This document shows, piece after piece, positions 1 through 64,000 of a stretch of DNA of 64,000 nucleotides (positions are counted from its first letter, which is position 1; each line of letters opens with the position of its first letter). The notes under the pieces were generated by a model. That model worked only from the letters and a program-made list of their open reading frames with translations. It was not told the DNA's origin and did not search any database. This DNA comes from a virus. The position numbers were made by a program, and so were the translations under genes. Location of the stretch: the IMG/VR virus record IMGVR_UViG_3300045988_168563, positions 1-64,000 of that record. One strand, 5' to 3'.

Positions 1-1004
1 AGGAGAGAAGAGACAACGCCCTTGACAACATCTGTAAGGACCCTCTCTTCCCTTCTCATCGCCCTACTCTCCTGGGCTCGTGCGGTAGCATCCACATTCT
101 GTCGGTAGCCAAGGACTGATGCGTCATGAAGCACTCTGACTCCCTTGTCTACCATGTTCTTGGCCTCCGATGCTATGAGGCTATAGATAGTAGAATCTAC
201 AACACCCATGGCGTTACGCTCAGCTACAGAGAGCATCCTGATCTCACCATTACCAGCTAAGCTATGAAGCACATCGATGATTGGCATCTTAGCCTTCATG
301 GCTTCGTTAACCATGTTTGTAGAGACATCGACGAACTCCTCTTTGATCCTGTCTACAGCGTCATCGCTAAGCCTCGTCTTGCCATCACCATTCTTGATTA
401 GCTCATTGAGGACGGCACCGGTATCGACACTTCCATCTGACTTACGGAAACCCTTGAAGCCTGATTGAATGATCCCAGCAACTCGCTCGATGTTCTTTTC
501 GAGATCGGTCCTATCCAGGGCATACCTCGCGCGCTTCTTGTAAACGTTCTCAAGGATACGAACGAGGATAGCCGAATTGAGGTCGTTGACCTTGTCTATG
601 GCATCCTGATTCAAAAACTCATAGGAGGTTTTCTCCAGTGCGTTCTTGATATAGTGTGGCACGTAAGACATGACAGCCTTATATCCTTCTGTCTCCTGGA
701 TAGGTCTACCCTTGGGATCCATCTTCCCAATCTTATCCAGCACCGCATCGACCTCCTCATTATTCTTGACAAGCTCCTGGAACTTGCGCTCAAGGATACG
801 GATCGTGCTCTTCTTAGTAAGCTGCTCATTAGTGAACTCGTACCCTTGTGTCATCTCGGTATAAGCAATAAGCGCCTGGACCTTCTCTACTTTGTCGGCC
901 AGGTGCTTGATTGGACTCATACCTTCTTGCCCTTCATACTCGGACTCGTTGATCAACTTCTTGATCTCCTCGTATGTCTCGGGGCTCAGTATTCTACAAT
1001 GCAT
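1..1004 (-). CDS. hypothetical protein, C-terminus cut by window edge (N-terminal ~334 aa present)
   Basis: Uninterrupted minus-strand frame from ATG at 1004 (MHCRILSPETYEEIKKLINESEYEG...) to position 1. It is missing from the ORF track because it has no stop in the window. The Leu-rich + ORF 465..1022 is its antisense shadow. Confidence 0.6.
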   Translation of the reverse strand, partial: MHCRILSPETYEEIKKLINESEYEGQEGMSPIKHLADKVEKVQALIAYTEMTQGYEFTNEQLTKKSTIRILERKFQELVKNNEEVDAVLDKIGKMDPKGRPIQETEGYKAVMSYVPHYIKNALEKTSYEFLNQDAIDKVNDLNSAILVRILENVYKKRARYALDRTDLEKNIERVAGIIQSGFKGFRKSDGSVDTGAVLNELIKNGDGKTRLSDDAVDRIKEEFVDVSTNMVNEAMKAKMPIIDVLHSLAGNGEIRMLSVAERNAMGVVDSTIYSLIASEAKNMVDKGVRVLHDASVLGYRQNVDATARAQESRAMRREERVLTDVVKGVVSSL

Positions 1005-1071
1005 AGTCTATATTATATGTGATTCTATCCCAAAAAGAAGGGGTACGCACCCGAAAGTACGCACCCCTAAG

Positions 1072-1884
1072 TTACTGCTTATCCAGGAGATCCCTTGCCT
1101 TGGTCATCACATCCTTGGCATCTGCGTGTGGCTCTCCGGTTTCTCCGTCAACACGCTTTCGGAAGATCTCGTCCCACTCGCGCCTGGTGTAAGTGTAGAC
1201 AACCTTCGTTGCTGTGCCTAATGGGAGGTGCTTCCTGGCGTAATCTACTGGGTATCCTTTCTTGAGGAGAGAGAAGTAGTACTCCTCGTCTATCTTGAAC
1301 TTCCTCAGGCTATCCTCCCACCGCTCAGGATCCTCATCGGCAAACACTGTTTTGAGGATAGGTAGATCTGGACGCTTCTTCGTGCCGTAGATTATTAGTC
1401 TCGTGCTACTCTCCGCTATGGCGTTAGGTGATACCCTATTCAGCTCTCGCGATATATCAATAGAGGTGACGCACTCTATGGTGTACCTGCGGATGGACTC
1501 CAGTGCTTTCTCTGCTGGTATCCTCCATTCCTCACGTAGGTACTCCTTGTCGTTCTCCTCATAAGCCTGACCATTGCTGGCTACATAAGCCACAAGCCCA
1601 TACTTGGGGTCCCAGCTTGGCTCCTCAGCCATATTGACATGCTCAAAGACCACGTGTGTAAACTGACTAAGGCGTGAAGCTATATGGGCATACTCTGATG
1701 GTATCATGTAATACCTGGTGGTGTGACGGAACATAGACCTATGCCCAGAGCGCCACAAATGCTCGCAGAGACGCTTATTATCCTTCGGTGAGGAATCGTA
1801 GCACACGCTCGCACATCGTGCGATATGGGCCTCTAAATCGCTCCCACACTCATACAGGGAGACTGATGGTTCTAAGATGATCAT
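1072..1884 (-). CDS. thyX: ThyX-like (Thy1 family) flavin-dependent thymidylate synthase homolog, divergent
   Basis: GHRSMFRH near the N-terminus, ISRELNR...ESSTRL in place of the RHR...SQRY signature, and the C-terminal ARKHLPLGTATKVVYTYTRREWDEIFRKR block typical of ThyX. The canonical RHR triplet is not intact. Confidence 0.55.
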   Translation of the reverse strand: MIILEPSVSLYECGSDLEAHIARCASVCYDSSPKDNKRLCEHLWRSGHRSMFRHTTRYYMIPSEYAHIASRLSQFTHVVFEHVNMAEEPSWDPKYGLVAYVASNGQAYEENDKEYLREEWRIPAEKALESIRRYTIECVTSIDISRELNRVSPNAIAESSTRLIIYGTKKRPDLPILKTVFADEDPERWEDSLRKFKIDEEYYFSLLKKGYPVDYARKHLPLGTATKVVYTYTRREWDEIFRKRVDGETGEPHADAKDVMTKARDLLDKQ

Positions 1885-2666
1885 GATTCTACTATATGGG
1901 GTTTAACTGATGATGCCGGTTGAGGAAGAGATGAAGGCATAAGGTCGTAACGTTTCCTATCTAAACGGTAAGGTCGTATAGAAGCGCTAAGGGTCGGCGA
2001 ACCTTTCAATGCCTGCTCAGTAGTGGCTACATACGTATAGCCGTTCTCGTTAGTATTGATAACCTGCACGTCAATACTCTGCGGTACAAGCTCCTGAGGA
2101 ATGAGGGCAACAACGATAGCATCCTTAGGCTCCTCCTCAAGCACAGGTACAATGCCTACCTCCTCCTCAAGAGAGATAGTATTGGCTTCCTCAATGGGAT
2201 CCACTACGTCACGCATGTAAGCCTGATAAAGCCGTACTCGGTTAACTCGGGACATAAAAAGAGGATTAACCCAGTAACGGCGTATCTGCCGGCGAGCAAT
2301 TACAGACTTCTCGATCAGCTCACGCAAGCCACGATACACAGAGTTGAGAGCAATACCCTCTTCCTCAGAAATAACCTTTGCGTCCAGCACTACACAGTTC
2401 TCCTCATCAAGACCCTGTGAGAGCCTTGCAAAGATGATCAGCGCTGATGGGGATAGTCTGGACATCACCTGAAAGCCCTTAGGGTAAACACGCACGTGCT
2501 GTGATGCGTCTACCATCTCTTTCTGTCGGAGAGCTATATCTACATCAGTCATCTCCCCTTCGCCTGTGACGACGTGGAGATCCTTCTGTGTAGTGTACCT
2601 ATACCTGTTCTGGAAGTCTGCCTCAAGGGCTAAGTCCATGGCGAATGGACATCTTGGAATTGCCAT
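1881..2666 (-). CDS. winged-helix DNA-binding protein, RepL/replication-initiator-like or transcription regulator
   Basis: Central LSPSALIIFARLSQGLDEENCVVLDAKVISEEEGIALNSVYRGLRELIEKSVIARR..YWVNPLFM resembles MarR/RepL-type wHTH. A 4-nt overlap with thyX suggests translational coupling. The operators immediately upstream are consistent with a regulatory role. Confidence 0.5.
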   Translation of the reverse strand: MAIPRCPFAMDLALEADFQNRYRYTTQKDLHVVTGEGEMTDVDIALRQKEMVDASQHVRVYPKGFQVMSRLSPSALIIFARLSQGLDEENCVVLDAKVISEEEGIALNSVYRGLRELIEKSVIARRQIRRYWVNPLFMSRVNRVRLYQAYMRDVVDPIEEANTISLEEEVGIVPVLEEEPKDAIVVALIPQELVPQSIDVQVINTNENGYTYVATTEQALKGSPTLSASIRPYRLDRKRYDLMPSSLPQPASSVKPHIVES

Positions 2667-2694
2667 ATCTATCTGTTGTTATCGTTCTGTACTG

Positions 2695-2702
2695 CAAAGG
2701 TA
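2695..2702 (-). promoter_or_regulatory. Bacteroidetes-type -7 promoter box TACCTTTG for the wHTH/thyX operon
   Basis: Exact TAnnTTTG on the minus strand, about 29 nt upstream of ATG 2666, in intergenic DNA. Confidence 0.6.
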
Positions 2703-2720
2703 ATGAAAGTATTTGGTTTT

Positions 2721-2768
2721 TATACAATGCTGTATACTAAATTCAGATTCTTTATACAGCGCTGTATA
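2721..2768. promoter_or_regulatory. two 16-bp perfect palindromes TATACA-N4-TGTATA (2721-2736, 2753-2768), putative operators
   Basis: tatacaATGCtgtata and tatacaGCGCtgtata lie 32 bp apart centre to centre. The proximal copy sits over the -33 region of the 2695 promoter. Confidence 0.55.
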
Positions 2769-2769
2769 A

Positions 2770-2813
2770 TAAAAAAAAGGGGGAAAGCACTGATAATCAG
2801 CACCTTCCCCCTT
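2770..2813 (-). terminator. intrinsic terminator after CDS 2852..3439
   Basis: Minus strand gggggaaggtgctgattatcagtgctttccccc hairpin followed by T8-9. Confidence 0.7.
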
Positions 2814-2851
2814 TCGTCTATATATATTTATAGTTAGTATAGTAGCGAGTG

Positions 2852-3439
2852 TTATAGCGGATCGATTATATCCAGGTATTCCTGCGTGTGGAATACGTAG
2901 TAGACATTCTTCCATCCCTGTACGCTCTTACCTTTCATAACCCAGAGTAGACTCATGAAGGCTGCGTCCTGTAGTAGTCGCTCTGGGCTCATCTTGCCTG
3001 ACAGCTTCATGGGTAGCTGGTAGTGGCTATCAATGAACTCAATCTCCTCTACCGCATACTCTTCCATAGATTCAAATCTACCAAAGTACTCGGTCTCAAA
3101 AGCGTCTGGCGAGGCTAGCGCTTCGTATTCGAATACTTCGTCCTGCCTCTGCAGCCACATCTCGTATGGCTCTCTTAACGAAGCCTTCAGCTTTCTGTTT
3201 GCCTCAAAGAACTCGCTGTCGATACCTCCTTTGTTAAGTAGTACCTCTGGAACTCCATACGAAGCTATGATTTGCTGATTGACCTCTCTTAGGTTTTGCC
3301 AGACGTATCTATCGAAGTCGTCTTTGTCTGTCATATTTGATAGGTCTACCTTGATTGCATCCTTAGGTGAGACCATGCCATCTATCACCGGGGCTACGGC
3401 TACCCAGGCCCCATCAAAGATTCTCTTTTCTTGTTCCAT
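2852..3439 (-). CDS. hypothetical protein, member of ArdA-related paralog family (tentative antirestriction)
   Basis: Shares SEFFEANRKL..YEMW with 3452..4036 (PEFFEINQNL..YEFW). Shares YFGRFES..EYA and C-terminal VYYVFHTQ with 5415..5762. Confidence 0.45.
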   Translation of the reverse strand: MEQEKRIFDGAWVAVAPVIDGMVSPKDAIKVDLSNMTDKDDFDRYVWQNLREVNQQIIASYGVPEVLLNKGGIDSEFFEANRKLKASLREPYEMWLQRQDEVFEYEALASPDAFETEYFGRFESMEEYAVEEIEFIDSHYQLPMKLSGKMSPERLLQDAAFMSLLWVMKGKSVQGWKNVYYVFHTQEYLDIIDPL

Positions 3440-3451
3440 GTCTTTTGCTTA

Positions 3452-4036
3452 TTACCAGTTAGGTCTCTTGAAGAAGTTGTTGTACTCTCCTCCGTAGAAA
3501 AAGCAACTCATAAAGTCTTCTGAGTCGAGCATCTCCTCCTTGGTCATCCCTGTGACATCCACATCAAGCTCGTACCTGATGGGATTCGACTCTACTGAGT
3601 CTGCGAAGTCCTCTACGTCATCATAGGATCCTAGATGGTTATCCCAGAAGGAATCGATGTCTAGTCTTACCTTCTCCTCATTCCCCTTGAAGTGATTCAT
3701 CTGAGCCTCTACCCAGAACTCGTATGCCTTGGTGTGGCACTTTGAGAGGTTCTGGTTAATCTCGAAGAACTCGGGTCGTAGCTCAAAGTTCTTCATGAAG
3801 AACACTGGCATATCGCTAGTACCGATAATCTTCGGTGGCATCCTCTCATATCCGTAGTTTAACTCCCTGCAGTAGGCGTTAAACATGTGAGCGCTTGAGA
3901 ATGGGTATAGTAGCACCCAGTCTCCGCACGTATGCTTTGTCTCAGTGTCGTTGAGGTCCATCTTCTGAAACTCTTCGTATGGCACTACATACACCTTGGC
4001 GGTGGGGTAGGCCACAAATAATGGGCTCTTGTTCAT
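3452..4036 (-). CDS. hypothetical protein, ArdA-related paralog (tentative)
   Basis: N-terminal KVYVVPYEEF...GDW pattern like the ArdA N-domain. Paralogous to 2852..3439. Acidic C-terminal half. Confidence 0.4.
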   Translation of the reverse strand: MNKSPLFVAYPTAKVYVVPYEEFQKMDLNDTETKHTCGDWVLLYPFSSAHMFNAYCRELNYGYERMPPKIIGTSDMPVFFMKNFELRPEFFEINQNLSKCHTKAYEFWVEAQMNHFKGNEEKVRLDIDSFWDNHLGSYDDVEDFADSVESNPIRYELDVDVTGMTKEEMLDSEDFMSCFFYGGEYNNFFKRPNW

Positions 4037-4050
4037 AGTTGTCTTGTTGT

Positions 4051-4326
4051 CTAGCTTAGTAATTTCTCTGCTATAGTCGTCATGATCTTGGCTACTAGGG
4101 ACTCCTTGGCATTCTTCAGGTTCTCAGCTGTCAGCTTAGCCTTGTACATTACTCTTGAATCCCGGCAGTAGTATATCGTGTCGTAATCTATAGCTATACA
4201 GTATCCGTATTCATACCTTTTAGGCAGGTAGTAGAAGTCTCCGTGCTTCTCTACCGGTACCGAGGTTGTACCTGTATTATCCTTTATAGTGAGTAGCTCA
4301 CCATCAAACCTCATATTATGTTTCAT
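4051..4326 (-). CDS. hypothetical protein
   Basis: ORF track; tightly packed in the co-directional array; no recognisable motif. Confidence 0.55.
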   Translation of the reverse strand: MKHNMRFDGELLTIKDNTGTTSVPVEKHGDFYYLPKRYEYGYCIAIDYDTIYYCRDSRVMYKAKLTAENLKNAKESLVAKIMTTIAEKLLS

Positions 4327-4331
4327 CTTCT

Positions 4332-4718
4332 CTATTCTTCTGGCATCAATACTTCTGCATCCCAGTATAGTTGATCGTTGTTGAGTAGCTCGTATAGGCT
4401 CTCACCTGTACTCTCAAGTACCCAGCATCCTCTAGAGAATGCTACGATATCATTTATCTCTCTTGACATCGCTGTACCGTCTCTATCCATCCACTGATAG
4501 CCACCTACGATTCTGCATCCTTCAAAGACTAGCTTACCGTTTAAGTCTATACCTGTGTATTGATAGACATAGGCTACGCGCGCTACATCTGTTTCCTCAC
4601 TCATGTATGGACCTAGGATCAGCCAATCTATGCCGTTATCATCATGGCAAGCTGATCCAGTGACCCACTCATTCCTGGCGTTGTACCCGCCAAATAGTAT
4701 ATCTCTTTCTTCTTTCAT
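4332..4718 (-). CDS. YopX-like domain protein (tentative)
   Basis: VYQYTGIDLNGKLVFEGCRIV matches the YopX core pattern (qyTGl.D.nGk.iyEGDiv). Confidence 0.4.
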   Translation of the reverse strand: MKEERDILFGGYNARNEWVTGSACHDDNGIDWLILGPYMSEETDVARVAYVYQYTGIDLNGKLVFEGCRIVGGYQWMDRDGTAMSREINDIVAFSRGCWVLESTGESLYELLNNDQLYWDAEVLMPEE

Positions 4719-4781
4719 CTTGGTTATAGTTGTTGAGGAAGAGAGAAAGATGTTTCCACCTACTCTCCCTTCCTCAGGTGA

Positions 4782-5396
4782 TTATCCTCCGGTAAGACTC
4801 TTTGCTACCTGATACAGTCTGTACCGCTTAGCAAAGTCCAGAACCATCTCTAGGTCGTTGTCGGTATAGACCACCTCCTTGACCGTGTCTTCTGAGTCCA
4901 GACGGCACTTCATCTCTAGGTAGTATCTTCCGGTAGCACCTTGTGAAATGAGGAAGTACAGCTCGCCATCCTTGCTCAGGCTGAGGATCTTTGCATACAT
5001 GCACGACTTCAAGCCTGACATAGCTGGTAGCTCTACATTCTTCCAGTTTAGTGGTGGCATCATATCCTCCAGGATCTCCGACTGACTGACTTGCCCATAC
5101 ACAAAGTCTCCGATACTCCGAAGCCGATATTGCTCAGCCAGCTCCATTAGCTCTTGTGTGTTGCGTGAGTTTGCAATCTCTTGGAGCTGTTCCTCATCGT
5201 CATCTTGACAGATCACTATACTTAGGTATGAGATACCATTCTTTCTCTGTATCTCTATCTGATAGTATTGATATGTATCTGGTCCCAGCTGTGCATTTAG
5301 GGCTCTTAGTACATCAATGCTATCCTCGTAGTGCTTCTTCACCCCTCTGCGCCATTCAAGCGGTTTAGGTACTGTTGCTATTTTGATCTTGTTCAT
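4782..5396 (-). CDS. hypothetical protein with two KPLEW/PPLNW motifs
   Basis: ORF track. PKPLEWRR near the N-terminus and PPLNWKNV mid-protein echo the LKPLEW small-protein family at 22.4-23.5 kb. Confidence 0.5.
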   Translation of the reverse strand: MNKIKIATVPKPLEWRRGVKKHYEDSIDVLRALNAQLGPDTYQYYQIEIQRKNGISYLSIVICQDDDEEQLQEIANSRNTQELMELAEQYRLRSIGDFVYGQVSQSEILEDMMPPLNWKNVELPAMSGLKSCMYAKILSLSKDGELYFLISQGATGRYYLEMKCRLDSEDTVKEVVYTDNDLEMVLDFAKRYRLYQVAKSLTGG

Positions 5397-5414
5397 ATCC
5401 TTGTTGTTTAATAC

Positions 5415-5762
5415 TTATCCATCCATGCGATCATAGTATCCCTGAGTGTGGAAGACGTAGACCGTCTCATCATCGGGATCTTCCGGGTTGGGGTACTTGA
5501 ATGGGTACACCTCACTCATGTAGTATTCGTCGTTTAGCACGTCACTAGGCTTAATTCTACCACTAAGCTGGAATTGGATGAAGTTAGATCTATCCCACTC
5601 CTCGATGATATACTGTGCATATCTTGTAAGATTCTCGAATCGTCCGTATAGATGATCCTTGAATACTTCAAAGTCGTTCCCCCAGAGGTGTGCTAGTTCT
5701 AGATCTACAGCCTCTAGCCATAATCTGGCGATGATCAAATCTTCTCTCTTCTCGTTATTCAT
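5415..5762 (-). CDS. hypothetical protein, ArdA C-terminal-half-like paralog (tentative)
   Basis: LYGRFENLTRYAQYIIEE ... VYVFHTQGYYD parallels the C-terminus of 2852..3439. Confidence 0.4.
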   Translation of the reverse strand: MNNEKREDLIIARLWLEAVDLELAHLWGNDFEVFKDHLYGRFENLTRYAQYIIEEWDRSNFIQFQLSGRIKPSDVLNDEYYMSEVYPFKYPNPEDPDDETVYVFHTQGYYDRMDG

Positions 5763-5785
5763 AGTTGTTATTTCTTGAATGATTC

Positions 5786-6373
5786 TTACTTAATATCGAT
5801 TGGTACATCAAGCTGCTTGAGGAAGATCCTACCCTTGTAGGCCTCATAGCATGCCTTCACTACCTCTTCCTCAGCCATATCGAATGAGGAGAGGAATTGG
5901 AATTGAGGAAAGCGATGATCCATCCAGCGCTTATTAGCGTGAATGAAGTCCTCAAGATTAGCATAGCCCTTACCTACCAGCTGCATTCTGAAGAGTGCAG
6001 GCTCGCAGACATACATAGGCCAGTCATAAGGCTGTCCTGGCTTTCCCTTGCAGCCTCTGTTGGCCCATTCCTCCCAGACAAGGTAATCCTCCAGCTCTTC
6101 CTCAAGAAGGTCTCTGTGGACCTTGTAGAAGGCCTGAGAGAGTCTTCCCTCGCAGATAAGCCCTTGAGGAAAGTTAGAGGTGTTGAGGAAGAGGATATCT
6201 GGATTCCTCTCCTTAGGGAAGAGGGCCTTACAAGCCGCCATATACTCCTCTACAGAGCTATAGTTACCTGGCGTGGTCCACTTCCCGATGCTTAACTTCT
6301 TAGTGTCGTCATTGCGCATAGCAATTAGCTGTGTCGTGACGTATAGTCGCGCGCGTCTTAATCCTCCGTCCAT
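5786..6373 (-). CDS. ArdA N-domain-like protein (tentative antirestriction)
   Basis: RLYVTTQL...IGKWTTPGNYSSVEEYMAACKALF...FLNTSNFPQGLICEG resembles the ArdA N-terminal pattern. Start moved to ATG 6373 (MDGG), which leaves 1 nt after the upstream stop; the track start 6409 would overlap by 35 nt. Confidence 0.45.
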   Translation of the reverse strand: MDGGLRRARLYVTTQLIAMRNDDTKKLSIGKWTTPGNYSSVEEYMAACKALFPKERNPDILFLNTSNFPQGLICEGRLSQAFYKVHRDLLEEELEDYLVWEEWANRGCKGKPGQPYDWPMYVCEPALFRMQLVGKGYANLEDFIHANKRWMDHRFPQFQFLSSFDMAEEEVVKACYEAYKGRIFLKQLDVPIDIK

Positions 6374-6374
6374 A

Positions 6375-6968
6375 TTAGTAGTCTGAAAATACGAAGCCTG
6401 GCTTGCCAATTACTTCGTTGTCAACGTATGTGTAGTCACTGATGAAGAGATCTCTTGCGAAAGCGTCAAGATCAAAACTGAAGTATGGTGAGATACTCTC
6501 GACCTTCTCGATCTCCTCTCCATAGCACTCATTCATCAGCTCCTCTGCAAAGTCCTCTTCGCTGTAGTACTGGCCCTTATATCGGTCCTCGAAGCTGTCT
6601 GAGTCGGATGTATCTACCTCCCATGGATTGAAGTGGTAGTTGTGGATGTAAGCCTCAAAAGCCTCATGCAGGTCCTCGTCGAGCTCATCAAACGCATCCT
6701 TGGTGGTGAAGAAGGATTCATCGATCTCGTTGCTACCCTCCTTGTAGATGCGGTCATCATCGATGCCCTCTACCTCAAGGATCTTAATCTCGAGTTCTCC
6801 TTCCTCATCATCCCCATAGTATTCCTCTAGGAGATCTTCGACATCATCCCAGTAATCTAGGTCCTTGAGTTCGATCTCAAGGCCTCTCTCGTTTGGATCT
6901 TCAAGGTATCGCTTGCTTGTGGTCACTCGTACCTTGGACTCATAGATCTGTTCTCTGATAGTTGCCAT
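6375..6968 (-). CDS. ArdA-like antirestriction protein (acidic DNA-mimic type)
   Basis: Very acidic. The C-terminal YFSFDLDAFARDLFISDYTYV....GFVF matches the ArdA hallmark (YfDYeaFaRDL....y.....hvF). The N-terminal KVRVTT..Y...G pattern also fits. Confidence 0.6.
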   Translation of the reverse strand: MATIREQIYESKVRVTTSKRYLEDPNERGLEIELKDLDYWDDVEDLLEEYYGDDEEGELEIKILEVEGIDDDRIYKEGSNEIDESFFTTKDAFDELDEDLHEAFEAYIHNYHFNPWEVDTSDSDSFEDRYKGQYYSEEDFAEELMNECYGEEIEKVESISPYFSFDLDAFARDLFISDYTYVDNEVIGKPGFVFSDY

Positions 6969-6994
6969 AGCTGTTGCTTATTAGTTGGTTATTG

Positions 6995-7366
6995 TTATAC
7001 TTCTACGCTGGAATCTTCGTGCGCCTTAGCCTCAGGTTTTTCGTATGGTTCTTTCACAGAGCCCTTCTTTAGGTACTTAAAGGCTTCCTGGTCTAGCTCA
7101 TTCTCAATATCCCTGATAAGCATCTCATAACTCATACGCTCTTGTCCTAAGGATACCGATGCCGGCAGGTTACTCACGACTTCCTTACGGAAGTGGCGTG
7201 AGGAGAAGAGACCACCGAACCATACTGTCTCTTCCTCATAAAGGAATCCTGTGACCTTGATATTTGATACCTTGAGATCAAGGATGGTACGCTGCTCGTA
7301 CTTACGTGTGATGCTTGTGATAGCTTTAGTCTCTCGAGTGAAGACAAAGTTCTTGATTGTTTTCAT
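6995..7366 (-). CDS. hypothetical protein
   Basis: ORF track; co-directional packing. Confidence 0.55.
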   Translation of the reverse strand: MKTIKNFVFTRETKAITSITRKYEQRTILDLKVSNIKVTGFLYEEETVWFGGLFSSRHFRKEVVSNLPASVSLGQERMSYEMLIRDIENELDQEAFKYLKKGSVKEPYEKPEAKAHEDSSVEV

Positions 7367-7436
7367 TGCGCTTATATTTGTTTTGTTCTTAGTATTTCTA
7401 TTCTTTCTTTGATTGTACTACATATAGGGGTAATAA

Positions 7437-7462
7437 GGGGGACCAGTTGCAGCTGATCCCCC
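7437..7462 (-). terminator. hairpin terminator after CDS 7468..8334
   Basis: gggggaccag..ctgatccccc stem directly downstream of the stop. The T tract is weak on the minus strand and better on the plus strand. Confidence 0.45.
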
Positions 7463-7467
7463 TTTTC

Positions 7468-8334
7468 CTATTCTCTTAGTGCGTCTTCTTTTGACATAGA
7501 CCGTAAAGCAATACCGTTGCGTGCGGCAAATCGTATGGGCTCATCTGTGCCCGGGAAGTACACGTTACACACATTGTCCCACTCCCTATCCTCCAGGATT
7601 CTCTTGACCGCAAGGTCATTCTCCTGTAGCCTCGGGATGAACTTAGGCCCGAAAGGTCCGTGCCCTATATACCACATGCCAGAAACACAGGACATCTTGA
7701 TCTCCTCATCGGACATATCTGCCATCCTGTATATGACTGCGTGATCGTTGTAGGCGTTAGTGATCTCCTTAGTCAGTCCGGACATCAGGCCTCGCAAGTA
7801 CGCAACCTTATGCTTAACTGATACCTGACTGCTGGTGATCACATCGCCCCTATTAGATACCGCTATGGTATTAAGGACACGGAAGCCTCTCTGTCCTTCC
7901 TTGATGTAGAGTAGCGCACTCTTCTGCAACTTGCTGAAAGCACGCTCATCAAAGATGGTTAGTGTGTCTGTCATCATCCTTTCCTCGCGTCTATGTACCC
8001 CAACCAAAACACCATAGGCAAACCACTCCCTCTCAGATTCTCTCTCAATCATAATGTGGGAGAGAGGAAGGGCAACAGAAAAAGAAGGAAGGAAAAGACC
8101 ATCACGCCTTTCCTCAATCTCTTCAGGCATCACTGCCACAGGTGTCTGGATTGATCCCAACATAGGGATAGGTACATAAGAGCAAGTCTTGAGTCGTGTA
8201 GGTTCCCCATACATGATACGCCCTCTACGTAGCCCCTCCTCAGTGAGGAAGGTGCAACCGTTAGCGTCCCTCAATGGTATAGGACCTTTCTCTGCCGTCA
8301 TCACAACGGTGGATGCTTTATAGCCTCTTCGCAT
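7468..8334 (-). CDS. hypothetical protein (recombination-module position)
   Basis: ORF track; sits directly downstream of the PD-(D/E)XK exonuclease. An alternative start at 8301 (MTAEKG) would remove the 17-nt overlap. Confidence 0.5.
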   Translation of the reverse strand: MRRGYKASTVVMTAEKGPIPLRDANGCTFLTEEGLRRGRIMYGEPTRLKTCSYVPIPMLGSIQTPVAVMPEEIEERRDGLFLPSFSVALPLSHIMIERESEREWFAYGVLVGVHRREERMMTDTLTIFDERAFSKLQKSALLYIKEGQRGFRVLNTIAVSNRGDVITSSQVSVKHKVAYLRGLMSGLTKEITNAYNDHAVIYRMADMSDEEIKMSCVSGMWYIGHGPFGPKFIPRLQENDLAVKRILEDREWDNVCNVYFPGTDEPIRFAARNGIALRSMSKEDALRE

Positions 8335-9355
8335 AGACGTTCTCGATTGAGTTCACTTCCTCGGCGTTGATCTCCTTGTAGTGTCTAACGCCTGAGGAGA
8401 GGTAGTATTCAAGCTCTGCGGCTACCTTACGCCACGATGGTACGCTGTGGTCTCCTATGGTATAGCCAACCTTGCCGCCCTTGGTCTGGTCAAACTTGAA
8501 TGCTAGAGGTCGTGGCGTGCCGTTGTTACGCACTACGATGAAGTGGAAGTCGTCAAGCTCGTAGTCCTTGAAGTCCTCGTGCTGATTCATCCTAGCCCTG
8601 ATGATGTCATAGTACATCTGAGCCTGAATGCCGTAGTTCCACTCGATGACTGACTCTGGGAAGTCGTCCTCGACCTTGCTAGTGGTCTTGAGGTCTATGA
8701 TCCTTACCAGCTTCTTAGCGTGGTCCACAGTGATGATATCAGCCATACAGCGCAATCCTACACGGCCCATCTTAGCTGTGAACTTCAGCTGGTAGAAGAT
8801 CTCTCCATCAAACACAGGTACCTCTAGGAGCTTTGATACGCCTGTATTAGCTCGTAGGGCATTGACGCAGGCCATAGCCTTGTCCAGCTGGTCCTGTGTG
8901 ATGATGTTCTTCCCCTGGGTCTTTCTCACAGCGTCAAAGTACTCAGCACATCCGTGTACGTTCTTCAGTCGTGAGGACTTGTACCTATCATCGATGTAGT
9001 ACTTACACTCAATGCAGGCCCTGTGTATCTCTTCCTCAGGTACTTCTACTACCTTGGCGTAAGTGGTTGAGGAAAGGAGAAGGTCTATCACGTCCTTCAA
9101 TTTCCCTGATGGTACGTTGTCCTCATTGGCTACCACGTACCGCTCAGGAAACTCCTCAGGCGCTGTGAAGAGACAGTCTACCAAGGACCCGAAGGTCAAG
9201 GATGCGGATGTGACCTTGTCGTCGAGGTTGTCGATCTTCCCTATACCTTCCCTGAGGAAGCGAGAGATCTTACTATACGACAAAGCCGGATCCGCACGAT
9301 AGACTTCCTCGCTCACGTCCCAAGCAAGATCTCTAAAGTCTGGATGGTTACTCAT
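8318..9355 (-). CDS. PD-(D/E)XK family exonuclease (RecE/Cas4-like recombination nuclease)
   Basis: LSYSKISRF, GSLVDCL, ADIITVD...LVRIIDLKTT and GIQAQMYYDI fit the D..(D/E)xK plus QxxxY core of phage PDDEXK exonucleases. Confidence 0.7.
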   Translation of the reverse strand: MSNHPDFRDLAWDVSEEVYRADPALSYSKISRFLREGIGKIDNLDDKVTSASLTFGSLVDCLFTAPEEFPERYVVANEDNVPSGKLKDVIDLLLSSTTYAKVVEVPEEEIHRACIECKYYIDDRYKSSRLKNVHGCAEYFDAVRKTQGKNIITQDQLDKAMACVNALRANTGVSKLLEVPVFDGEIFYQLKFTAKMGRVGLRCMADIITVDHAKKLVRIIDLKTTSKVEDDFPESVIEWNYGIQAQMYYDIIRARMNQHEDFKDYELDDFHFIVVRNNGTPRPLAFKFDQTKGGKVGYTIGDHSVPSWRKVAAELEYYLSSGVRHYKEINAEEVNSIENVYAKRL

Positions 9356-9776
9356 TGTTCTTAGTATGTTCGATAAATTCTTTGATGTCCTTTACTGTCT
9401 TGATCTCCCAGAAGTGTATCTCGAGATCCGTATTGAGCTGTTCTAGGTATTGTAGTATGAGCTTCCTCTTGACAGGATAAACGTCATTGGCGAAGCCCTT
9501 GCACTCTATGATATGCAGCTGGGTCTTCGTCATATAGACAAAGTCAGGCATGTATGTGATGGCTCTTACCACATTCACGATCTTGTACATCGATGAGTGG
9601 AAGTTGACCTTCCTAGGCTCGAACTTCTCCATGAGCGTCATCTTCTTCGGCTCGTGGATAACATTGAGTCCGTGGTTCTCACATACCTTGAAGAACCGCT
9701 CCTCTAGCTTAGAACGGAATTTGATCCCCTTGTACTCGGTCCAGGAGGCTCCCCTGATCTTCTTGTTTCCCGTCAT
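9348..9776 (-). CDS. DUF1064-type PD-(D/E)XK endonuclease (putative Holliday-junction resolvase)
   Basis: KGIKFRSKLEERFF ... ITYMPDFVYM....HIIECKG....VYPVKRKL matches the DUF1064 pattern (G..FdSk.Ea.. ; Y.aDF.y ; vED.KG ; lK.kl). Confidence 0.7.
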   Translation of the reverse strand: MTGNKKIRGASWTEYKGIKFRSKLEERFFKVCENHGLNVIHEPKKMTLMEKFEPRKVNFHSSMYKIVNVVRAITYMPDFVYMTKTQLHIIECKGFANDVYPVKRKLILQYLEQLNTDLEIHFWEIKTVKDIKEFIEHTKNNE

Positions 9777-10740
9777 GATACATTAGTGTCAGCACAACCT
9801 CTGCCATAACATCCACCCCATAGGTCTCTGCAAGATCTGATGGGTCCTTACATCCATAGTCCTTAGGTAGGACCAGGTTGATGAGCTTGGGATATTTCTC
9901 TCGCAACACCGCAGCGTAGTGCTGTCCGTTGTTGACGTTAGACTCGAAGTCGTTATCATACAATAGGTACACCTCCTCAAAGCGCTTAAAGAGATCCATC
10001 ATCACCTTGTGGTTGGGCTTGGTGCCCTCAGACTGCATAGCTGTGGCTGGGATACCTAAGGTCTTCCATAGGCACATAGCGTCCTTCCTAGATGATGTAA
10101 TGATGAGTCTCTTCCCCTGAGGAGGCAGGAGAGTCCACAGGTTCCACACTGAGGCATCGGTGTTAGATAGCCACTTGAGCTTCTGACTCTTCGGCTGGTA
10201 TACCTTGATGTGCATACGTCCATCCTTATTCTCTACATAGGCATAGGATAGTACCTCCGCTGGGAAGGTCCTATATCCACTACCTCTGTTGATACTGATA
10301 GTCTTGACAGCATACACACCGAACTCCGCAAGGTCCTTGGTGGTGATACCATAGGCAGACCAATACTTCTCATCCACCGCACTGAACTCGCGCGTAGTGA
10401 CTGATATGTCTATGATCTGATCTACAACCTCCATCTGCAACCTGTTGTGATTCTTGATAGTCTTGTTCCCGAAGTCCTCGATGAGCTTGGCTCTTGTCTC
10501 GCCTGTGAGCAAAGATATCAATTTTAACACAGACCCTGATTCGCCGGTTCCGTGATCCTTATAAAGAATGCCTCCCTTTCGACCTTTGAAGATCGAGAAG
10601 GAGGCACCTCTATCTAGTCTCATCGGAGATCTGATGAGGCAGGGGATCCTCTCCACGCCAAGGTATTCCTTGAGCATGGCGAGGTCCCGAGCTTCATCTA
10701 TGAACCGGTCACCATCTGCTGTTCCCAGTCCAAACGCCAT
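9709..10740 (-). CDS. DnaG-like DNA primase (Toprim) with C-terminal ...GDQIPF tail
   Basis: IRSPMRLDRGASFSIF....YKDHGTGESGSV (zinc-less primase N-motif), LIITSSRKDAMCLW and YLLYDNDF (Toprim E and DxD). The last 22 codons overlap the start of 9348..9776. Confidence 0.7.
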   Translation of the reverse strand: MAFGLGTADGDRFIDEARDLAMLKEYLGVERIPCLIRSPMRLDRGASFSIFKGRKGGILYKDHGTGESGSVLKLISLLTGETRAKLIEDFGNKTIKNHNRLQMEVVDQIIDISVTTREFSAVDEKYWSAYGITTKDLAEFGVYAVKTISINRGSGYRTFPAEVLSYAYVENKDGRMHIKVYQPKSQKLKWLSNTDASVWNLWTLLPPQGKRLIITSSRKDAMCLWKTLGIPATAMQSEGTKPNHKVMMDLFKRFEEVYLLYDNDFESNVNNGQHYAAVLREKYPKLINLVLPKDYGCKDPSDLAETYGVDVMAEVVLTLMYHDGKQEDQGSLLDRVQGDQIPF

Positions 10741-11798
10741 TAGAACGGAGCTGGTTCATCAAAGGGATTACCATCACCACTCACCTGGCTGTTATCACCG
10801 GACAGTGGATCATCATCCTCTTCGTCAAAGGGATTACCATCACCTGAGAGCTCAGCACTGCTTGCTGTAGCTGCACCTACGTTCTTAGGCGTGGTAGCAA
10901 ACGTAGAGATCGTGTTAGCTGCGAAGGGTGCGATAGCGTCCGTAGAGAACTGATCCTTGATAGACCCACCGAAGGCAGCGAGCTCATCGATGTGCTTAGC
11001 TACCTGCTTGTTGATATAGGTAGACTTAGCATAGGACGTGAAGAAGAGACGATTGTAGACCGACTGGTAGAATACCGATGGGTTATCCTTATCCTGTCGA
11101 GCCGTGAACATCAGCTTGATAGCACGAAGTTCACCGACCTTCACGATACCCTTGAGCTCCTTCATCTTGCCAGCAAGGAGACTCTTGATATCATCGATGC
11201 AGCATTCAGCTTCCTGAAGGTTGGCGATGGGGAGCCACTGCTTCGTGTTGCTGTCGTACTGGTGTGTCTCGGGGATCTGCAGGAATGTGCGGATGAACTT
11301 CACGAGATCTTCCTCACCACGTACAGCACGACGGAAGCCAGGGAAGATGCGAGCCTTGAAGCCGCTGTCATACACGACCTCCTGCTTAGCCTCTACCTGC
11401 TCAGCCGTAGCCCATGCGGTGTTACCATACTTATCGATCACCTGATAGCGGATAGGCTTGCCGTTGTCGCCCTTAGACTGGAAGAACTCCTTATAGAGAC
11501 GGAAGCGGATGGAAGAGTTGAGCTTACGCCCATCTGCCATCTCCTCAAGGGTCTCTACGTGGAAGACGATGTCTACATAGTCTACTGTGCGTTCTACATT
11601 ACCCTGCTCGTCCTTGTACTCTGCGGTGCCAGAATACTTAGGCTCATCACGTTCGATCTTGCGACCGAGGATCTCGCTGAGCTCAGCGTTGGTAGGGTTG
11701 ACTGCGGTGATACGTACAGGTGTGATACCTACATACACGTCACGTGCTTCTGAGTTGAGGGAGAGCGACTGATTGTTTTCGCCTTTTGCAAATGCCAT
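10740..11798 (-). CDS. putative ssDNA-binding protein (T7 gp2.5-like logic) with duplicated acidic GDGNPFDE tail ending PAPF
   Basis: Lies between primase and ATPase/helicase. The disordered acidic C-terminus carries two GDGNPFDE repeats and a terminal Phe. TAATG overlap with the primase start. Confidence 0.45.
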   Translation of the reverse strand: MAFAKGENNQSLSLNSEARDVYVGITPVRITAVNPTNAELSEILGRKIERDEPKYSGTAEYKDEQGNVERTVDYVDIVFHVETLEEMADGRKLNSSIRFRLYKEFFQSKGDNGKPIRYQVIDKYGNTAWATAEQVEAKQEVVYDSGFKARIFPGFRRAVRGEEDLVKFIRTFLQIPETHQYDSNTKQWLPIANLQEAECCIDDIKSLLAGKMKELKGIVKVGELRAIKLMFTARQDKDNPSVFYQSVYNRLFFTSYAKSTYINKQVAKHIDELAAFGGSIKDQFSTDAIAPFAANTISTFATTPKNVGAATASSAELSGDGNPFDEEDDDPLSGDNSQVSGDGNPFDEPAPF

Positions 11799-11836
11799 AA
11801 TACTTGTCTTGTTATGTTGTTATGAATGGTTCTTGA

Positions 11837-12388
11837 TTAGTTGAAGGGGAGATCATCGATAGATGAGGAGAAGGGATCTTTGTCCTCTTCCTCATGATCG
11901 TAGCTTGAAGGATGTACGAACTCCGTGGTGTCAGCATCCTCTACTGGTACGGTGTCATTGTCATCCTCTTCCTCAGGATCGAGATCTGGTGTCTCGTCTT
12001 CCTCAGGAGCATCGAGATCGGGCTGTTCTTCTTCAGTCTCTTCCTGGTCTTCCTCGCTAGGGATGACTACTACGATCTTCATCTGTTCGTCATGACTGAG
12101 GTCAGCAAACTCCTTGGGGCTAAGACCACCGGTGAGCTTCTTGAGGTGCTCAGCGTTGAGGTCAATGAGTGTCTTGTAGGATTCTTCCTCTACACCCATA
12201 GCCTCCAGCTTCTTGGCGTAGCGAGCTCGTACAGCCTCTGCCGCGCGCTGTGCTGCACGCTGGGCCTCTTCCTCGCACTTAGATGCTACTACTGTCTTCT
12301 TCTCCTCAAGACCGGCTACCTTAGCGTTGTAGTCTTCGATGACCTTGAGGATCCAGCGCATTGCTGTTACTTCTGTTCTTGATGCCAT
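11837..12388 (-). CDS. acidic coiled-coil protein ending ...SIDDLPFN (SSB-tip-like)
   Basis: ORF track; highly acidic C-terminal half; the terminal DDLPF motif is followed by one Asn. Confidence 0.55.
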   Translation of the reverse strand: MASRTEVTAMRWILKVIEDYNAKVAGLEEKKTVVASKCEEEAQRAAQRAAEAVRARYAKKLEAMGVEEESYKTLIDLNAEHLKKLTGGLSPKEFADLSHDEQMKIVVVIPSEEDQEETEEEQPDLDAPEEDETPDLDPEEEDDNDTVPVEDADTTEFVHPSSYDHEEEDKDPFSSSIDDLPFN

Positions 12389-12410
12389 GCTTATGAATTG
12401 TTAATGGTTA

Positions 12411-13196
12411 TTACTTGATCTCTGCGGCTGGCCTGGCTGACTTGGCTGCAGAGGGTTTTTCTTCTTTCTTGGGGGGCTCTACCATAGCTCCTTCTTCCTC
12501 ATAATACTGACGTGAGATGTCGAGGACTGCCTGAAGGTCGTTGTCGATGTACCTCTCCTCAAACATACCTACAGGTGACTTAGCTGGGATGGTGAAGCCA
12601 TGTCGCTTAGTCCTGCGAGTGATGAAGCGATAGATAGGTTCGTCTTCCTCATCATCAAACTCTACGTCAGTGAAGAGGGTGACGGTGACAAGCTCCAGCG
12701 GGTTAGACTGCTTGTCTACCAGCTTACCTACTGAGGAGAGCTTATATTCTGGGAACTCCAGGGTCGTGTCGTCGTCTTTCTCTACGTGCATCATCAGGAC
12801 TACCTGCAGGTCTGCACGCTGCTTAGAGAGGAAGTAGAGTAGTTCCTGGAAGTTCGCTGCCATGCGGTTGAACTTGTCGTAGCCCTTCTCTCCAGCTCGG
12901 ATAGTGTTGAAGCTCTCGTTACGCATCAGGTAGATCATATCATCGATGACTACGGTCTTAATGTGTTTCAAGTCTCCATCAGCCTTGGTAGAGGCGATGA
13001 ATCGCATGATCTTCTGATAGTTATCTGTTTCTATGTAGTTCTGCCTTTCTCGGTTGAACTTCTTCTTGTAGCCACGGAAGGGGATGTCCTTCAATGGCAC
13101 GACGTTGATGATCAGCGTCTCCTCAGGCCTGAGGTTGCGCATTGAGTAAGACTTGCCTGTACCAGTCTTACCAGCGACAATGATTGCTTTTGCCAT
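12411..13196 (-). CDS. RecA-fold P-loop ATPase (AAA_24 / Sak4-like)
   Basis: Walker A GKTGTGKS at the N-terminus, Walker B VVIDDM, size and position typical of phage Sak4-like ATPases. Confidence 0.65.
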   Translation of the reverse strand: MAKAIIVAGKTGTGKSYSMRNLRPEETLIINVVPLKDIPFRGYKKKFNRERQNYIETDNYQKIMRFIASTKADGDLKHIKTVVIDDMIYLMRNESFNTIRAGEKGYDKFNRMAANFQELLYFLSKQRADLQVVLMMHVEKDDDTTLEFPEYKLSSVGKLVDKQSNPLELVTVTLFTDVEFDDEEDEPIYRFITRRTKRHGFTIPAKSPVGMFEERYIDNDLQAVLDISRQYYEEEGAMVEPPKKEEKPSAAKSARPAAEIK

Positions 13197-13201
13197 GCTT
13201 A

Positions 13202-14326
13202 TTATTTACGAAATGTTTCTATTAGTTTGAGGTCGTCAGCTACAGATCCAGCCTCACCTTCCGGCTTCTTAGCCTCCTTGAAGAAGGCCATCGCTCCACA
13301 GAAAATAAGTCCGATCGTGCTTCCAACTTCTCCGTCCCTGTTCTTTTCGATTGATAGAAATCTGATGTTATCTCTGTACTTCTTGATATCATACCCTGCG
13401 TACTGAGGGATGTCGTGTACAGCTGGTGAGTAAATCCCCATCATAACATCAGCGTCCCTATATGTGTACTTAGTGTCAGCTAGACCTGAGCGTGTAGGTC
13501 GAGTGCGCTTAGCCTTGACAGCCTCCTGCGTCTCGTTCTCCCCTGACTGCTGCTGTACAACCACAGGTATGAACTTGTAGAAGTTAGCCGCCTTCTTCTT
13601 CAGGTACTTACTCAGTCGGTCCATAGAGGCCTTGAGGGACTCACCCTTGCTCGGCGTGATTAGAGAGAGGTGGTCGATCCAGATGATCACGTACTTGTTG
13701 TCGTCTGCAATCTTGTAGGACTCCGGTACCTTGGTAGTGGTGATCACCCCGGTCACTTCATCTGTCTCTTCCTTCTCCTCATATTCTATGGTGCCGTGCA
13801 TATCGGCGTATCTGTCTACATCATACTCTATCCTCTCCATCGTGTCAGCCGTGCTGAAGTACATACAAGACTCAAAGTATCTGAGGAAGGACTGAAAGTC
13901 CCTTGTCTCCATATACTTCTTCGTCTCCTTATCGATCTTCTTCTCAGGGTGAGTACCCTTGAGGACCGACTTAGGGACAATCTTCTTGATGTTACGATAG
14001 AGTAGGTAGCTGATGAATCTCAGCATAATATCCTCCTGTGTCTCCTCAAGAGGAAATGCTATGACATTGACCTTGATACGCCCACCAGAGTAGAACGCCT
14101 TGAGGATGGGCTCAAAAAGGAAGTAGGCACAGGTGAACTGTGATTTACCTCCATTTGAGTAAGCTGTAATCAGGTGATACGTCCCTCTCTGGATGCCAGG
14201 AAAGCTCCTCTTGAACCTCTGGAAGGACAAAGGTATGATATTCTGCTGGACATCATCTACAGCCTGAGCTGCACCAATGAGGTCCAGGACTTTATCCGTT
14301 AGTGACCTCTTCTTCATCGTACTCAT
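13202..14326 (-). CDS. DnaB-like replicative helicase (RecA-like C-terminal domain)
   Basis: ITAYSNGGKSQF (Walker A), VIIWIDHLSLI (Walker B), VVVQQQSG, SGLADTKYTYRDADVMMGIY, IEKNRDGEVG. Confidence 0.7.
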   Translation of the reverse strand: MSTMKKRSLTDKVLDLIGAAQAVDDVQQNIIPLSFQRFKRSFPGIQRGTYHLITAYSNGGKSQFTCAYFLFEPILKAFYSGGRIKVNVIAFPLEETQEDIMLRFISYLLYRNIKKIVPKSVLKGTHPEKKIDKETKKYMETRDFQSFLRYFESCMYFSTADTMERIEYDVDRYADMHGTIEYEEKEETDEVTGVITTTKVPESYKIADDNKYVIIWIDHLSLITPSKGESLKASMDRLSKYLKKKAANFYKFIPVVVQQQSGENETQEAVKAKRTRPTRSGLADTKYTYRDADVMMGIYSPAVHDIPQYAGYDIKKYRDNIRFLSIEKNRDGEVGSTIGLIFCGAMAFFKEAKKPEGEAGSVADDLKLIETFRK

Positions 14327-14561
14327 TGGGGTCTAGTTTGAGGAGAAGAGCACCTACCTCGATACGCTGATTGATGGCTCGACTCTGTGCCTTCTCAAAT
14401 AGAGCGAGCATCTTGAGTCGTGCTCCTATGATGGCTGACTTGGGTGTCTCAGCTACGAAGTGTGTGTATACAGGCTGTTCTAGTGGGTCGGTCTCGTTGT
14501 AAAGGCAGATGGTAGCCTGATAACCATCGCCATTCTTGATTACGCTTTTTGAAATCTTCAT
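14292..14561 (-). CDS. hypothetical protein
   Basis: ORF track; packed in the replication operon. Confidence 0.5.
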   Translation of the reverse strand: MKISKSVIKNGDGYQATICLYNETDPLEQPVYTHFVAETPKSAIIGARLKMLALFEKAQSRAINQRIEVGALLLKLDPNEYDEEEVTNG

Positions 14562-14572
14562 TTGTTTGTTTG

Positions 14573-14950
14573 TTATACTAGGGTTTGTGTCCAGTCCTCT
14601 TCTTCTACGATCATCTCGTCTCCGAGCTCGATCCAGTTGAGGAGGTAGGACTCGTGTTTAGGGTTTTGTGGTGTGCCTCCGTAGCTGAAGATGAAATCCT
14701 CAAGGCCTCTCAGGTAAGTCCAATCCCCTCGTAGTGAGTCGACGTACTTCTTGGTAGCCTCGATGATGACCTCTTCCTCAATCTCCCTCTCAGGGTCGAA
14801 GACGGTACGGAAGTTAGTTAGTGATATTGCTATGTTCGCTGGTGCCCCAGCAAACGGCACTGAGTAGCCTGGCCTCTTGCCCTTTGGGTAGAGTGCCCTT
14901 AGCTGTCTAGCTAGTGGTAACTCTTCAGCGCTAGATCGTATCTTACTCAT
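14573..14950 (-). CDS. hypothetical protein (possible replication-organizer-like motif LRALYPKGKRPG)
   Basis: ORF track. The YP.gKR motif is shared with the neighbour 14947..15471 (FHYKPGKRDN ... FRQKYP). Confidence 0.45.
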   Translation of the reverse strand: MSKIRSSAEELPLARQLRALYPKGKRPGYSVPFAGAPANIAISLTNFRTVFDPEREIEEEVIIEATKKYVDSLRGDWTYLRGLEDFIFSYGGTPQNPKHESYLLNWIELGDEMIVEEEDWTQTLV

Positions 14951-15471
14951 CTTAATATGTGTCTGATATTCTTGACGTGGTGGTATATGACGCTCTGGAA
15001 GTTCATATCTGCATCTACATGGGCTATCACCTTGTGCAGCTGCAGTGGCTCTATGATCGTCCTAGTACTCCTGTACTTTGATATAGCCTCTCTGAGCGAC
15101 CATATAGAAATCTGTGGGTACTTCTGTCGGAACGCTCGGATTGAGGAAGAGAGAGAGACTATATTATCCCTCTTGCCGGGCTTGTAGTGGAATAGTAGCT
15201 CTCTTGCAAGCTCTACTTCATCCATCTCCCTTACCCCATGCTTCATAGCCTTCCAGATGATAGCATCAGTCTCAGCTGTTGCAAAATATGCGCCATCTTC
15301 CTTGACGATATTCACGATGTGGCCTATCTCATTGTAGAGGTGCTCTCCGGTACCCTTAGGCGCCACGAGCATTCTACTACTCATGAGTAGCGCCATCTCC
15401 TGGTAGGTGAGCCCTATGCTCTCCAGATAAGCGTCATTGAATATGATTTGTCCAAATGAAATGTCTGTCAT
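14947..15471 (-). CDS. hypothetical protein (paralogous motif to 14573..14950)
   Basis: ORF track; 4-nt overlaps on both sides. Confidence 0.5.
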   Translation of the reverse strand: MTDISFGQIIFNDAYLESIGLTYQEMALLMSSRMLVAPKGTGEHLYNEIGHIVNIVKEDGAYFATAETDAIIWKAMKHGVREMDEVELARELLFHYKPGKRDNIVSLSSSIRAFRQKYPQISIWSLREAISKYRSTRTIIEPLQLHKVIAHVDADMNFQSVIYHHVKNIRHILR

Positions 15472-16718
15472 CTTGAGTGGTACACTTTCTGGCTATCACC
15501 GATAACCTCAAGGGCCGACTTGAGGAAATCCTCATCCCTGGTATTGTCGATACACAGGATAACTACAAGGGGCTTATCATGGCGTAGGACACGTCCCACC
15601 TTCTGAATCACACCTCGCTCCCCTGCATCGAGCTGAGAGATAACACCTACCTCACAGTCGAAGAGGTTGTATCCCTCCTGTAGCATACCTACAGCGAAGA
15701 TCTCATCGATCTGTCCGTCGTTGAAGTTGTCGAGTATTACTTGGTTGTTATTCTTCTTAGAGTGGATGCTGCACTCATAGTTGAGAGCGTCAGCCTGGTC
15801 TATTGAGGAGACGAAGCATACGAACCTCTTACCCTTAGCGCGGATGCGATCAGTGATACTCTTGATTCGTGATGTTTTAATCTCCCCTAGGACCTTCTTA
15901 CGCTCTATACAAGCGTTAAGCCACACCTGCTTGTTGTACTCTGTGGGTTGCTGATCGAAGTTGTCCTTAGCCCAGGCTACTCTGCTCTCTATGTAGTCGT
16001 AGTACTGCTTCTCCGTACAGCTGATCAGCACATTGGCTGATGGGTTGTGCTTCTTGGATAGCCAGAAGAACCTCTTGTCGTAGCCAGCCTTGACGGTGAA
16101 TGGCTTGTTGGGATCTCTGACGACCTTGATAAACTGATTGGCTACCCTGTTGTCAAGGCTAGAGTGCATCACCCAGATCTCAGGCTCCGGTAGGACACCA
16201 GACTTAATGGCGTTCTTCATGGAGACCTTGAGCTTCTTGAGTCCTGGCCTAAAGTGTCTGAGGAGAAGTACCTCGTCCTCTTTGAGGGTGGCACTGAGGA
16301 AGACAGTGTATGTGGACTTGAGATCCATGAACGCCTCCTTACGCTTGTCAGTGACTAGGTGATGTGCCTCATCAGCAATGATGAGATCGTACTCCTTACC
16401 AGCCAGTTTGTGCATAGAGTGGTAGCAATAGGTCTCGCATTCTACTCCTTCCTTCCTCAGGAACTTCTCAAACTCCGTTTCCCAATTCTTGCCGTGACCT
16501 ACCTCATTGACCAGCAAGAGCACGCTCTTGATGTCTTTGATGCAGTTGATCACTTCAATAGCCAGCGCGGACTTCCCAAAGCCTGTAGGTAGGTTGAGGA
16601 GGATATGCTTAGCCTTGTTTACCATAAGTAACCGGACTAGCACGTTGCGCATTCCTTCTCTATCCATAGGCGGTCCTTTGTAATTCTTAGTTCTTTTCTT
16701 CTTATGCTTTGTACTCAT
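15468..16718 (-). CDS. SF2 (DEAH-box, SNF2/UvsW-like) helicase
   Basis: LNLPTGFGKS (motif I), IIADEAHHL (motif II), FLSATL (III), QKVGRVLRH (VI). Start set at ATG 16718 (MSTKHKKK). The upstream in-frame ATG 16775 would read through a leader hairpin (gggggtg..caccccc, about 16742-16767). Confidence 0.75.
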   Translation of the reverse strand: MSTKHKKKRTKNYKGPPMDREGMRNVLVRLLMVNKAKHILLNLPTGFGKSALAIEVINCIKDIKSVLLLVNEVGHGKNWETEFEKFLRKEGVECETYCYHSMHKLAGKEYDLIIADEAHHLVTDKRKEAFMDLKSTYTVFLSATLKEDEVLLLRHFRPGLKKLKVSMKNAIKSGVLPEPEIWVMHSSLDNRVANQFIKVVRDPNKPFTVKAGYDKRFFWLSKKHNPSANVLISCTEKQYYDYIESRVAWAKDNFDQQPTEYNKQVWLNACIERKKVLGEIKTSRIKSITDRIRAKGKRFVCFVSSIDQADALNYECSIHSKKNNNQVILDNFNDGQIDEIFAVGMLQEGYNLFDCEVGVISQLDAGERGVIQKVGRVLRHDKPLVVILCIDNTRDEDFLKSALEVIGDSQKVYHSR

Positions 16719-16834
16719 GTTACTGATTTTCTTAGATAAGGGGGTGACCTCGTCAGAAGCCACCCCCAATACCATCAACTATAATAAGCACAACTATGTC
16801 GCCTTGGCGATACAGCTTGTCAGTAACGACAGGT

Positions 16835-16842
16835 CAAAGATA
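16835..16842 (-). promoter_or_regulatory. -7 box TATCTTTG upstream of the helicase operon
   Basis: Exact TAnnTTTG on the minus strand in the 16779-16846 intergenic gap. Confidence 0.55.
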
Positions 16843-16846
16843 AGGA

Positions 16847-17278
16847 TTATTCCTCATCCTCTTCCTTATCGTCGTCCTCCTCAGGGTCATCTTCTCCTGG
16901 GAAGGGGAACTCTACCTCCATCACATCCTCATCTCCTTCCTCAGCCACTTCGTACATCTTGACACCACTGTACAGCATACCAAAGGACTGAATGACCAGA
17001 CCCCACAGCCCAAGCTCCTCGATCCAGATGAAGATGGTCTCTGGGTATCGCTTGGTGATTCTCAGGACCTCATACAGATCCTTGTTGGTGAGGAGACAGG
17101 TATAGCAATCATCCTCAGTGTCAGTAACGCGTAGTACTTCTGAGGTGAAGCACTCCTCTCCCATGTAGGCGCATTCGTCCGTCTCATTCATCTGTAGAGC
17201 CTTGTAACACGCTACGGTGTTGTGGAGCTCGTCGATGATCTTCATTAGGTTAGTCTCCTTGACTCTTAGCTTTCTCAT
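16847..17278 (-). CDS. hypothetical acidic protein (C-terminal poly-D/E)
   Basis: ORF track; C-terminus GEDDPEEDDDKEEDEE. Confidence 0.55.
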   Translation of the reverse strand: MRKLRVKETNLMKIIDELHNTVACYKALQMNETDECAYMGEECFTSEVLRVTDTEDDCYTCLLTNKDLYEVLRITKRYPETIFIWIEELGLWGLVIQSFGMLYSGVKMYEVAEEGDEDVMEVEFPFPGEDDPEEDDDKEEDEE

Positions 17279-17374
17279 ATCTCTTATGCATTGTTATTAA
17301 ACGAGATAAGGGCCGATCCTCCCGGACAGACCCTTACAATACTTGACTTGATTCTTAAAATGATTATAGCATCA

Positions 17375-17382
17375 CAAAGGTA
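17375..17382 (-). promoter_or_regulatory. -7 box TACCTTTG
   Basis: Exact match on the minus strand, in intergenic DNA, about 97 nt upstream of ATG 17278. Confidence 0.5.
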
Positions 17383-17413
17383 GTGAATACTTTTGGTTCG
17401 TTGTTATACAGTT

Positions 17414-17438
17414 AGGGGCAGGCACTAGGCCTACCCCT
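17414..17438 (-). terminator. hairpin terminator after CDS 17446..17940
   Basis: 10-bp stem aggggtaggc/gcctgcccct (minus strand) right after the stop; no clear T tract. Confidence 0.45.
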
Positions 17439-17445
17439 ATACTTG

Positions 17446-17940
17446 TTAGTTTACTGCGTTGTGTAGCCACCATGCTAGGCTTCCCACTATTGCGAATGCT
17501 GGTACGATGATAAGTACGAAGAACATAAAGGCGTGGATCAGGTCGATCTTCTTGTCCTTACGCTCCCACATTTCATCAGTGATACCGAAGGAACGGTCGA
17601 GCTTACGCTTCCAGTCCTCTACGAAGAAGCTACCACCAGGGTACTTCTTGTACTCTCGGACGTTACCGTCCTGTCCCATGATCCAATACTTCTTAGTATC
17701 GTCCTCCATGTTGGCGATCAGGCCTTGACGACCATCGGGCCACTGCTTATGCTCAGCACCAGTCTGGTTGACCCAGCTCAGGTAGTACTCTTGGTTGAGC
17801 TTAGCGCCCTCAGGGTTGATCTGCTCGACCTTAATATCCTCAGCCTTGGTAGGGATAAATCCCTCCTTCCTCACGGTCGTACCATCAGGACCTGCGGCAC
17901 TGATAGGTTCTTCCTTGATGTATACATACTTCTTTGCCAT
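17446..17940 (-). CDS. hypothetical tail-anchored membrane protein
   Basis: ORF track; C-terminal hydrophobic helix FMFFVLIIVPAFAIVGSLAWWL. Confidence 0.55.
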   Translation of the reverse strand: MAKKYVYIKEEPISAAGPDGTTVRKEGFIPTKAEDIKVEQINPEGAKLNQEYYLSWVNQTGAEHKQWPDGRQGLIANMEDDTKKYWIMGQDGNVREYKKYPGGSFFVEDWKRKLDRSFGITDEMWERKDKKIDLIHAFMFFVLIIVPAFAIVGSLAWWLHNAVN

Positions 17941-17991
17941 ACTCTATATGATATAGTTATGTCCCTTGGCTTTTCCTCAGGACCTATGGCA

Positions 17992-17999
17992 CAAAGGTA
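17992..17999 (-). promoter_or_regulatory. -7 box TACCTTTG
   Basis: Exact match on the minus strand, about 52 nt upstream of ATG 17940. Confidence 0.55.
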
Positions 18000-18005
18000 A
18001 TACAT

Positions 18006-18266
18006 CTATAAGGACATGAGGAGAGCGAAGAGAATGCCCAGAGCGTCACAGGCAAGGTCCTTCTTGTCGAAGTAGCTGCCTCTCTTAGCATCCCAGACCT
18101 CCTTTGCCACCGAGATAGCCGCAGAGATGACGATAGCTACCCAGATACCTCCTAGGAGGCTCACAATCTTCGTCAGTGAGGCGATCGCTATAAAGTGAAG
18201 ACATCCATCCACCCCGATATTTTTAACGCACCACAGGGCGATTCTGTCTGTCAGTGACTGTCTCAT
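18006..18266 (-). CDS. small integral membrane protein
   Basis: ORF track; 2-3 predicted hydrophobic helices. Confidence 0.5.
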   Translation of the reverse strand: MRQSLTDRIALWCVKNIGVDGCLHFIAIASLTKIVSLLGGIWVAIVISAAISVAKEVWDAKRGSYFDKKDLACDALGILFALLMSL

Positions 18267-18559
18267 GCCTCTACTTGCTTGTAATTCTCCTTGAAGTGCT
18301 TCTCTGCTACACCCTTAGCCCAGTCAAGAGTCCATCTGCGTGCGTCCTCAATGAGATACTCTCCTCCATATAGAGGCCAACCATCAGCTTCTTTTACCGT
18401 GTGCTGCATGTAAAGATGCCCCTTAGCTCCGTAGATCTTGATAGTGTACTCAGCGATCTTCTCACCTTCCTCGTTGTCCACTGACGCGTAGTAGATCTCT
18501 ACACCCTCATCTGAGTAGCCGCGCCACTTCAGTTCTTTTGTTGATGTTGCTGTCTTCAT
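18263..18559 (-). CDS. hypothetical protein
   Basis: ORF track; 4-nt overlap with the downstream gene. Confidence 0.5.
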   Translation of the reverse strand: MKTATSTKELKWRGYSDEGVEIYYASVDNEEGEKIAEYTIKIYGAKGHLYMQHTVKEADGWPLYGGEYLIEDARRWTLDWAKGVAEKHFKENYKQVEA

Positions 18560-18572
18560 CTTGATGCTTGTG

Positions 18573-19022
18573 TTAGTTTTCGCTTATTGGTCCTAGGTGG
18601 ATGATATCAAATAAGTCTTCGACAAGAGTGGCTTCCTTTGCCTCCCATCTGAGAGTCTTGTCCTTCCTCAGCCATAAGGCTTTTGAGGAAGCCTGCATTG
18701 CCTCGAAGGCTGTTTTAGCTCTTACCATCTGGAATTTAGTGTCTAGTGGGATGCGATTCTCCTTGAGTGCTCTGACAATGTAGAATCGTTCTCCACCACC
18801 ATCTATGATCTTGTTGTCCACTAAGTCATAGATGACCTTTTTTACTTTAGGGTTAGGCCTATCGCCGTCGCAGAGGTGATACTGCTCTCTTACTGCTATG
18901 GCGATCACCCCATCCTTAACTATCTCGTCGGCTATGACTGCGTATATTCTGGGCTTTATCTCGATAGGCATGCTTACCGACGCTATGTATAGTTTATAGT
19001 CTTTACTCATTGCCTTCTTCAT
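18573..19022 (-). CDS. hypothetical protein
   Basis: ORF track. Confidence 0.5.
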   Translation of the reverse strand: MKKAMSKDYKLYIASVSMPIEIKPRIYAVIADEIVKDGVIAIAVREQYHLCDGDRPNPKVKKVIYDLVDNKIIDGGGERFYIVRALKENRIPLDTKFQMVRAKTAFEAMQASSKALWLRKDKTLRWEAKEATLVEDLFDIIHLGPISEN

Positions 19023-19323
19023 TTTCTTCTTGTAGGATCTGCTTTACCAGCATCTCCCGGTCCTTGTTGATCAATTCATGCAGTTCATTCTCATGTAAGG
19101 CAGTGCTTCCCACCCATGTCTTGATCATCTCCCCTATCACATTCTCCCCTGGCATCTCAATGGTTCTTATTAGATAGCCAGTCCAGAGTCCTCTATCTCG
19201 ATCGAGAGTTAATTGGTTCAGTACGTGGGTGTACTTGATCTTGGCGTTACCGAACTCAAATTCAGCTACTGCGATGTGGGATGGCATTTGCTGGTAGCCC
19301 TTCTTTATCTCTAGGTTTTCCAT
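19003..19323 (-). CDS. hypothetical protein
   Basis: ORF track. Confidence 0.5.
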   Translation of the reverse strand: MENLEIKKGYQQMPSHIAVAEFEFGNAKIKYTHVLNQLTLDRDRGLWTGYLIRTIEMPGENVIGEMIKTWVGSTALHENELHELINKDREMLVKQILQEENEEGNE

Positions 19324-19351
19324 CTTTACTTTGTCTTACGTCTTATACTAA

Positions 19352-19405
19352 AATAACCTCACCCTCCTCATTGAGTATTAGTCTCTGAGGAAGGATGAGG
19401 TTATT
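19352..19405 (-). terminator. long hairpin terminator after CDS 19422..19871
   Basis: aataacctca.cctcctca / tgaggaagg.tgaggttatt stem followed by TTTT on the minus strand. Confidence 0.6.
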
Positions 19406-19421
19406 TCTTCTATGATGTTTG

Positions 19422-19871
19422 TTATTCGCTCTTCATCTCGAGCATCTCATATCTCGTTGCTAAGACCTGATAGTATGTCTCCATAGCTTTGAGCTGGATG
19501 ATCAGGAGGCGATAATGCTCACTGTCTGGGTTTTCTCCATGGATATACTTCTTCAAGAGGAACATACGTCTGTAGAGCTGCTCCATCTCGATGAAGAGGC
19601 GTTGCTTGAATGTCCCAGATGGATTGTATGCCAGCTCAAATGGCTTCTGAGGAGACCAGGAGATATACCCATCAAAGCCCTCTACGTTCGACTTACTGTC
19701 ATTCTGGTACTCCACAAGGTAGCCCGCGTCGCTAGGATCCTCGTCTGCTGGCACCTGCCATCCGCGTAGGGCGTTATATTTCCCTCGTGTCATTGGGGTT
19801 GCCATGATGGTCTTAGTACCAGTGTACTGCTTTAAGCTCTGTTTGATGCTTGCAATCTCTTCTTTGTTCAT
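19422..19871 (-). CDS. hypothetical protein (conserved-looking N-domain PMTRGKYNALRGW...GYLVEY...ISWSPQKPFELAY)
   Basis: ORF track. The motif looks like a recurrent phage domain, but I cannot name the family with confidence. Confidence 0.5.
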   Translation of the reverse strand: MNKEEIASIKQSLKQYTGTKTIMATPMTRGKYNALRGWQVPADEDPSDAGYLVEYQNDSKSNVEGFDGYISWSPQKPFELAYNPSGTFKQRLFIEMEQLYRRMFLLKKYIHGENPDSEHYRLLIIQLKAMETYYQVLATRYEMLEMKSE

Positions 19872-19881
19872 ACGTTCTGTC

Positions 19882-20610
19882 TTATATGGTTATACTTGCC
19901 ACCATCACATCGTTATAGGTGAGACCAATGGTGGCGCTTTCGTAGTCATTGTTGTAGACATCGTAGTCCAATGGGATGAAGATAGACGGTCCGTTGTCTG
20001 GCGTTATCTTGACCCCTGAGTATCCTACCTGCACGATTGAGTCCTCGATGTTCTTTAGGTTGAGGTAGAACCTTAAACCCTTGAGGAAGGGTAGATCTTC
20101 CTTGATGCCACTAAAGTCAAAGTAGCCATCCTCTCTGTCTTCCTTGATCCCATATAGCTTACCATTCTCGTGCCTTAGGTTGATACCGCGATCATCGACT
20201 GACTCAATGTAGAGCGGTCCGAAGGCTGTCCGTTGGGGCTTAGGTAGCTTCTTGAGGAGATCGTTGTAGTGCTGATGTGCTTTGTTCGTCTCTTCTCTCT
20301 TCCTCATTCGCTCGTTGTACTCCTCCATCTTCTCTTTGTGGATAGATAGTACTTGCTCTTGTGCCTCATTGACTGTCTCTATCTGGTCCTTTAAGCTGAA
20401 TATGTCGTAGTTATCCTTGTAGTATTTGTTGAACCTGTCACTTATTGCAACCCTAATCATGTCAGGGATTAGGTAAAGGTACTGATTTACGATTTCAGAG
20501 TTGTGCTGATCCCTCCCATTAGCTTCTATATTCCTGATTATTAGGTTGTATAGGTCTTGTTCCCTAACCTCAAACTCCTGTTCCTTCGTTAGTAATACCT
20601 TGATTTTCAT
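19882..20610 (-). CDS. hypothetical protein
   Basis: ORF track. Confidence 0.5.
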   Translation of the reverse strand: MKIKVLLTKEQEFEVREQDLYNLIIRNIEANGRDQHNSEIVNQYLYLIPDMIRVAISDRFNKYYKDNYDIFSLKDQIETVNEAQEQVLSIHKEKMEEYNERMRKREETNKAHQHYNDLLKKLPKPQRTAFGPLYIESVDDRGINLRHENGKLYGIKEDREDGYFDFSGIKEDLPFLKGLRFYLNLKNIEDSIVQVGYSGVKITPDNGPSIFIPLDYDVYNNDYESATIGLTYNDVMVASITI

Positions 20611-20640
20611 TGCTGTTCTTACTTGTTGGTTATTTGCTTG

Positions 20641-21138
20641 CTACTCGTTTGTTCTTAGGTATAGCTCTTTTATGGTGCGTCCTGCAACGAGGAGCATGAC
20701 CCTGAACTCTATGGAATCAAAGCAAATCGGCTGCCTCTCTAGATTCATATAGAAACTGCCATCTTTCTTATAGAGACTAATCCTAGTCTTGAATGGTATT
20801 GTTAACACGTTACCATCATTTAGCCTCACCTTTACCACTTTCCTGTCTGGGCTTAACTTTATGCTTATCCTCTCCTCAAGGGCTGATAGGTCAAGGGCGT
20901 GTTGTTTGTCTTTTGATGTGAAATCTGACTCTTCTAGCCTGATTGAGTCAAACCCTGGATCGCAACAAGTGTCAGCTACCTGAAAGCATATAGCTGCGTT
21001 GATGCCATCTATATCTAGTCCTATGTAGTTCTGATCTGTACACTTGATGCTTGATGGGATAGCTGGTTTATCTGGGTTCTTGAACTTTGCCCTGACCTCT
21101 CCAATTATGCGTTCTTGTCGCTCTTTTCTACTTTCCAT
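20641..21138 (-). CDS. hypothetical protein
   Basis: ORF track. Confidence 0.5.
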   Translation of the reverse strand: MESRKERQERIIGEVRAKFKNPDKPAIPSSIKCTDQNYIGLDIDGINAAICFQVADTCCDPGFDSIRLEESDFTSKDKQHALDLSALEERISIKLSPDRKVVKVRLNDGNVLTIPFKTRISLYKKDGSFYMNLERQPICFDSIEFRVMLLVAGRTIKELYLRTNE

Positions 21139-21168
21139 TTTATTTGCTTGTTATTTGCTTATACTAAA

Positions 21169-21193
21169 ATAGCCGACCTCTATGGCCGGCTAT
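21169..21193 (-). terminator. hairpin terminator immediately 3' of the tRNA
   Basis: atagccg..cggctat stem followed by TTTTAG on the minus strand. Confidence 0.5.
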
Positions 21194-21194
21194 G

Positions 21195-21268
21195 TGGCTG
21201 GTGGGGGACTCCAACCCCCAACCTGAGGTTTAGGAAACCTCTGCTCTATGCTGTTGAGCTAACCAGCC
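21195..21268 (-). tRNA. tRNA-Arg (anticodon CCT, reads AGG)
   Basis: 74 nt: GGCTGGT-TA-GCTC-AACAGCATA-GAGC-A-GAGGT-TTCCTAA-ACCTC-AGGTT-GGGGG-TTGGAGT-CCCCC-ACCAGCC-A. All four stems are perfect. The D-loop lacks GG and the T-loop reads TTGGAGT, so the elbow is atypical. Confidence 0.8.
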
Positions 21269-21317
21269 TTGTGCGGGCCACCCCCATTATGGCTAAGAGG
21301 TAAGCCCGCGTCGTGTA

Positions 21318-21399
21318 ATCACTCAAATGGAACCAATGCAAAGATAGTGCGTTTAGCGATATGAGCAACACAGGTGCGCCCATCTTTGCTTTGAGTGAT
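21318..21399 (-). promoter_or_regulatory. 82-nt imperfect hairpin enclosing the tRNA promoter -7 box TATCTTTG (21339-21346)
   Basis: Outer stem 21318-21327/21390-21399 (10 bp) and inner stem 21338-21345/21382-21389 (8 bp). The inner stem contains the -7 box. The element begins 2 nt after the stop of 21401..21790. Confidence 0.45.
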
Positions 21400-21400
21400 C

Positions 21401-21790
21401 TTAGTCTACAAGGATTCTTTCACCTACGTCTGTCTTGACGTAGGTAGCTGAGTCGACTCGCTCCTCAACGATCCGACCATCATCCTTGCGGACTATGAGG
21501 TAATAGCGTGCTTCCTGACGCTGTAGGCTCTCTTCTGTTGTCTTAGCATCCCAGACGTATATATATCCTGATGGGATGTACATCTTATCCTCCACAAGAG
21601 CGCTTTTCTTGCGATTTGAAGTGGTAGTAAGGACGGGAATAGACACTACGAATACCAATGATGCTATTATGACGACTCCATAGATCCTCTTTTTCTTTTT
21701 CGGTGTCCAGGGGTCAAGGTATCCTGATGTAGCAATTCCAAAGGCTATTAAGGAGACTATGAATAGTGTGAAAATTAGTAGATCTCGCAT
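21401..21790 (-). CDS. membrane protein (2 TM) with C-terminal beta-rich domain; distant paralog of 23503..23844
   Basis: ORF track; hydrophobic helices LLIFTLFIVSLIAFGIA and VVIIASLVFVVSIPVL. Confidence 0.55.
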   Translation of the reverse strand: MRDLLIFTLFIVSLIAFGIATSGYLDPWTPKKKKRIYGVVIIASLVFVVSIPVLTTTSNRKKSALVEDKMYIPSGYIYVWDAKTTEESLQRQEARYYLIVRKDDGRIVEERVDSATYVKTDVGERILVD

Positions 21791-21799
21791 TGGTCTATA

Positions 21800-22353
21800 C
21801 TATTAGAACTTGATACTATTTCTAGTCTCAAGTAAAACTTATGGATACACCATCCCCTAGGCAATTTAATAGGTATTGAGGAAAGACATATAAGTAGAAG
21901 AACATATTATTCCTTTCCTCATTAAACGCGCGCGCGAGGCACGTTTTCGGGCGAACCCGAACCTAGTTAAACTGCGCATAGGGGGATGGCTTCTTAGCCC
22001 CGAGGGTGAGGTACCACTATGGTATCCATTCCTTAGCCTCTCGGACTGTCTCTCTTCCTCAGGCAACACGTACCCACGGTTGATCGACACGCTACTCTTT
22101 ATCTAATCAGGACCTGAGTAGTAGTATTAGCTCACTTTCGGTCGGTCCAGACCTAGACGCGGATCACTTTACCAGCCGGCCACCTATCCGTCAATTTTTT
22201 GTATCCCCTGGGTTACTACCCTGAGCTCCTGGTGGCTTTCATTCTCCTCACAGGACGTACGATGACACCGATGAATGAGGAGGGGAATCCCAGCTATCCA
22301 CCGCCCTTGGGATGCCATACACTTCTGTACCTCCTAGGCGGCTTCATTGCTGG
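21800..22353 (-). ncRNA. candidate large structured non-coding RNA or unusually long 5' leader (~550 nt, ORF-free)
   Basis: No credible ORF on either strand. An exact -7 box lies at 22361-22368 pointing into the region. Many local hairpins, including ttcggg-TTCG-cccgaa, and a (CG)5 run. Adjacent to the tRNA. Confidence 0.35.
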
Positions 22354-22360
22354 GCCACCA

Positions 22361-22368
22361 CAAAGGTA
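22361..22368 (-). promoter_or_regulatory. -7 box TACCTTTG driving the ORF-free region 21800-22353
   Basis: Exact match on the minus strand, 45 nt downstream of the stop of 22413..22673. Confidence 0.5.
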
Positions 22369-22412
22369 GGAAGAATATCTGGGACTTGAGGAAGAGAGAG
22401 TAGGTGATCCTG

Positions 22413-22673
22413 CTACCTGAATAAGTTTGCAATATCATCTACATACATCTCCCATGCTATCTTGGTAGCTCGGCCACCTGTCTTGATGTCTGCCTCAATG
22501 TTTGTCTCATCGCCATCTGGGGTAACAAAGTAGAGCGCGTATGTATCTTTGACCTTGTAGATCCTGAAGTCATACCAGAGTATTAGGGTTTTTGCATTCC
22601 AGATCCTGTTATCCTCTATATTTACTACCCACTCTAGCGGCTTGAGGAGGCGTTCAAGTTGTTTTCTTGTCAT
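22413..22673 (-). CDS. small LKPLEW-family protein (paralog 1 of 4 in tandem)
   Basis: MTRKQLERLLKPLEW... IKTGGRATKIAWEMYVDDIANLF; paralogous to the next three genes. Confidence 0.6.
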   Translation of the reverse strand: MTRKQLERLLKPLEWVVNIEDNRIWNAKTLILWYDFRIYKVKDTYALYFVTPDGDETNIEADIKTGGRATKIAWEMYVDDIANLFR

Positions 22674-22682
22674 TCCCTCTCC

Positions 22683-22940
22683 TCACTTAAACATACTCAT
22701 TACGTCATCTACATACTCCTCCCATGCAAGCTCATACCCTTCCTCAAGAGTCTTGATGTCGTCTCTCACTAGGTCTACCTCACCATTGATGTCTCTCTTG
22801 AGGAGATTGTACTGGCCCATCGACCACTCCAGTACGAAGTCGTACCATAGGTTTGTACCTGCTTCTTGATCTTCAGGGTAAGTAGCTCCTCCGTACCACT
22901 CTAGCGGCTTGAGCATTTTTGATAGTTGTTCTTCTGTCAT
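22683..22940 (-). CDS. small LKPLEW-family protein (paralog 2)
   Basis: MTEEQLSKMLKPLEW... IKTLEEGYELAWEEYVDDVMSMF. Confidence 0.6.
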   Translation of the reverse strand: MTEEQLSKMLKPLEWYGGATYPEDQEAGTNLWYDFVLEWSMGQYNLLKRDINGEVDLVRDDIKTLEEGYELAWEEYVDDVMSMFK

Positions 22941-22945
22941 AGTTG

Positions 22946-23212
22946 TTACTTGAATTGCTGTAGTATATAATTTACGTGGTCTTCCCAGGCTATGGCTTTG
23001 GCTTCCTCTATTGTCTTAATGTCGACTGCGATGCCAACGCTCCACCTCCTATCAAAGTCCTCGATAGCCACTGCGTACATACCATCTAGTTCGTATATGC
23101 TATACCAGGAGCACTGTATCCCATAGTGCGCATAGATATCTTCCTTATCTCCGATTTTTCTCCGGCTCCAATGCAACGGTTTAAGCTCCTGTTTTAGTTG
23201 TTCTCTTGTCAT
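22946..23212 (-). CDS. small LKPLEW-family protein (paralog 3)
   Basis: Start moved to ATG 23212 (MTREQLKQELKPLHW), which forms an ATGA overlap with the upstream stop and matches the paralog N-termini. Confidence 0.6.
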   Translation of the reverse strand: MTREQLKQELKPLHWSRRKIGDKEDIYAHYGIQCSWYSIYELDGMYAVAIEDFDRRWSVGIAVDIKTIEEAKAIAWEDHVNYILQQFK

Positions 23213-23490
23213 GGCTCTATTCTGAATAAGTCTTCTATTTCGTCTACGTAGTCTTTCCATGCGATAGCTTTGGCTTCCTCGATGGTTTTAACTCCGTTTG
23301 CTAGATCTATAACGTTGCGGCCTGAGTCCTCTTCTCTGTTTACGGTATATCCATTCTTGTCTCTGAATATCACATACCAATAGTTTAGAGATTCTGCTGG
23401 TGCCGCCATGTCTTCATCTCTATAGCCGTATCGTCCTATAGGTCGCCAATCTAATGGCAACAGCTCTTGTTCTAGATACTCTCTTGTCAT
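23209..23490 (-). CDS. small LKPLEW-family protein (paralog 4)
   Basis: MTREYLEQELLPLDW... VKTIEEAKAIAWKDYVDEIEDLF. Confidence 0.6.
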   Translation of the reverse strand: MTREYLEQELLPLDWRPIGRYGYRDEDMAAPAESLNYWYVIFRDKNGYTVNREEDSGRNVIDLANGVKTIEEAKAIAWKDYVDEIEDLFRIEP

Positions 23491-23502
23491 CTTGTTTTTT
23501 TG

Positions 23503-23844
23503 TCAGTATGTCTCGAACTTCATTGTGTCTCCTATCTTGGCCCTCATGTACCTGTCCTTGTCCACCTTTATCTCTTTGATCACACCGCTATTGAGCTTTA
23601 CCTTGAGATACCACTGGTCAGGCCTGTAGAAGAGCCATAAGTTATTTCCTGCTGGGTAGGCTCTCTTCTTGATGATCACTCCTTCTGAGTTTAGCTCGAG
23701 TTTTCTTGCTTCTCTTTCCTTGAACCAGTCTGTCTGAAGAAGGCAGAACGCGAAGACTATAAGTGCTATCATCGTCAGTGGCCATACATTGCCCCAGATT
23801 CTTTCCAGCTTTGTTGGCTCTGGAATTGGATCATAATGTCCCAT
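23503..23844 (-). CDS. single-pass membrane protein, distant paralog of 21401..21790
   Basis: TM helix WPLTMIALIVFAFCLL, then a beta-rich domain ending similarly (..VDKDRYMRAKIGD..). Confidence 0.5.
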   Translation of the reverse strand: MGHYDPIPEPTKLERIWGNVWPLTMIALIVFAFCLLQTDWFKEREARKLELNSEGVIIKKRAYPAGNNLWLFYRPDQWYLKVKLNSGVIKEIKVDKDRYMRAKIGDTMKFETY

Positions 23845-23884
23845 GTTGTCTTGTACTTTGAGTGTTGTCTTGTTTTATAATAAA

Positions 23885-23927
23885 CCCACCACCAGCTACT
23901 CTTTGCTTGTTTCTTGCTGGTGGTGGG
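23885..23927 (-). terminator. strong intrinsic terminator after CDS 23962..24324
   Basis: 12-bp stem cccaccaccagc/gctggtggtggg followed by TTTATTAT on the minus strand. Confidence 0.7.
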
Positions 23928-23961
23928 CTATTACACATATACTACTTAGTCGTAGAGAAGA

Positions 23962-24324
23962 CTAATTAGCGGTGGGGTTCTTATCTTTCTTCAGGTCTCT
24001 TGCGTCCATCATAACGCCTACACCTAGATTTTTGAGCTGAGCGTCGATGATGTCCAGCTGAATCTCCTCCAGCTTTACAGCCATTGAGGAAGAGAGCTTG
24101 GTGGACATAGCCAGCGCTGTGATGCCGGTCATTCCTTCTGAGAAGACTCTTGCCGTAGCTGCTGGATCTTCCTTGTTGATGACCGCCTGGTGCATCTTCA
24201 TGAAGAAGTCCATAGTTGCGTCAGCCAGCTCCTCTGCCTGCTTGGCTACTTCGATGAAGTTCTCTGTCTTTGTCTTGCTTGCTTCAAGCTCTTTGATGCG
24301 GAGCTCCTTTTCTTCTTGCGTCAT
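23962..24324 (-). CDS. hypothetical helical protein
   Basis: ORF track. Confidence 0.5.
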   Translation of the reverse strand: MTQEEKELRIKELEASKTKTENFIEVAKQAEELADATMDFFMKMHQAVINKEDPAATARVFSEGMTGITALAMSTKLSSSMAVKLEEIQLDIIDAQLKNLGVGVMMDARDLKKDKNPTAN

Positions 24325-24330
24325 TGCTTG

Positions 24331-24831
24331 TTAGTTAGATTGAGTTTCGACTGTGATCTTGATCTCCTTGCGACCAAGGATGAATCGGTCTACGATAGAG
24401 CCTTCAAGGAACGCTACGATAGGCGTATCCTTGATAGAGATGACTCTTTCCTCGTGATCTCCTTCCTCATAGTCCTTGATGAACGTCACTGCTAAGGAAT
24501 AGGCTGCGTGGAAGTCTTCTACGGAGAGGAAGAGCTTACGTGTAGTGCTCTTAGTCACCACGCCCATGTCGTTGATTGTGTCTACCTGGTAGGTTGCCAA
24601 GTAGAACTCCGGTGTCTGATGCTCCTGTAGTTTCTGCTGTTCAAGCTCAGCCTTGACGACCTTGAGAGAGTCGATCTTCAGGCTGTCGAGCTTGTAGTCT
24701 TGCTGATATGTCACCCACTTGATGACCAGTGCCTCGGCGAAGGCGTAGTTAGGTGCTTCTACGAGATAGGACTCGGACATCTTCTCGTCAAAGGTGGTCT
24801 CATAGGAGACCTTAGCTTGGAATAGCTTCAT
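24331..24831 (-). CDS. hypothetical protein
   Basis: ORF track. Confidence 0.5.
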   Translation of the reverse strand: MKLFQAKVSYETTFDEKMSESYLVEAPNYAFAEALVIKWVTYQQDYKLDSLKIDSLKVVKAELEQQKLQEHQTPEFYLATYQVDTINDMGVVTKSTTRKLFLSVEDFHAAYSLAVTFIKDYEEGDHEERVISIKDTPIVAFLEGSIVDRFILGRKEIKITVETQSN

Positions 24832-24919
24832 TTTAAGTTGTGATTAGAGTTATACTTTCCCATTGCTGGGGTTCATAAGTTCTGGAAGATTCTCTTTAGT
24901 TTATGAGAATTGAAGAGGA

Positions 24920-25135
24920 TTACTCATCTCTCTCTTCCTCAGGATTAAGTGTCTCAGAGATCCATAACAGCTCATCTTCGATTTGAGGAGAGCGATGTAT
25001 TCTCCTCTCCTTGTCTTCGGTGACATCGCCTTCTATGTTGATCATAGAGTGGACTACCTCGATGTTTGTCTCGAAGTAGTCCATTGTTGCACCTCGGATC
25101 TTATCGATCGTTATTGTTGCGATTCTTTTCGGCAT
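24920..25135 (-). CDS. hypothetical small protein
   Basis: ORF track. An alternative start at 25084 (MDYFETN) would remove the 35-nt overlap. Confidence 0.45.
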   Translation of the reverse strand: MPKRIATITIDKIRGATMDYFETNIEVVHSMINIEGDVTEDKERRIHRSPQIEDELLWISETLNPEEERDE

Positions 25136-25913
25136 AGGCTGTAATGTTCTTATTGACGTTGCATACTAGGGATACAATCCAAGCGGCCGCCTCATGGGCC
25201 GTCCTGAGTGCATCTGAGTCTAGTAGGTGAGCTGAGTACTTTGCAGCCTCCATCGTTTCAATGTCCATCTCTATGAGAGCCTGATAGGCAGCTGCAAACT
25301 CTCGCCCATAGGATATAGCCTTGATCTCTGCTTCGATTGCAGGTCCACCTACTGCGAGATGAATAGTGAACTTGGCAGATGTGCTAGCGTCGTCTCTTTT
25401 CCTCACAACAGTGAAGCCATTGTACATCAGAAGCGCTTGCATATAACTTATGGCAGACTTCTCTTCCTCTGCCCATATCTCATCTAGGCGGCTCTTCCCC
25501 CATTCTCCTCGCATCAGATCCTGTGGTAGCTCGAGAGGTTTGAGATCCGGTATCTGCTTTCTTGAGATCTTGATGCACTTAGCCTTCTCATCCTGGTAGA
25601 CATTGTACCATTTCTTGATGAAAGGGGTGACGATCATACTTATCTCAAGAGGTGAGAGCTTCTGCATGTCAAGCGTGCGACTCTTGTCTCTCCTAGCCTC
25701 AAACCCTGCATCAGTCCATATAGGCTCCTCTGAGAGCGTCAAAACGTATGGGTGGTTATACTGCTTCACATGGTCAAGGATCTCGCGCTGTATGGCTCCT
25801 ACGAGCCAATTACGGCAATCCCATACAGGTCTATTGCCTTCGTACTTCTTGATAGGCCATAGCTCCTCTACCATCGTGAACTCCCTGCACTCAGGAATTA
25901 AGTCTTCAATCAT
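25101..25913 (-). CDS. hypothetical protein
   Basis: ORF track. Confidence 0.5.
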   Translation of the reverse strand: MIEDLIPECREFTMVEELWPIKKYEGNRPVWDCRNWLVGAIQREILDHVKQYNHPYVLTLSEEPIWTDAGFEARRDKSRTLDMQKLSPLEISMIVTPFIKKWYNVYQDEKAKCIKISRKQIPDLKPLELPQDLMRGEWGKSRLDEIWAEEEKSAISYMQALLMYNGFTVVRKRDDASTSAKFTIHLAVGGPAIEAEIKAISYGREFAAAYQALIEMDIETMEAAKYSAHLLDSDALRTAHEAAAWIVSLVCNVNKNITAYAEKNRNNNDR

Positions 25914-25960
25914 AGCTTTATTCTTTATTGGTGGCCTGAGGAAAGGATAGTTGTCTCTCC

Positions 25961-26110
25961 TCAGGACCTGTTACTTCTTCTTCTCTCTGCCCTTGCTATC
26001 GCATAGATGAATGTGACGATAACAAAAGTTCTTACTTCTGTGGGGTATCCACTCGCCAGGATCAAATAGAGGCCCTGTATGAGGATATAAAATGACATTA
26101 GGTCTATCAT
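25961..26110 (-). CDS. small hydrophobic protein (49 aa), below the ORF-track cutoff
   Basis: ATG 26110: MIDLMSFYILIQGLYLILASGYPTEVRTFVIVTFIYAIARAERRRSNRS. It starts 1 nt after the upstream stop and has two hydrophobic segments. Confidence 0.4.
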   Translation of the reverse strand: MIDLMSFYILIQGLYLILASGYPTEVRTFVIVTFIYAIARAERRRSNRS

Positions 26111-26111
26111 A

Positions 26112-26285
26112 CTACTCGTATCGTTGGAGGCGCATACAGACGGCTACAGATAGGCACATGGCGGTCTGGGTGATGCCTGTGATCATGTCAGTCTCGAAGA
26201 ACACCACAGCGCTGAGCCCTGCGATGAAGGAGATGAGCACCATAGCGATGGAGCGTAGTAACTCATTACGGTTCTTTCTTGTCAT
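26112..26285 (-). CDS. small membrane protein (57 aa), below the ORF-track cutoff
   Basis: ATG 26285: MTRKNRNELLRSIAMVLISFIAGLSAVVFFETDMITGITQTAMCLSVAVCMRLQRYE. It fills an otherwise empty gap. The + ORF 26092..26313 is its antisense. Confidence 0.45.
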   Translation of the reverse strand: MTRKNRNELLRSIAMVLISFIAGLSAVVFFETDMITGITQTAMCLSVAVCMRLQRYE

Positions 26286-26290
26286 ATCTT

Positions 26291-26875
26291 TTACTTTGCT
26301 TTATCTAGTTTGATCTTTATCTCCTTCATGAAGTACTCCCTGAACTCAGGTAGACGCTCAAGCGTGTAGATTAGCATGCCCGCTACTCTGGTTGGTGGTA
26401 CTCCATCTTCGATCTCTTGCTTAACGTTGGTGTCCCCGATCTCGTTTATTCTGATTCTCCGTAGATCACCTTGGTGTTCGTATTCTATCTGTATACTCCC
26501 TCGTGCTATCATTCTCACCTCATCTGGCTTTTCCTGTGCGAGATCCTTGATGTCCACCTTGATTCTGATATCTCCTCTCATCCAGATTGACTCCCCAACA
26601 TATAAGACTCCTGACAGCTGTAGCATCTCCATGATTGTGGTCATTCGCATTATCTCGGGTCCCATGCGTTGGATTTTCTTGACACATGATGCTATATGCT
26701 CATAGGCTCGTCTTTCACCCCTACCTAGCATGTAGTAGTCTAAGCCAACACCACAGACTTTTGCAATTTCTATCCCTTTCTTCTTTCGGTTCTTCCTTTT
26801 CCTTTGTTCGATTGGACTCTTTCTCCTGTAAATCTCTTGAGCCTCAGAGACCAGGTGAATTAATTTCATATCCAT
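26291..26875 (-). CDS. hypothetical basic protein, paralog of 26885..27481
   Basis: Basic N-terminus (RKRKNRKKKG); C-terminal EFREYFMKEIKIKLDK parallels EFERIFVEKIEKWLSK in the neighbour. Confidence 0.5.
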   Translation of the reverse strand: MDMKLIHLVSEAQEIYRRKSPIEQRKRKNRKKKGIEIAKVCGVGLDYYMLGRGERRAYEHIASCVKKIQRMGPEIMRMTTIMEMLQLSGVLYVGESIWMRGDIRIKVDIKDLAQEKPDEVRMIARGSIQIEYEHQGDLRRIRINEIGDTNVKQEIEDGVPPTRVAGMLIYTLERLPEFREYFMKEIKIKLDKAK

Positions 26876-26884
26876 ACTCTTGTC

Positions 26885-27481
26885 TTATTTACTTAGCCAT
26901 TTCTCTATCTTTTCTACAAAGATTCTTTCGAACTCATCGAACTCCTGAAGGACGAAGTTTAGTAGCTCCTCAATCATTTCATTCGAATTGATCATATTGC
27001 CCTTTACACTTGTCGTCATCGGCATTCTCTCTGGTATATAGAGGGCTGTAGCTCCTCCTGATGATTGCCGCATCACCACCTTTATGTAGATGTAGTCTTT
27101 TTCATGAGAGTTCTCTGCCTTCCTCAGCTTCACAATGATAAAGTTCTCCTTCTTCTCTGTTTCATACTCGTCGAATAGCTCCTCGACTGTTGTAATCTTC
27201 TTGCTTGTCAGCTCTCTCGCGATCTGGATGATATACCACATCCGTCTCCTCAGTTTGTTAACCTTGAGGAGAGATGATGCCACCTTCTGCACCTTTCTTC
27301 TCTCCACTCTTGGAGCCGTCGAGTAGTAGATGTTTTCTATATTCAGCATCCTACAAATAGCATACACAGTATTATCCCTGTGCTTCTTCTTTACCTCTTT
27401 GAGTCTTTGTACATCTAGGGCTTTCTTGGATACTTGCTCTAATAGGCCTTTAAGATCTGTTGTCCCTTCTTTCCTGTCCAT
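26885..27481 (-). CDS. hypothetical basic protein, paralog of 26291..26875
   Basis: See the paralog entry; ORF track. Confidence 0.5.
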   Translation of the reverse strand: MDRKEGTTDLKGLLEQVSKKALDVQRLKEVKKKHRDNTVYAICRMLNIENIYYSTAPRVERRKVQKVASSLLKVNKLRRRMWYIIQIARELTSKKITTVEELFDEYETEKKENFIIVKLRKAENSHEKDYIYIKVVMRQSSGGATALYIPERMPMTTSVKGNMINSNEMIEELLNFVLQEFDEFERIFVEKIEKWLSK

Positions 27482-27497
27482 AGCTTATACTATTAAA

Positions 27498-27521
27498 GGC
27501 CCCCTCGTACTTGAGGAGGCC
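27498..27521 (-). terminator. hairpin terminator after CDS 27528..27824
   Basis: ggcctcctc..gagggggcc stem followed by TTTAAT on the minus strand. Confidence 0.5.
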
Positions 27522-27527
27522 CTGATT

Positions 27528-27824
27528 CTACTTCACTTGTTTGAACTCCTCTTTGAGTTCACTATTATCGAACACACCGAATATGCAGGTATCCCTACTG
27601 TACAGGAAGTGATCACCTTTCTCTAGTTCGATGTGTCGGTTTCGGAAATTGAAGAAGAGGCTTTGTGCATCTTCTAGCACTATTGTATTTGACCCTAGAG
27701 GCACGAAAATCCCCATCTTGTTGTCTGGGTCGTGCAGGATGTCGTAGAACTCCTTGAAGTTTTTGCCTGTGTATTGTAGGCCCTTGAACTCAAAACCGTC
27801 CGAGCTTCTGTATGTCTTAACCAT
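27528..27824 (-). CDS. hypothetical protein
   Basis: ORF track. Confidence 0.5.
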   Translation of the reverse strand: MVKTYRSSDGFEFKGLQYTGKNFKEFYDILHDPDNKMGIFVPLGSNTIVLEDAQSLFFNFRNRHIELEKGDHFLYSRDTCIFGVFDNSELKEEFKQVK

Positions 27825-28101
27825 TCTTCGATTGCTTTAGTGTGTGATAGATTTCATCTGCGATCCACTCCTTGACCTCTTCTTCCATCTCTGGGAAGGT
27901 CTTGTCTACGCAGAGCTCTACTGAGTATGCTGGATGTATAGCGTGTGCCTCCCATCCTTTAGCTGTGGGCTTCCTGTAGGCGAAGATGCGCATTCCCCAC
28001 ATAGGATCCCATACCTCCCTTGAGATTCCGTCTTCCTTACCAGCTGGGCTTGTCCACTCTGGATCCTTCAGCTGTTCTTTGATTTGTTCCTTGGTGATCA
28101 T
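27817..28101 (-). CDS. small protein distantly related to the LKPLEW family
   Basis: MITKEQIKEQLKDPEW... and C-terminal EEEVKEWIADEIYHTL echo the 22.4-23.5 kb paralogs. Confidence 0.45.
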   Translation of the reverse strand: MITKEQIKEQLKDPEWTSPAGKEDGISREVWDPMWGMRIFAYRKPTAKGWEAHAIHPAYSVELCVDKTFPEMEEEVKEWIADEIYHTLKQSKNG

Positions 28102-28148
28102 AGTTGTTGTTGCTTATTAGTTGTTGAGGAGGAGATAGTATGTCTCCC

Positions 28149-28403
28149 CTACTGATTTAGTATGAGGTTCTTATGATGCTCTCTGCAGATATCGAGGCCC
28201 TCTTCTACGGTTTTGCACTTCGTTCCAAAGAGCTCCAATGGTGATACGATCATAGCTTCATCATCTCGGACCATTACCTCATAGAGGACATCTAGATCTG
28301 ATTGTGCGTAGTAGTTGTAACTCCTTATGTATGGGTATTCCTTGAAGCGTAGTGGTTGGTGTCCCCTTAGTTCATCTTTGTCCATAGGTCTTTGTATTAA
28401 CAA
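28149..28403 (-). CDS. hypothetical small protein
   Basis: ORF track. Confidence 0.5.
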   Translation of the reverse strand: MLIQRPMDKDELRGHQPLRFKEYPYIRSYNYYAQSDLDVLYEVMVRDDEAMIVSPLELFGTKCKTVEEGLDICREHHKNLILNQ

Positions 28404-28460
28404 AGCATCCCCAGCCCTCCCATAGAAGAACCGGGGACACCTTGATTGTTAATTACTAGC

Positions 28461-29081
28461 CTAGTAGTTCTTACCGTGCTTGTAGGGGCGCATCTCGTTG
28501 TAGCGCATCTTGACTTGGATGTGCTTCATCAGATCAATACCCATAAGCTCAGCGATGATGTTAACCTCTGCGATGATGTGACAGAGCGAGCCTACAAAGC
28601 CGTACTCCAGGTCAATCTTTGCTGCAGCTCGCATGATAAACCATACGTGCGATGGCATAGAGAGCTCCTTGTAGTCTTCCATACGTCCCTCTTCCTCAAG
28701 AGTGCGCTTGATCTTCTGCTCGATCATGATGAGCGAGTCTACGAGGTGTGTGCGCATCTCACTCTCTCCGTTGTTAGCCAGAGCGTCAAGCGCGCGGATG
28801 ACTACGTCTGCAGCCTCGTCCTCCCAGTTGTTCTTGACCTCTTCCTCAAAGCGCTTCTTGAACTTCTCATCATCGGTCTCGTTGATAAGCTCGTCAAGAT
28901 CTACCTTGGTGATGAGCCCTGCTCGGTGAGCATTGATCATCTCCCCAAGCTCAGAGACGATCATCCCCTGGTAGTGCGAGGGTGGAAGCTCCTCATCCCA
29001 GAAGCCCTTGTTGACTGCGTTCTTGTGGATCTCGACACCGATGAGGGCGAGATTGCCCCAGTTAAATTCTCCTTGATACAT
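28461..29081 (-). CDS. MazG-like all-alpha nucleoside triphosphate pyrophosphohydrolase
   Basis: IVSELGEMINAHR, WEDEAADVVIRALD and C-terminal HIQVKMRYNEMRPYKHGKNY fit the MazG/dimeric-dUTPase-like EExxE/D pattern. The + ORF 28446..29165 is antisense. Confidence 0.55.
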   Translation of the reverse strand: MYQGEFNWGNLALIGVEIHKNAVNKGFWDEELPPSHYQGMIVSELGEMINAHRAGLITKVDLDELINETDDEKFKKRFEEEVKNNWEDEAADVVIRALDALANNGESEMRTHLVDSLIMIEQKIKRTLEEEGRMEDYKELSMPSHVWFIMRAAAKIDLEYGFVGSLCHIIAEVNIIAELMGIDLMKHIQVKMRYNEMRPYKHGKNY

Positions 29082-29092
29082 GTTCTTACTTG

Positions 29093-29743
29093 TTATATTA
29101 CTGTGAATCGTTCAGACAGTTCTTTGCTGTACTTGATCCTGATTAGTTTACCCTTTGTGATATGACTGCTACTTATTCGTCTCATCCTTACGGCATCATC
29201 GACAAAGTTCTGAAGAGTCCTCTTTGAGTACATGACGATATTCGAGAGAATGAACTGCACAGTCTGATCATCTTCACCTCCCTTGAGTTTGATAACTCGA
29301 TCGGCGTATATCTCTGGGAACACTGATGGGACGTATTGTTCTACTCCAAACTTCTCCATGTACTGATCTATATACCACTGGTTGAACTCATAGGGCTTGC
29401 CTGCCCCTATAGAGCACAGTTCTAGCATGTGGAATTGGCTCTGATGGGTCCAGTCTAGGTCTGGCCTGATTGGGATCACTATGTGGTTATCTCTCATCGC
29501 AAGGATGGATAACCCTATGGATATGACTCCATCCTTTACGGCTATCTCTATAGTCTTGCCTTCCCTATCATAGTAGGTGCTGGGCATAAAGACCTCGAGC
29601 TTGAGCATCTCTCTTAGCTCTTGACTCTCCTCTTTGTTCTCTTCCTCAAGGACTGCTAGCTGTGTTGCTAGGTTCCCGAAGAGAGCTATCCTTTCTCTCA
29701 GATCGCTATCCATTTCTAAATTCATTTGTGACCTTGAACACAT
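29093..29743 (-). CDS. hypothetical protein
   Basis: ORF track. Confidence 0.5.
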   Translation of the reverse strand: MCSRSQMNLEMDSDLRERIALFGNLATQLAVLEEENKEESQELREMLKLEVFMPSTYYDREGKTIEIAVKDGVISIGLSILAMRDNHIVIPIRPDLDWTHQSQFHMLELCSIGAGKPYEFNQWYIDQYMEKFGVEQYVPSVFPEIYADRVIKLKGGEDDQTVQFILSNIVMYSKRTLQNFVDDAVRMRRISSSHITKGKLIRIKYSKELSERFTVI

Positions 29744-30275
29744 TGATGTAGCAATAGTGGTCTAGGTCAGGGTCGTTGTTACTCCATTCCTTGAACTCCT
29801 TAGATGACCTGAGGTTTGTACCTGAGACTTCCTGGGCGAACTTGATAGCTTCTTCTACTGAGTGAAAGTACTCGGTCCCGTCCTTGCCGTCGATAGAGTA
29901 GTCTACCTTAGCTCGTTCAGGGTAAGTATTACCCTCTGCGTCGTTAGTCTCGTAGATCTCACATCCTGGCTCTTCCTCAATATACAAGATATCAAGGTTA
30001 GGGAATACCTCAAGGAGGAGATTAGGGAACTCGGTCATACACCAGGCTTCCTCAGTGGTGATGACCAGTACCCCATCCTCTAGCGAGAAGTCTTGCACAA
30101 AGGCTCGTAGCTGATGGTCTTCTAAGGATTTCCGGTCAAAGCCTAGTCCCATAAGAACGCTTCCAGCCCAGTCGGGATGTTCCGACTCTTTCATCTTGAG
30201 GAGAGCATCATAGATCTCTTGCAGTTCTTTTTCCTCTCCTCTGATAGTGTATTGTATTGAATCCCAGTTTGGCAT
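29706..30275 (-). CDS. DUF1281/Api92-like ferredoxin-fold protein (tentative), paralog A
   Basis: N-terminal MPNWDSIQYTIRGEEKEL resembles the MPNWC.N.L.i.G start of DUF1281. Paralogous to 30277..30894. Confidence 0.4.
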   Translation of the reverse strand: MPNWDSIQYTIRGEEKELQEIYDALLKMKESEHPDWAGSVLMGLGFDRKSLEDHQLRAFVQDFSLEDGVLVITTEEAWCMTEFPNLLLEVFPNLDILYIEEEPGCEIYETNDAEGNTYPERAKVDYSIDGKDGTEYFHSVEEAIKFAQEVSGTNLRSSKEFKEWSNNDPDLDHYCYINVFKVTNEFRNG

Positions 30276-30276
30276 A

Positions 30277-30894
30277 TTAGTCTGATATTGAGAACTCGTT
30301 GATGTAGATGTAGTCGTCAGTGCCCTCGTCGTACTCTTGGTCGTTATTCCAACAGTCTACCTCTAAGAGCTCGCTGAAGGCGATGTCTGTTAGCTTGTAG
30401 GCGATATCAAGAGCTTCATCCTCGGTCTTGACGTACTCGGTACCGGTCTTGTCTCCTACCTTGTAGTCTACTCGGTATCTCTGTGGGAAGTACTTCCCTT
30501 CCTTATCGTTAGTCTTGAGGATCCCACACTCGCGCATGACCTCACGATAGTAGATCTTTATATCCTTGAACTCCTCGGCTAGGCAGTGCATAAACTCTAA
30601 CTTGCCGTACATCTCTTCTGTCTCAAGGCGTAGTGTGACTGGCGATTCGGATAGATCTACCTCGATAGAGTTGAGGTAGGATCGTGGGCAGACTACCTGT
30701 GGGTCTCCCTTAACTGCACCTAGGTCGTATAGCATACCACCAAGCCATGTATTGCCATTGCTCTGCATGTACTTGTTGATAACGCCATTGATGTACCCTA
30801 GGATCATCTGAGGTCCCTCGATGACGTATGAGACCGATGAGTATCTTGCTGTATCCATTATTGTGTTAGTTTGTATTTTGCTCTGTGGGCTCAT
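30277..30894 (-). CDS. paralog B of 29706..30275
   Basis: Shared blocks: TNDKEGKYFPQRYRVDYKVGDKTGTEY / TNDAEGNTYPERAKVDYSIDGKDGTEY, and C-terminal YIYINEF / YCYINVF. Confidence 0.45.
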   Translation of the reverse strand: MSPQSKIQTNTIMDTARYSSVSYVIEGPQMILGYINGVINKYMQSNGNTWLGGMLYDLGAVKGDPQVVCPRSYLNSIEVDLSESPVTLRLETEEMYGKLEFMHCLAEEFKDIKIYYREVMRECGILKTNDKEGKYFPQRYRVDYKVGDKTGTEYVKTEDEALDIAYKLTDIAFSELLEVDCWNNDQEYDEGTDDYIYINEFSISD

Positions 30895-31286
30895 TTCCGG
30901 CCCTGTGACGGCTTCAAATCTCCTCCCTGGACACTTGTAGCCTGTAGCGATTCTGCGGCCCCCTGAAGCTGTTCTACGCTTCTAGCCATAAAGAGTAGCT
31001 TTGAGGAGACGGTTCCTGCGCTGTCGGTGACGAGGTAAAGACCGAAATAACTCTCGGCTTCCTCATTGGCATCGATGGCGTAGAGGACCTTATGGGTAGG
31101 CGTGTCTTTGAGGAAGGTGATGAGACCAGGCTCGAAGTCTGTGTACTTCTTGCTCTCATCCACCTGCCACAAGAGTGATGTCTCTGTCTTCTTTTCTTCC
31201 TCAAGCGTTCTTATGGCGAGTGCAGCTGCCCATATCACTAGTCCTATGAGGAAGAAAATGATTATGAATCTGAGTACTTCTTTCAT
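30891..31286 (-). CDS. signal-anchored/secreted hypothetical protein
   Basis: N-terminal TM helix FIIIFFLIGLVIWAAALAI; ORF track. Confidence 0.5.
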   Translation of the reverse strand: MKEVLRFIIIFFLIGLVIWAAALAIRTLEEEKKTETSLLWQVDESKKYTDFEPGLITFLKDTPTHKVLYAIDANEEAESYFGLYLVTDSAGTVSSKLLFMARSVEQLQGAAESLQATSVQGGDLKPSQGRK

Positions 31287-31302
31287 TGCTTATACTAATA
31301 AA

Positions 31303-31333
31303 GCCCACACCACCGTATTAGGGCGATGTGGGC
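31303..31333 (-). terminator. intrinsic terminator after CDS 31340..31948
   Basis: gcccaca..tgtgggc stem followed by TTTATT on the minus strand. Confidence 0.55.
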
Positions 31334-31339
31334 GTATGG

Positions 31340-31948
31340 TTAGAGTTTGATGGTGTCTCTGATGATTTCCAGCATGAGCTTCATATCTATGTAGCTCTCG
31401 GTGTTGGCACGTGACTGCTCTAGGAAGCCACCATCCTTTGTCTCATCTTCTCGCTTCTTGATCTCCTCAAGGACGTGCGCTGCAGCTTCCTTGATCTGTC
31501 TGAGCTGCTTCTTGGGATCTTTAGGAATCACAGGCTCGTCCTCTTCTTCCTTGTTGTAGGTGCTCTTGATCTTAGTCATGATGGTATCAGCTACCTTAAC
31601 CATCAGGCCTGAGTGTAGGTAATTGGCTATGTCAAAGATGAAGTCTCGGTCTTCCTCAAGGATACGATCCTGAGCGCAGAAGGATAAAACCTCTGCTACA
31701 TTGCGAGGATTGACTTGCTTACCTCGGTCCTTTGGATCCTTCTTGAGTTCCTTGAGCAACTCGCGTCGTGCGTAGTCAAGGGCTTTGAGGAGATCCTCCT
31801 TGCCTCCCTTGTCACGGAAGCGGATTACGTACTTGAGGATACATCCCTCTGCGAAAGAGAGGTTGAGGTTCTCGATGAGATCTAGAGGTTGGTAGTCGTA
31901 TCCCTTGTAGTGTTCTCCGCCTACCTGGATTGATTCTAGCTTATCCAT
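31340..31948 (-). CDS. DUF3310-family protein (paralog 1)
   Basis: GGEHYKGYDYQPLDLIENLNLSFAEGCILKYVIRFRDKGGKEDLLKALDYARREL fits the DUF3310 core (HY...i......f..gN.iKY..R...K....eDL.KA..Y). Confidence 0.55.
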   Translation of the reverse strand: MDKLESIQVGGEHYKGYDYQPLDLIENLNLSFAEGCILKYVIRFRDKGGKEDLLKALDYARRELLKELKKDPKDRGKQVNPRNVAEVLSFCAQDRILEEDRDFIFDIANYLHSGLMVKVADTIMTKIKSTYNKEEEDEPVIPKDPKKQLRQIKEAAAHVLEEIKKREDETKDGGFLEQSRANTESYIDMKLMLEIIRDTIKL

Positions 31949-32175
31949 TTCTTACTTGTTCTTGTTGGTTCGTTAATTTGTTCTTGTACTCTTGCTATAT
32001 AGGTGCTTGTGTCATCTATATGCTCCCTCAGATTTCTTAGCTCTTGGATTGATGGGTATCGATTCTCGAACTCACATCGATCTATGAGCATGTCTAGGTT
32101 GTGTTCTAGGACAACGAGCGTCGCTGATGCGTCACTAAGGTTGGCCAGGATCGTTTCTTTTGTACTCTGTTCCAT
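31936..32175 (-). CDS. hypothetical small protein
   Basis: ORF track; overlaps both DUF3310 genes. Confidence 0.4.
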   Translation of the reverse strand: MEQSTKETILANLSDASATLVVLEHNLDMLIDRCEFENRYPSIQELRNLREHIDDTSTYIARVQEQINEPTRTSKKWIS

Positions 32176-32572
32176 GTTCGTGTGTAGGATACTCTATCTT
32201 CATCTGCATATCGATAAGGTGAGCGAGCTCTGCCATCTGGTAGTTGCAGATAAGCGTTATTACGATCATGAGGAAGTCCTGAGTTGTCTTGTCGAACTCC
32301 TTCTGCGAGACAAAGTCGCAGACCATTCTGAGATTATCCATCTCCTCAAGAACGATGCCATAGGTTGTCACGCGACTTGGGTAGCTATGACCGAACTCAG
32401 CGTAGTTTCTTGCTTTCTTCAGGTCCTGTAGGCCATTCTTCTTGCGATATCGCACGAGATACTTTAGGATGTTACCCTGGATGAAGTCGAACTTCATATC
32501 AGTGATAAACTTGATAGGCTCGTACTGATAACCCTTGTAGTGGGCTTCTCCTTGGTACTCTGCTTTTTCCAT
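32135..32572 (-). CDS. DUF3310-family protein (paralog 2)
   Basis: GEAHYKGYQYEPIKFITDMKFDFIQGNILKYLVRYRKKNGLQDLKKARNYAEF. Confidence 0.55.
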   Translation of the reverse strand: MEKAEYQGEAHYKGYQYEPIKFITDMKFDFIQGNILKYLVRYRKKNGLQDLKKARNYAEFGHSYPSRVTTYGIVLEEMDNLRMVCDFVSQKEFDKTTQDFLMIVITLICNYQMAELAHLIDMQMKIEYPTHEHGTEYKRNDPGQP

Positions 32573-32576
32573 ATTG

Positions 32577-33140
32577 TTACTCTTTTTCTTTTGTGAGTTG
32601 AATTATCTCTTCGTCTAAGTCGATGCCAAGGATCCATCCGATAAGGAAGAGATCCTTCATTGCCCATAGAGTGTACTTTGCATCTTCCATGCTTCTGTAC
32701 ACGTTTGCAGCTAACCTAGCTTCAAAGTCAAAGGACTTGATATACTCTACAGTCTTTGGGTCCTCAACAAAGCTCGCATTGTAGAACGCTGGAAGGATAA
32801 ACTCGTACGTATATGTTGGACTTTCTACGATCTCTGTTATCTCTGCGTTCTGTACGACCGTCTCTGCGATCATCATCAGATAGTCGTAGATGTGATTGCC
32901 AGTTTTTTCAGCCGTAACTTGACCTTCCTTGTGGTTTCCGTACTTGAGGAAGCCGATAAGTGTGTCCACTCTATGCGCTGCAAGTCTCGTCTCTTCCTGG
33001 CTTGGTCTAATCTGTCGCTTAGCGTTGTAGAGTCGTAGGGCTGTAATCATGTCTACATAGCGCTTGCGTAGTAGCTTTAAGCCTTCTTCTTTTGAGGTCT
33101 TTGCGTACTCTATGCAGATCTCTCTTGCTGTCTTGCTCAT
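32577..33140 (-). CDS. hypothetical protein
   Basis: ORF track. Confidence 0.5.
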   Translation of the reverse strand: MSKTAREICIEYAKTSKEEGLKLLRKRYVDMITALRLYNAKRQIRPSQEETRLAAHRVDTLIGFLKYGNHKEGQVTAEKTGNHIYDYLMMIAETVVQNAEITEIVESPTYTYEFILPAFYNASFVEDPKTVEYIKSFDFEARLAANVYRSMEDAKYTLWAMKDLFLIGWILGIDLDEEIIQLTKEKE

Positions 33141-33151
33141 ACTATCTTGTC

Positions 33152-33871
33152 TTACTTGTTGCGTTTCTTTCTTCGTTCTACCATCTTGTCCTCTGTACGT
33201 AGGACCGAGAGGAGGAGCGTCATCGTTGCCTCTTTCGTGAGTTGCTTAGGACTGGCAACCTTATCATCCCTATCCCAGAAGTGATGGTACATGAGGAAAC
33301 CAGGACCTGAGGATTCCATAGTTAGAACCCTATCTGTTCTGATGATATATTCTACCTGTCTATCTGTACCTGTGAATGTCTTGGCGTGGAATACACCGTC
33401 TACCTCATCGTACGCAGGGATGATGACATTGTTCTCTACCTGTCTCTTCATCTCCTCAGGATCGTACTGCGTAGGCATAACAGCATATTCCCACTCCCAG
33501 AAGCGGTCTACAAGGATGTTGAATGTTACTTCCCTGATCCTCTGTCGTACGAAGTTGCGATCTACAGAGCTTGTTCTAAAGCTGGTATGGTCAAACTCTT
33601 CCATAAATGAGTAGTTCACGTATGCAGCTGCTATGTGAGATGCAGCGTATGGTCCCCTAAAGAACGTTAGGTGCACCCTACGCTCGTTCTCGCCACTCAG
33701 TCTCTCCTCAGTATGCTGGATGTAATAACAGTACTTCTTGCTGTTGTTAGGCACCATGAGGTATATGGCCTTGAGTTCGTACGCATAATAGCGCCACGGC
33801 CAGTTAAGCTTGCATCCTGAGGGTAGCTCCACGAGCTTGTTCATAAGCCCCTCAGCGGTCTTTCTGTCCAT
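33152..33871 (-). CDS. hypothetical protein
   Basis: ORF track. Confidence 0.5.
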   Translation of the reverse strand: MDRKTAEGLMNKLVELPSGCKLNWPWRYYAYELKAIYLMVPNNSKKYCYYIQHTEERLSGENERRVHLTFFRGPYAASHIAAAYVNYSFMEEFDHTSFRTSSVDRNFVRQRIREVTFNILVDRFWEWEYAVMPTQYDPEEMKRQVENNVIIPAYDEVDGVFHAKTFTGTDRQVEYIIRTDRVLTMESSGPGFLMYHHFWDRDDKVASPKQLTKEATMTLLLSVLRTEDKMVERRKKRNK

Positions 33872-34083
33872 TACTTGTGATTCTTAGTTAGTCGTTCTAC
33901 TGTTCCGAGCATAGCTGCTGCTACGGCGAAGAGTGTGGCGTACCCGATCACCTGACCGATAAACCACAGGAAGATGTTGATATCCTCTTCCTTCCAGCCG
34001 TAAGTGCAGATGAGGAAGAGAATACCAAAGATTGATATCACTACTGATAGTGCGTACTGAGCGTTGTTGAGATATGGCTTCAT
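33871..34083 (-). CDS. small two-TM membrane protein
   Basis: ORF track; hydrophobic helices; preceded by a -7 box at 34103. Confidence 0.55.
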   Translation of the reverse strand: MKPYLNNAQYALSVVISIFGILFLICTYGWKEEDINIFLWFIGQVIGYATLFAVAAAMLGTVERLTKNHK

Positions 34084-34102
34084 AATCGTATTGTTGTTGT
34101 TG

Positions 34103-34110
34103 CAAAGGTA
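34103..34110 (-). promoter_or_regulatory. -7 box TACCTTTG
   Basis: Exact match on the minus strand, 20 nt upstream of ATG 34083. Confidence 0.55.
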
Positions 34111-34515
34111 CCCCTATTCTTTTAGGCCGTAAAGGTCCTAAGGCGTAATGCGTTAAGAATACCTGCTGGTTATACTATCTTCTCCTCAGGAGCTTTTCCT
34201 CAAGCCCCTGTTAGCTTGCTAGTTCATGCTAGCTCCTATATGTGTGTGCTATCTTATGGTATAGTGTCCTATGGTAAAGCGCAGGGTCTGATGTTCATAT
34301 AGTACGCCGCCTTCCCTATTTCTCTCTTCCTCAGACGACAATGCCACCACCTTACAAATGGCAGGCCGTACAAAGAGAACGGAAGGTAAGACGTACTATG
34401 TGAACACCCCTACTACAATCGGCAGGTGCGAAGCCGGAGTTCCCAGCGGCTCCACACGCCGGTCGTATTAACCCTGTACTCGGCTATAAGCGCGTAGCAC
34501 TTATAGACCGCTTAT

Positions 34516-34542
34516 ACAAAAAAGACCTCCCTAAGGAGGTCT
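34516..34542 (-). terminator. intrinsic terminator after CDS 34550..34852
   Basis: agacctcc-ttag-ggaggtct hairpin followed by TTTTTTG on the minus strand. Confidence 0.75.
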
Positions 34543-34549
34543 TTGCGCT

Positions 34550-34852
34550 TTACGCCTTGTAAAGGACGATAGTCTGGTGAGTCTGCTCGTGCGGTACTGG
34601 TCCGCAATAGACGGTGGCTCCCCATCCGATGGTCTTACCACGGACTACCTCTACAGGCTTCTCCGTGGTGAAGTCAAGACACATACGTGATGTATCCTGA
34701 TTATAATAGACGAGCTGACGCTTGATTCCAGCCTTGCGTACAAGGTCCAGGAAGTCGCGTAGCATCTGATTCCCAGCGGAAACGATATCAATCGCCTCAA
34801 TGACCGAAGTCACTGAGGGATTGAGTTCGTCCAAGATGACCATCTGGTTCAT
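34550..34852 (-). CDS. hypothetical protein
   Basis: ORF track. Confidence 0.5.
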   Translation of the reverse strand: MNQMVILDELNPSVTSVIEAIDIVSAGNQMLRDFLDLVRKAGIKRQLVYYNQDTSRMCLDFTTEKPVEVVRGKTIGWGATVYCGPVPHEQTHQTIVLYKA

Positions 34853-34862
34853 AGTCGTAAGG

Positions 34863-35360
34863 CTATAAGAAGTTCATCTTGTAGCGTGGGTCAGCCTCGT
34901 AGTTGCCGATGAACAGGTTGTACCCGGCAGGCTGATTGTCTACGATGCGCATCTGGAGGTTCACGTGGAACACCTGACCTGTCTGCTGCGTAAGGGCGAG
35001 TGCATCCTCGAAGACCTGAGGGCCTTCCTTGGTACCATTAACCCATACAGCGGTAGGCTTACCATCTACTCTGATGAAGGCCTGCTGGCGATCGCCATAC
35101 TGAGTCTTCATCACAAACGTACTGAGCACACCGAGCTTCTTGAGGTCAGCCATCTGCGTAAGCTCGATGGACTTAGTCGTAACCGTATAGGCGCGTGGGC
35201 GCTCTACTACGGTCTCAACAGCCTCCTCAAAAGGATTGACTGGAGTAGCTTCAGTAGCTTCAACGCCGTCTACGTGCATACCCTGAACTTCGGCGTTGTT
35301 AAGTTCAGTTGCGATGTTGGTCTGTGCAGCTTCAGCTGCGATCTTCGTCTTGCGTGCCAT
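34863..35360 (-). CDS. hypothetical protein (possible OB-fold-like C-terminal half)
   Basis: Start set at ATG 35360 (MARKTKIAAEAAQ...). The track ORF extends to 35588 only by reading Arg/Pro/Gly-rich translation of the G+C-rich leader. Confidence 0.5.
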   Translation of the reverse strand: MARKTKIAAEAAQTNIATELNNAEVQGMHVDGVEATEATPVNPFEEAVETVVERPRAYTVTTKSIELTQMADLKKLGVLSTFVMKTQYGDRQQAFIRVDGKPTAVWVNGTKEGPQVFEDALALTQQTGQVFHVNLQMRIVDNQPAGYNLFIGNYEADPRYKMNFL

Positions 35361-35563
35361 AATTGTATAACGCATTATAAGTGATGCTCTCTTCCCACCG
35401 TGGGTCGGGTAGCGGCGGTCCTTAGAGCGGACCATACTTGGTGAACCGGAGTCAACCGGCGGTACCTGCAGCTCCCTGCAGCCGGTAGAGACGTGGCGAT
35501 GCTTCGCACCGGCAATGTAGAGGCCGGGAGGATGGCGAAGGCGGAGCCACGGACGGCAGAAAG

Positions 35564-35584
35564 CCCCGACAAGGGATATCCCCC
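35564..35584. repeat. 21-mer CCCCGACAAGGGATATCCCCC, copy 1
   Basis: Identical to copy 2; contains the palindrome GGGATATCCC. Confidence 0.9.
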
Positions 35585-35673
35585 GCAAGCGGCAGGGCTA
35601 CCAACCGGAGGATACCATCCGGAGGTTGCCAGCCGGAGGGAATCCCAGCCAGGGCGCAGGCGTAAGCCCACAA

Positions 35674-35694
35674 CCCCGACAAGGGATATCCCCC
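35674..35694. repeat. 21-mer CCCCGACAAGGGATATCCCCC, copy 2
   Basis: Exact direct repeat 110 bp from copy 1. Confidence 0.9.
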
Positions 35695-35720
35695 GACGTT
35701 CGGCCGAAGGCCGCAGGGGA

Positions 35721-36302
35721 TTAGAAGATACGGCTGGCCTGACGGTAGAGGTACAGGCGGGCACACAGGAGAGGGTCGGAGATACCGACGTAGTGGCAGA
35801 CGGAGACGACAACATTCAGCGCTCTGGCTTCAGCTCTCGTTCCATAGTTGTCATCATTCCTCAGTCCGTCCAGGGCGATAGCACCATTGCGCAGGATGCT
35901 GTCCTTGCTGTGGTAAGGACCATTCTGGAAGATATGGGTCAGCCACAGAGCGCCATTCTCCTTCTTGCTTATGCGGAAGATGAGGTGTGCGATAGCACCA
36001 CCCATCAGGACATAGAAGTATGGAAGAGAGCTTGCTACCTTCCTCAGGAGACCATACTTGCGTACGCGATTGTCAAGGACGTCACGCAGGAGCGTAGCCT
36101 TCTTCTGGCTGGGCTGCGCCCACTTAATGATTAGACATAGGACGAACTGTAGGATGCGTGCTTTGCTCATCAGCTTAGCGATAGCTTCGTAAGCAAGGCG
36201 ATAGTTTACGACTGCGCTATCCTTGGTGCCGGCATTAGGAATGGCGGTCTTTGCTGCGTTGATGATAGCGGTGATCTCGTTGTTGACGTTGATAGTATTC
36301 AT
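35721..36302 (-). CDS. hypothetical protein
   Basis: ORF track. The last ~20 codons run into the G+C-rich element, so the true C-terminus is uncertain. Confidence 0.45.
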   Translation of the reverse strand: MNTINVNNEITAIINAAKTAIPNAGTKDSAVVNYRLAYEAIAKLMSKARILQFVLCLIIKWAQPSQKKATLLRDVLDNRVRKYGLLRKVASSLPYFYVLMGGAIAHLIFRISKKENGALWLTHIFQNGPYHSKDSILRNGAIALDGLRNDDNYGTRAEARALNVVVSVCHYVGISDPLLCARLYLYRQASRIF

Positions 36303-36378
36303 ATATGTAGGTGTTGTGCCGTTAGGCGGTTATTGTTAAGTATGGGGGAGGCTTTAGCCCTCCTCCCCCTTTAGGGCG

Positions 36379-36726
36379 TTAGAATGGGAGGTCGTCAGTC
36401 TTTCCAGCGAGGACCTCTTGGTATATGATGTGAGCCCGCTGGTCGCGGATAGCATCATCAATGAAGCTACGCAGAGAGCGTCGACGATCTCTCTCACCCT
36501 TAGCTGCGTCAAGGACGGTTAGGTAGTCTTCCTTCTCTGCGTACCGCTCCATAAACTCAGCCATTTCACGGTGAGCCTTAACGAGTTGCATAGCGAAGAT
36601 GACTTCTCCTTCCTCAGAGATTAGACATAGGTCAAGCGTAGAGTGCAGCTCATCGAGCATAGCTTCGTCTGAGAGTGCTTCACCGAATTGCTTGAGCGTT
36701 TCCTGTGGGATTCTATATGCGTTCAT
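36379..36726 (-). CDS. hypothetical protein ending ...GKTDDLPF (SSB-tip-like tail)
   Basis: ORF track; flanked by its own hairpins (36344-36369 downstream). Confidence 0.55.
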   Translation of the reverse strand: MNAYRIPQETLKQFGEALSDEAMLDELHSTLDLCLISEEGEVIFAMQLVKAHREMAEFMERYAEKEDYLTVLDAAKGERDRRRSLRSFIDDAIRDQRAHIIYQEVLAGKTDDLPF

Positions 36727-36797
36727 AATCGTGTTGTTATTATAGGGTTAGTATGGTAAAGCCACCTCCCCCGGTGTGGGGAAGGTGACTGCTGTTA

Positions 36798-37658
36798 TTA
36801 GAAGGGGAGACAGTCTGATTCGAAGAGGCCGGCGTGGAAGTTGTCATCAACTTCGAGGCGCTCCATCTCCTCGTAGTCCTCATCAGTCAGACGCTCACCA
36901 GTGTAACCGACCTTGTATTCACCGGTCTCTTCATCGAAGAACACCTCGAACTCATCACTGATGAAGGCCGACTCTCTCGCCATCTCCTCAGCGGCGATAG
37001 CCGCATTCTGAGTTAGCTCCATATCGAGGTCTAGCCAGTAATCCAGCTGAGCCATCCCACATAGCTTGCCGTAGAGAATACGATACTCTTCCTCAGTGGC
37101 AAACATACTAATGCCTGCCATAAGGTCTCTGTCTCTTGCTTCAGCACTGTCAAGGACGATCTTCTCGACCCATCCCATAGATTCCTTCTCATCAGTGTCA
37201 TAGTAGAGGCATTCCTCAACACGACTGAATGAGTAGGTGCGCTCAGCAAGCTCATCATAGCTGGATATATTAAGGTTAGACAATAGGGTTGACAATTCAC
37301 AGGTATGCTCCTCCTCAGGAACAGCATAGCCGATTTCACCACGCTCTTCGGCATCGACGAAAGTATCGTACTTCTGACTGTCGAAGGCTACAAGACCATC
37401 AAACAGCGCACGATACTCAATATCTGTGGCGTGAGCCTTGACGATATCAGCAAGGTAGTCAGCTATGCAACCTTCTGCACAGCGACCTACAGCACGCTTG
37501 ATATCATCAATATTACCATTGGTGCCATTATACTTCAGCCCATCGAGGACGATATTAGCCACAGGAGACCACAAAGCCATAGCAAGCTCAGCATAAGAAG
37601 AGCACCAAACGTTAGACAGAAGGACGGACGATTCACGGAGGGTCTTGATTGCTTCCAT
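36798..37658 (-). CDS. acidic hypothetical protein ending ...FESDCLPF (SSB-tip-like tail)
   Basis: ORF track; D/E-rich throughout; hairpin 36763-36787 downstream. Confidence 0.55.
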   Translation of the reverse strand: MEAIKTLRESSVLLSNVWCSSYAELAMALWSPVANIVLDGLKYNGTNGNIDDIKRAVGRCAEGCIADYLADIVKAHATDIEYRALFDGLVAFDSQKYDTFVDAEERGEIGYAVPEEEHTCELSTLLSNLNISSYDELAERTYSFSRVEECLYYDTDEKESMGWVEKIVLDSAEARDRDLMAGISMFATEEEYRILYGKLCGMAQLDYWLDLDMELTQNAAIAAEEMARESAFISDEFEVFFDEETGEYKVGYTGERLTDEDYEEMERLEVDDNFHAGLFESDCLPF

Positions 37659-37816
37659 TGTAGTAAGGTGTTAGGAAGTGAAACAATAAGGATGAACACC
37701 ACCCTACACAGGATGGCGTACGACAGATATAACAAGGCAACAACAGCTAAGTATAGCCATAGCATCACCACAAAACAACACAGCGGAGATAGACGAAAAG
37801 GTGGGAAGAGGAATAG

Positions 37817-37826
37817 CCCCCCCCCC
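37817..37826. repeat. C10 (G10 on minus strand) homopolymer in the loop of hairpin gggaaga..tcttccc
   Basis: Read directly: aatagCCCCCCCCCCacctc, about 160 nt upstream of ATG 37658. Confidence 0.9.
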
Positions 37827-37899
37827 ACCTCACGTCTTCCCATTGTAGCCGTCATCACAACAGCTATTCTGGGTGTTGTTGTCTTGTTCACTAGGATTG

Positions 37900-38225
37900 C
37901 CTAGCGCAGGGGTGTGTATTATCTCCTGAGGAGGGGAGAGTAGGTAATACACCCTTGATGTGGAGCTGGGTTACACCCCTTGCTGAGCTGTGCACTGGAC
38001 TCTGTGTCCTTGGTGCTTGTGACCTGGCCAGCGTCCTGCACTGGTGAGGTCTAGGGTGCGAGCTATGACGTGTGTCGCTCGCTATGCTCAGCGGTGGGGT
38101 ACCCACATCGTTGTGGTACCCATCGCTCCCTGACAAGGGATATTCCCCGCACCCGGGGGTACCAACACAGGAGCTGATTGCTGGAGGGGGTCCGAAGCGG
38201 GAGCCGTCAGCGCGAGTAAGTTCTG
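37900..38225. other. second G+C-rich structured non-coding block carrying a diverged third copy of the 21-mer module
   Basis: 38128-38148 is ccctgacaagggatattcccc. The next ~25 nt (gcacccgggggtaccaacacaggag) align with the sequence after copy 1 (gcaagcggcagggctaccaaccggagg). Confidence 0.4.
38128..38148. repeat. 21-mer module, diverged copy 3 (CCCTGACAAGGGATATTCCCC)
   Basis: 19/21 identity to copies 1 and 2, in the same orientation. Confidence 0.8.
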
Positions 38226-38304
38226 CTGTATCTAAAAATTTTTTAGGTCATTTTTTTTGTAGTCCTAAATCGGAGGTCATCAATATGATTGGTATTGGTA
38301 CTAT

Positions 38305-38487
38305 GGTTGAGGAAGGGATGGTGTATTCTGGTTGAGGAAGGGATAGTAGATGCACTTAGTGATCCTGAGTGTGTGCTGTGTAGGTGCCGGACTTAGCTGT
38401 GTGTTCGGTGTGGCTGAGGTGGGAATGGTGTGGGTATTTTGGTTGAGGAGGGTGTAGATCATCCTGGGTATTTTGGTTGAGGAGGAA
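38305..38487 (+). repeat. four direct repeats GGTTGAGGA(A/G)G(G/A) (38305, 38330, 38441, 38475), the last two inside a 20-nt repeat GGGTATTTTGGTTGAGGAGG
   Basis: Read directly from the sequence. Preceded by the A/T palindrome CTAAAAATTTTTTAG (38232-38246) and a T8 run. Confidence 0.85.
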
Positions 38488-38495
38488 GAAGTGTG

Positions 38496-38503
38496 TATCT
38501 TTG
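38496..38503 (+). promoter_or_regulatory. -7 box TATCTTTG (P1), first of the tandem array
   Basis: Exact TAnnTTTG. Confidence 0.5.
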
Positions 38504-38545
38504 GTGTGAGAAGTTTCGACATAACTGTTTGGTATTTATCGTAGG

Positions 38546-38596
38546 ATACGTGTTGCCCGTGATGGGTGGCACGTATTCGTTTTATGTGTACCTTTG
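38546..38596 (+). promoter_or_regulatory. array unit: hairpin 38546-38576 (atacgtg..cacgtat) plus -7 box TACCTTTG 38589-38596 (P2)
   Basis: Read directly; T run cgTTTTatg lies between the hairpin and the box. Confidence 0.55.
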
Positions 38597-38660
38597 TGTT
38601 GCTGGGTTTTGAGCTTTTTCCCAGCACATCATATTTCCATTGGTTTATAGTTTTACATGG

Positions 38661-38709
38661 TACGCGTTGTCTGAGAAGATAGCGCGTATCGCTTTTATGT
38701 ATATCTTTG
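38661..38709 (+). promoter_or_regulatory. array unit: hairpin 38661-38688 (tacgcg..cgcgta) plus TATCTTTG 38702-38709 (P3)
   Basis: Read directly. Confidence 0.55.
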
Positions 38710-38747
38710 CGGTAGGGGAGTCTTCCCCTCGTGTGTGCCATTGTTTG

Positions 38748-38802
38748 TATGCATCATCTCTATATGGGGTGGTGCATACTTCTTTGATATGTATTATCTT
38801 TG
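38748..38802 (+). promoter_or_regulatory. array unit: hairpin 38748-38778 (tatgca..tgcata) plus TATCTTTG 38795-38802 (P4)
   Basis: Read directly. Confidence 0.55.
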
Positions 38803-38846
38803 TGGCGATAGGTAATTAGCTTCATATTGATTGTTTAGTTAGGGTT

Positions 38847-38899
38847 ACATGCACTGCTCCTCGGGGTGGTGCATGTTCTCGTATAAAGGTGTATCTTTG
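38847..38899 (+). promoter_or_regulatory. array unit: hairpin 38847-38876 (acatgcac..gtgcatgt) plus TATCTTTG 38892-38899 (P5)
   Basis: Read directly. Confidence 0.55.
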
Positions 38900-38946
38900 C
38901 ACTGTTGAGTCTCCCATACTATTTAGGTTAGTTGTTAAACTGGGTC

Positions 38947-38991
38947 TGCGCATCACTCTCATGAGTGGTGCGCATATCTTTTGTACCTTTG
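38947..38991 (+). promoter_or_regulatory. array unit: hairpin 38947-38974 (tgcgcatcactc..gagtggtgcgca) plus TACCTTTG 38984-38991 (P6)
   Basis: Read directly. Confidence 0.55.
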
Positions 38992-39042
38992 TGTTGTGGA
39001 TATAATAGGTTAATTGGCTAATCAAGTGTAGCTTGATTTTGG

Positions 39043-39107
39043 TACGCACTGCCTGGGAAGGTGGTGCGTATTGCTTTTGGGGATTTGAGGAAAGGGTGGT
39101 ATCTTTG
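39043..39107 (+). promoter_or_regulatory. array unit: hairpin 39043-39070 (tacgcac..gtgcgta) plus TATCTTTG 39100-39107 (P7)
   Basis: Read directly. Confidence 0.55.
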
Positions 39108-39186
39108 CCTTGTAATAAATCTTATCGTTATTCTTGGGCTGTGAGGTTAGTCCCACAATTTCCATTTCAAATTTGTCTATCAGCTG

Positions 39187-39247
39187 TGCGCTACTCGGGA
39201 GAGTGGCGCATGGTGTTTTGGTAGGTTGGGGATTATATATACCTTTG
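39187..39247 (+). promoter_or_regulatory. array unit: hairpin 39187-39210 (tgcgc.actc..gagt.gcgca) plus TACCTTTG 39240-39247 (P8)
   Basis: Read directly. Confidence 0.55.
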
Positions 39248-39309
39248 CGGTGAAGGGTGGCGACCTTTCTGCATCGTATCTTATCTTTTATCTCTGCTCC
39301 TCGGGGCTT

Positions 39310-39385
39310 GGAGTGTGATCCAAAGGCTTGGGCCTGACTTTGTCGGGTGGCTGGCGCCGAGGTGGTTCGATTCCCCCGCACTCTA
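39310..39385 (+). ncRNA. tRNA-like element 1 (76 nt, non-canonical; possibly a decayed tRNA)
   Basis: 7-bp acceptor-like pairing ggagtgt/gcactct including two G-U pairs. T-arm ggtgg-TTCGATT-ccccc has one mismatch. No standard anticodon arm: the best loop is actttgt on a weak stem. Confidence 0.3.
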
Positions 39386-39388
39386 CTA

Positions 39389-39445
39389 CTGACTGGTGCT
39401 GTAGGCACGCGTGACGACGCTAGGGTTTGATTCCCTACGGTCAGG
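39389..39445 (+). ncRNA. tRNA-like element 2 (57 nt mini cloverleaf lacking a normal anticodon loop)
   Basis: Acceptor ctgactg/cggtcag (7 bp, one G-U). T-arm taggg-TTTGATT-cccta. Two 4-bp mini-hairpins lie between them. Confidence 0.3.
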
Positions 39446-39727
39446 TCTTATCACTGCTCTCTCCTCATGAGGAAGACAGCAACACATTGCGCTTGTAGGG
39501 CCCTATCCCCGAAGGCGATGGTCTGCGACTGATAGGTCGGTCAAGCGGATAGTGGTGTGAGATGGCGGCGACTCAGTGATCCGTTCGGTACACTTTATTA
39601 CTCACAAATGGGGGACACCAAAGACCTGCCTAAGATCCCCTGCCAATACGAAGGTATATCAGGCTACCTTCGAGTAGAGGTCGGACGATGACACCGAGAC
39701 CTCGCAATGACGCTCACCTTTCCATAG

Positions 39728-39799
39728 GGTGGGCGTCGCCTTTTATACGCCACCACAATGTCCTCTTTCCTCAGGCCATATAGTTATGCCTTACCTTTG
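39728..39799 (+). promoter_or_regulatory. hairpin 39728-39754 (ggtgg.cgt..acgccacc) plus TACCTTTG 39792-39799 (P9), the late-operon promoter
   Basis: The -7 box lies 25 nt upstream of ATG 39824. No further TAnnTTTG was noticed upstream of the later late-gene starts that I checked. Confidence 0.6.
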
Positions 39800-39823
39800 C
39801 GGTATAACATAGTACGTACATAT

Positions 39824-41302
39824 ATGGCAAAAGATAATCAACCACAAATATCAGTACCCCTGCGTGCAGCTGCTGACTCTACCAAGGTCAAGCGGTTCTA
39901 TAGTAGTGGCAATGGTGCTGTCAATACCACTGGGTTTGGCGAGTACATAAGCCAGCCTAATCAAGTTGAGAATGACAAGGACCCTGGGAACATCGTCTCT
40001 AAGCTAGCGGCTGCTGGAGCTATCGGATCTATCGGGGCTACGCTAGCTGCTATCACCGGTAGGGTGGGTGTCAATGCAGCCTACTCTGGTGGTAAGACCC
40101 TTGTCAAGCCTATCGTGAGGGCTGGCTATGGGGCTGCAGCTGTCGGTAGGAACATTGCTGATAGGGTCATGAGGAAGGAGGTAATAGTACCTATTGGTGA
40201 GTCGGCTAAGGCTGCTATACAGAAGGCTGGTGAGTCTAAGACCCTCCTTGGTAGGATAGCCAATGCCGAAGCTGCTATCGTTGGTGACAAGGCTCTCAAG
40301 GGTGGAGCTAAGCTAGCTAAGTTCGCCAAGTACTCTAACATGATTAAGTGGGCTGGCCCACTCTCTACTGCCGCAAGCGCTGGGCTGTCCGCAATAGCCG
40401 CAAACGCCTCCCTGCACGGCAAGTATGACCCCGAGAAGCTACCTAGATATAATATAGGTGAGTTAGGGAAGGATGTTCCAGGGTATAGGATAGGTAGCCG
40501 CGCTGGTCTAGTCGACCCAAACTTCGTTGGTGATAATATCACTGGTGCAGCTGTTAATCTTGCGAGGACGACGATTAGTGGTGGTCAGCAGGTTAAGGGT
40601 CTTATCAAGAAAGGCGGGAAGGCTGTGATGGAGTTCTTCGGGGTACCTGAGGGTACAGCGGATAAGATTGCTGGTGCAGGATCAAGAGTCGCAGCTGGTA
40701 TATTGACAGGTCCTCTGTCACATGATGCTGTCTATAATCAAGTTGACGGCTTCCTCAAGGGATATAGCACCGAAGGCAATGTTGATCCAGACAAGGTCTA
40801 TGGTAAGGATATGCGCGGTCGTATGATGGCAGACCTCTTCGTCAGGGCTAAGATGCGCGGTATGGAGGGTGTGCCTAACTCTTACCTCGCTGTTAACTCA
40901 GCTGAGGAAGAGGCAGCTAAGCTCTACAAGGAAGGCAAGCTGGAGAAGGCTGCACTCGACAAGACACCTGCAGAGATCTTCTACAACCCATCAAAGGAGC
41001 GTGGCTACAATAAGGATCCTATGATGAACATGGCTGCATACTACCCAGGCGATGATAGGTACCCAGTCTATATGCATACCCTCAGACAAGCATACGCTGA
41101 GAAGCACGCAGGTAACAACCCTAACTCAGCTGAGTATAAGAAGTTCGAGCAGGTCTTCGATAGCTATCTCTCCTCAACCGCGACTAAGCGAGGTGGCGAG
41201 AATGAGGATATCAGAGATGAGATGAGGAAGGAAGCGTTTGACTACTACCACCAGAAGCGTAAGGCAGCTGCAGAGAAGCGGTATGAGCCTATCAAGAAGT
41301 AG
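39824..41302 (+). CDS. Gly/Ala-rich hypothetical virion-module protein
   Basis: Start set at ATG 39824 (MAKDNQPQ), downstream of P9. The track start 39758 precedes the promoter box. Confidence 0.55.
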   Translation: MAKDNQPQISVPLRAAADSTKVKRFYSSGNGAVNTTGFGEYISQPNQVENDKDPGNIVSKLAAAGAIGSIGATLAAITGRVGVNAAYSGGKTLVKPIVRAGYGAAAVGRNIADRVMRKEVIVPIGESAKAAIQKAGESKTLLGRIANAEAAIVGDKALKGGAKLAKFAKYSNMIKWAGPLSTAASAGLSAIAANASLHGKYDPEKLPRYNIGELGKDVPGYRIGSRAGLVDPNFVGDNITGAAVNLARTTISGGQQVKGLIKKGGKAVMEFFGVPEGTADKIAGAGSRVAAGILTGPLSHDAVYNQVDGFLKGYSTEGNVDPDKVYGKDMRGRMMADLFVRAKMRGMEGVPNSYLAVNSAEEEAAKLYKEGKLEKAALDKTPAEIFYNPSKERGYNKDPMMNMAAYYPGDDRYPVYMHTLRQAYAEKHAGNNPNSAEYKKFEQVFDSYLSSTATKRGGENEDIRDEMRKEAFDYYHQKRKAAAEKRYEPIKK

Positions 41303-41321
41303 AATGTAGTATCTTCGTATC

Positions 41322-41567
41322 ATGATCTTGAATAGCAAGACGCTAAGCAAGGCGTTACGAGACCATTACATCGCGGTAGCTAAGACCTATGGACTCTCTC
41401 CTCATGAGGTAGAAGCCATATACAATGGGTATTGGTGCGCGGTGAAAGATATAATCAAAGAACGAAGCCCTAAAGCTGTGAATATCCACGGACTGGGCGC
41501 ATTTAGAAATAAGAAGAATGAAAGAAATGAAGACCAAGATGAAGGGGCTGCTCCTCAAGAGCTTTAA
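41322..41567 (+). CDS. small HU/IHF-like DNA-binding protein (tentative, lacks full beta-arm)
   Basis: The layout of helices followed by VNIHGLGAFRNKK resembles the HU N-terminal half (v.i.GfG.F). Confidence 0.3.
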   Translation: MILNSKTLSKALRDHYIAVAKTYGLSPHEVEAIYNGYWCAVKDIIKERSPKAVNIHGLGAFRNKKNERNEDQDEGAAPQEL

Positions 41568-41967
41568 GCCTTCCTTCAACCATGTTGTCGTCTCACCTGT
41601 AGATGTAGATGTCCTCGCCGACTCAAAGTTCAAGGACAACAAGATCCTCATGAAGTACCTCGATCCTAAGATTACGCCTATGCGTGTCATCTATGTAGGC
41701 ACGAGCGTCAGGACCTGTCAGCCCGGGGATATCGTCCTCGTGAATATCATGAGGCATTTCCGCGGTGAAGGTGAGCAAGCACACATCGAACTGCCAGCCC
41801 TCGAGATTGGTGGCATGGAGTGTCTCATTGTGTCTGAAGGCGACCTCTATGGTGTGGCTGATGCAGAAATCTTGGAGACGGAGATTGTGTCGCAGGGTAA
41901 TCTTGCTACAGCCGCCCAGCAGCACGCTTCTCAGATAATCGTACCTGACAAGAGGATTATCCTATGA
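41518..41967 (+). CDS. GroES/gp31-like co-chaperonin fold protein (tentative)
   Basis: FKPSFNHVVVSPV, CQPGDIVLVN and GGMECLIVSEGDLYGV parallel the GroES blocks (kPl.drVlV ; vGD.V.. ; g.e.li..e.dIl.v). The 50-nt overlap with the upstream ORF means the start may be 41539. Confidence 0.4.
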   Translation: MKEMKTKMKGLLLKSFKPSFNHVVVSPVDVDVLADSKFKDNKILMKYLDPKITPMRVIYVGTSVRTCQPGDIVLVNIMRHFRGEGEQAHIELPALEIGGMECLIVSEGDLYGVADAEILETEIVSQGNLATAAQQHASQIIVPDKRIIL

Positions 41968-42533
41968 TCAAGCTCTTCAAGAAAGAAGGGCTTGACATAG
42001 TGATCTCTGAGGAAGCCTACCTCCTCAAGCCGTTCGCCGATATCTGGAAAAGAGATAAGTCCAAGAATAAGCTAACGGCACAGCTGGAGCTGGCATTCAT
42101 ATACTTCTTTGCCGACCCCAGGTCAGAGTACCAGATGTACAATGATCCTGAGGAAAGGACAAAGATGATAGTTGAGGGTTTAGGGATGGAGTCCGGATGG
42201 GCCCCATCCCCTCTCGTTACAGAGGCTATCACTTTCTATGAGTCGTTCAAGCCCGTATCAGCTAAGCTACTGGATAGCACAAGAGGACTCATAAACAAAC
42301 TGTCGGCGTTCCTAGAGGAGATCGACTTCCGCGCTGTGGATGATAAGGGTAAGCCCCTCTATCAGCCGAATACTATCACTAACACCATCAAGCAGCTACC
42401 AGCCTTGGTGTCTACCCTTAACGAGGTAGAGAAGACCATGAACTCTGATATTGAGGAGAGCGCCGCTATCAGAGGTAGCATGAGGAAGGCTGTGGGTGAG
42501 GATGCCTTTGACTTTAGTGACGATGACGATTGA
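41964..42533 (+). CDS. hypothetical protein (terminase small subunit candidate, by position only)
   Basis: Immediately upstream of and overlapping TerL; acidic C-terminus FDFSDDDD. Confidence 0.3.
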   Translation: MIKLFKKEGLDIVISEEAYLLKPFADIWKRDKSKNKLTAQLELAFIYFFADPRSEYQMYNDPEERTKMIVEGLGMESGWAPSPLVTEAITFYESFKPVSAKLLDSTRGLINKLSAFLEEIDFRAVDDKGKPLYQPNTITNTIKQLPALVSTLNEVEKTMNSDIEESAAIRGSMRKAVGEDAFDFSDDDD

Positions 42534-44784
42534 GCTTAATGAATATCAGACACCGCTAGAGGTACTCACACCTGATATGCCTGAGGAGGTGAAGGAACAG
42601 ATGGATGACTTCATCCAGTCTGTCCCCTTCATCCAGCACCTCATAAGCCCACACCGCAAGCGCGCTAAGGACCTACCACGTGACGAGCGCGGTCGTATCA
42701 TAGTAGACATAGCCCATCCTCACATCATTGAGGATATGGATTACTTCAGGCCTGCAGCTATACACTTCGAGAAGCACGGCTGTTACACTAAGCTCAAGCC
42801 TAACACCAACCCTTCATCTCCCTTCGGGCAGTGGCTTCGTGAGGAGACAAGAAGAGTCCTTGATGGCTACGTGCGAGAGTCTGATGGCGAGTGGATCACA
42901 GGTGATCTGTACTACTACCTCAACTACAGCCCCATCATGGTCTCTAAGATCAGAGAGGACCAGCCTGGTGTTGCTGACCGCGTGGAGGCATTCCCAGAGA
43001 TGTGGGAGGGTGTGTACTGGAGATACCACTACCTGTATCAAGCGCGTAATGGAGGTATGTACAATGCCTTCCAAGGTGGTAATCATGCCTTTGAGCTAGC
43101 TCGTCGTGGTGCAGGTAAGTCCTACTCTCTGGCCTCACTCATGGCTAAGCGTCTCCTCGTCGGCGAGTCAAAGAAGGTGCAGAAGCGTGTGACTAGCGTG
43201 CTACTCGGTTATATCAAGGAGTACCTGCAAGACAAGGACGGCACGCTCTCTAAGTTTGAGCCTATGATGAACTTCGCTAGGTCTCATACCGAGTGGCCCA
43301 ATAGTCTCGTGAGGAACAGCATGAGCGATATGATGTGGCGATGTGCATACGTCAATCCTCATACTGGTGCTGTCGAAGGCAAGAACAACGTGGTCATGGG
43401 GCTGCCTGTGAAGGACGATGACTCTAAGGCGCGTGGTAAGCGTGGTTGGATCTTCATCGAGGAGTTCGGTTCGTTCCCTTCCCTCATCGACCTGTACAAC
43501 ACCATCATGTACTCTGTTGAGGAGGGTGGTGTGACCTTCGCGCTTATCTATGGGGTAGGTACGGCTGGTTCTGATGCGTCTGAGTTCTCCTCAGCACAGG
43601 AGATCATGTACCACCCTGTGGCCTACAAGGTCTATAACGTGCCTAACGTCTATGACAAGGCCACAGGTGGTAGCAAGGATCGCTTCTGCTTCTTCTTCCC
43701 TGCATACGTAAACCGTAAGGGGTGCTACAATAGTGATGGCGTGTCTGACGTAACAAGGGCTCTTTATGAGATCCTGATGGACAGGTATCGCATCAAGTAC
43801 AGCACGACTAACCAGGACACGCTGATACGAAGGATAGCGGAAATGCCTATCGTTCCTCAGGAGGCTATACTGCAGGTCAAGGCTAGCTACTTTCCATCAC
43901 ATGCGCTGAGAGAGAGGCTGGCTGAGATAGACAATGATCCCTCCTTCTATGCAGGTGTCATCTCCTGTGAGCTATCGCGCAAGGGCTATGACGTGAGTGT
44001 GCATCCTGTCAGTGACCTTCCCATCCGTAACTTCCCACTGCCAGACAATAAGTCTGCAGGGCATGTCGAGATCTTCGCTATGCCAGAGAAGGATGCTGAT
44101 GGCAAGGTGCAGCAAGGTAGATACATCGCTGGTATGGACCCATACGACAACGACCAGGCGGATACCTCATCCTTAGGATCGTTCTTCGTCTTGGACCTCT
44201 TCACTGATGAGATCGTATGTGAGTACACCGGCAGGCCTAGCTTCTCGGATGACTTCTACCGCACGTGTTGTGATATAGCCATCCTCTACGACTGCCGCAT
44301 CTGCTATGAGAATAACAAGAAGGGTCTCTTTGCGTACTGCTCAAGGTATAACCTCACACACCTCCTTGAGGATACCCTAGAGTTCCTCCGTGATAGAGAC
44401 CTCCTCAAGGCTAGGCCTATTGGTAACGCAGCTAAGGGTGTGACGGCTACCGCCGGTATCAACGCCTATGCTAGGAAGAAGTTAGCTGAATGGCTCGTGA
44501 TGCCTGTGAGTGTCACACGTCAGACAGATGAGGGTGAGGTCTATGATTATGAGATACCCAATCTCTGCAGGATAAAGAATCGCGCTCTTCTTCAGGAGCT
44601 GATAGCTTGGAACGACATAGGTAACTTCGACCGCGTGTCAGCTATGGGTATCCTCATGCTATACCGCGAGTCGATGCTCATCAGCTTCCAAGAGCACGAT
44701 GAGGAGAAGCAAGAAGAGATAGATCAGAAGATGAACTTCTTTGATCGCAATCTGCGTGGCGGTAAGAGCAACCCTTATCTTTAA
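42523..44784 (+). CDS. terL: terminase large subunit
   Basis: Walker A ARRGAGKS, Walker B WIFIEEFG, nuclease-domain GMDPYDND. Start taken at ATG 42523 (MTIELNEY); the track start 42496 is GTG. Confidence 0.8.
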   Translation: MTIELNEYQTPLEVLTPDMPEEVKEQMDDFIQSVPFIQHLISPHRKRAKDLPRDERGRIIVDIAHPHIIEDMDYFRPAAIHFEKHGCYTKLKPNTNPSSPFGQWLREETRRVLDGYVRESDGEWITGDLYYYLNYSPIMVSKIREDQPGVADRVEAFPEMWEGVYWRYHYLYQARNGGMYNAFQGGNHAFELARRGAGKSYSLASLMAKRLLVGESKKVQKRVTSVLLGYIKEYLQDKDGTLSKFEPMMNFARSHTEWPNSLVRNSMSDMMWRCAYVNPHTGAVEGKNNVVMGLPVKDDDSKARGKRGWIFIEEFGSFPSLIDLYNTIMYSVEEGGVTFALIYGVGTAGSDASEFSSAQEIMYHPVAYKVYNVPNVYDKATGGSKDRFCFFFPAYVNRKGCYNSDGVSDVTRALYEILMDRYRIKYSTTNQDTLIRRIAEMPIVPQEAILQVKASYFPSHALRERLAEIDNDPSFYAGVISCELSRKGYDVSVHPVSDLPIRNFPLPDNKSAGHVEIFAMPEKDADGKVQQGRYIAGMDPYDNDQADTSSLGSFFVLDLFTDEIVCEYTGRPSFSDDFYRTCCDIAILYDCRICYENNKKGLFAYCSRYNLTHLLEDTLEFLRDRDLLKARPIGNAAKGVTATAGINAYARKKLAEWLVMPVSVTRQTDEGEVYDYEIPNLCRIKNRALLQELIAWNDIGNFDRVSAMGILMLYRESMLISFQEHDEEKQEEIDQKMNFFDRNLRGGKSNPYL

Positions 44785-44809
44785 GCCTAAATAGTCTATC
44801 AGGGTTAGT

Positions 44810-47227
44810 ATGAACGAAAAGAAACAAAAGGGTGGATTTCCTCAACAGAATCTCCCTAATAGCAAGAAGACACGTGACTGGTGTATCCAGTGCGTGGACT
44901 GGGCGAAGGGTACATCCTCTGTGGTTTCCTCATCGTCCGTAAGACACAGCATCGCAAGGAAGAAGATCAACTATGACCTCATGAATGGTATCATCCATGA
45001 GGAGGACATGGCGTCCTTCTTCAACCCTTATGGCTTCGCTGACTCCGATGCGCCTGGTAAGATTCAGCACTTCCCCATCATCAACTCTAAGATCAACGTC
45101 CTCCTTGGTGAAGAGTCGCGTAGGCCTTTTGACTATCGTGTCATAGTGACCAACCCCACCGCGGTGTCAGACATGGAGGAGATGAAGAAGCAGCAGGTGA
45201 TGGAGAACATCATGGCTGTCATGGAATCAGGTATCACCGATGAAGCTGAACTCAAGGAAGCCTTCAACGAGATACAGCATAGGTACGCTTATAAGTGGCA
45301 GGACCTACGCGAGATTCGTGGTAATGCCTTCCTCAAGCACTACTCTTCTGAACTCTCACTGCCGCTGATGTTCAACAAGGGATTCCTTGATGCGCTCATC
45401 GTAGGTGAGGAGATCTATAGGTGTGATATCGTAGCTGGTGAGCCTACTATCGAACGTCTCGACCCTATGAAGGTGCGAGTCTTCAAGTCTGGATCATCGG
45501 GTAGCATTGAAGATGCTGACATCGTCGTAGTGGAGGACTACTGGTCCCCTTCACGCATCCTAGATATCTATGGAGATAACCTGTCAAGGGAAGAGATCGA
45601 TAAGATACACTCTGGCTCTTCCTCAGGACTTATAGGTGGTGAAGGAGATAACTTCACCGTCGCAGAGATGTTCGGTCGCTTTGGTATCCATTACTCTGGA
45701 CCAAACGACACGGCTATCTATAATGGGTCTACTGTGGCTTCCTCATTGACACCATACGACTTTGAGGGAAACGTCCGCGTCATGCAGGTCTATTGGAAGT
45801 CCATCAGGCAGGTGAAGAAGATCACCTCTATCGACCCTATGACCGGTGCTGAGGTGTCTACCCTAATGCCCAGTGACTACAAGGTAGATGAGCTCGCAGG
45901 TGAGACAGCGAAGATCATGTATATCAACGAGGCCTGGGAAGGTGTACTCATCGGAGACGACATCTACGCTAACCTCGGTCCCAGGAAGATTCAGTTCAAC
46001 AGGCTGTCTAATCCTTCCAAGTGCCACTTCGGTATAGTAGGTAGTATCTACAACCTCAGCGAGGACAAGCCTTACTCCCTCGTCGATATGATGAAGCCGT
46101 ATAGCTACATGTACAACCTTGTGCATGACAAGCTCAACAAGATCATCTACGACAATATCGGTAAGGTAGTCCAGCTGGATATGGCTAAGCTCCCAGCCGA
46201 GATGAAGTACGAGAAGTGGTGGTCTATTCTGAGGAAGATGAAGATGGTCGTGACCAATTCATTTGAGGAAGGGAAGGTTGGTGTAGCTAAGGGTAAGCTA
46301 GCCGGCGCGCTGAATAACAACGTAGCTGCCTCTATCGACCTTGACCTCTCCTCATCGATCATGAACCACGTCCAGCTTCTAGCCTCTATCAAGGAGGAGA
46401 TGGCTGACGTGGCTGGTATTTCAAGACAGCGAGAAGGTCAGATCTACAATAGGGAGACTGTAGGAGGTGTCGAGCGCGCCACGCTGCAGTCCTCGTATAT
46501 CACCGAGTGGATCTTCACTATCCACGAGGATGTGAAGAAGCGCGCGCTAGAATGCTTCCTTGAGGTTGCAAAGATTTCACTACGCTATGGGTCAAAGAAG
46601 TTTGAGTACATCCTACCAGACCAGTCTAGGCAGATCATGTCTGTCGGAGGAGAAGAGTTTGCAGAGTGCGACTATGGTATCACTATTGATTCTTCTCGTG
46701 GGACGATGGAGATCAATCAGAAGCTGGATATGCTGGCTCAGGCCGCTCTCCAAAATCAGGCCATTGACTTCTCTGCTATCATCAAACTCTACCAGTCTAC
46801 CTCAATATCTGAGAAGGCAAGTATCATTGAGCAAGGTGAGCAGGCTATGCGTCAACGCCAGGCTGAGCAGATGCAGGCTCAACAGCAAGCTGAACAACAG
46901 GCTGCAGAACAGCAAATGCAGCTCAAGATGGCTGAGCTCGATCTCAAGGACCGAATTAGTCAACGTGAAGTGGACGCCCAGCTTGAGATTGCTAAGATGA
47001 AGGAAGCGTTCGGCTTCGGTCAGACGATCTTCCGTATCGACGACGACGTATTCTCTGAGGAAGAGCAGAGGACTCTTGAGCAGTCTGATAGGCAGTTCGA
47101 TGAGAAGATGAAGCTCGAGAAGGAGAAGCTGGAAGCGAACAACAAATACAAGCAGCGACAACTGGAGATCCAGGAGCAAGCTGCAAAGGCAGCCAGTGCC
47201 AAGGTGGTATCTGGTAAAAAGAAGTAG
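44810..47227 (+). CDS. portal protein
   Basis: 805 aa directly after TerL; Q/E-rich coiled C-terminal region. Call is based on size and position; no motif check was possible. Confidence 0.65.
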   Translation: MNEKKQKGGFPQQNLPNSKKTRDWCIQCVDWAKGTSSVVSSSSVRHSIARKKINYDLMNGIIHEEDMASFFNPYGFADSDAPGKIQHFPIINSKINVLLGEESRRPFDYRVIVTNPTAVSDMEEMKKQQVMENIMAVMESGITDEAELKEAFNEIQHRYAYKWQDLREIRGNAFLKHYSSELSLPLMFNKGFLDALIVGEEIYRCDIVAGEPTIERLDPMKVRVFKSGSSGSIEDADIVVVEDYWSPSRILDIYGDNLSREEIDKIHSGSSSGLIGGEGDNFTVAEMFGRFGIHYSGPNDTAIYNGSTVASSLTPYDFEGNVRVMQVYWKSIRQVKKITSIDPMTGAEVSTLMPSDYKVDELAGETAKIMYINEAWEGVLIGDDIYANLGPRKIQFNRLSNPSKCHFGIVGSIYNLSEDKPYSLVDMMKPYSYMYNLVHDKLNKIIYDNIGKVVQLDMAKLPAEMKYEKWWSILRKMKMVVTNSFEEGKVGVAKGKLAGALNNNVAASIDLDLSSSIMNHVQLLASIKEEMADVAGISRQREGQIYNRETVGGVERATLQSSYITEWIFTIHEDVKKRALECFLEVAKISLRYGSKKFEYILPDQSRQIMSVGGEEFAECDYGITIDSSRGTMEINQKLDMLAQAALQNQAIDFSAIIKLYQSTSISEKASIIEQGEQAMRQRQAEQMQAQQQAEQQAAEQQMQLKMAELDLKDRISQREVDAQLEIAKMKEAFGFGQTIFRIDDDVFSEEEQRTLEQSDRQFDEKMKLEKEKLEANNKYKQRQLEIQEQAAKAASAKVVSGKKK

Positions 47228-47234
47228 TTAATAT

Positions 47235-49361
47235 ATGAGTAACATTTTCGAGTTAAGGGATAAGATGACCTCCCTTACAGGTAGGAGGGATACGGACTTC
47301 CCAGAGTCCGCCCCACTCCGAGGAGATGAGAAGATTCCTATCGTGCAGGGCAACGTCAATGTCCTGGCCACGGTAGCGGACCTCCTCTCTGTGGATCAGT
47401 CAACCTACCACTCCGTGCCTCCTAGCGTACGGACTATCGAAGCTCTGATGGATTACGTCGACAAGAAGCAGATCCCCTCGTTCAAGACGGCGGGATCTGT
47501 CTACTCATACTTCGATATGGACTCAGGTCTGTGGGAAGTGGTGAGGTACATCGGTGCGTCGACGCGATCTGAGGATGTTAAGAACGTGGGTAACTGGGAA
47601 TGGCTCTCCTCAGGATCAAGTTCCTTCAAGGGACTCTTCGGCACCAAGCGTGAGCTTGAGGTAGCTGTCCGTCGTCCAAGGGTAGGCGATCACGCCTTCG
47701 TGGGTGAGACGCTCGTCACCTCCACGATGTACAAGTGTCGTCTTGATGGCTTCTGGGAAGCATCAAGCACTAATCCCTTCCAGGACTTCATCTCCGGGCA
47801 GGGATACATCGTTTCTGAACCTACCGAGTATTTCGGTGCGCCTATTGAGGAGATCATCGCTGACAGGGCTATCGCCGACAGTGAGGGTCATGTGATCTCA
47901 CAGACCTATGTCACGAGGTGTATGCTTGAGGAAGCAGTGCAGTACGCAAAGGGTAACATCGGTATTGAGGATCTCTCCCCTGAGGTCATCGCTTACCTCA
48001 TTGGCATCCGTACTACTGGCATCCTTCCTAACAGTGAGGACCTGAAGTTCAACGATAAGAACGAGCTGTCCTTCGCAGACCGCAAGGCTTCCGAGGAAGA
48101 GTATCTCGGGTATGGGTATGTCTACATGAGGAAGAACATAGTCGACAAGACCAACCTCCTCGAGCAGCACATGATCGATAAGGAGAACACCATCTATGAT
48201 GTTCGCTATACCTACGATCTTGATGGGCAGACTATCAACATCCCTAGTAACACTGTCCTCGACCTCACCAGCGGTGGTGCTTTCAAGAATGGTAAGATCC
48301 GCGTCGGCGAGAACGTTATCATCAAGGTCTTTCGTATGGACCAGATCTGTGTAGATGTCGAAGGTGATCCCAAGTACATCGATGCAGTGAGGAAGGGTGA
48401 TAAGGGTGATCCCGGTGAGAGAGGTGCTGATGGCGCTCGTGGTCCACAGGGTCTCCCCGGTCGTGATGGCGCAGAAGGTCGTCCTGGTAGGGATGGTATA
48501 GATGGAAGGCCCGGTCGTGATGGTCGTGATGGTATCAACGGCTCTAACGGCGCTAATGGTAAGGATGGTGCCCCTGGTATCACGCCTAGGTTCAAGGTAG
48601 AGGATAATAAGCTCTATGTCTCTTACGACAATAAGCATACGTGGGAATGGCTGTACACCTTCACCAGCGGTGGTGGTGTAGTACCAGCCCCAGAGCCTAG
48701 CCCTACCCCTGATCCTACGCCTAAGCCTCCTACACCACAGCCGGATCCTACTCCTAACCCTCCTCAACCAGAACCAGAGCAACCTTCACAGCCCTCTTGC
48801 TCGTTCGTCTTCCTCAATCGCGCAGACTATAACCTTGCGTCGTATCACGCTGGACTACCAGAGGGGATCTACGCATACCAGGTCTGTGAGGAAGGTAATG
48901 GAAAGAGAAAGGACTTTGGCAAGATCCTGTCTGTAACTAGGATGCCTGAACGCGACAAGCCCAACGAGAAGTGCGGTCCTGAAGAGTTCGTAAGTCCTAT
49001 CATTCAGGATGAGATTCCTGTCGACTACGTGGATGTGGTGCAGTTTGTAGAGGACGTTGTCCCCAACGGCACTCGTGGTGTCCTCTCAGTACTCCTGAGG
49101 AAGGGCGAGGCACGTAGGTACGATGAGAAGACTATCGACGCACTCCTCGATAAGTACGCACGCCTAGAGCTCGCTACGTACTCCCTCTGTGAGGTGGTGA
49201 GGGATGGTCGCACCACGCTCGTCTACAAGCGCGTAGGCATCCTCGGTCCTATCAATAGGGATAGCGATGTCCTCTGCACTGTAGTGGATAAGGCTACCAT
49301 CGTGAGAGAACTGTCAGCAAGAACGTCTAACTTCCCATTTGTCAAGTATGTCAAGAATTAG
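47235..49361 (+). CDS. collagen-repeat fibre protein (head or tail fibre)
   Basis: About 20 uninterrupted G-X-Y triplets (aa 388-448), then a Pro-rich linker [37 protein letters not shown] (aa 483-520). Confidence 0.6.
48396..48578 (+). repeat. collagen-like G-X-Y repeat tract inside CDS 47235..49361
   Basis: [61 protein letters not shown]. Confidence 0.9.
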
Positions 49362-50265
49362 AATTTGCAGAATCAACAAGCCCGGACATCCGCTCCATGG
49401 GCTTGTGGTGAACTACCGCAATGCCGACGAGAATGAAGGCGGCGGTGGTGGCGGTGGAGCTGTTACTACCGACAAGGAGGCTATCAAGAGTCTTATCTCT
49501 GAGGAGATGTACAGTGGTCATATCGGCGTAGGCGTACATCTTGTCGCGCAGGCAGAGGCTACCAATGACGGCATGAACAACGCTGTTGTACGCCCTCAGC
49601 TTGGATCTTACCTCGATATCACCGACGAGACCTTCAACAAGCTGAAGGACAATGTCAGCAGGCTGAAGATCAGGTGTGGTGACTTTGAGAGCTCCTTCAG
49701 GTTTGACTACAGGCCTCACCTCGACAGGGAGACCTATGACTTCCCTGACAACAAGACAATCGGCAACTTCGATCTCTATGGCTCTGCAGGTAGAAGGCTT
49801 CACATCGATGAGTTCGTCTGGGGACAGATCCTCAACAACGCTGCTCGTGAGGAACGCAGGACGAATGTATTCATCCCTAGCGGCACTGGAGATAGGGACT
49901 TCTTAGCTATTACGGCTAGAAGGGTAGCACCAGATCAGCTTAACAGGATTGGTGACCTGTCTCTCAACAGCCCAGCTATGGTCGAGAAGTTCGTCCAGTC
50001 ATCCGCTCCTCTTCCTTATGGGCGTGCTAACTCAGCTATCCTCTCCAGGGAAGCTAACTGGGGAGATCTCATGATGCCTAACGCCAACGCATCAGGTTAT
50101 CCGACTCAGGAAGTGATGTACACCATTGAGTTCCTTGATGGCTCGTCCTTCTCTGGCAGTGCTACCGTTGAAGTGCGTCCTACCTTCTCTACCTACACAG
50201 CCTCTAGGCTCCTGAGGAAGGATGAAGATGGCTGGAGATATGGCTTTATCAAATTCCATGCATGA
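49348..50265 (+). CDS. structural (fibre-associated) protein, RICRI-KPG N-terminal module, paralog A
   Basis: Start at ATG 49348 ([18 protein letters not shown]). Contains a G7 linker. Shares its N-terminal module with the next gene. Confidence 0.5.
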
Positions 50266-50321
50266 TGGAGCTCGCGTTTCAGATCGCAGTAGCAGTCGTA
50301 ATACTAATCGTAATTTTAAGT

Positions 50322-51149
50322 ATGGCAAAAATCAAATATAGGATCTGCCGAATCGTCAAGCCTGGATCGCCCCTTAACGGTCAGATCGTCAGTAAGACGA
50401 TAGTAGATGACAGTAGGGAAGGGCAGCCAGAGTGGACACCACGTGTTGGTGAGTACGTCTGGATGGATATGCAGAACGGCGGCAGCTCAGCTAAGCCAGT
50501 AGCTGGTGCGCCTTCCTACTGGAAGACCATGGTCCTCTCTACAAGTGGCAAGACCTTCCAGGAGCTTACCGTCAATGCGGAGGACTACAGGAAGAGAGCT
50601 AACACGCCTGGAGGTATAGACTCTCTCTACCCAAGGTTCGCGCTCCTGCAGTACGACTCTAATCTTCAGCCTAAGGCTGTTGTCGATGATGTACATTCTC
50701 TTGTTGGTTACACTGGCGGTGAAGTGCTTGGTCTGTATACGTCTGGTGATAACAATGCTTACGTCATTGCAAATGCCATCAAGTCCAATGGTTCATCTCC
50801 AGTGTCCACGCACTTCGTCTTTATGTCTACGACTGATCTAAAGAAGAGGGATGAAGCATCATATAAGCTCCGCAATTCGGACTTCAGTCATAGCGATAAA
50901 CCGAAGGCTGAAGTTGTCTCTTACCTCAAGACTCTCGGCGCAAAGATGGGTATCGACACATCTGGCGCTACAGAGTACACGACACAAGAGTTCCGCTTCC
51001 CATCAGCATACCACTTCTATGGTGATACGCCAGATGAGAATGGCATGTTTGCCTTTGTGCAGTACACGCTAGTTCTACCCAATGGAGACCAGCGCGTGAG
51101 TGTACTTGTCAAGGACATCCATGATGAAGGATATAGTGATCATCTTTAA
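50322..51149 (+). CDS. structural (fibre-associated) protein, RICRI-KPG N-terminal module, paralog B
   Basis: Start chosen at ATG 50322 (MAKIKYRICRIVKPGSPLNG) by homology with paralog A. The track start 50262 adds a hydrophobic 20 aa. Confidence 0.45.
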   Translation: MAKIKYRICRIVKPGSPLNGQIVSKTIVDDSREGQPEWTPRVGEYVWMDMQNGGSSAKPVAGAPSYWKTMVLSTSGKTFQELTVNAEDYRKRANTPGGIDSLYPRFALLQYDSNLQPKAVVDDVHSLVGYTGGEVLGLYTSGDNNAYVIANAIKSNGSSPVSTHFVFMSTTDLKKRDEASYKLRNSDFSHSDKPKAEVVSYLKTLGAKMGIDTSGATEYTTQEFRFPSAYHFYGDTPDENGMFAFVQYTLVLPNGDQRVSVLVKDIHDEGYSDHL

Positions 51150-51158
51150 TAATCAGCT

Positions 51159-53081
51159 ATGATATCTAAAGAAAACATAATAGAGTCCCTCAAGGCTCTT
51201 ACCAAGAATCTCTTGAGGTCTAGCAGCGGTATCACTGTGGCTGATGGCACTGTCATTGGCAGTGCATCATCTGAGGAGGTTGTGGCTAATATGCCCAACC
51301 TCATCTTCCGCAGTGTGCCGGAGCTGAGGAAGGTAGACCCACTGATCCTCTATGATGGTATCTCTAAGGCTGGGGAGCTGACAAGGTATGACTACAAGGG
51401 TAATCCCTGGGAGAACCTAGTCCTTGATATGTACTCTGGCGGTGAGCACGTCTACCATAGGGAGATTGACCTTGGCGTAGCGCTGATGTTTAATATCATC
51501 GAAGCAGGTGTTCCTCAAAGTGTAGTTACAAAGGAGATCTTTGATAAGTTCGAGAACTGGAGGTTTAACTATCCTGTCCTTAGGTATCACCTCTGCCACT
51601 TCAATATGAAGCTGAGGAGAGGTGATGAAGACACGGAGACGAGGATTCCACTCTTCTACGAGTTGAAGAACGCGCCACATCTGGCATTCTATCGTTGCGT
51701 AGACCCAGAGACGAACTTCTCTACTGACCACGACCCACTCTTTGGTGGATGGCTGAGGCTGATGTATGCTCTCCCTCGCAATGAGCACTCTAAGAAGATC
51801 CTTCTCCTCCTCAAGGACACTCTGGCAAAGTACCCTATCAATGGCAACATTGACTACCTCCTTGGTAATGAAGGTATGCACTTTGGTGGTCTTAGTGTGA
51901 ATGAGTTTGAGAATGTAGGCAATCACATGCCTGCAGAGGTGGAAGAGCTGAAGATGACCATTCAGGCGGACCCAGGTCCAGCAACATCAGTCTTTGATGG
52001 TATCTCTGCCAGGGCTGCCTTTGCCTGCGCTAAGGTGAACCCCAGTATCACGTTCAAGTCAGGGCATATCAATAACTGTCACGCAATGTTCAAGGGTGTG
52101 CGTGGTACTACTACTGATCCTGAGCGAATGAAGAATGAGGTGTACTTCTCTCCCTGTAAGCTCAAGATTGGCTATGAGGGTAAGAAGTATGCGTCAGCTG
52201 ACTATCCTTACTTTGGACTAGTGCCTACCACCATCGCGGACTGTTTCAAGTTCTCTTACCTCAACCAGAAGAGCTATGATGAGTTCTTCCTCAAGGCTAA
52301 CTTCAGGCACTGCCGAGACTTCTCTGGCGCTTTCGCTGAGCAGGTCTTCAATAGGGTCTTCAATGCTGAGGAGGATGGCTTTACTCCTGAGATGGTAGGT
52401 CACGGATCATTCGGTGACTACGGTAAGATCACGATCAAAGACCCAGCACTCTATGATGAGCACGGATTTCGTAGGGTTGATCCTGTGGCGTTCTCCGTGT
52501 GGTACCCAGGTATGGATGACTACGACAAGGACAAGAAGCGCTGGTCAGTAAATCCCACCGGTGGTATCTCCTATATGTGTAAGTACTCTCACGTGGCTGT
52601 CATCGAACCGATCATCGATTGTACTTATCTTTACACCGATGCTCAGCTGTACCAGGCCTTCCACTGTCCTCCTGGTCAGGTTAACTGGCCTGGCTATCGC
52701 GGCCTGAGGAGCCAGATACAAAGTCTGAGGCTTAGGAATCTTGGTAATAGGGACTACAACTTCGCAGGTACTGTCACTGACTGGGCTACGACCAACAACC
52801 CAGACTGGAACCTTGAGTCTCTTGACAGAGAGTCTGTGGTCTATCTCCTCAACAACATGAGGGATCAGTCTCTCTACGTAAATGGTAAGGAAGACGAACT
52901 CTTCCTTCTCGGTCCATCCTTCAGTCTTAGGATCCCTGAAAAGTGGGAAGCCTACATGACTGGTGGTATGGTGGCCTCGCTCATGAGGAAGGGATGGAGA
53001 GTCTACATCGGCAATGACACCAAGAGCCTTGAGGACTACATCGTATGCACTGAGGAAGAAGAAGAACCAGATTTTTTATAG
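51159..53081 (+). CDS. large virion structural protein (tail/fibre module)
   Basis: 640 aa ORF between portal and capsid genes; no motif recognised. Confidence 0.5.
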   Translation: MISKENIIESLKALTKNLLRSSSGITVADGTVIGSASSEEVVANMPNLIFRSVPELRKVDPLILYDGISKAGELTRYDYKGNPWENLVLDMYSGGEHVYHREIDLGVALMFNIIEAGVPQSVVTKEIFDKFENWRFNYPVLRYHLCHFNMKLRRGDEDTETRIPLFYELKNAPHLAFYRCVDPETNFSTDHDPLFGGWLRLMYALPRNEHSKKILLLLKDTLAKYPINGNIDYLLGNEGMHFGGLSVNEFENVGNHMPAEVEELKMTIQADPGPATSVFDGISARAAFACAKVNPSITFKSGHINNCHAMFKGVRGTTTDPERMKNEVYFSPCKLKIGYEGKKYASADYPYFGLVPTTIADCFKFSYLNQKSYDEFFLKANFRHCRDFSGAFAEQVFNRVFNAEEDGFTPEMVGHGSFGDYGKITIKDPALYDEHGFRRVDPVAFSVWYPGMDDYDKDKKRWSVNPTGGISYMCKYSHVAVIEPIIDCTYLYTDAQLYQAFHCPPGQVNWPGYRGLRSQIQSLRLRNLGNRDYNFAGTVTDWATTNNPDWNLESLDRESVVYLLNNMRDQSLYVNGKEDELFLLGPSFSLRIPEKWEAYMTGGMVASLMRKGWRVYIGNDTKSLEDYIVCTEEEEEPDFL

Positions 53082-53084
53082 AAT

Positions 53085-55046
53085 ATGAGTTGCGGATGTA
53101 ACAAGGAGGTATATAAGCGACCTGAGCGTGAGCCTAAGAAGGTCCACGTCGAACAGCTTTACAGGCGCATAGAGCAAACGCCTTGCTCGGTAGAGAGCAG
53201 GAAGCCTGTCTATCCTCAGACCGTCATGCAGGCTGTCTTTGATGGGTACACCGGCAAGCGTCTTGATCATGTGCTCACCATGGCCAACCATATCTATCTC
53301 CCTTGGCGAGGCTGCCTCAAGGATACCCTTAGGCAGATCCCTCGTGGCGTTCGTCGTCGCGGGCTCGTCATCACTATGGTAGATGGTGCAGGTCAGGTTA
53401 TTACGAGGCAGTACACCGGCTCCTGCAGCGATGGCTGTAAGGAGATCACCAATCCTAAGCACTGGTCTCCCATCGGCGCAAACAAGGATACGTTCTACAA
53501 GCCCTACAACATCAGGATGCAGGGTCAGAACCTCATCACTGAGTTCGTCGACGACCGCGGAAAGCTCCACGCTCTTCAGACGAAGATCGATGGGCTCTTC
53601 AGGTACGAGGTGAAGACCAGGGCATTCCTTGGCGCACCTGAGATGGCTGAGGAAGGAGTGATCTACCTTGTGCCTAACGATGATGCTCCCGGCACGTTCC
53701 GTGAGTTCATGAAGGTTAGCTACATGCGTAATGGTCAGCTCGTCCACAAGCTCGAGCAGTTTGGTAGTGCCTCAGGTATCTGCCAGCGACAGGGTGCTCC
53801 CGACAGGAGCCTCAAGAGCGTGGTCTATGAGAACGGTGAGCTTGTCTTCCGTGTAGGCCTTAGCCCTGAGATTGATACTGACGGATCCCTTGATGAGGTA
53901 CTGCGTGTACCTTTTGCTGTTGAGAACGGCAATCTCGAAGCTCTGGAACGTAGGGTGAAGGTCCTTGAGAACAAGGAGGACAAGGATACGATCTTCAATC
54001 CTTCTTCTCTCCTCAAGACCATTGAGGACCTGACTAACGAGTTGAAGGCTGTCAAGGCTAAGCAGGCAGAGCTTGAGCGCAAGCAGGATGTCTATGCCGT
54101 CTCTGGCGAGTGGGTCGATGACGACACCATCAAGATCCAGAACAACAATGGTACCAGCTTCCTCATCTCCAAGAATGTCGTGCAGGAATGGCGTGAGCTT
54201 CCCGCTAAGACGACCTTCGATGCTCCTCTGCCTGTAGAATGGGACACAGCTACCGATCCTACGCTCTACGCTGATGAGTCAACTGTAGTGCGCACCGCTG
54301 TCCTCGGCAAGCGTGTCGTGGTTGAGGAAGAGCTGTACCGCAATGGTCAGCCTACCGGTACCAAGCGTACGAAGAGTGATGTCCATACCCCAGGTGTTGC
54401 AGAGATGCGCAGGCGTGGTGCTAAGAAGCGTCCTGTTGTCACGACGCAGACGATCGTAGAGAAGGAACCTATCCAGCCAGGACCTAATGGACCTGACCAG
54501 TACGACAACAACGCCTTCGAGGATGTCATCGTCACTATCCAGCCTGTAGTCGGTGAGCGTCAGCGCAATGTCACCTACACGCTCATCGATGGTGTACGAC
54601 AGGCTAATCCTCAGTATGGCGAGTGGACTGTCACCAAGCCAGCTAAGCCCGGTTACAGGGTCGTAGGTAGGAAGAAGAGGCCTGTAACTGAGACCTACAC
54701 TACCTACCTCGGAAAGTACCCTCACAGGAGCGGTATCGGTGAGGAGGGGCACCCTATCACTGCAGCTGACATCAAGGCTCTGACGGCTACTGTCGCTTCC
54801 TCACCTGCAGAGGTGTTCAAGCAGATCACTGTAGTGTCTAACGAGAACTCAAAGTTCTCTTATGCATATCCCAAGAGTCTGGGTGCTGTCACCAAGATCA
54901 TCGATGGTTCGAATGATGATATCAGGGAGAACTTCGATGAGACCACGGTAAGCATTGATGGTGTTGACTACCTCGTCTACACCATCGCCGCACCATTCGG
55001 CTCCACGAGAAAGCGTCAAGAAATCCCATTCACTTTTGTTAAGTAA
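53085..55046 (+). CDS. large virion structural protein (tail fibre-like)
   Basis: 653 aa with an internal coiled coil (LEALERRVKVLENKEDKD...KAKQAELERKQ). The minus ORF 53076..53747 is antisense. Confidence 0.5.
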   Translation: MSCGCNKEVYKRPEREPKKVHVEQLYRRIEQTPCSVESRKPVYPQTVMQAVFDGYTGKRLDHVLTMANHIYLPWRGCLKDTLRQIPRGVRRRGLVITMVDGAGQVITRQYTGSCSDGCKEITNPKHWSPIGANKDTFYKPYNIRMQGQNLITEFVDDRGKLHALQTKIDGLFRYEVKTRAFLGAPEMAEEGVIYLVPNDDAPGTFREFMKVSYMRNGQLVHKLEQFGSASGICQRQGAPDRSLKSVVYENGELVFRVGLSPEIDTDGSLDEVLRVPFAVENGNLEALERRVKVLENKEDKDTIFNPSSLLKTIEDLTNELKAVKAKQAELERKQDVYAVSGEWVDDDTIKIQNNNGTSFLISKNVVQEWRELPAKTTFDAPLPVEWDTATDPTLYADESTVVRTAVLGKRVVVEEELYRNGQPTGTKRTKSDVHTPGVAEMRRRGAKKRPVVTTQTIVEKEPIQPGPNGPDQYDNNAFEDVIVTIQPVVGERQRNVTYTLIDGVRQANPQYGEWTVTKPAKPGYRVVGRKKRPVTETYTTYLGKYPHRSGIGEEGHPITAADIKALTATVASSPAEVFKQITVVSNENSKFSYAYPKSLGAVTKIIDGSNDDIRENFDETTVSIDGVDYLVYTIAAPFGSTRKRQEIPFTFVK

Positions 55047-55051
55047 TAAAC

Positions 55052-55591
55052 ATGGCAAGTAATTTCAAGAACATAGCCATCACCTTTGGCTATGAAGGGG
55101 ATCTCCCCAACTTCGAGCGCGACCAGTTCGCCACTCTGTCGGATATGAAGCAGGTCGTCGACACCATCGACGAGGGTCACATGTCCTTCTGTAAGGAAAC
55201 GAAGAAGCACTATGTCTTCCACTCTTCCAACACTCTCGATGCAACAACCGGTAAGTGGAGGGAGATCGCTGACCCTGCTGAGGTGGCTGCAAGCAAGCAG
55301 ACTCTCGAGGCTCAGAAGACTAAGCTCCAGTCTATCGAGGGCACCGTCAACCAGCAGAAGCAGACCATTAGCCAGGCTAAGGGTAAGGCTGACGAGAACG
55401 CTGGCAAGATCGCTACCCTTGAGTCTACGATCCAGCAGCTGCAGGCTAAGATCTCTCAGCTGGAGTCCGCTCCTGCACATGAGGATCAGATCACGTTTGT
55501 TGACTCGCTTGAAGCATACCAGGCTCTTACTGAGGCTACGAGGAAGAAGAAGAATCATCTCTTCGTAATCGGTAAGGCACCAGAAGCATAA
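55052..55591 (+). CDS. coiled-coil structural protein
   Basis: Heptad-rich centre (KQTLEAQKTKLQSIEGTVNQQKQTISQAKGKADENAGKIATLESTIQQLQAKISQLES). Confidence 0.5.
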   Translation: MASNFKNIAITFGYEGDLPNFERDQFATLSDMKQVVDTIDEGHMSFCKETKKHYVFHSSNTLDATTGKWREIADPAEVAASKQTLEAQKTKLQSIEGTVNQQKQTISQAKGKADENAGKIATLESTIQQLQAKISQLESAPAHEDQITFVDSLEAYQALTEATRKKKNHLFVIGKAPEA

Positions 55592-55596
55592 AGACC

Positions 55597-56205
55597 ATGA
55601 AGGTGAACGTAATCCTACTGTTGATAGCTATCACGTTATCGGCGGTAGGGTACGCCTCCTTCCTCAGGAACGAAAACCAGAGACTTCGCATTGAGGAAGA
55701 GAGAGCGTATGGAAATCTTCGCGCAGAGATAGCAGCATCAGATAGCTTGAAGAATCAGAGCAAGCTATACAAGATGACTATCGACGAGCTTGAGCAGAGA
55801 GGTGATAGCATCAGCATCGCTCTCCTCAAGACCAAGAAGGAGCTAAAGGTTAAGGATAAGGACTTGAAGGCTCTGGCTGAGTTCAGGTCTGCATTCTCGA
55901 CTAAGGATACCTTGGTCCTGCGCGATACTATATTTGCCCCTGGGGTCTCCTTAGATACTATCTTAGGAGATGAATGGTACAAGCTAAGGTTGGCGTTACG
56001 CTACCCAGATACTCTAAGAACGGACCTGTCGGTGCTATCAAAGAAGCACATCGTAGTACATACACGCAGGTTTATTCGCAAGCCATCGAAGATCTTCTTC
56101 ATCCGTTGGTTCCAGAAAAGAAGCACGGAGGTCATCGTTGACGTTAAGGACTTGAACCCCTACATTAGTGAGGAAGGTAGTAGGTTCGTTGAGATTGTTA
56201 ATTAA
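55597..56205 (+). CDS. N-terminally membrane-anchored coiled-coil protein (spanin/lysis-accessory candidate)
   Basis: TM helix VILLLIATLSAVGYASF followed by a coiled coil. First gene of a compact trio ending in a wall-hydrolase-like gene. Confidence 0.4.
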   Translation: MKVNVILLLIAITLSAVGYASFLRNENQRLRIEEERAYGNLRAEIAASDSLKNQSKLYKMTIDELEQRGDSISIALLKTKKELKVKDKDLKALAEFRSAFSTKDTLVLRDTIFAPGVSLDTILGDEWYKLRLALRYPDTLRTDLSVLSKKHIVVHTRRFIRKPSKIFFIRWFQKRSTEVIVDVKDLNPYISEEGSRFVEIVN

Positions 56206-56207
56206 AG

Positions 56208-56561
56208 ATGCATGAGTTTATCGTTAGCAGTATTATCAGCATAGTCACCTCGACTATCAGTGCCTTCGTGACGTTCATCTTCACCAAGAAGAAGTACCAA
56301 GCGGAGACCGGAGCGATCGAGGTAGCTAACATGAAGGAGAGCCTTGAATTCTATCAGACGCTCTCCGAAGACAACAAGAGGAGGCTTATAGCTCTCCTTG
56401 AGGAAAACGAGAAACAGCGTGAGAGCATCGAGAAGCAGCGCGAGGAGATCAGCAGGCAGAGGGAAGAGATCTCAGATCTCAAGGCTCAGATCGCCGAGCT
56501 AGCAAGCCTCGTGAAGGAAGCGACAAGGAACGTCGATGCTAACGCGGATCAGATACCCTAA
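56208..56561 (+). CDS. N-terminally membrane-anchored coiled-coil protein (holin/spanin candidate)
   Basis: TM helix SSIISIVTSTISAFVTFIF followed by an EEQRE-rich coiled coil. Confidence 0.4.
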   Translation: MHEFIVSSIISIVTSTISAFVTFIFTKKKYQAETGAIEVANMKESLEFYQTLSEDNKRRLIALLEENEKQRESIEKQREEISRQREEISDLKAQIAELASLVKEATRNVDANADQIP

Positions 56562-56566
56562 GGCTT

Positions 56567-57001
56567 ATGAAGATTGAACTAAAGAGAGTAGCACTCAAAG
56601 AGACGTACACTATCGGTAAGCTATACATCGATGGTGTTTACTTCTGTGATACGCTAGAGGATAAGGTAAGGGACCTGAATGAGAATGGCAGGTTTGACAA
56701 TGGCGAGCGTAAGGTCATGCATGAGACCGCCATCCCCTATGGCAAGTACAAGGTCGTTGTCAATATGTCCCCACACTTCGGTAAGGAACTTCCTCGTCTC
56801 CTCAATGTTCCCGATTTTGACGGCATTCTTATTCACGCAGGGAACAATAAAGGCCATACGTCTGGCTGTATCCTCGTAGGTAAGAATAAGGTCGTCGGTG
56901 GACTTGTAGACTCTAAGACCACGTCTGAGGCCCTCACAGCCCGCCTAAAGGCTTCTCAGCAAAAAGGTGAGGAAATATATATCTTTATCACGCGAGGCTA
57001 A
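56567..57001 (+). CDS. DUF5675-like, YkuD-fold-like putative peptidoglycan-acting enzyme (endolysin candidate)
   Basis: TIGKLYIDGVYFCDTLED...ETAIPYGKYKV...PRLLNVPDFDGILIHAGNNKGHTSGCILVG. The H..x..(S/T)xGC arrangement resembles the L,D-transpeptidase catalytic motif. Confidence 0.45.
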   Translation: MKIELKRVALKETYTIGKLYIDGVYFCDTLEDKVRDLNENGRFDNGERKVMHETAIPYGKYKVVVNMSPHFGKELPRLLNVPDFDGILIHAGNNKGHTSGCILVGKNKVVGGLVDSKTTSEALTARLKASQQKGEEIYIFITRG

Positions 57002-57046
57002 CAGAGCGCGTTTCTGAGCCTTGTAGTACATATTAAGAGAAAGAAC

Positions 57047-58225
57047 ATGAATCCAGAAGAATTTAGTCTTGCTTCATTTGGTCTTGAGGACGGTAGGTAC
57101 GAAGAGCCTGCAGAACCCCAAGGTCTAGCAGATGTCAATTCAGGTGGGCCAGTAGGACTTCCTGATATCTTCCTCAGAGGCGAGCTCAGCGAGCCGACTC
57201 CAGAAGATGGCAATGCTGAACCTGAGCCTCAGGAAGAGCCTAAGCAAGGTGAAGAACCAGCTGTACCGCAGCCCGAAGAACCAGGCGTAGAACCCATCCA
57301 TGAGGAAGAAGTCAAAGGTGATAACCTTGGCGGAGACGTGTACTCCGCATTTGCTCAGGACCTCGTAAAGGGAAACGTACTCAAGTTCATCGACCCCAAG
57401 GAGATTGGCGGAGAGCTTACCCCAGACCAACTCTCAGACCTTATTGACCAGGAAGCGGCTAACCGCGCTGGCGATAAGGTTAAGCGTTTTGAGGAGGCTA
57501 TGGCTGCAAACGTCACTGTCGATGAGTACACGCAGTACTCTAACATTATCGATACCCTGAGCAGTATCGACGAGGACCAGCTCACCAAGGAAAATGATGC
57601 GCAAGCTGAATCCACCCGACGTGAGCTTATCTACATGTCATATATCAACAAGGGGTTCTCTGAGGAAAGGGCAAAGCGCGAGGTAGAAAAGTCTATCAAT
57701 GCCGGCACAGATGTAGCCGACGCTGTCGATGCCCTTCAAGACTGCAAGGACTTCTACGTGAGGTCTTATAACAACCTCCTTGCTCAGCGTGAAGCTGAGG
57801 CTAAGGAACAGCAGGCTCAGATCGAGATGCACGCACAGGCTCTCCGTTCAGCTGTGTTAGAAGATAACTCCTTCTATGAGACGCTTGGTGTAGATAACGC
57901 TATCCGTGATCTCGCATATAAGGCTCTCACAGAACCAGCATATAAGGATAAGTCCACTGGACAGACGCTCACCGCACTAGAGTACGCCATGCAGAGTGAC
58001 CCTGTGTCATTCTCTCGCAATGTAGGCGTGCTCTTTGCTCTGACGGATGGTTTCAAGGACTTGTCTAAGATCGGCCAAAAGGCAGTACAGAAGGAGGTCT
58101 CCTCAAAGATGTCTGCCTTGGAAGCAAAGCTACGCACGCCAGAGAGGCGTGGTAACTCGCAATTAGTCAGCAGTGGTGGGCCCATCGCACATCTGATAGA
58201 TGGCACCCCTGTTAAAATCAGATAG
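57047..58225 (+). CDS. scaffolding-like protein
   Basis: Acidic, Pro/Glu-rich N-terminus, long helical body, immediately upstream of the capsid gene. Confidence 0.45.
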   Translation: MNPEEFSLASFGLEDGRYEEPAEPQGLADVNSGGPVGLPDIFLRGELSEPTPEDGNAEPEPQEEPKQGEEPAVPQPEEPGVEPIHEEEVKGDNLGGDVYSAFAQDLVKGNVLKFIDPKEIGGELTPDQLSDLIDQEAANRAGDKVKRFEEAMAANVTVDEYTQYSNIIDTLSSIDEDQLTKENDAQAESTRRELIYMSYINKGFSEERAKREVEKSINAGTDVADAVDALQDCKDFYVRSYNNLLAQREAEAKEQQAQIEMHAQALRSAVLEDNSFYETLGVDNAIRDLAYKALTEPAYKDKSTGQTLTALEYAMQSDPVSFSRNVGVLFALTDGFKDLSKIGQKAVQKEVSSKMSALEAKLRTPERRGNSQLVSSGGPIAHLIDGTPVKIR

Positions 58226-58231
58226 TAATAT

Positions 58232-59794
58232 ATGAGTAAGTTAATTCAGAATGGGCTCCAGCCCTTACAGGTAGCAAGGACCTCTGGGTGGACTGGTCTG
58301 ACGACCGAGAACCACCTCGCATCCATCGGCTATCGCTCTCCCCAGCTTCTGGCGGACTTTATGGTTAACCTTGTGTCACGAAATTCAAAGGGTAGTAACC
58401 TCGAGGCTTTCCTGCGCAAGTTCCCCATCAAGTACGTAGAAACGACCAACGACTACGAGTGGGACGTCGTCGGCGGCTATAGGCGTAATATCCCTCTGAT
58501 CCAGGCTCGCGACGAGAGCGGTGCTATCATCGACGAAAACTACGGCAACGTCGGTCGCAACTTCTCTCCCTTCTACCTGGTCTTCCCCGAGGACTACTTC
58601 TTCAAGGGTGAGATCATCATGGGTGAGAAGAACGAAGTCTATCCTCTCCACATCCAGGATCACCCTGTCAACGAAGGCTCGCAGGTTGTCTACCGCGTAG
58701 TCCTCGCTAACGGTGATGAGAATGGTATCCCTGCAAGGGAGCTTCTGGAAGGCCGCAGATTCAGCTACTCTCACACGATCATCGAGAGTGAAATGTCTCG
58801 CAGCGTTGGCGGTATCCGCTTCGGTGAGGCTAACAGGATGCGCAACAACTTCACTAACATCCGTCTCGACTACAAGGTCGCTTCTGAGCGTTTCGTCAAG
58901 GAGAACAGCGGTATGATGTTCCTCTATCCTTTCATCGATCCCGACAACGGCAACAAGGTTGAGATCAAGGAAGCATGGGTACACTACACCGAGTGGCTTG
59001 CTGAAATCCAGTTCCGCGAAATGAAGGCTAACATGCTTGCCTATGGTCGCTCCACCAAGGGCGCTAACGGTGAGTTCACGCTCTTCGGTGCTTCCGGTAA
59101 CAAGATCAAGACAGGTGCAGGTCTCTACGAGCAGATCTCCTACGGCAATCAGCACTACTACACGAAGTTCAACATCGAGATGTTCGAACGCGCACTGGTA
59201 GACTTCTCTGTCGACAACAAGGAGTTCGGCGAACGTAAGTATATCCTCCGTACCGGTGAGTATGGTGCTATCGCCTTCCACAAGGCTGTTTCTGACTCTG
59301 TCAAGGGCTGGGCTTATATCGGTGATGGTAACGCTCCCGCTGTCACGAGGACGAACAGTCCTTACCACGACAACGCTATGGCTGCAGGCTACCAGTTCAC
59401 TGAGTACCGCGCTCCTAACGGCGTGACGATCACTCTCGACATCGACAGCATGTACGATGACATCGTTCGTAACAAGATCTCTCACCCCCAGGGAGGTACG
59501 GCATTCTCTCACCGCTTCGACCTCTTCGACTGCGGTACGACGGACAACCCCAACATCCAGCTTGTACAGCCTAAGGGTGCAGAAGAACACCGCTCTGTCA
59601 TCGTGGGTACGACGAGGTACAATGTTGCAGGCACGCTGATGAGCCACGCTCTGAGCGCTTATGGTGGTGGTACCTACCAGCACTCTGCTAACGACGAGGA
59701 TAGCGTACAGTTCACTCGCACCGCTACGATGGGTGTATGTGTCCGTGACGCTTCGCGCGTAATGTCGTTCATCCCCTCGATCCTCAGGGACTAA
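58232..59794 (+). CDS. major capsid protein (crAss-type HK97-fold size class)
   Basis: 520 aa ORF after the scaffold-like gene. The strongest antisense shadow ORF in the window (58385..59683) indicates biased, highly expressed codon usage. Call is by position and size. Confidence 0.65.
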   Translation: MSKLIQNGLQPLQVARTSGWTGLTTENHLASIGYRSPQLLADFMVNLVSRNSKGSNLEAFLRKFPIKYVETTNDYEWDVVGGYRRNIPLIQARDESGAIIDENYGNVGRNFSPFYLVFPEDYFFKGEIIMGEKNEVYPLHIQDHPVNEGSQVVYRVVLANGDENGIPARELLEGRRFSYSHTIIESEMSRSVGGIRFGEANRMRNNFTNIRLDYKVASERFVKENSGMMFLYPFIDPDNGNKVEIKEAWVHYTEWLAEIQFREMKANMLAYGRSTKGANGEFTLFGASGNKIKTGAGLYEQISYGNQHYYTKFNIEMFERALVDFSVDNKEFGERKYILRTGEYGAIAFHKAVSDSVKGWAYIGDGNAPAVTRTNSPYHDNAMAAGYQFTEYRAPNGVTITLDIDSMYDDIVRNKISHPQGGTAFSHRFDLFDCGTTDNPNIQLVQPKGAEEHRSVIVGTTRYNVAGTLMSHALSAYGGGTYQHSANDEDSVQFTRTATMGVCVRDASRVMSFIPSILRD

Positions 59795-59821
59795 GGCTAA
59801 CTAAGAATACATAGAATAGAA

Positions 59822-60727
59822 ATGGCAAAGAAATCAACCAACATCGAAGAGTCCGTCCTCGTGAAGAACGAGGGCGGGTTCTCGCTACCTAATAGGAGGG
59901 TCAACGTCACGATGATCCCCAAGAAGACCCCACTGGTGACCAGCAAGAACCACGTTCTCGCTTCCGGTAGGGCTCCTGGTGCGACAGTGACGATCTGTGT
60001 ACCTGTTAAGATCGATGGATCCTACGTGCAGGTTCTGACTGAGGAAGAGCAGGAATGTCTCGTTAAGCTGATGGGTCTTCCCAAGGATGCCCTCTCCAGC
60101 TACCTCAGGGTGAACAACTACTGGGATAACTACTCTATCAAGCTCAATGCTGAGGATAAGTCTATTGACCTCAGCACGCCTGAGGGGTACATCGAGTACA
60201 AGGTCCTTGCAGCTAACAAGCATATCATTGCTACGTCGGCTGAGGAACACAGGAAGAACCCCGACTCTGAGCATCTGTACCTCCTGTCGTTTGAGGATGA
60301 GCGTGCTAAGCGCATTGAGGAAGAGGCAGACCTCTCTATCAACGCTATCATGCTCCTCAATGGCATCAGGGATGACCGCGACACTATGCGTGCCGTTCTG
60401 GAGCGTCTCACAGGCGCTGCACTGTCCCTTAGGGTTGATAGGTCCTTCCTCCTCAACAAGCTGACTAAGGTCGCACAGGAGTCGCCTAAGCGCTTCATTG
60501 AGGTAGCAGGTAATGAGAACCTCGCTTCGATGGTGGTCATCAAGAAGGCTGCAGCTCTCAAGCTCATCTTCAACAAGGGTGGTAAGTTCTATCGTTTGGA
60601 CAACACACCCATTTGTAATGTAGATGAGGAGCCAACGCTGGAGAATGCATCAGCATATCTCTCGCGTCCTCAGAATCAGGAGGAGCTCCTGACTCTCAAG
60701 GCTAGTATTAAGGAAGCAGAAAAGTAG
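59822..60727 (+). CDS. head-module protein
   Basis: ORF track; follows the capsid gene. Confidence 0.5.
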   Translation: MAKKSTNIEESVLVKNEGGFSLPNRRVNVTMIPKKTPLVTSKNHVLASGRAPGATVTICVPVKIDGSYVQVLTEEEQECLVKLMGLPKDALSSYLRVNNYWDNYSIKLNAEDKSIDLSTPEGYIEYKVLAANKHIIATSAEEHRKNPDSEHLYLLSFEDERAKRIEEEADLSINAIMLLNGIRDDRDTMRAVLERLTGAALSLRVDRSFLLNKLTKVAQESPKRFIEVAGNENLASMVVIKKAAALKLIFNKGGKFYRLDNTPICNVDEEPTLENASAYLSRPQNQEELLTLKASIKEAEK

Positions 60728-60730
60728 ACC

Positions 60731-61387
60731 ATGACGGTACAGGAGCTCTCTCACGAGTTTGATCTTCTATACAACAACCTGTCGAGCAACAGCGCTCCAG
60801 GTCTTACTGAGTATGAGAAGAGTCGCCTCCTGACAACAGCACAGGAACAGGTCCTCTCCGCTATCATCGGCGGGGAGGATCTCCCTGGTCTGGACGGCTC
60901 CGATGAGAACAGGTCTCGTCTGCACACTCTCCTCAAGGACTATGAAGCTGTAGCATCTGTCACGACCACGACTAGGGAGCTGAAAGGCATCCAGGGCGTG
61001 ACAAGCTATTCTAGGTTCTTTGCCACACCAGAGGATATGATACAGCCTCTCTATGAGTACGTCAGTGGTGTAGGTGGTTGCGCTATCACAGTCGCACCAG
61101 TAAGCCACGACAAGATCGCTAAGAGGCTTGTCAATCCCTTCTCAGGTCCTACCATCCAGCCACTGCGCCTTATGGCAGGTGACATGGTAGAGATCATCTA
61201 CAAGAGGGATTTCTCTGGCTACTCTATGCGTTATCTTCGCATACCAAAGCCAATCATCTTGGAGGATATCCAGGATGGGCTCACAATAAATGGAGAGACG
61301 AAGGCTCGCACTAGTGAGCTCAATCCGTACCTCCACCGGTCTATCGTTTTACAGGCCGTGCAACTAGCACGTGCCGCATGGAAATAA
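60731..61387 (+). CDS. head-module protein (head-completion/connector candidate)
   Basis: ORF track; position only. Confidence 0.4.
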   Translation: MTVQELSHEFDLLYNNLSSNSAPGLTEYEKSRLLTTAQEQVLSAIIGGEDLPGLDGSDENRSRLHTLLKDYEAVASVTTTTRELKGIQGVTSYSRFFATPEDMIQPLYEYVSGVGGCAITVAPVSHDKIAKRLVNPFSGPTIQPLRLMAGDMVEIIYKRDFSGYSMRYLRIPKPIILEDIQDGLTINGETKARTSELNPYLHRSIVLQAVQLARAAWK

Positions 61388-61393
61388 TTATTT

Positions 61394-62458
61394 ATGGGTT
61401 ACAAGGTTAATCAGGTGCGACAGGTATATGTCGCAAATAAGGTTGAGCTGGCCACTGGCTTTGGTCCTAGTGATCATCTCCCCGAAAAGGGCGACCTCGG
61501 TGAGGCTAGGCTGTTCATCAATGACGAGGGCGGCTACATGTACTTCGAGTATCGCACGCACAATGGTGTTGTCCGCACTGACGAGATTCCTCTGGCGAGC
61601 ATCAACAAGATCCGCCTCACGAAGAAGGAACAGCTCCGTCATCACAAGGATTGCTACAAGATCACGATCCCCGCTACGTCTACGGTAGAAAAGCAGAATG
61701 TCGACATCTATGTTGACATCTTCGGCGTTTACACGAACACGCAGCTGAACAAGATCACTGAGTCTATCAACTTCGACTACGATGGTAGCTTCAACCTCGA
61801 CAAGGATAACTTCCTTCTCGCTGTTCTTGATCTCGCTAAGAGGCTGTATCAGATTCGTGAGAACGCCGTTCAGGTCTTCATCGACACTGCAGGCACGGAG
61901 GACACGATCGGTACTCTTGTAGAGGTCAAGCACGATATGACGTTCGACCAGCTCAAGGCTGCCGCTACTAACATCAACGGTCTTATCCTCAAGGAAAATC
62001 AGACGTTCTTCTACAACCCCGCTCACTCGGCTCCCACGTATAGGCTGAGCTTTAAGCCTCGTGTCATGATGACTGGTGCATCAGACAACACGAACATCGT
62101 CTGCAAGCGCGTCAAGCTCGACTACACGAATGCTGACAACTACGAGATCAATGGTCCTGTAGTAGCAGACATGGAACGCTTCCACTTCGGATTCCGTGGT
62201 GATGAGTACCAGGGTCTTGGTCAGGGTTACAAGCTCCCTGTGGGTATGGTAGCTGATCCTACGCAGGAGTACGACGCTCTGGATATCCACTACGCTCACC
62301 TCGGTTCTGGTACTCAGACCTTCCGCAGTGAGAAGGATATCACGCTCTACGGCAAGTACGACGAGCTGAAGGCTCTTCTTGATGGTAAGTTCAAGGACGC
62401 TATCAAGAAGGAGCTTCATCCTGCCAAGGATGGTGTCGCCATTCTTGACGAATGCTAA
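61394..62458 (+). CDS. head-module protein (auxiliary/decoration capsid protein candidate)
   Basis: 354 aa; last gene before the strong terminator. The minus ORF 61388..62026 is antisense. Confidence 0.4.
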   Translation: MGYKVNQVRQVYVANKVELATGFGPSDHLPEKGDLGEARLFINDEGGYMYFEYRTHNGVVRTDEIPLASINKIRLTKKEQLRHHKDCYKITIPATSTVEKQNVDIYVDIFGVYTNTQLNKITESINFDYDGSFNLDKDNFLLAVLDLAKRLYQIRENAVQVFIDTAGTEDTIGTLVEVKHDMTFDQLKAAATNINGLILKENQTFFYNPAHSAPTYRLSFKPRVMMTGASDNTNIVCKRVKLDYTNADNYEINGPVVADMERFHFGFRGDEYQGLGQGYKLPVGMVADPTQEYDALDIHYAHLGSGTQTFRSEKDITLYGKYDELKALLDGKFKDAIKKELHPAKDGVAILDEC

Positions 62459-62477
62459 CCAACCTCATGTAGAATCT

Positions 62478-62516
62478 GGGGGTCATCTACACCTGTAGGT
62501 GGCCCCCTTATTTCTT
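62478..62516 (+). terminator. intrinsic terminator closing the capsid transcription unit
   Basis: ggggg.ca.ctac-acct-gtag.tg.ccccc hairpin followed by TTATTTCTT. Confidence 0.7.
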
Positions 62517-62524
62517 AAATACAA

Positions 62525-63136
62525 ATGATCGAGATCAATGAATTGCTGGTAGACACCAGGGTAAATAAACTAATCATCGACATCAGCGTATCCTCACTAT
62601 GCTACTACGACAACATGTGGTTGAGGAAGGTCAAGGTCACTGTTGGGGATAAGGTCAAGCATGAGCAGGATATCTCTGCCATCCCTAAGGATATTGCTAC
62701 AGCTAACCTATGCCGTGAGTTCTGTGGTGTCCTCCCTACTGAGTCTGAGATGGCTCATAACGACCTGAGGAGGAAGAGAGCACGTCTTGAGCTTAGACTG
62801 GACAAGATCAACGCTAATGCCACTGATCTCTTCCTCATTGACGTAGAGCTTGCTGGTGCACCTATGGAGAGCACGCCTTGTGGTCTAGACAAGAACAAGT
62901 TCCAGCTTATCACCTACGATGAAGGGATCTTCTATCGTCGCTTGAGGAAGAGCATAGGTGCTGGTGAGGAAGGTAAGTATAACAAGTCGGCTGTCATTGA
63001 CACCATCCTCCTCATGGAGGGTATGCGCGCTGCAGTACGTTGTGGCGATGTCAATGCAGCTAACCGCTTCTGGGCCCTGACTGGTGAACCTGTGGCTGAG
63101 GAGAAGAAGAAATGTAGTAGCTGCAATGACCGATAG
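62525..63136 (+). CDS. hypothetical structural-module protein
   Basis: ORF track. Confidence 0.5.
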   Translation: MIEINELLVDTRVNKLIIDISVSSLCYYDNMWLRKVKVTVGDKVKHEQDISAIPKDIATANLCREFCGVLPTESEMAHNDLRRKRARLELRLDKINANATDLFLIDVELAGAPMESTPCGLDKNKFQLITYDEGIFYRRLRKSIGAGEEGKYNKSAVIDTILLMEGMRAAVRCGDVNAANRFWALTGEPVAEEKKKCSSCNDR

Positions 63137-63443
63137 AGAAATCATAGATCTCCTACTTGACTATTACGATGGTCTTAGTAAGGGAGAAGCCAAGGACGAC
63201 AAGGATCTGCTCATCGCTATAGAGATAGCTATCATCGACAGGACCTCGCTAGGGCTATATGCCACGGTAGAGGAATACAGGTCGATGCTATCTATCCTTT
63301 CCTCAGAGCTATCTTTGTGTGGGGTTGACTTCGGCGCAGGCGATCTCATCCTCAATGACCCTGTAGAATCCAACAAGAGGCTCAGGGTGACACAGCGTTG
63401 CGAGATACGTGTCGCTGACAATACCTTTAGAATTGAAGTGTAA
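63126..63443 (+). CDS. hypothetical structural-module protein
   Basis: Start taken at ATG 63126 (MTDREIIDLL). The track start 63084 would overlap the upstream gene by 53 nt. Confidence 0.45.
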   Translation: MTDREIIDLLLDYYDGLSKGEAKDDKDLLIAIEIAIIDRTSLGLYATVEEYRSMLSILSSELSLCGVDFGAGDLILNDPVESNKRLRVTQRCEIRVADNTFRIEV

Positions 63444-64000
63444 TGGCAACGTACAGAGAACTCATATCACTGATCACTGATCAGGTCAAGGGTGGCTCGG
63501 ATGACTTCAGCTTCACCGACGCACACATCGCCTTCCTCATAGACAAGTACCGCGCCCTCCTTATAGAGAAGAAGTACAATGGCAAGGACCCAGGTAGTGA
63601 GAACAAGGTAGATCTGTGCGTCAAGCTCAAGCTGAAGAGTATCGACAAGTGCAAGAACATCTTTGAGTCTGTGAGTGTCGATAAGCTACCCTCAATGATC
63701 GGTGACTACAACATCGAGGCAGGGGAGCTTACCATCAGCTCAGCTAATACAGATAGGTTCAGGCACGCCCTCTCAGGTGAGTTCGCCGCTAAGACCATCT
63801 ACGGCACTATCGGCGGTGATAGGCATCTCAAGCTCAAAGGTCTTGATCCCAGGATGAAGTACCTTAATGAGGTACGTATCACCTGCATGCCTGCATCCAT
63901 CCCTGATAGGAAGCTCCTCTGTGATCAGTCTGAGGAAGGACAGGGTGGAGAGTGCGCTGATAGCTATGACATCACCATTCCTCTTGAGGAAGGGCTAGTG
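63443..64000 (+). CDS. hypothetical structural-module protein, C-terminus cut by window edge
   Basis: TAATG overlap start at 63443 (MATYRELISLITDQVKGG...). The frame is open for 186 codons to the window end. Not in the ORF track because it has no stop in the window. Confidence 0.55.
   Translation, partial: MATYRELISLITDQVKGGSDDFSFTDAHIAFLIDKYRALLIEKKYNGKDPGSENKVDLCVKLKLKSIDKCKNIFESVSVDKLPSMIGDYNIEAGELTISSANTDRFRHALSGEFAAKTIYGTIGGDRHLKLKGLDPRMKYLNEVRITCMPASIPDRKLLCDQSEEGQGGECADSYDITIPLEEGLV

Follow-up and report, generated by a model that had tools for sequence, protein, structure and literature searches.

An ORF-free gap of 622 nt in the genome of a crAss-like phage (Crassvirales) of the human gut may encode a large multi-domain structured non-coding RNA of about 565 nt, a stable module whose fold would itself be the selected product. 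This reading is put forward tentatively, with confidence a little short of even, and the region is regarded as a candidate new structured RNA family that, as far as it could be traced, is confined to one isolated crAss-like genus. The crAss-like phages rank with the most abundant viruses in the human gut, and a full-text literature search turned up no structured non-coding RNA described from them. An earlier note on the same DNA had proposed a promoter-driven structured RNA at this place, either a long leader or a free-standing RNA, and that proposal is supported by the non-coding status of the region, its constraint, an invariant promoter box and covariation. The RNA would comprise at least two independently supported domains, a 64-nt hairpin and a junction domain, about 140 nt in length, that a 20-bp long-range helix closes, with further hairpins between the two domains.

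The Phage and the ORF-Free Region

The window, that is, the whole stretch of 64,000 nucleotides analysed, belongs to a phage whose TerL is 52% identical to that of IAS virus. Two minus-strand genes flank the gap (21791-22412): an 86-aa gene (22413-22673), whose stop forms one border, and a 129-aa gene, orf129, whose ATG forms the other. The gap ranks second in size among the ORF-free gaps of the window. In a simple ATG-ORF tiling of the window, the gaps between genes have a median of 10 nt; the claim that gaps elsewhere in this genome measure 0-100 nt was overstated, as there are others of 167-466 nt and one of 2.1 kb (37659-39757). The conserved block within the gap begins 12 nt past the stop of the 86-aa gene and ends at the ATG of orf129; it reaches past the end first given for the region (22368), to about 22400. 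The region exceeds its flanks in G+C content, and neither iterons nor direct repeats occur in it. The tRNA gene reported to lie nearby is a tRNA-Arg(CCT), which begins about 520 nt downstream of the RNA with orf129 in between. The features are collected in Table 1.

Full-length relatives were recovered on about 40 contigs of about 90 kb, representing 24 distinct variants, and every one of them keeps the block at about 620 nt and ORF-free, with 91.5-96.6% identity. The possibility that homologous phages carry a protein-coding gene here, which would have made the present copy a decayed pseudogene, was therefore not borne out. Searches for homologues of orf129 and of the helicase indicate that the genus is isolated, with helicase identities of 85-97% within it and at most 43% outside.

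Table 1. Features of the region and its neighbourhood (positions are those of the window; A2 is the 22-sequence alignment)
Feature	Position	Strand	Remarks
Whole conserved ORF-free block	21791..22400	-	High identity in full-length relatives; no conserved ORF; alignment A2
13-bp perfect inverted repeat, 5' arm	22387..22399	-	Upstream of promoter box
TACCTTTG, Bacteroidota-type -7 promoter box	22361..22368	-	Invariant in 22/22 variants
Domain I, long irregular hairpin P1-P2-P3 (64 nt)	22290..22353	-	P3 (22310-22334), GAAG cap
P4 hairpin, CUCCUCAU / GUGAGGAG	22244..22282	-	Paired deletion; remaining pairs invariant
P5 (22210-22221), P6 (22160-22190) and P7 (22140-22153) hairpins	22140..22221	-	RNAalifold
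13-bp inverted repeat, 3' arm, purine tract UGAGGAAGAGAGA	22049..22061	-	Inside RNA
P8-P9 extended hairpin	21996..22047	-	RNAalifold
Domain IV (~140 nt), long-range P10 closing three-hairpin junction	21849..21990	-	P11 (21946-21963, UUCG-capped), P12 (21926-21944, (CG)5 run), P13 (21877-21921); covariation
3' hairpin	21808..21833	-	17 nt ahead of orf129 AUG; no U-tract
orf129	21401..21790	-	Immediately downstream; two N-terminal transmembrane helices; C-terminal beta-rich domain
tRNA-Arg(CCT) unit	21169..21346	-	Box TATCTTTG 21339-21346; tRNA 21194-21268; terminator hairpin with T-run 21169-21193

Promoter and Predicted Transcript

The exact box noticed earlier on the minus strand, TACCTTTG, is there. 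The sigma-ABfr consensus is TAnnTTTG (PMC7366714). The box belongs to a sharper, over-represented motif, TAYCTTTG, whose copies number 20 against 3.6 +/- 1.9 expected, a count that none of 100 shuffles reached, and 19 of the 20 are co-oriented with local transcription, with further copies of the box standing just upstream of gene starts and of the tRNA. The looser TAnnTTTG occurs 16 times on the minus strand against 13.5 expected, so a single copy is not significant.

Host RNA polymerase would start at TACCTTTG, with a predicted start at 22355 +/- 3, and would transcribe the minus strand in the sense of all neighbouring genes. A terminator scan found no intrinsic terminator between the box and the AUG of orf129 (21790), and the 3' hairpin is not a canonical intrinsic terminator, since it has no U-tract. 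Because no terminator follows, the RNA would be made as the 5' portion of a transcript that continues into orf129; it occupies the position of a leader, in the 5' UTR of that gene, and the two are probably co-transcribed. We infer the start and end of the transcript, its stability or processing and any function in trans.

Coding Potential

The absence of a plausible ORF from 21791-22412, as first described, was borne out, the region being non-coding on both strands. Each of the six frames holds 9-14 stops of at least two kinds, which means that recoding of a single stop could not rescue any frame. The variable columns of the alignment fall by phase as 45/47/48, with no 3-periodicity, 18 columns contain gaps, and single-base indels are frequent and scattered through the block. 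The Arg-rich 74-aa ORF with a GTG start that the earlier note had listed does exist (21866-22090, minus, 12 Arg), and two of the 22 variants keep it unbroken; the larger ORFs survive whole in no more than one or two. No open frame conserved with codon-periodic substitution was found in the six frames of the 22 variants.

A protein gene missed by ORF calling through stop recoding, a conserved micro-ORF or a decayed pseudogene is already contradicted by the evidence, and we regard this alternative as extremely improbable. Reassignment of stop codons in crAss-like phages is on record (PMC9226505), and 20-21 of the 22 variants retain two short ORFs (17 and 25 aa) intact. However, the stops, the phase pattern and the indels all stand against coding, and the only tRNA, Arg(CCT), is not a suppressor. 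The 17-aa peptide, moreover, changes from RRYRSVWHP to SGCRSTRHA through the same substitutions that keep hairpin P3. As for a pseudogene, faster evolution than in the flanks would be expected, and the opposite is observed, as set out below.

Constraint on the Region

Among four of the relatives (L032-L035), the RNA is 94-95.5% identical, and the helicase 72-76% at third codon positions and 91-93% at first and second positions. Identity in the flanks of the RNA is 78-90%. The RNA diverges about five times more slowly than synonymous sites, and the region is under stronger purifying selection than the adjacent synonymous sites. Its evolution is slower than that of its surroundings and not faster, which rules out a decayed pseudogene. 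Upstream of the promoter box, a run of 26 nt is invariant, though it is not transcribed from that promoter, and the final 40 nt before the orf129 AUG, which include the 3' hairpin, are nearly so.

The high identity could also reflect a recent recombinational sweep in mosaic genomes, with the structure being mostly what any G+C-rich 600-mer would fold into, although we consider this quite improbable. The genomes are clearly mosaic, and haplotype blocks recombine inside the RNA (e.g., L041 and L020). The fold predicted from the window sequence alone is only half supported, the common variants keeping 19 of its predicted pairs and breaking 19, and the genome's coding windows, too, reach z-scores of -2 to -4. 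The 24 distinct variants with their 81 commonly variable columns nevertheless indicate that the segment is not young, while its divergence is still well below that of synonymous sites. A sweep would also leave unexplained the double compensatory changes confined to antiparallel helix positions, a paired deletion and the threefold depletion of common variants in paired columns, to which we now turn.

Evidence for an RNA Fold

Folding of the region gave z-scores of -6.2 (minus strand) and -5.5 (plus strand), with 20 shuffles each. In a separate control, the region gave -5.1 and 14 other 622-nt minus-strand windows gave 0.0 to -4.4, save one, the non-coding 37400-38021, at -5.9. The z-score is thus at the extreme of an already negative genome background, but not alone there.

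A consensus fold was obtained with RNAalifold from A2, and the proposed alignment of related phages for covariation yielded support for several minus-strand helices. Six pairs show double compensatory changes. Doubly compensated cells number 29, where shuffles give 8.0 +/- 2.1 and slid partners 0-6, and the covariation score is 0.054, where shuffles give 0.038 and slid partners 0.006-0.022. All 14 pair states present in at least three sequences retain pairing, and common variants occupy 6% of paired columns against 21% of unpaired ones. A structure-blind scan found eight fully canonical column pairs that had changed on both sides and lay in helices of 4 bp or more; the null mean is 2.4 and one of 200 permutations reaches eight. 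There are 353 G-U cells, and 99.3% of cells are canonical, against 90.2% when the opposite strand is folded likewise. Alifold energies are -186.5 (minus strand) and -167.3 (plus strand), and the minus-strand MFE is the lower in 22/22 variants. The G-U asymmetry and the compensatory changes together favour folding of the minus-strand transcript.

Turning to the individual helices, 5' to 3', four pairs of P3 are changed on both sides with 100% paired cells (A2 80-102, 81-101, 85-94 and 86-93). In P4, the partners U136 and A167 are lost together in three variants (L033, L042 and L035). Long invariant single-stranded stretches separate P5, P6 and P7; pair 268-275 of P7 passes from C-G through U-G to U-A, and conservation is the sole support for P5 and P6. 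The variation in P8-P9 is one-sided and G-U compatible (378-416 GU/GC, 371-422, 384-410). In Domain IV, P10 varies at pairs 445-558 (AU, UA, GU), 446-557 (GU, AU, GC) and 428-572 (GU, AU), P12 shows UG to CG at two pairs, and pair 507-537 of P13 takes three pair types. The UUCGGG-UUCG-CCCGAA hairpin and the (CG)5 run that the earlier note had named are both present, in P11 and within P12. Five A2 variants, and L056 as well, have the stem and loop of P11 swapped, with the hairpin retained. In two variants (L045 and L037), the inner stem of the 3' hairpin is remodelled and the outer stem kept.

Covariation beyond the controls is therefore seen in P3, P7, P10, P12 and P13, to which P4 with its paired deletion and P11 with its stem swap are added. 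As divergence is low (about 5%) and a single genus is represented, the covariation rests on few events in those five helices. Only a subset of the predicted helices is real, the other helices not being supported, and the middle third (about 22060-22140) has no support. Three long-range helices in A2 (1, 2 and 4), which use sequence upstream of the promoter, were not accepted, since they show no covariation and most single changes in them are disruptive. The 13-bp inverted repeat likewise has no covariation, and about half of its few single changes break pairing.

The alternative that the constraint acts on the DNA and not on the RNA, the region being a platform for binding a regulator, a transcription-primed origin (ColE1 RNA II-like or T4 ori-like) or an invertible promoter segment, we judge to be improbable. 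It would account for the invariance of the 26 nt that lie upstream of the box, and the 13-bp repeat brackets 325 bp carrying TACCTTTG, inverted repeats around a promoter segment being the layout of Bacteroides invertons (PMC8375218). The compensatory changes and the strand-specific G-U pattern, on the other hand, indicate a fold in RNA. The inverton was rejected, as there are no inverted copies among the recovered spanning contigs, all of which have one orientation; this is a weak test, given that assemblies show the majority orientation only. Scans of 30 window proteins, 10 against PHROGs and 20 against Pfam, did not reveal a recombinase. The origin was rejected as well, because the cumulative GC skew falls steadily through 22 kb to a minimum at about 34-38 kb, with neither a strand-compositional switch nor an A+T-rich unwinding element seen at the site, and because the region has a higher G+C content than its flanks and lacks iterons and direct repeats.

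orf129 and a Possible Leader Function

Another possibility is that the RNA acts in cis as a structured 5' leader of unusual length for the orf129 mRNA and has no function apart from that gene, its fold controlling the translation, stability or timing of orf129, with a protein, a metabolite or an sRNA as a conceivable ligand. We consider this a genuine possibility, if on balance a doubtful one. Besides the missing terminator, conservation continues right up to the AUG, with the near-invariant last 40 nt ahead of it, TACCTTTG is the only consensus promoter able to serve orf129, and RNA and gene are adjacent in all relatives. When 50 nt of the ORF are included, the MFE structure pairs 22140-22165 with the start-codon region. 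This pairing, however, uses codons 3-4, which differ among relatives (GAUC, GACU, GAUU, GACC, GAAC), and as they vary without compensating changes, no conserved expression platform is evident.

The size is also unusual for a leader, at about 565 nt and at least 13 helices, given that the median 5' UTR in Bacteroides is 32 nt long and only 13.5% exceed 100 nt (PMC7366714). No known riboswitch or leader family in Rfam matches. The transmembrane N-terminal half of orf129 is hypervariable and evolves fast while the RNA is nearly fixed; the C-terminal beta-rich domain is conserved. AlphaFold models the helices with a pLDDT of about 85 and the beta domain with one of about 50, and the only relative detected for orf129 is a weak Pfam match to DUF7489, a PDB profile search being empty.

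Searches for Related Families

No similarity to known families had been claimed at the outset, and the suggested Rfam check, GOLLD, ROOL and HEARO included, matched none. The whole window at the gathering threshold, and 1.6 kb and 641 nt at E <= 10, gave the tRNA and chance-level matches only, and the GOLLD, ROOL, OLE and HEARO models did not match even at E <= 10. A "distant" blastn against 50,697 phage records matched the tRNA alone, and tblastn of two neighbouring proteins against the phage collection gave nothing. With nhmmer and a covariance model built on Domain IV (R1), no homologue was found in three of the nearest contigs from outside the genus or in the half of the IAS virus genome that was covered. 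When 185,579 bacterial and archaeal genomes were scanned for exact 20-mers, there were 0 matches, and a metagenome scan returned same-genus contigs only, plus a chance match (L040) in a high-G+C coding region. Second copies or MITE-like spread in the window were dismissed, as nhmmer gives one copy only. No RT domain of the kind found with retrons or UG/Abi DRT-type systems was detected by Pfam in 20 window proteins, including the ten neighbours within about 5 kb. With regard to HEARO or omega RNA, which goes with an adjacent IscB or TnpB nuclease gene, the neighbouring genes have no nuclease or transposase Pfam matches. Nor did the analysis identify a partner protein.

Proposed Role and Significance

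In our preferred reading, the stable, multi-domain RNA would be a module possibly cut from the mRNA and acting during infection, and not a mere spacer or a simple on/off leader. It would be a phage RNA in the same sense as GOLLD and ROOL beside tRNA genes. A bolder form, which we think unlikely though by no means far-fetched, makes it the founding member of a new class, a large multi-domain trans-acting Crassvirales RNA that is the counterpart of ROOL/GOLLD in a Bacteroidota phage. Such an RNA would be cut from the orf129 transcript and work as an RNA-only machine, e.g., as a homo-oligomeric assembly or as a decoy for a host factor or defence system. If so, no functional RNA other than tRNA would have been described from crAss-like phages before it.

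An RNA of about 565 nt that is better conserved than the neighbouring proteins would join the short list of GOLLD, ROOL and OLE, and the host phylum of the candidate family differs from theirs. The sequence is short enough for synthesis, so that function is directly testable. Should the RNA prove to be a leader, it would be an unusually elaborate post-transcriptional control element in the Bacteroidota, where initiation is not Shine-Dalgarno-based and where, to our knowledge, few such elaborate elements are known.

Comparison with Known Systems

The E. coli rpoS gene has a long structured 5' leader of 567 nt, and the present element resembles it in its far-upstream promoter, its several hundred folded nt and the lack of a terminator before the ORF. 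Unlike in rpoS, no conserved start-codon sequestration and no known regulator are apparent, and the element is better conserved than the gene it would regulate. Phage T4 makes stable non-tRNA RNAs of unknown function beside its tRNA genes, the species 1 and 2 RNAs, rnaC and rnaD, which measure about 120-140 nt and are processed from the tRNA precursor. The element here, in contrast, is four times larger and stands under a promoter of its own, with a protein gene and another promoter between it and the tRNA.

OLE is likewise a structured RNA of about 600 nt beside a gene for a small membrane protein, and its partner OapA is a membrane protein that binds it (PMC12286853). The likeness is one of position only: the OLE model gave no match, and orf129 has no detectable relation to OapA. 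The positive-inside rule suggests that the conserved beta domain of orf129 faces the periplasm, in which case it could not, unlike OapA, bind a cytoplasmic RNA.

A further parallel is with ROOL and GOLLD, phage-encoded RNAs of hundreds of nt with many helices, often near tRNA genes and without an associated protein or known function (PMC12286853). The present RNA matches neither covariance model in sequence or structure (E <= 10), and where those RNAs come mainly from Firmicutes, Actinobacteria and environmental samples, this one belongs to a crAss-like phage with Bacteroidota hosts. Its distribution covers a single genus, and a protein gene, probably co-transcribed, stands between it and the tRNA. 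GOLLD has a conserved 3' domain and many members above 800 nt, whereas the element here has at most 622 nt. Like ROOL and GOLLD, however, it would be a phage-encoded RNA, here of about 565 nt with at least 13 predicted helices and a tRNA-Arg gene close by.

The Phage and Its Relatives

Both TerL, the large terminase, and the portal protein have matches among crAss-type PHROGs. TerL is also 50–52% identical to its counterparts in the IAS virus, cr85_1 and the PhiCrAssBcn (Bacteroides intestinalis) phages; on this protein comparison the source genome is a human-gut phage of the crAss-like group (Crassvirales). No close relative was found among deposited phage genomes. About 40 relative contigs, mostly 87–95 kb, were gathered from IMG/VR, ENA and Logan in three ways: with orf129 (a 129-aa membrane-protein gene), an 86-aa gene and the helicase; with two exact 20-mers of the region; and by exact-protein look-ups. 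Helicase homologues are 85–97% identical within the genus and at most 43% outside it, orf129 homologues were not found outside it, and the genus is an isolated one.

A Constrained ORF-Free Block

The ORF-free stretch 21791–22412 is bounded by the stop of the 86-aa gene (22413–22673) and the ATG of orf129 (21401–21790); both genes, like every gene from 1 to ~38 kb, lie on the minus strand. By simple ORF tiling the median intergenic gap is 10 nt, and this 622-nt gap ranks second to a 2.1-kb divergent control region at 37659–39757. The earlier note had put all other gaps at 0–100 nt, which was overstated because gaps of 167–466 nt also occur. Its other landmarks, the 74-aa ORF starting at GTG, the promoter box, the UUCG-capped hairpin and the (CG)5 run, were all found where it had placed them.

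All six frames carry 9–14 stops of at least two kinds. Stop-codon reassignment is known in some crAss-like phages; with at least two kinds in every frame, reassigning a single stop codon cannot open any frame of the block, and a recoded gene was rejected. Across 22 aligned variants the variable columns fall 45/47/48 by codon phase, and 18 columns are gapped, mostly by single-base indels. The 74-aa ORF is intact in 2 of 22 variants and a 56-aa and a 44-aa ORF in one each. Shorter ORFs that do remain open owe this only to sequence conservation: in a 17-aa one, RRYRSVWHP becomes SGCRSTRHA via exactly those substitutions that keep an RNA hairpin paired.

Gene calls retain an ORF-free interval of ~620 nt in every site-spanning contig, colinear with the window at 91.5–96.6% identity, and 24 distinct full-length variants are known. 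In the more distant clade (L032–L035) the block is 94–95.5% identical, whereas third codon positions of the helicase are 72–76% identical (first and second, 91–93%). Among the relatives the flanks of the block are 78–90% identical, and in most of them DNA alignment fails over the first half of orf129 because of its divergence. A decayed pseudogene, which the earlier note had allowed for, or a spacer would be expected to give the opposite pattern; the block is ORF-free in all site-spanning relatives and more conserved than its flanks, and is under selection.

Promoter and Boundaries

The primary sigma factor of Bacteroidota has TAnnTTTG as its −7 element (PMC7366714). In the window this generic form is not enriched; of the sharper TAYCTTTG there are 20 copies where 3.6 ± 1.9 would be expected (20 was reached in 0 of 100 shuffles), 19 of the 20 co-oriented with local transcription. 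The box preceding the block is invariant across all variants; the putative transcription start is at ~22355.

No intrinsic terminator was found between the RNA and the orf129 AUG, and the last hairpin (21808–21833) lacks a U-tract; unless processing separates the two, the RNA therefore forms the 5' part of the orf129 transcript. A purely cis-acting leader is considered less likely than not, and somewhat less likely than an RNA functional in its own right. On the upstream side of the promoter box, 13 nt (22387–22399) are the perfect complement of 22049–22061, and 22224–22234 is complementary to the promoter/start region. Such helices would require transcripts that read through from the upstream gene; none of them covaries, and of the few single changes about half break pairing. 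As a DNA-level explanation an inverton is unlikely, since the orientation is the same in every segment-spanning contig and the proteins scanned yielded no recombinase.

The Predicted Fold

RNAalifold on the 22 variants predicts 173 pairs, and the helices with positive evidence are listed in the table together with other features of the locus.

Helices, boxes and repeats at the RNA locus and elsewhere in the window
Feature	Coordinates	Strand	Observation
P3	22310–22334	minus	four pairs changed on both sides, at least three haplotypes
P4	22244–22282	minus	joint deletion of U and A partners, three genomes
P7	22140–22153	minus	C-G to U-G to U-A
P10 (long range, 20 bp)	21849–21990	minus	three covarying pairs; five haplotypes, all pairing
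P11	21946–21963	minus	UUCGGG-UUCG-CCCGAA to GCGGG-AUCAAA-CCCGC, five variants
P12	21926–21944	minus	two pairs UG to CG
P13	21877–21921	minus	three pair types at pair 507–537
TAYCTTTG box TACCTTTG	22361–22368	minus	just upstream of RNA block
TAYCTTTG box TATCTTTG	21339–21346	minus	just upstream of tRNA
TAYCTTTG boxes	2695, 16835, 17992	minus	just upstream of gene starts
tRNA-Arg(CCT)	21194–21268	minus	
Inverted repeat, 10 bp	21318–21327 / 21390–21399	minus	perfect
Inverted repeat, 12 bp	21334–21345 / 21382–21393	minus	92%

In P10, pair 445–558 (alignment columns) is AU, UA or GU, pair 446–557 GU, AU or GC, and pair 428–572 GU or AU. Doubly changed cells number 29, against 8.0 ± 2.1 in shuffles and 0–6 with slid partners. 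Pair states present in at least three sequences keep pairing in 14 of 14 cases, a count without breaks that owes something to RNAalifold's own choice of pairs; rare states look like noise (20 keep pairing, 26 break it). Common variants fall in 6% of paired versus 21% of unpaired columns. A structure-blind scan found 8 column pairs that are changed on both sides, stay fully canonical and lie within helices of at least 4 bp (null mean 2.4; 8 reached in 1 of 200 permutations). When the fold is derived solely from the window's own sequence, common variants break as many of its pairs as they keep (19 each), and the real helices are only a subset of those predicted: the relatives' alignment bears out P3, P7, P10, P12 and P13, with the paired deletion in P4 and the replaced hairpin in P11, and the middle third (~22060–22140) has no support. 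In the P4 loop, columns 143/156 are U/U, G/A or A/A, a non-Watson–Crick co-variation, and change together with column 150 (absent, C or A), perhaps the trace of a tertiary motif or of a non-canonical pair.

The folded strand is the minus strand: 99.3% of cells are canonical, with 353 G-U cells, against only 90.2% when the opposite strand is folded identically. Alifold energies are −186.5 (minus) and −167.3 (plus), and all 22 variants have the lower MFE on the minus strand. The thermodynamic z-score of the block is −5.1 to −6.2, with 0.0 to −4.4 for coding windows of the same genome and −5.9 for one other non-coding region, which is supportive, not decisive, evidence for structure.

Neighbouring Features

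The orf129 model has two confident transmembrane helices and a poorly modelled, conserved beta-rich C-terminal domain; no PDB relative was found, and Pfam gave only a weak one. Relatives carry two main allele groups, ~50% identical overall, with a hypervariable N-terminal half (the two transmembrane helices) and 65 nearly invariant C-terminal residues; diversifying pressure on a surface- or envelope-interacting protein would be expected to produce such a pattern. Nested inverted repeats (21318–21399) begin 2 nt past its stop, and the tRNA-Arg promoter box falls inside their 3' arm; they would form a long hairpin in read-through RNA and, as DNA, embed the tRNA promoter. Directly upstream of the RNA, 22413–23490 (minus) holds at least four small paralogues (85–104 aa) arranged in tandem, with common motifs LKPLEW and IKT(I/L)EE.(K/Y).(I/L)AWE, no Pfam or PHROG matches, and a copy number that varies between relatives. 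Neither the ten neighbour proteins within ~5 kb nor ten further window proteins gave a domain hit to a reverse transcriptase, to IscB or to TnpB.

The control region at 37659–39757, which separates minus-strand from plus-strand gene modules, is ORF-free and carries eight plus-strand TAYCTTTG boxes (38496, 38589, 38702, 38795, 38892, 38984, 39100, 39240) spaced 92–140 nt apart, several preceded by a short palindrome; TRF found no tandem repeat. The cumulative GC-skew minimum, at 34–38 kb, lies near this region and not at the RNA block, and the 622-nt window 37400–38021 has a fold z of −5.9. The region may serve as an origin and regulatory hub, or may give rise to an array of short transcripts. 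At ~39360–39445 (plus), in ORF-free sequence that immediately precedes the first plus-strand gene, are two strings resembling tRNA T-arms, ggttcgattcccc and gggtttgattccc; ARAGORN and Rfam both report no tRNA or tmRNA there.

Comparison with Known RNAs

Rfam 15 returned no match in the region, whether at gathering thresholds or at E ≤ 10, and this covers GOLLD, ROOL, OLE, HEARO, riboswitches and ribozymes, in keeping with the earlier note, which had claimed no similarity to GOLLD or ROOL. Searches with nhmmer and with a covariance model built on domain IV (21849–21990, P10–P13) covered the nearest crAss-like contigs outside the genus, half of the IAS virus genome and the rest of the window, and found no copy; no bacterial genome scanned carries the tested 20-mer. 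A weak match at 4730–4776 (plus; E 0.04 with the P13 hairpin part of the model, 0.054 with nhmmer) is probably low-complexity GAGGAAG/CTTCCTC similarity. Judged by TerL, the IAS virus (NC_049978.1, record 85–99 kb) is the closest classified relative; its minus-strand early/replication region, near whose start lies a tRNA gene cluster, also has several gaps of 460–1000 nt that carry no annotation, and neither method matched the RNA there.

The earlier reading is upheld: the block is taken as a real, conserved, structured, promoter-associated non-coding RNA of ~565 nt, so far traced only within a single crAss-like genus. That this RNA is functional in its own right is held tentatively, at a little under an even chance; beside the cis-acting leader, DNA-level or non-functional explanations take the remainder. 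OLE, partner of OapA, is likewise an RNA of ~600 nt beside a membrane-protein gene, a likeness of position only. The element belongs to neither the ROOL nor the GOLLD family, but it resembles both in kind, as a large, helix-rich phage RNA of unknown function near a tRNA gene.

Follow-up and report, generated by a model that had tools for sequence, protein, structure and literature searches.

The window analysed here, a 64,000-nucleotide stretch of viral DNA, belongs to a phage of the Crassvirales, with PHROG family matches for the terminase, portal and major capsid protein, and its capsid protein shows 44% identity to crAss-like phages. No viruses of the human gut are more abundant than the crAss-like phages, whose early genes are transcribed by an injected polymerase of the two-barrel family. 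The window begins with the N-terminal 334 codons of a giant gene (1..1004, on the minus strand, as are all of the modules, leaders and hairpins described below), which encodes a protein of ~2,620 aa and runs past the window start. This protein is a homolog of the crAss virion RNA polymerase (vRNAP), since it possesses the conserved DFDVD motif and gave tblastn matches to 'putative RNA polymerase' with E values down to 1e-42; searches of the PDB with its sequence and profile found nothing significant, and PHROGs returned no matches for it and its neighbours. Further along, two G+C-rich blocks are located among small genes, and the kilobase at 35-36 kb is the G+C peak of the whole sequence (0.571 vs ~0.48). 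A blastn search of positions 34800-38300 against 50,697 phage records revealed no match, and Pfam and PHROGs gave none for the 8 proteins neighbouring the blocks. However, the same blocks were present in ~25 relatives showing 73-98% protein identity, in which the genes lying between the blocks form a shuffled, highly mosaic set.

A first, sequence-only reading of this DNA had placed both G+C-rich stretches on the 5' side of minus-strand genes. This is the case for block 1, which lies directly before an ORFan gene of 165 aa (34863..35360) whose homologs were found in clade members only, with 73-95% identity. Between block 2 and the gene at 36798-37658, in contrast, lie ~240 nt containing a terminator-like hairpin and its U-run (37803..37825), and in several relatives unrelated sequence occupies the place of this gene. 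The same reading had described the stretches as free of ORFs, and the only frames spanning the blocks are indeed overlapping and Arg/Pro-rich. Relatives have indels there whose lengths cannot be divided by three, one case being the 17-nt gap in L008/L009; therefore, these frames are not conserved genes.

When the folding of the blocks was compared with that of shuffled sequences, the minus sense was the more structured strand in both block 1 (z = -3.6, vs -1.5 for the plus strand) and block 2 (z = -5.6 vs -3.2). The block 1 core (35385..35563) is a near-invariant structured leader with six predicted hairpin or helix elements, and only ~25 nt separate its end from the start codon (ATG) of the 165-aa gene. 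Its mean identity to the relatives is 95.6%, vs 89-91% for the flanking coding sequences, and 98.4% of its pair cells are paired across these genomes; 3 pairs are compensatory, and G-U pairs are conserved. The block 2 core (37885..38127) is predicted to form a multi-branch fold with a closing helix, GGAGC/GCUCC, and a terminal hairpin (~37889-37909) that shows compensatory changes; in the relatives, 94.4% of the pair cells are paired and 4 pairs have changed on both sides. The covariation score of these folds was matched by 0 of 500 shuffles, and slid controls were only 33-45% paired. The high similarity of the sequences keeps the covariation sparse, and the conserved G-U pairs are compatible with the minus-sense strand only. 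The generic features of structured non-coding RNA, namely folding beyond that of shuffles, compensatory changes, strand-specific G-U pairs and the lack of a conserved ORF, were all found in the blocks. These results provide modest evidence that the blocks are conserved non-coding elements with conserved RNA folds, oriented in the sense direction of what looks like an early operon. The idea of structured leaders downstream of early promoters, raised when the sequence was first read together with a proposal to fold them with their homologs, gains to that extent from the retained pairs, and a promoter-like region does lie upstream.

One near-perfect stem singled out in the sequence-only reading (ggctggcaacc...ggttggtagcc) falls in the region between two repeat copies (35598..35645), where a 14-nt unit, CCUCCGGNUGGYAN, is repeated in tandem. 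The window has 3 of these units and the relatives have 3, 2 or 1, and because this number varies, the stem is not conserved. A comparison with Rfam, also proposed at that stage, identified no family on the blocks: at the gathering threshold of Rfam 15, tRNA-Arg (21195-21268) alone passed in the whole window, and nothing credible appeared on the blocks when E values up to 10 were permitted over 35200-39800. The sole permissive overlap was PrrB_RsmZ at 37797-37927, with 16.3 bits vs a gathering score of 44.

The blocks share a 21-mer, CCCCGACAAGGGATATCCCCC, whose occurrence as two exact copies 110 bp apart (35564-35584 and 35674-35694) and one copy matching at 19 of 21 positions (38128-38148), all in the minus-strand reading, agrees with what had first been noticed; 3 matches were reached in 0 of 100 shuffles. 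The similarity of the third copy to the one at 35564, which had been seen to continue beyond the 21-mer, extends over 29 nt. In the minus sense, module A (35674..35694), the first block 1 copy, is preceded by a GGCC-UUCG-GGCC hairpin (35700-35713), and module B (35564..35584), the second, by a CCCUGC-CGCUU-GCGGGG hairpin; module B lies directly 5' of the block 1 core. Module C (38128..38148) reads GGGGAAUAUCCC-UUGUC-AGGG and lies directly 5' of the block 2 core. Module B was found in all of the relatives examined, while contig 3300006321_000014 has neither module A nor the gene at 35721-36302. No further copy was detected in the ~60-75 kb retrieved per genome.

Alignment of the relatives revealed that each module consists of a 9-11 nt segment that is specific to the genome, followed by a conserved mini-hairpin, CCC-UKYC-GGG, with a G/C stem of 3-4 bp and a loop of 4-5 nt in every copy. 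At least 9 types of this segment occur in ~25 genomes, and the type of copies A, B and C is always identical within one genome, despite the shuffling of genes between the blocks. That the variable segment is genome-specific, matched among all copies and co-varying with the vRNAP had been missed in the sequence-only reading. Its proposal of a palindromic protein site (GGGATATCCC) holds for this module type only, as most of the others are not palindromes (AUGUUAUUCCC, AACCAACCCC, GGAAUCAUCCC). In the retrieved loci of all genomes, no complementary partner for the variable segment was found. Internal pairing with its own flanks was rejected, as the segment changes while the flanks are constant, and mimicry of the 16S rRNA 3' end or helix 45, suggested by types 1-3, was dropped since types 4-8 are incompatible with it. 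More distant crAss-like loci (31-52% identity in a 189-aa marker protein) carried no module; the repeats at these loci proved to be tRNA T-arms or, in paralogous genes, RBS-plus-start-codon regions.

A short repeat within non-coding DNA might be a MITE-like mobile element, as had been suggested, or might have come from a host, for instance as a CRISPR-repeat mimic. However, a search of 596 Gb of prokaryotic genomes from 185,579 species returned no match to the block 1 core and only 3 single matches to the module, in unrelated Legionella, Nitrospira and archaeal MAGs, where ~4 would be expected by chance (an estimate). In viral and metagenome collections, the block 1 core was confined to this clade and always occupied the same two loci, and neither terminal inverted repeats nor target duplications accompany it. 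An 18-mer of this core also occurs in 5 unrelated viral contigs, where inspection pointed to chance matches within coding regions. With three copies per genome at fixed orthologous positions, a dispersed mobile repeat is refuted to the depth of the collections, and an origin of this kind is exceedingly improbable.

Another explanation for the agreement among copies is that the variable segment has no specific function, that gene conversion homogenises the three copies, and that the blocks are recombination linkers between exchangeable gene cassettes, as the mosaic gene content between them might suggest. Sequence does move between copies, since in class II genomes copy B also has the upstream hairpin of copy A (GCGGCCUUCGGCCGA), and at least 13 related contigs terminate at the window-equivalent of 35.0-39.3 kb (tabulated from contig ranges). 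Nevertheless, module C keeps its own flanks but shares its 9-11 nt type with A and B, which are 2.5 kb away, and such short and precise tracts in 9 types are implausible without selection. Gene conversion would also leave unexplained both the compensatory changes in the folds and the co-variation with the vRNAP described below. We consider this scenario very unlikely.

To compare module types with the proteins encoded by the same phages, we scanned ORFs of at least 80 aa in 11 genomes representing 8 independent lineages and 5 types; types T1b, T7 and T8 were outside this comparison, and a homolog search with the type-specific vRNAP segment returned nothing. Across 45 gene families (424 windows of 80 residues, ~75 kb), perfect sorting by module type was found for vRNAP residues ~676-870 alone. 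In the genome-wide control, the only concordant windows among the 424 were those at vRNAP 680-880, and none of the other 44 ortholog groups, which take in every gene up to 10 kb from the blocks, sorted by type. The segment is encoded beyond the window and is N-terminal to residues ~1074-2589, over which most of the other crAss polymerases listed can be aligned. Between T5 and T6, identity is 56% within ~676-870 and 92-94% in its flanks. In the T1 genome 155552, the segment groups with other T1 sequences (94-95%), while residues 1-690 are 98% identical to those of a T2 genome. In addition, the relatedness of the vRNAP alleles parallels that of the modules. Only 6 of 3,360 labelings of the 8 lineages were concordant; with the many scanned windows allowed for, the co-variation is suggestive but not decisive. 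As in a promoter set, the sites are near-identical within a genome and their specific bases co-vary with the genome's own polymerase, in the 11 genomes and 5 types compared. That the module type and one vRNAP segment vary together among the phages suggests that the module is the recognition site of this polymerase.

The module could instead be the site of some other fast-evolving phage factor, such as an N/nut-like antiterminator, a regulator or an iteron-binding replication initiator near the GC-skew switch, in which case lineage structure would have produced the link to the vRNAP by accident. Pairs such as nut/N, operator/repressor and iteron/initiator typically have matched sites that are private to a genome, the blocks are located at the cumulative GC-skew minimum beside iteron-like repeats (38295-38485), and the scan covered ORFs of at least 80 aa in all but ~15-25 kb of each genome. 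However, among the ORFs that were covered only the vRNAP sorts by type, and no N-like protein does. The spacings of the modules (110 nt and 2.45 kb) are also unlike those of iteron arrays. Moreover, the vRNAP signal is limited to a single segment with a phylogeny at odds with that of its flanks, which lineage structure alone does not predict. A role for another factor is therefore improbable.

Candidate transcription signals surround the modules. A type-independent promoter-like unit (38210..38260), consisting of an A/T tract followed by AAYTTAYNNNCGC, is located upstream of block 2 and is triplicated in contig 3300045988_167888. It is followed by the block 2 5' leader (38149..38205; GCUCCCGCUUCGG...), which includes a hairpin just upstream of module C and falls into two sequence classes that track the module class; conservation and a predicted fold extend over the ~60-75 nt that precede module C. 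Terminator-like hairpins occur downstream of block 2 and also after the genes that follow, so that the putative leader has a promoter-like unit upstream and a terminator-like hairpin downstream. The Bacteroidetes -7 box (TAnnTTTG) was not found on the minus strand at the operon head, including the promoter-like unit, while 9 instances were present on the opposite strand.

We tentatively favour, at a little under an even chance, the explanation that the three modules are cognate recognition elements of the injected vRNAP heading the early operon, most likely early promoters. In the minus sense, a stable upstream hairpin would come first, followed by the 9-11 nt specificity segment, which vRNAP residues ~676-870 would read, and then by the conserved CCCUUGUC or mini-hairpin element. 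The vRNAP would bind the module, presumably at the DNA (promoter) level, and its G-run would serve as the transcription start. Two G+C-rich, tightly folded leader RNAs would arise in this way, the block 2 core from module C and the block 1 core from module B, and would precede small early ORFan genes. The closing helix of the block 2 core begins right after module C, which fits an RNA with its 5' end there, and the lack of a -7 box on the minus strand was counted in favour of a vRNAP promoter. Against a promoter, the mini-hairpin alternates between U-A and U-G (TCAGGG vs TCGGGG), retaining its pairing on the sense strand only, and no comparable module exists at the distant crAss-like loci. The location of the type-specific vRNAP segment outside the widely alignable part of the polymerase also counts against it.

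The sense-specific pairing would be better accommodated if the module acted as RNA. Transcription would then start at ~38210-38260, and the module in the nascent RNA, a single-stranded segment between two hairpins, would bind the transcribing vRNAP through residues ~676-870, making it resistant to the downstream terminator-like hairpins; modules A and B would re-load it 2.5 kb further on. Such an element, comparable to put, would act directly on RNA polymerase, and RNA binding would explain the co-variation equally well. The conserved and predicted-folded leader upstream of module C and the type-independent promoter-like unit before it fit an upstream-started transcript containing the module and favour this alternative, as do the terminator-like hairpins and the conserved G-U pairs in the cores. 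On the other hand, polymerase-specific promoters are common among phage-encoded RNA polymerases, whereas put-type RNA elements are rare, and no Rfam family of any kind was matched over the blocks. An RNA-level element is rather unlikely, yet it is the main rival of the promoter explanation.

Under the promoter explanation, the module would more generally be the early promoter of a crAss-like vRNAP, with a swappable 9-11 nt code and a conserved hairpin or initiation element read by an exchangeable segment of ~200 residues. Close relatives would keep private early specificities and switch them by segment swap, and the promoters would launch abundant structured early RNAs. We hold this wider proposal with somewhat less confidence. 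If true, it would explain how near-identical co-circulating phages avoid cross-activation. In phage phi14:2, the early genes are transcribed by the vRNAP and no early promoter motif was found (bioRxiv 10.1101/2020.03.07.982082); our literature search found no later report of a common early motif. A candidate site of 20-40 nt, nine natural specificity variants and a mapped candidate vRNAP segment make the question directly testable in vitro.

Among known systems, lambda nut (boxA + boxB) and N also combine phage-specific RNA sites in early leaders, with a conserved and a specific part, and a matched phage-specific factor. The arrangement differs, because in the modules conservation resides in the hairpin and specificity in the single-stranded stretch. 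A loop of the block 1 core, CGCUCUAA (GGUCCGCUCUAAGGACC), agrees with boxA at 7 of 8 positions, a likeness that we estimate to be no greater than chance would give. The put elements of HK022 mediate processive antitermination without a protein factor by acting on the host polymerase. Like the module, put is a cis element of an early-operon leader that occurs in several copies, with terminators downstream, but no similarity in sequence or structure was detected, and put is not known to have a genome-specific variable segment.

Two early intergenic lncRNAs of phi14:2 (g004-g006) are transcribed from the earliest time point at a very high level (bioRxiv 10.1101/2020.03.07.982082), and if the promoter explanation is true, the two folded leader RNAs are candidates for their counterparts. 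In either phage, two long stretches of non-coding DNA lie among the genes that are, or here appear to be, the earliest. The likeness is positional only: the phi14:2 regions are A+T-rich (17-36% G+C), have no comparable repeated module and show no homology to the blocks.

The vRNAP of phage N4 uses three hairpin promoters near the left end of the genome (PMC13492108). As proposed here, a giant injected virion polymerase transcribes the early genes in N4 from three sites (P1-P3) near the head of the early region, each combining a short hairpin with sequence-specific bases (PMC13492108). Both the crAss and the N4 vRNAP are poor on double-stranded DNA and active on single-stranded DNA. However, the N4 polymerase is T7-like and has a single subunit, and that of the crAss-like phages is a member of the two-barrel (DFDxD) family. 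No sequence similarity was found, and binding and initiation at the module are our proposal. The stem here is 3-4 bp with a loop of 4-5 nt, vs 5 bp and a 3-nt loop in N4 P2, the sole N4 promoter compared. As for an extruded template-strand hairpin of the N4 type, every copy has a G/C stem, but the alternation in the mini-hairpin preserves pairing on the sense strand only.

In T7, T3, SP6 and K11, the promoters of one genome share a genome-specific stretch beside a conserved initiation-proximal part, and this stretch co-varies with a specificity segment of the polymerase. The modules have a similar layout, with a variable part of 9-11 nt, the conserved element and then GGG. They differ from the T7 group in that the polymerase belongs to another family and that three sites per genome lie within G+C-rich folded leaders. 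In addition, specificity here switches among phages that are otherwise ~90% identical, apparently through the swap of a polymerase segment of ~200 residues.

Judging from its protein matches, the window is from a Crassvirales phage; PHROG matches included the terminase, portal and major capsid protein families, and the capsid protein was 44% identical to those of crAss-like phages. Minus-strand genes extend to ~38 kb, and from 39,758 onwards the genes are on the plus strand. Block 2 (37885-38205, minus strand) stands at the head of a minus-strand operon of small ORFan genes, for which nothing was found in Pfam or PHROGs, and block 1 (35385-35720, minus strand) lies 2.5 kb farther down the same operon, directly 5' of a 165-aa ORFan gene. 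Terminator-like hairpins were located 3' of block 2 (37825-37803, minus strand) and 3' of the operon's second gene pair (34544-34521, minus strand). Block 2 is preceded by an A/T tract together with a conserved AAYTTAYNNNCGC unit. The relative closest to the window (contig 3300045988_167888, L003:11829-12070) carries this promoter-like unit, consisting of a T-run, AACTTAY..CGC and CTCCCGCTTCGG, three times in tandem. At the operon head, no Bacteroidetes -7 box (TAnnTTTG) was found on the minus strand, and nine were found on the opposite strand, from 38,496 to 39,792.

Several features were observed in the divergent non-coding region beyond block 2. At least eight Bacteroidetes-type -7 boxes of the form TAYCTTTG occur at 38540-39800 (plus strand) in units with a period of about 100-110 nt, most with a G+C hairpin and T-run, terminator-like, just before them; the arrangement looks as though numerous short transcripts, or decoy promoters, were encoded in front of the structural genes. 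Two adjoining tRNA-like structures (39309-39385 and 39389-39444, plus strand) gave Rfam scores under the gathering threshold, 29.7 bits as tRNA-Sec-like and 34.1 bits (E = 3e-4) as mascRNA-like. Neither was called by ARAGORN, and a resembling sequence, T-arm included, was readable in one relative (L049). Four iteron-like copies of a TGGGTATTTTGGTTGAGGAGG-like 21-mer lie at 38295-38485. As the strand switch and the minimum of the cumulative GC skew are both next to these repeats, the stretch may be an origin region.

The sequence-only reading had described a 21-mer, CCCCGACAAGGGATATCCCCC, in G+C-rich blocks without ORFs, and this description was borne out. Exact copies lie at 35674 (module A) and 35564 (module B) in block 1, and a third, with 2 mismatches, at 38128 (module C) in block 2. 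Three such matches were reached in 0 of 100 shuffles, and the likeness reaches ~29 nt. G+C content peaks over the whole sequence in the kilobase that contains block 1 (0.571 vs ~0.48). Both blocks are crossed only by overlapping Arg/Pro-rich frames, and indels in relatives are not multiples of three, which rules out long ORFs. We also noted 14-nt tandem units, CCUCCGGNUGGYAN, at 35598-35645 (minus strand), numbering 3, 2 or 1 among relatives, and recurrent CCUCC motifs, resembling the anti-Shine-Dalgarno core, across both blocks.

In minus sense, both blocks folded more stably than shuffled sequences, with z = -3.6 on the minus and -1.5 on the plus strand for block 1, and -5.6 and -3.2 for block 2. 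The folded cores, 3' of modules B and C, showed mean identities to relatives of 95.6% in block 1 (adjoining CDS, 89-91%) and 89% in block 2, on par with coding sequence. Among 23 sequences for the block 1 core and 10 for the block 2 core, 98.4% and 94.4% of pair cells were paired, with 3 and 4 pairs changed on both sides; the covariation score was reached in 0 of 500 shuffles for either core, and slid-partner controls lowered the paired fraction to 33-45%. On the opposite strand, several of the invariant G-U pairs would turn into C·A mismatches, indicating that the folded molecule is the minus-sense strand, most simply RNA. Since the sequences are so similar, covariation is sparse and the structural evidence moderate. 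Of the proposed structured RNA, folding and preserved pairing held up at that strength. An Rfam search of the blocks returned no matching family. We regard the blocks as conserved, folded, non-coding elements. An invariant hairpin of the block 1 core, GGUCC-GCUCUAA-GGACC (35430-35446, minus strand), has a loop reading CGCUCUAA, which shares 7 of 8 positions with the boxA consensus CGCUCUUA, within chance expectation by our estimate.

Pattern scans and protein-anchored look-ups yielded ~25 related genomes, each roughly 87-93 kb long; a DNA-level search of 50,697 deposited phage records gave zero matches. Among the genomes of 185,579 species, the block 1 core had no match and the module three, all in unrelated MAGs, with ~4 expected by chance on our estimate. 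To that depth, this excludes the suggested MITE-like repeat and any other repeat of mobile or host origin. Between the blocks (35721-37658 and its equivalents in the fetched loci L001-L099) lie hypervariable gene cassettes: several relatives have unrelated genes in place of the 286-aa gene, and presence of the 193-aa and 115-aa genes varies. At least 13 related contigs, tabulated from locus ranges, end within the equivalent of 35.0-39.3 kb, which suggests assembly-breaking strain-level variability or physical genome ends.

Each module copy comprises, in minus sense, a stable hairpin whose form varies with context, a variable segment of 9-11 nt and a conserved mini-hairpin, CCC(U)-UGYC-(R)GGG. 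This segment is genome-specific, with 0-2 differences among copies A, B and C of one genome. The variable segments define the types T1 (the window's; GGRAUAUCCC), T1b (GGAUUAYCCC), T2 (RAAUCAKCCC), T3 (GGAUCAYUCC), T4 (AUGUUAUUCCC), T5 (AACCAASCCC), T6 (UUAUAASCCC), T7 (AUAGRGACC) and T8 (AACUAUMCCC). As the other segments differ, the palindrome GGGATATCCC, once proposed as a protein site, is peculiar to T1. In the sequence retrieved from each genome (60-75 kb), no copies beyond A, B and C were found. Copy A is dispensable; one genome lacks both it and the 193-aa gene. In that relative (L004:1400-1520), 761 nt corresponding to 35626-36387 are absent; the junction coincides with ACCTCC microhomology, and the 115-aa protein encoded upstream has an altered C-terminus. 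Block 1 and block 2 types match in every genome despite heavy shuffling of the genes between them, which argues for selection on matching.

No complementary sequence or neighbouring protein was found to track the types. A gene of 2,613-2,627 aa, which starts at 1004, runs off the window start and is seen whole in relatives, encodes a conserved DFDVD motif and matches the 'putative RNA polymerase' of crAss-like phages (E-values down to 1e-42); by homology, its product is the virion RNA polymerase (vRNAP). Alleles of this gene, compared for five module types, parallel module relatedness: T1/T2 genomes share 87-97% identity, T4, T5 and T6 each have a separate allele (78-88% between them), and the two classes share 71-73%. 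In a sliding-window test along vRNAP, only residues ~676-870 sorted perfectly by type. Identity within this segment is 94-95% among T1 genomes, 93% between the two T2 genomes and 86-90% for T1 vs T2; T4, T5 and T6 are 48-58% identical to all others. The flanks conflict with this grouping: T1 genome 155552 shares 98% identity with a T2 genome over residues 1-690, and on both sides of the segment T5 and T6 share 92-94%. When 8 independent lineages are counted, concordance arises in 6 of 3,360 labelings, effectively 1 in 560. Across 45 ortholog groups (424 windows of 80 residues), a control that took in ORFs of 80 aa or more on all but ~15-25 kb of each genome, only four windows were concordant, all in vRNAP (680 to 880). 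In the vRNAP of relatives (L071:10881-18758), residues 1091-1183 and 1380-1477 are also hypervariable, at about 50-55% identity between classes, but show no sorting by module type. Neutral homogenisation of the copies does not fit the vRNAP signal well and seems very improbable; that the module is the site of another co-evolving factor is somewhat less improbable but still doubtful, given the same poor fit.

The simplest reading is that the module would be what this vRNAP recognises. We tentatively favour the reading that the modules are early promoters of vRNAP, which would launch the folded leaders. In the block 2 core, the closing helix starts directly after module C, which fits such a promoter. 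The main rival, a put-like element acting at the RNA level, is rather unlikely, though it draws on a leader 5' of module C that is conserved and predicted to fold, a type-independent promoter-like unit there, terminator-like hairpins downstream, and mini-hairpin pairing preserved on the sense strand only. For a module recognised by the phage's own polymerase, there are precedents. In the T7 group, phage-encoded polymerases and promoters co-vary. Close to the left end of its genome, N4 has three hairpin promoters that its injected vRNAP uses (PMC13492108). In the crAss-like phage phi14:2, early genes are transcribed by a vRNAP that prefers single-stranded templates and whose promoter motif was not identified in that study, and two early intergenic RNAs rank among the most abundant transcripts (bioRxiv 10.1101/2020.03.07.982082).
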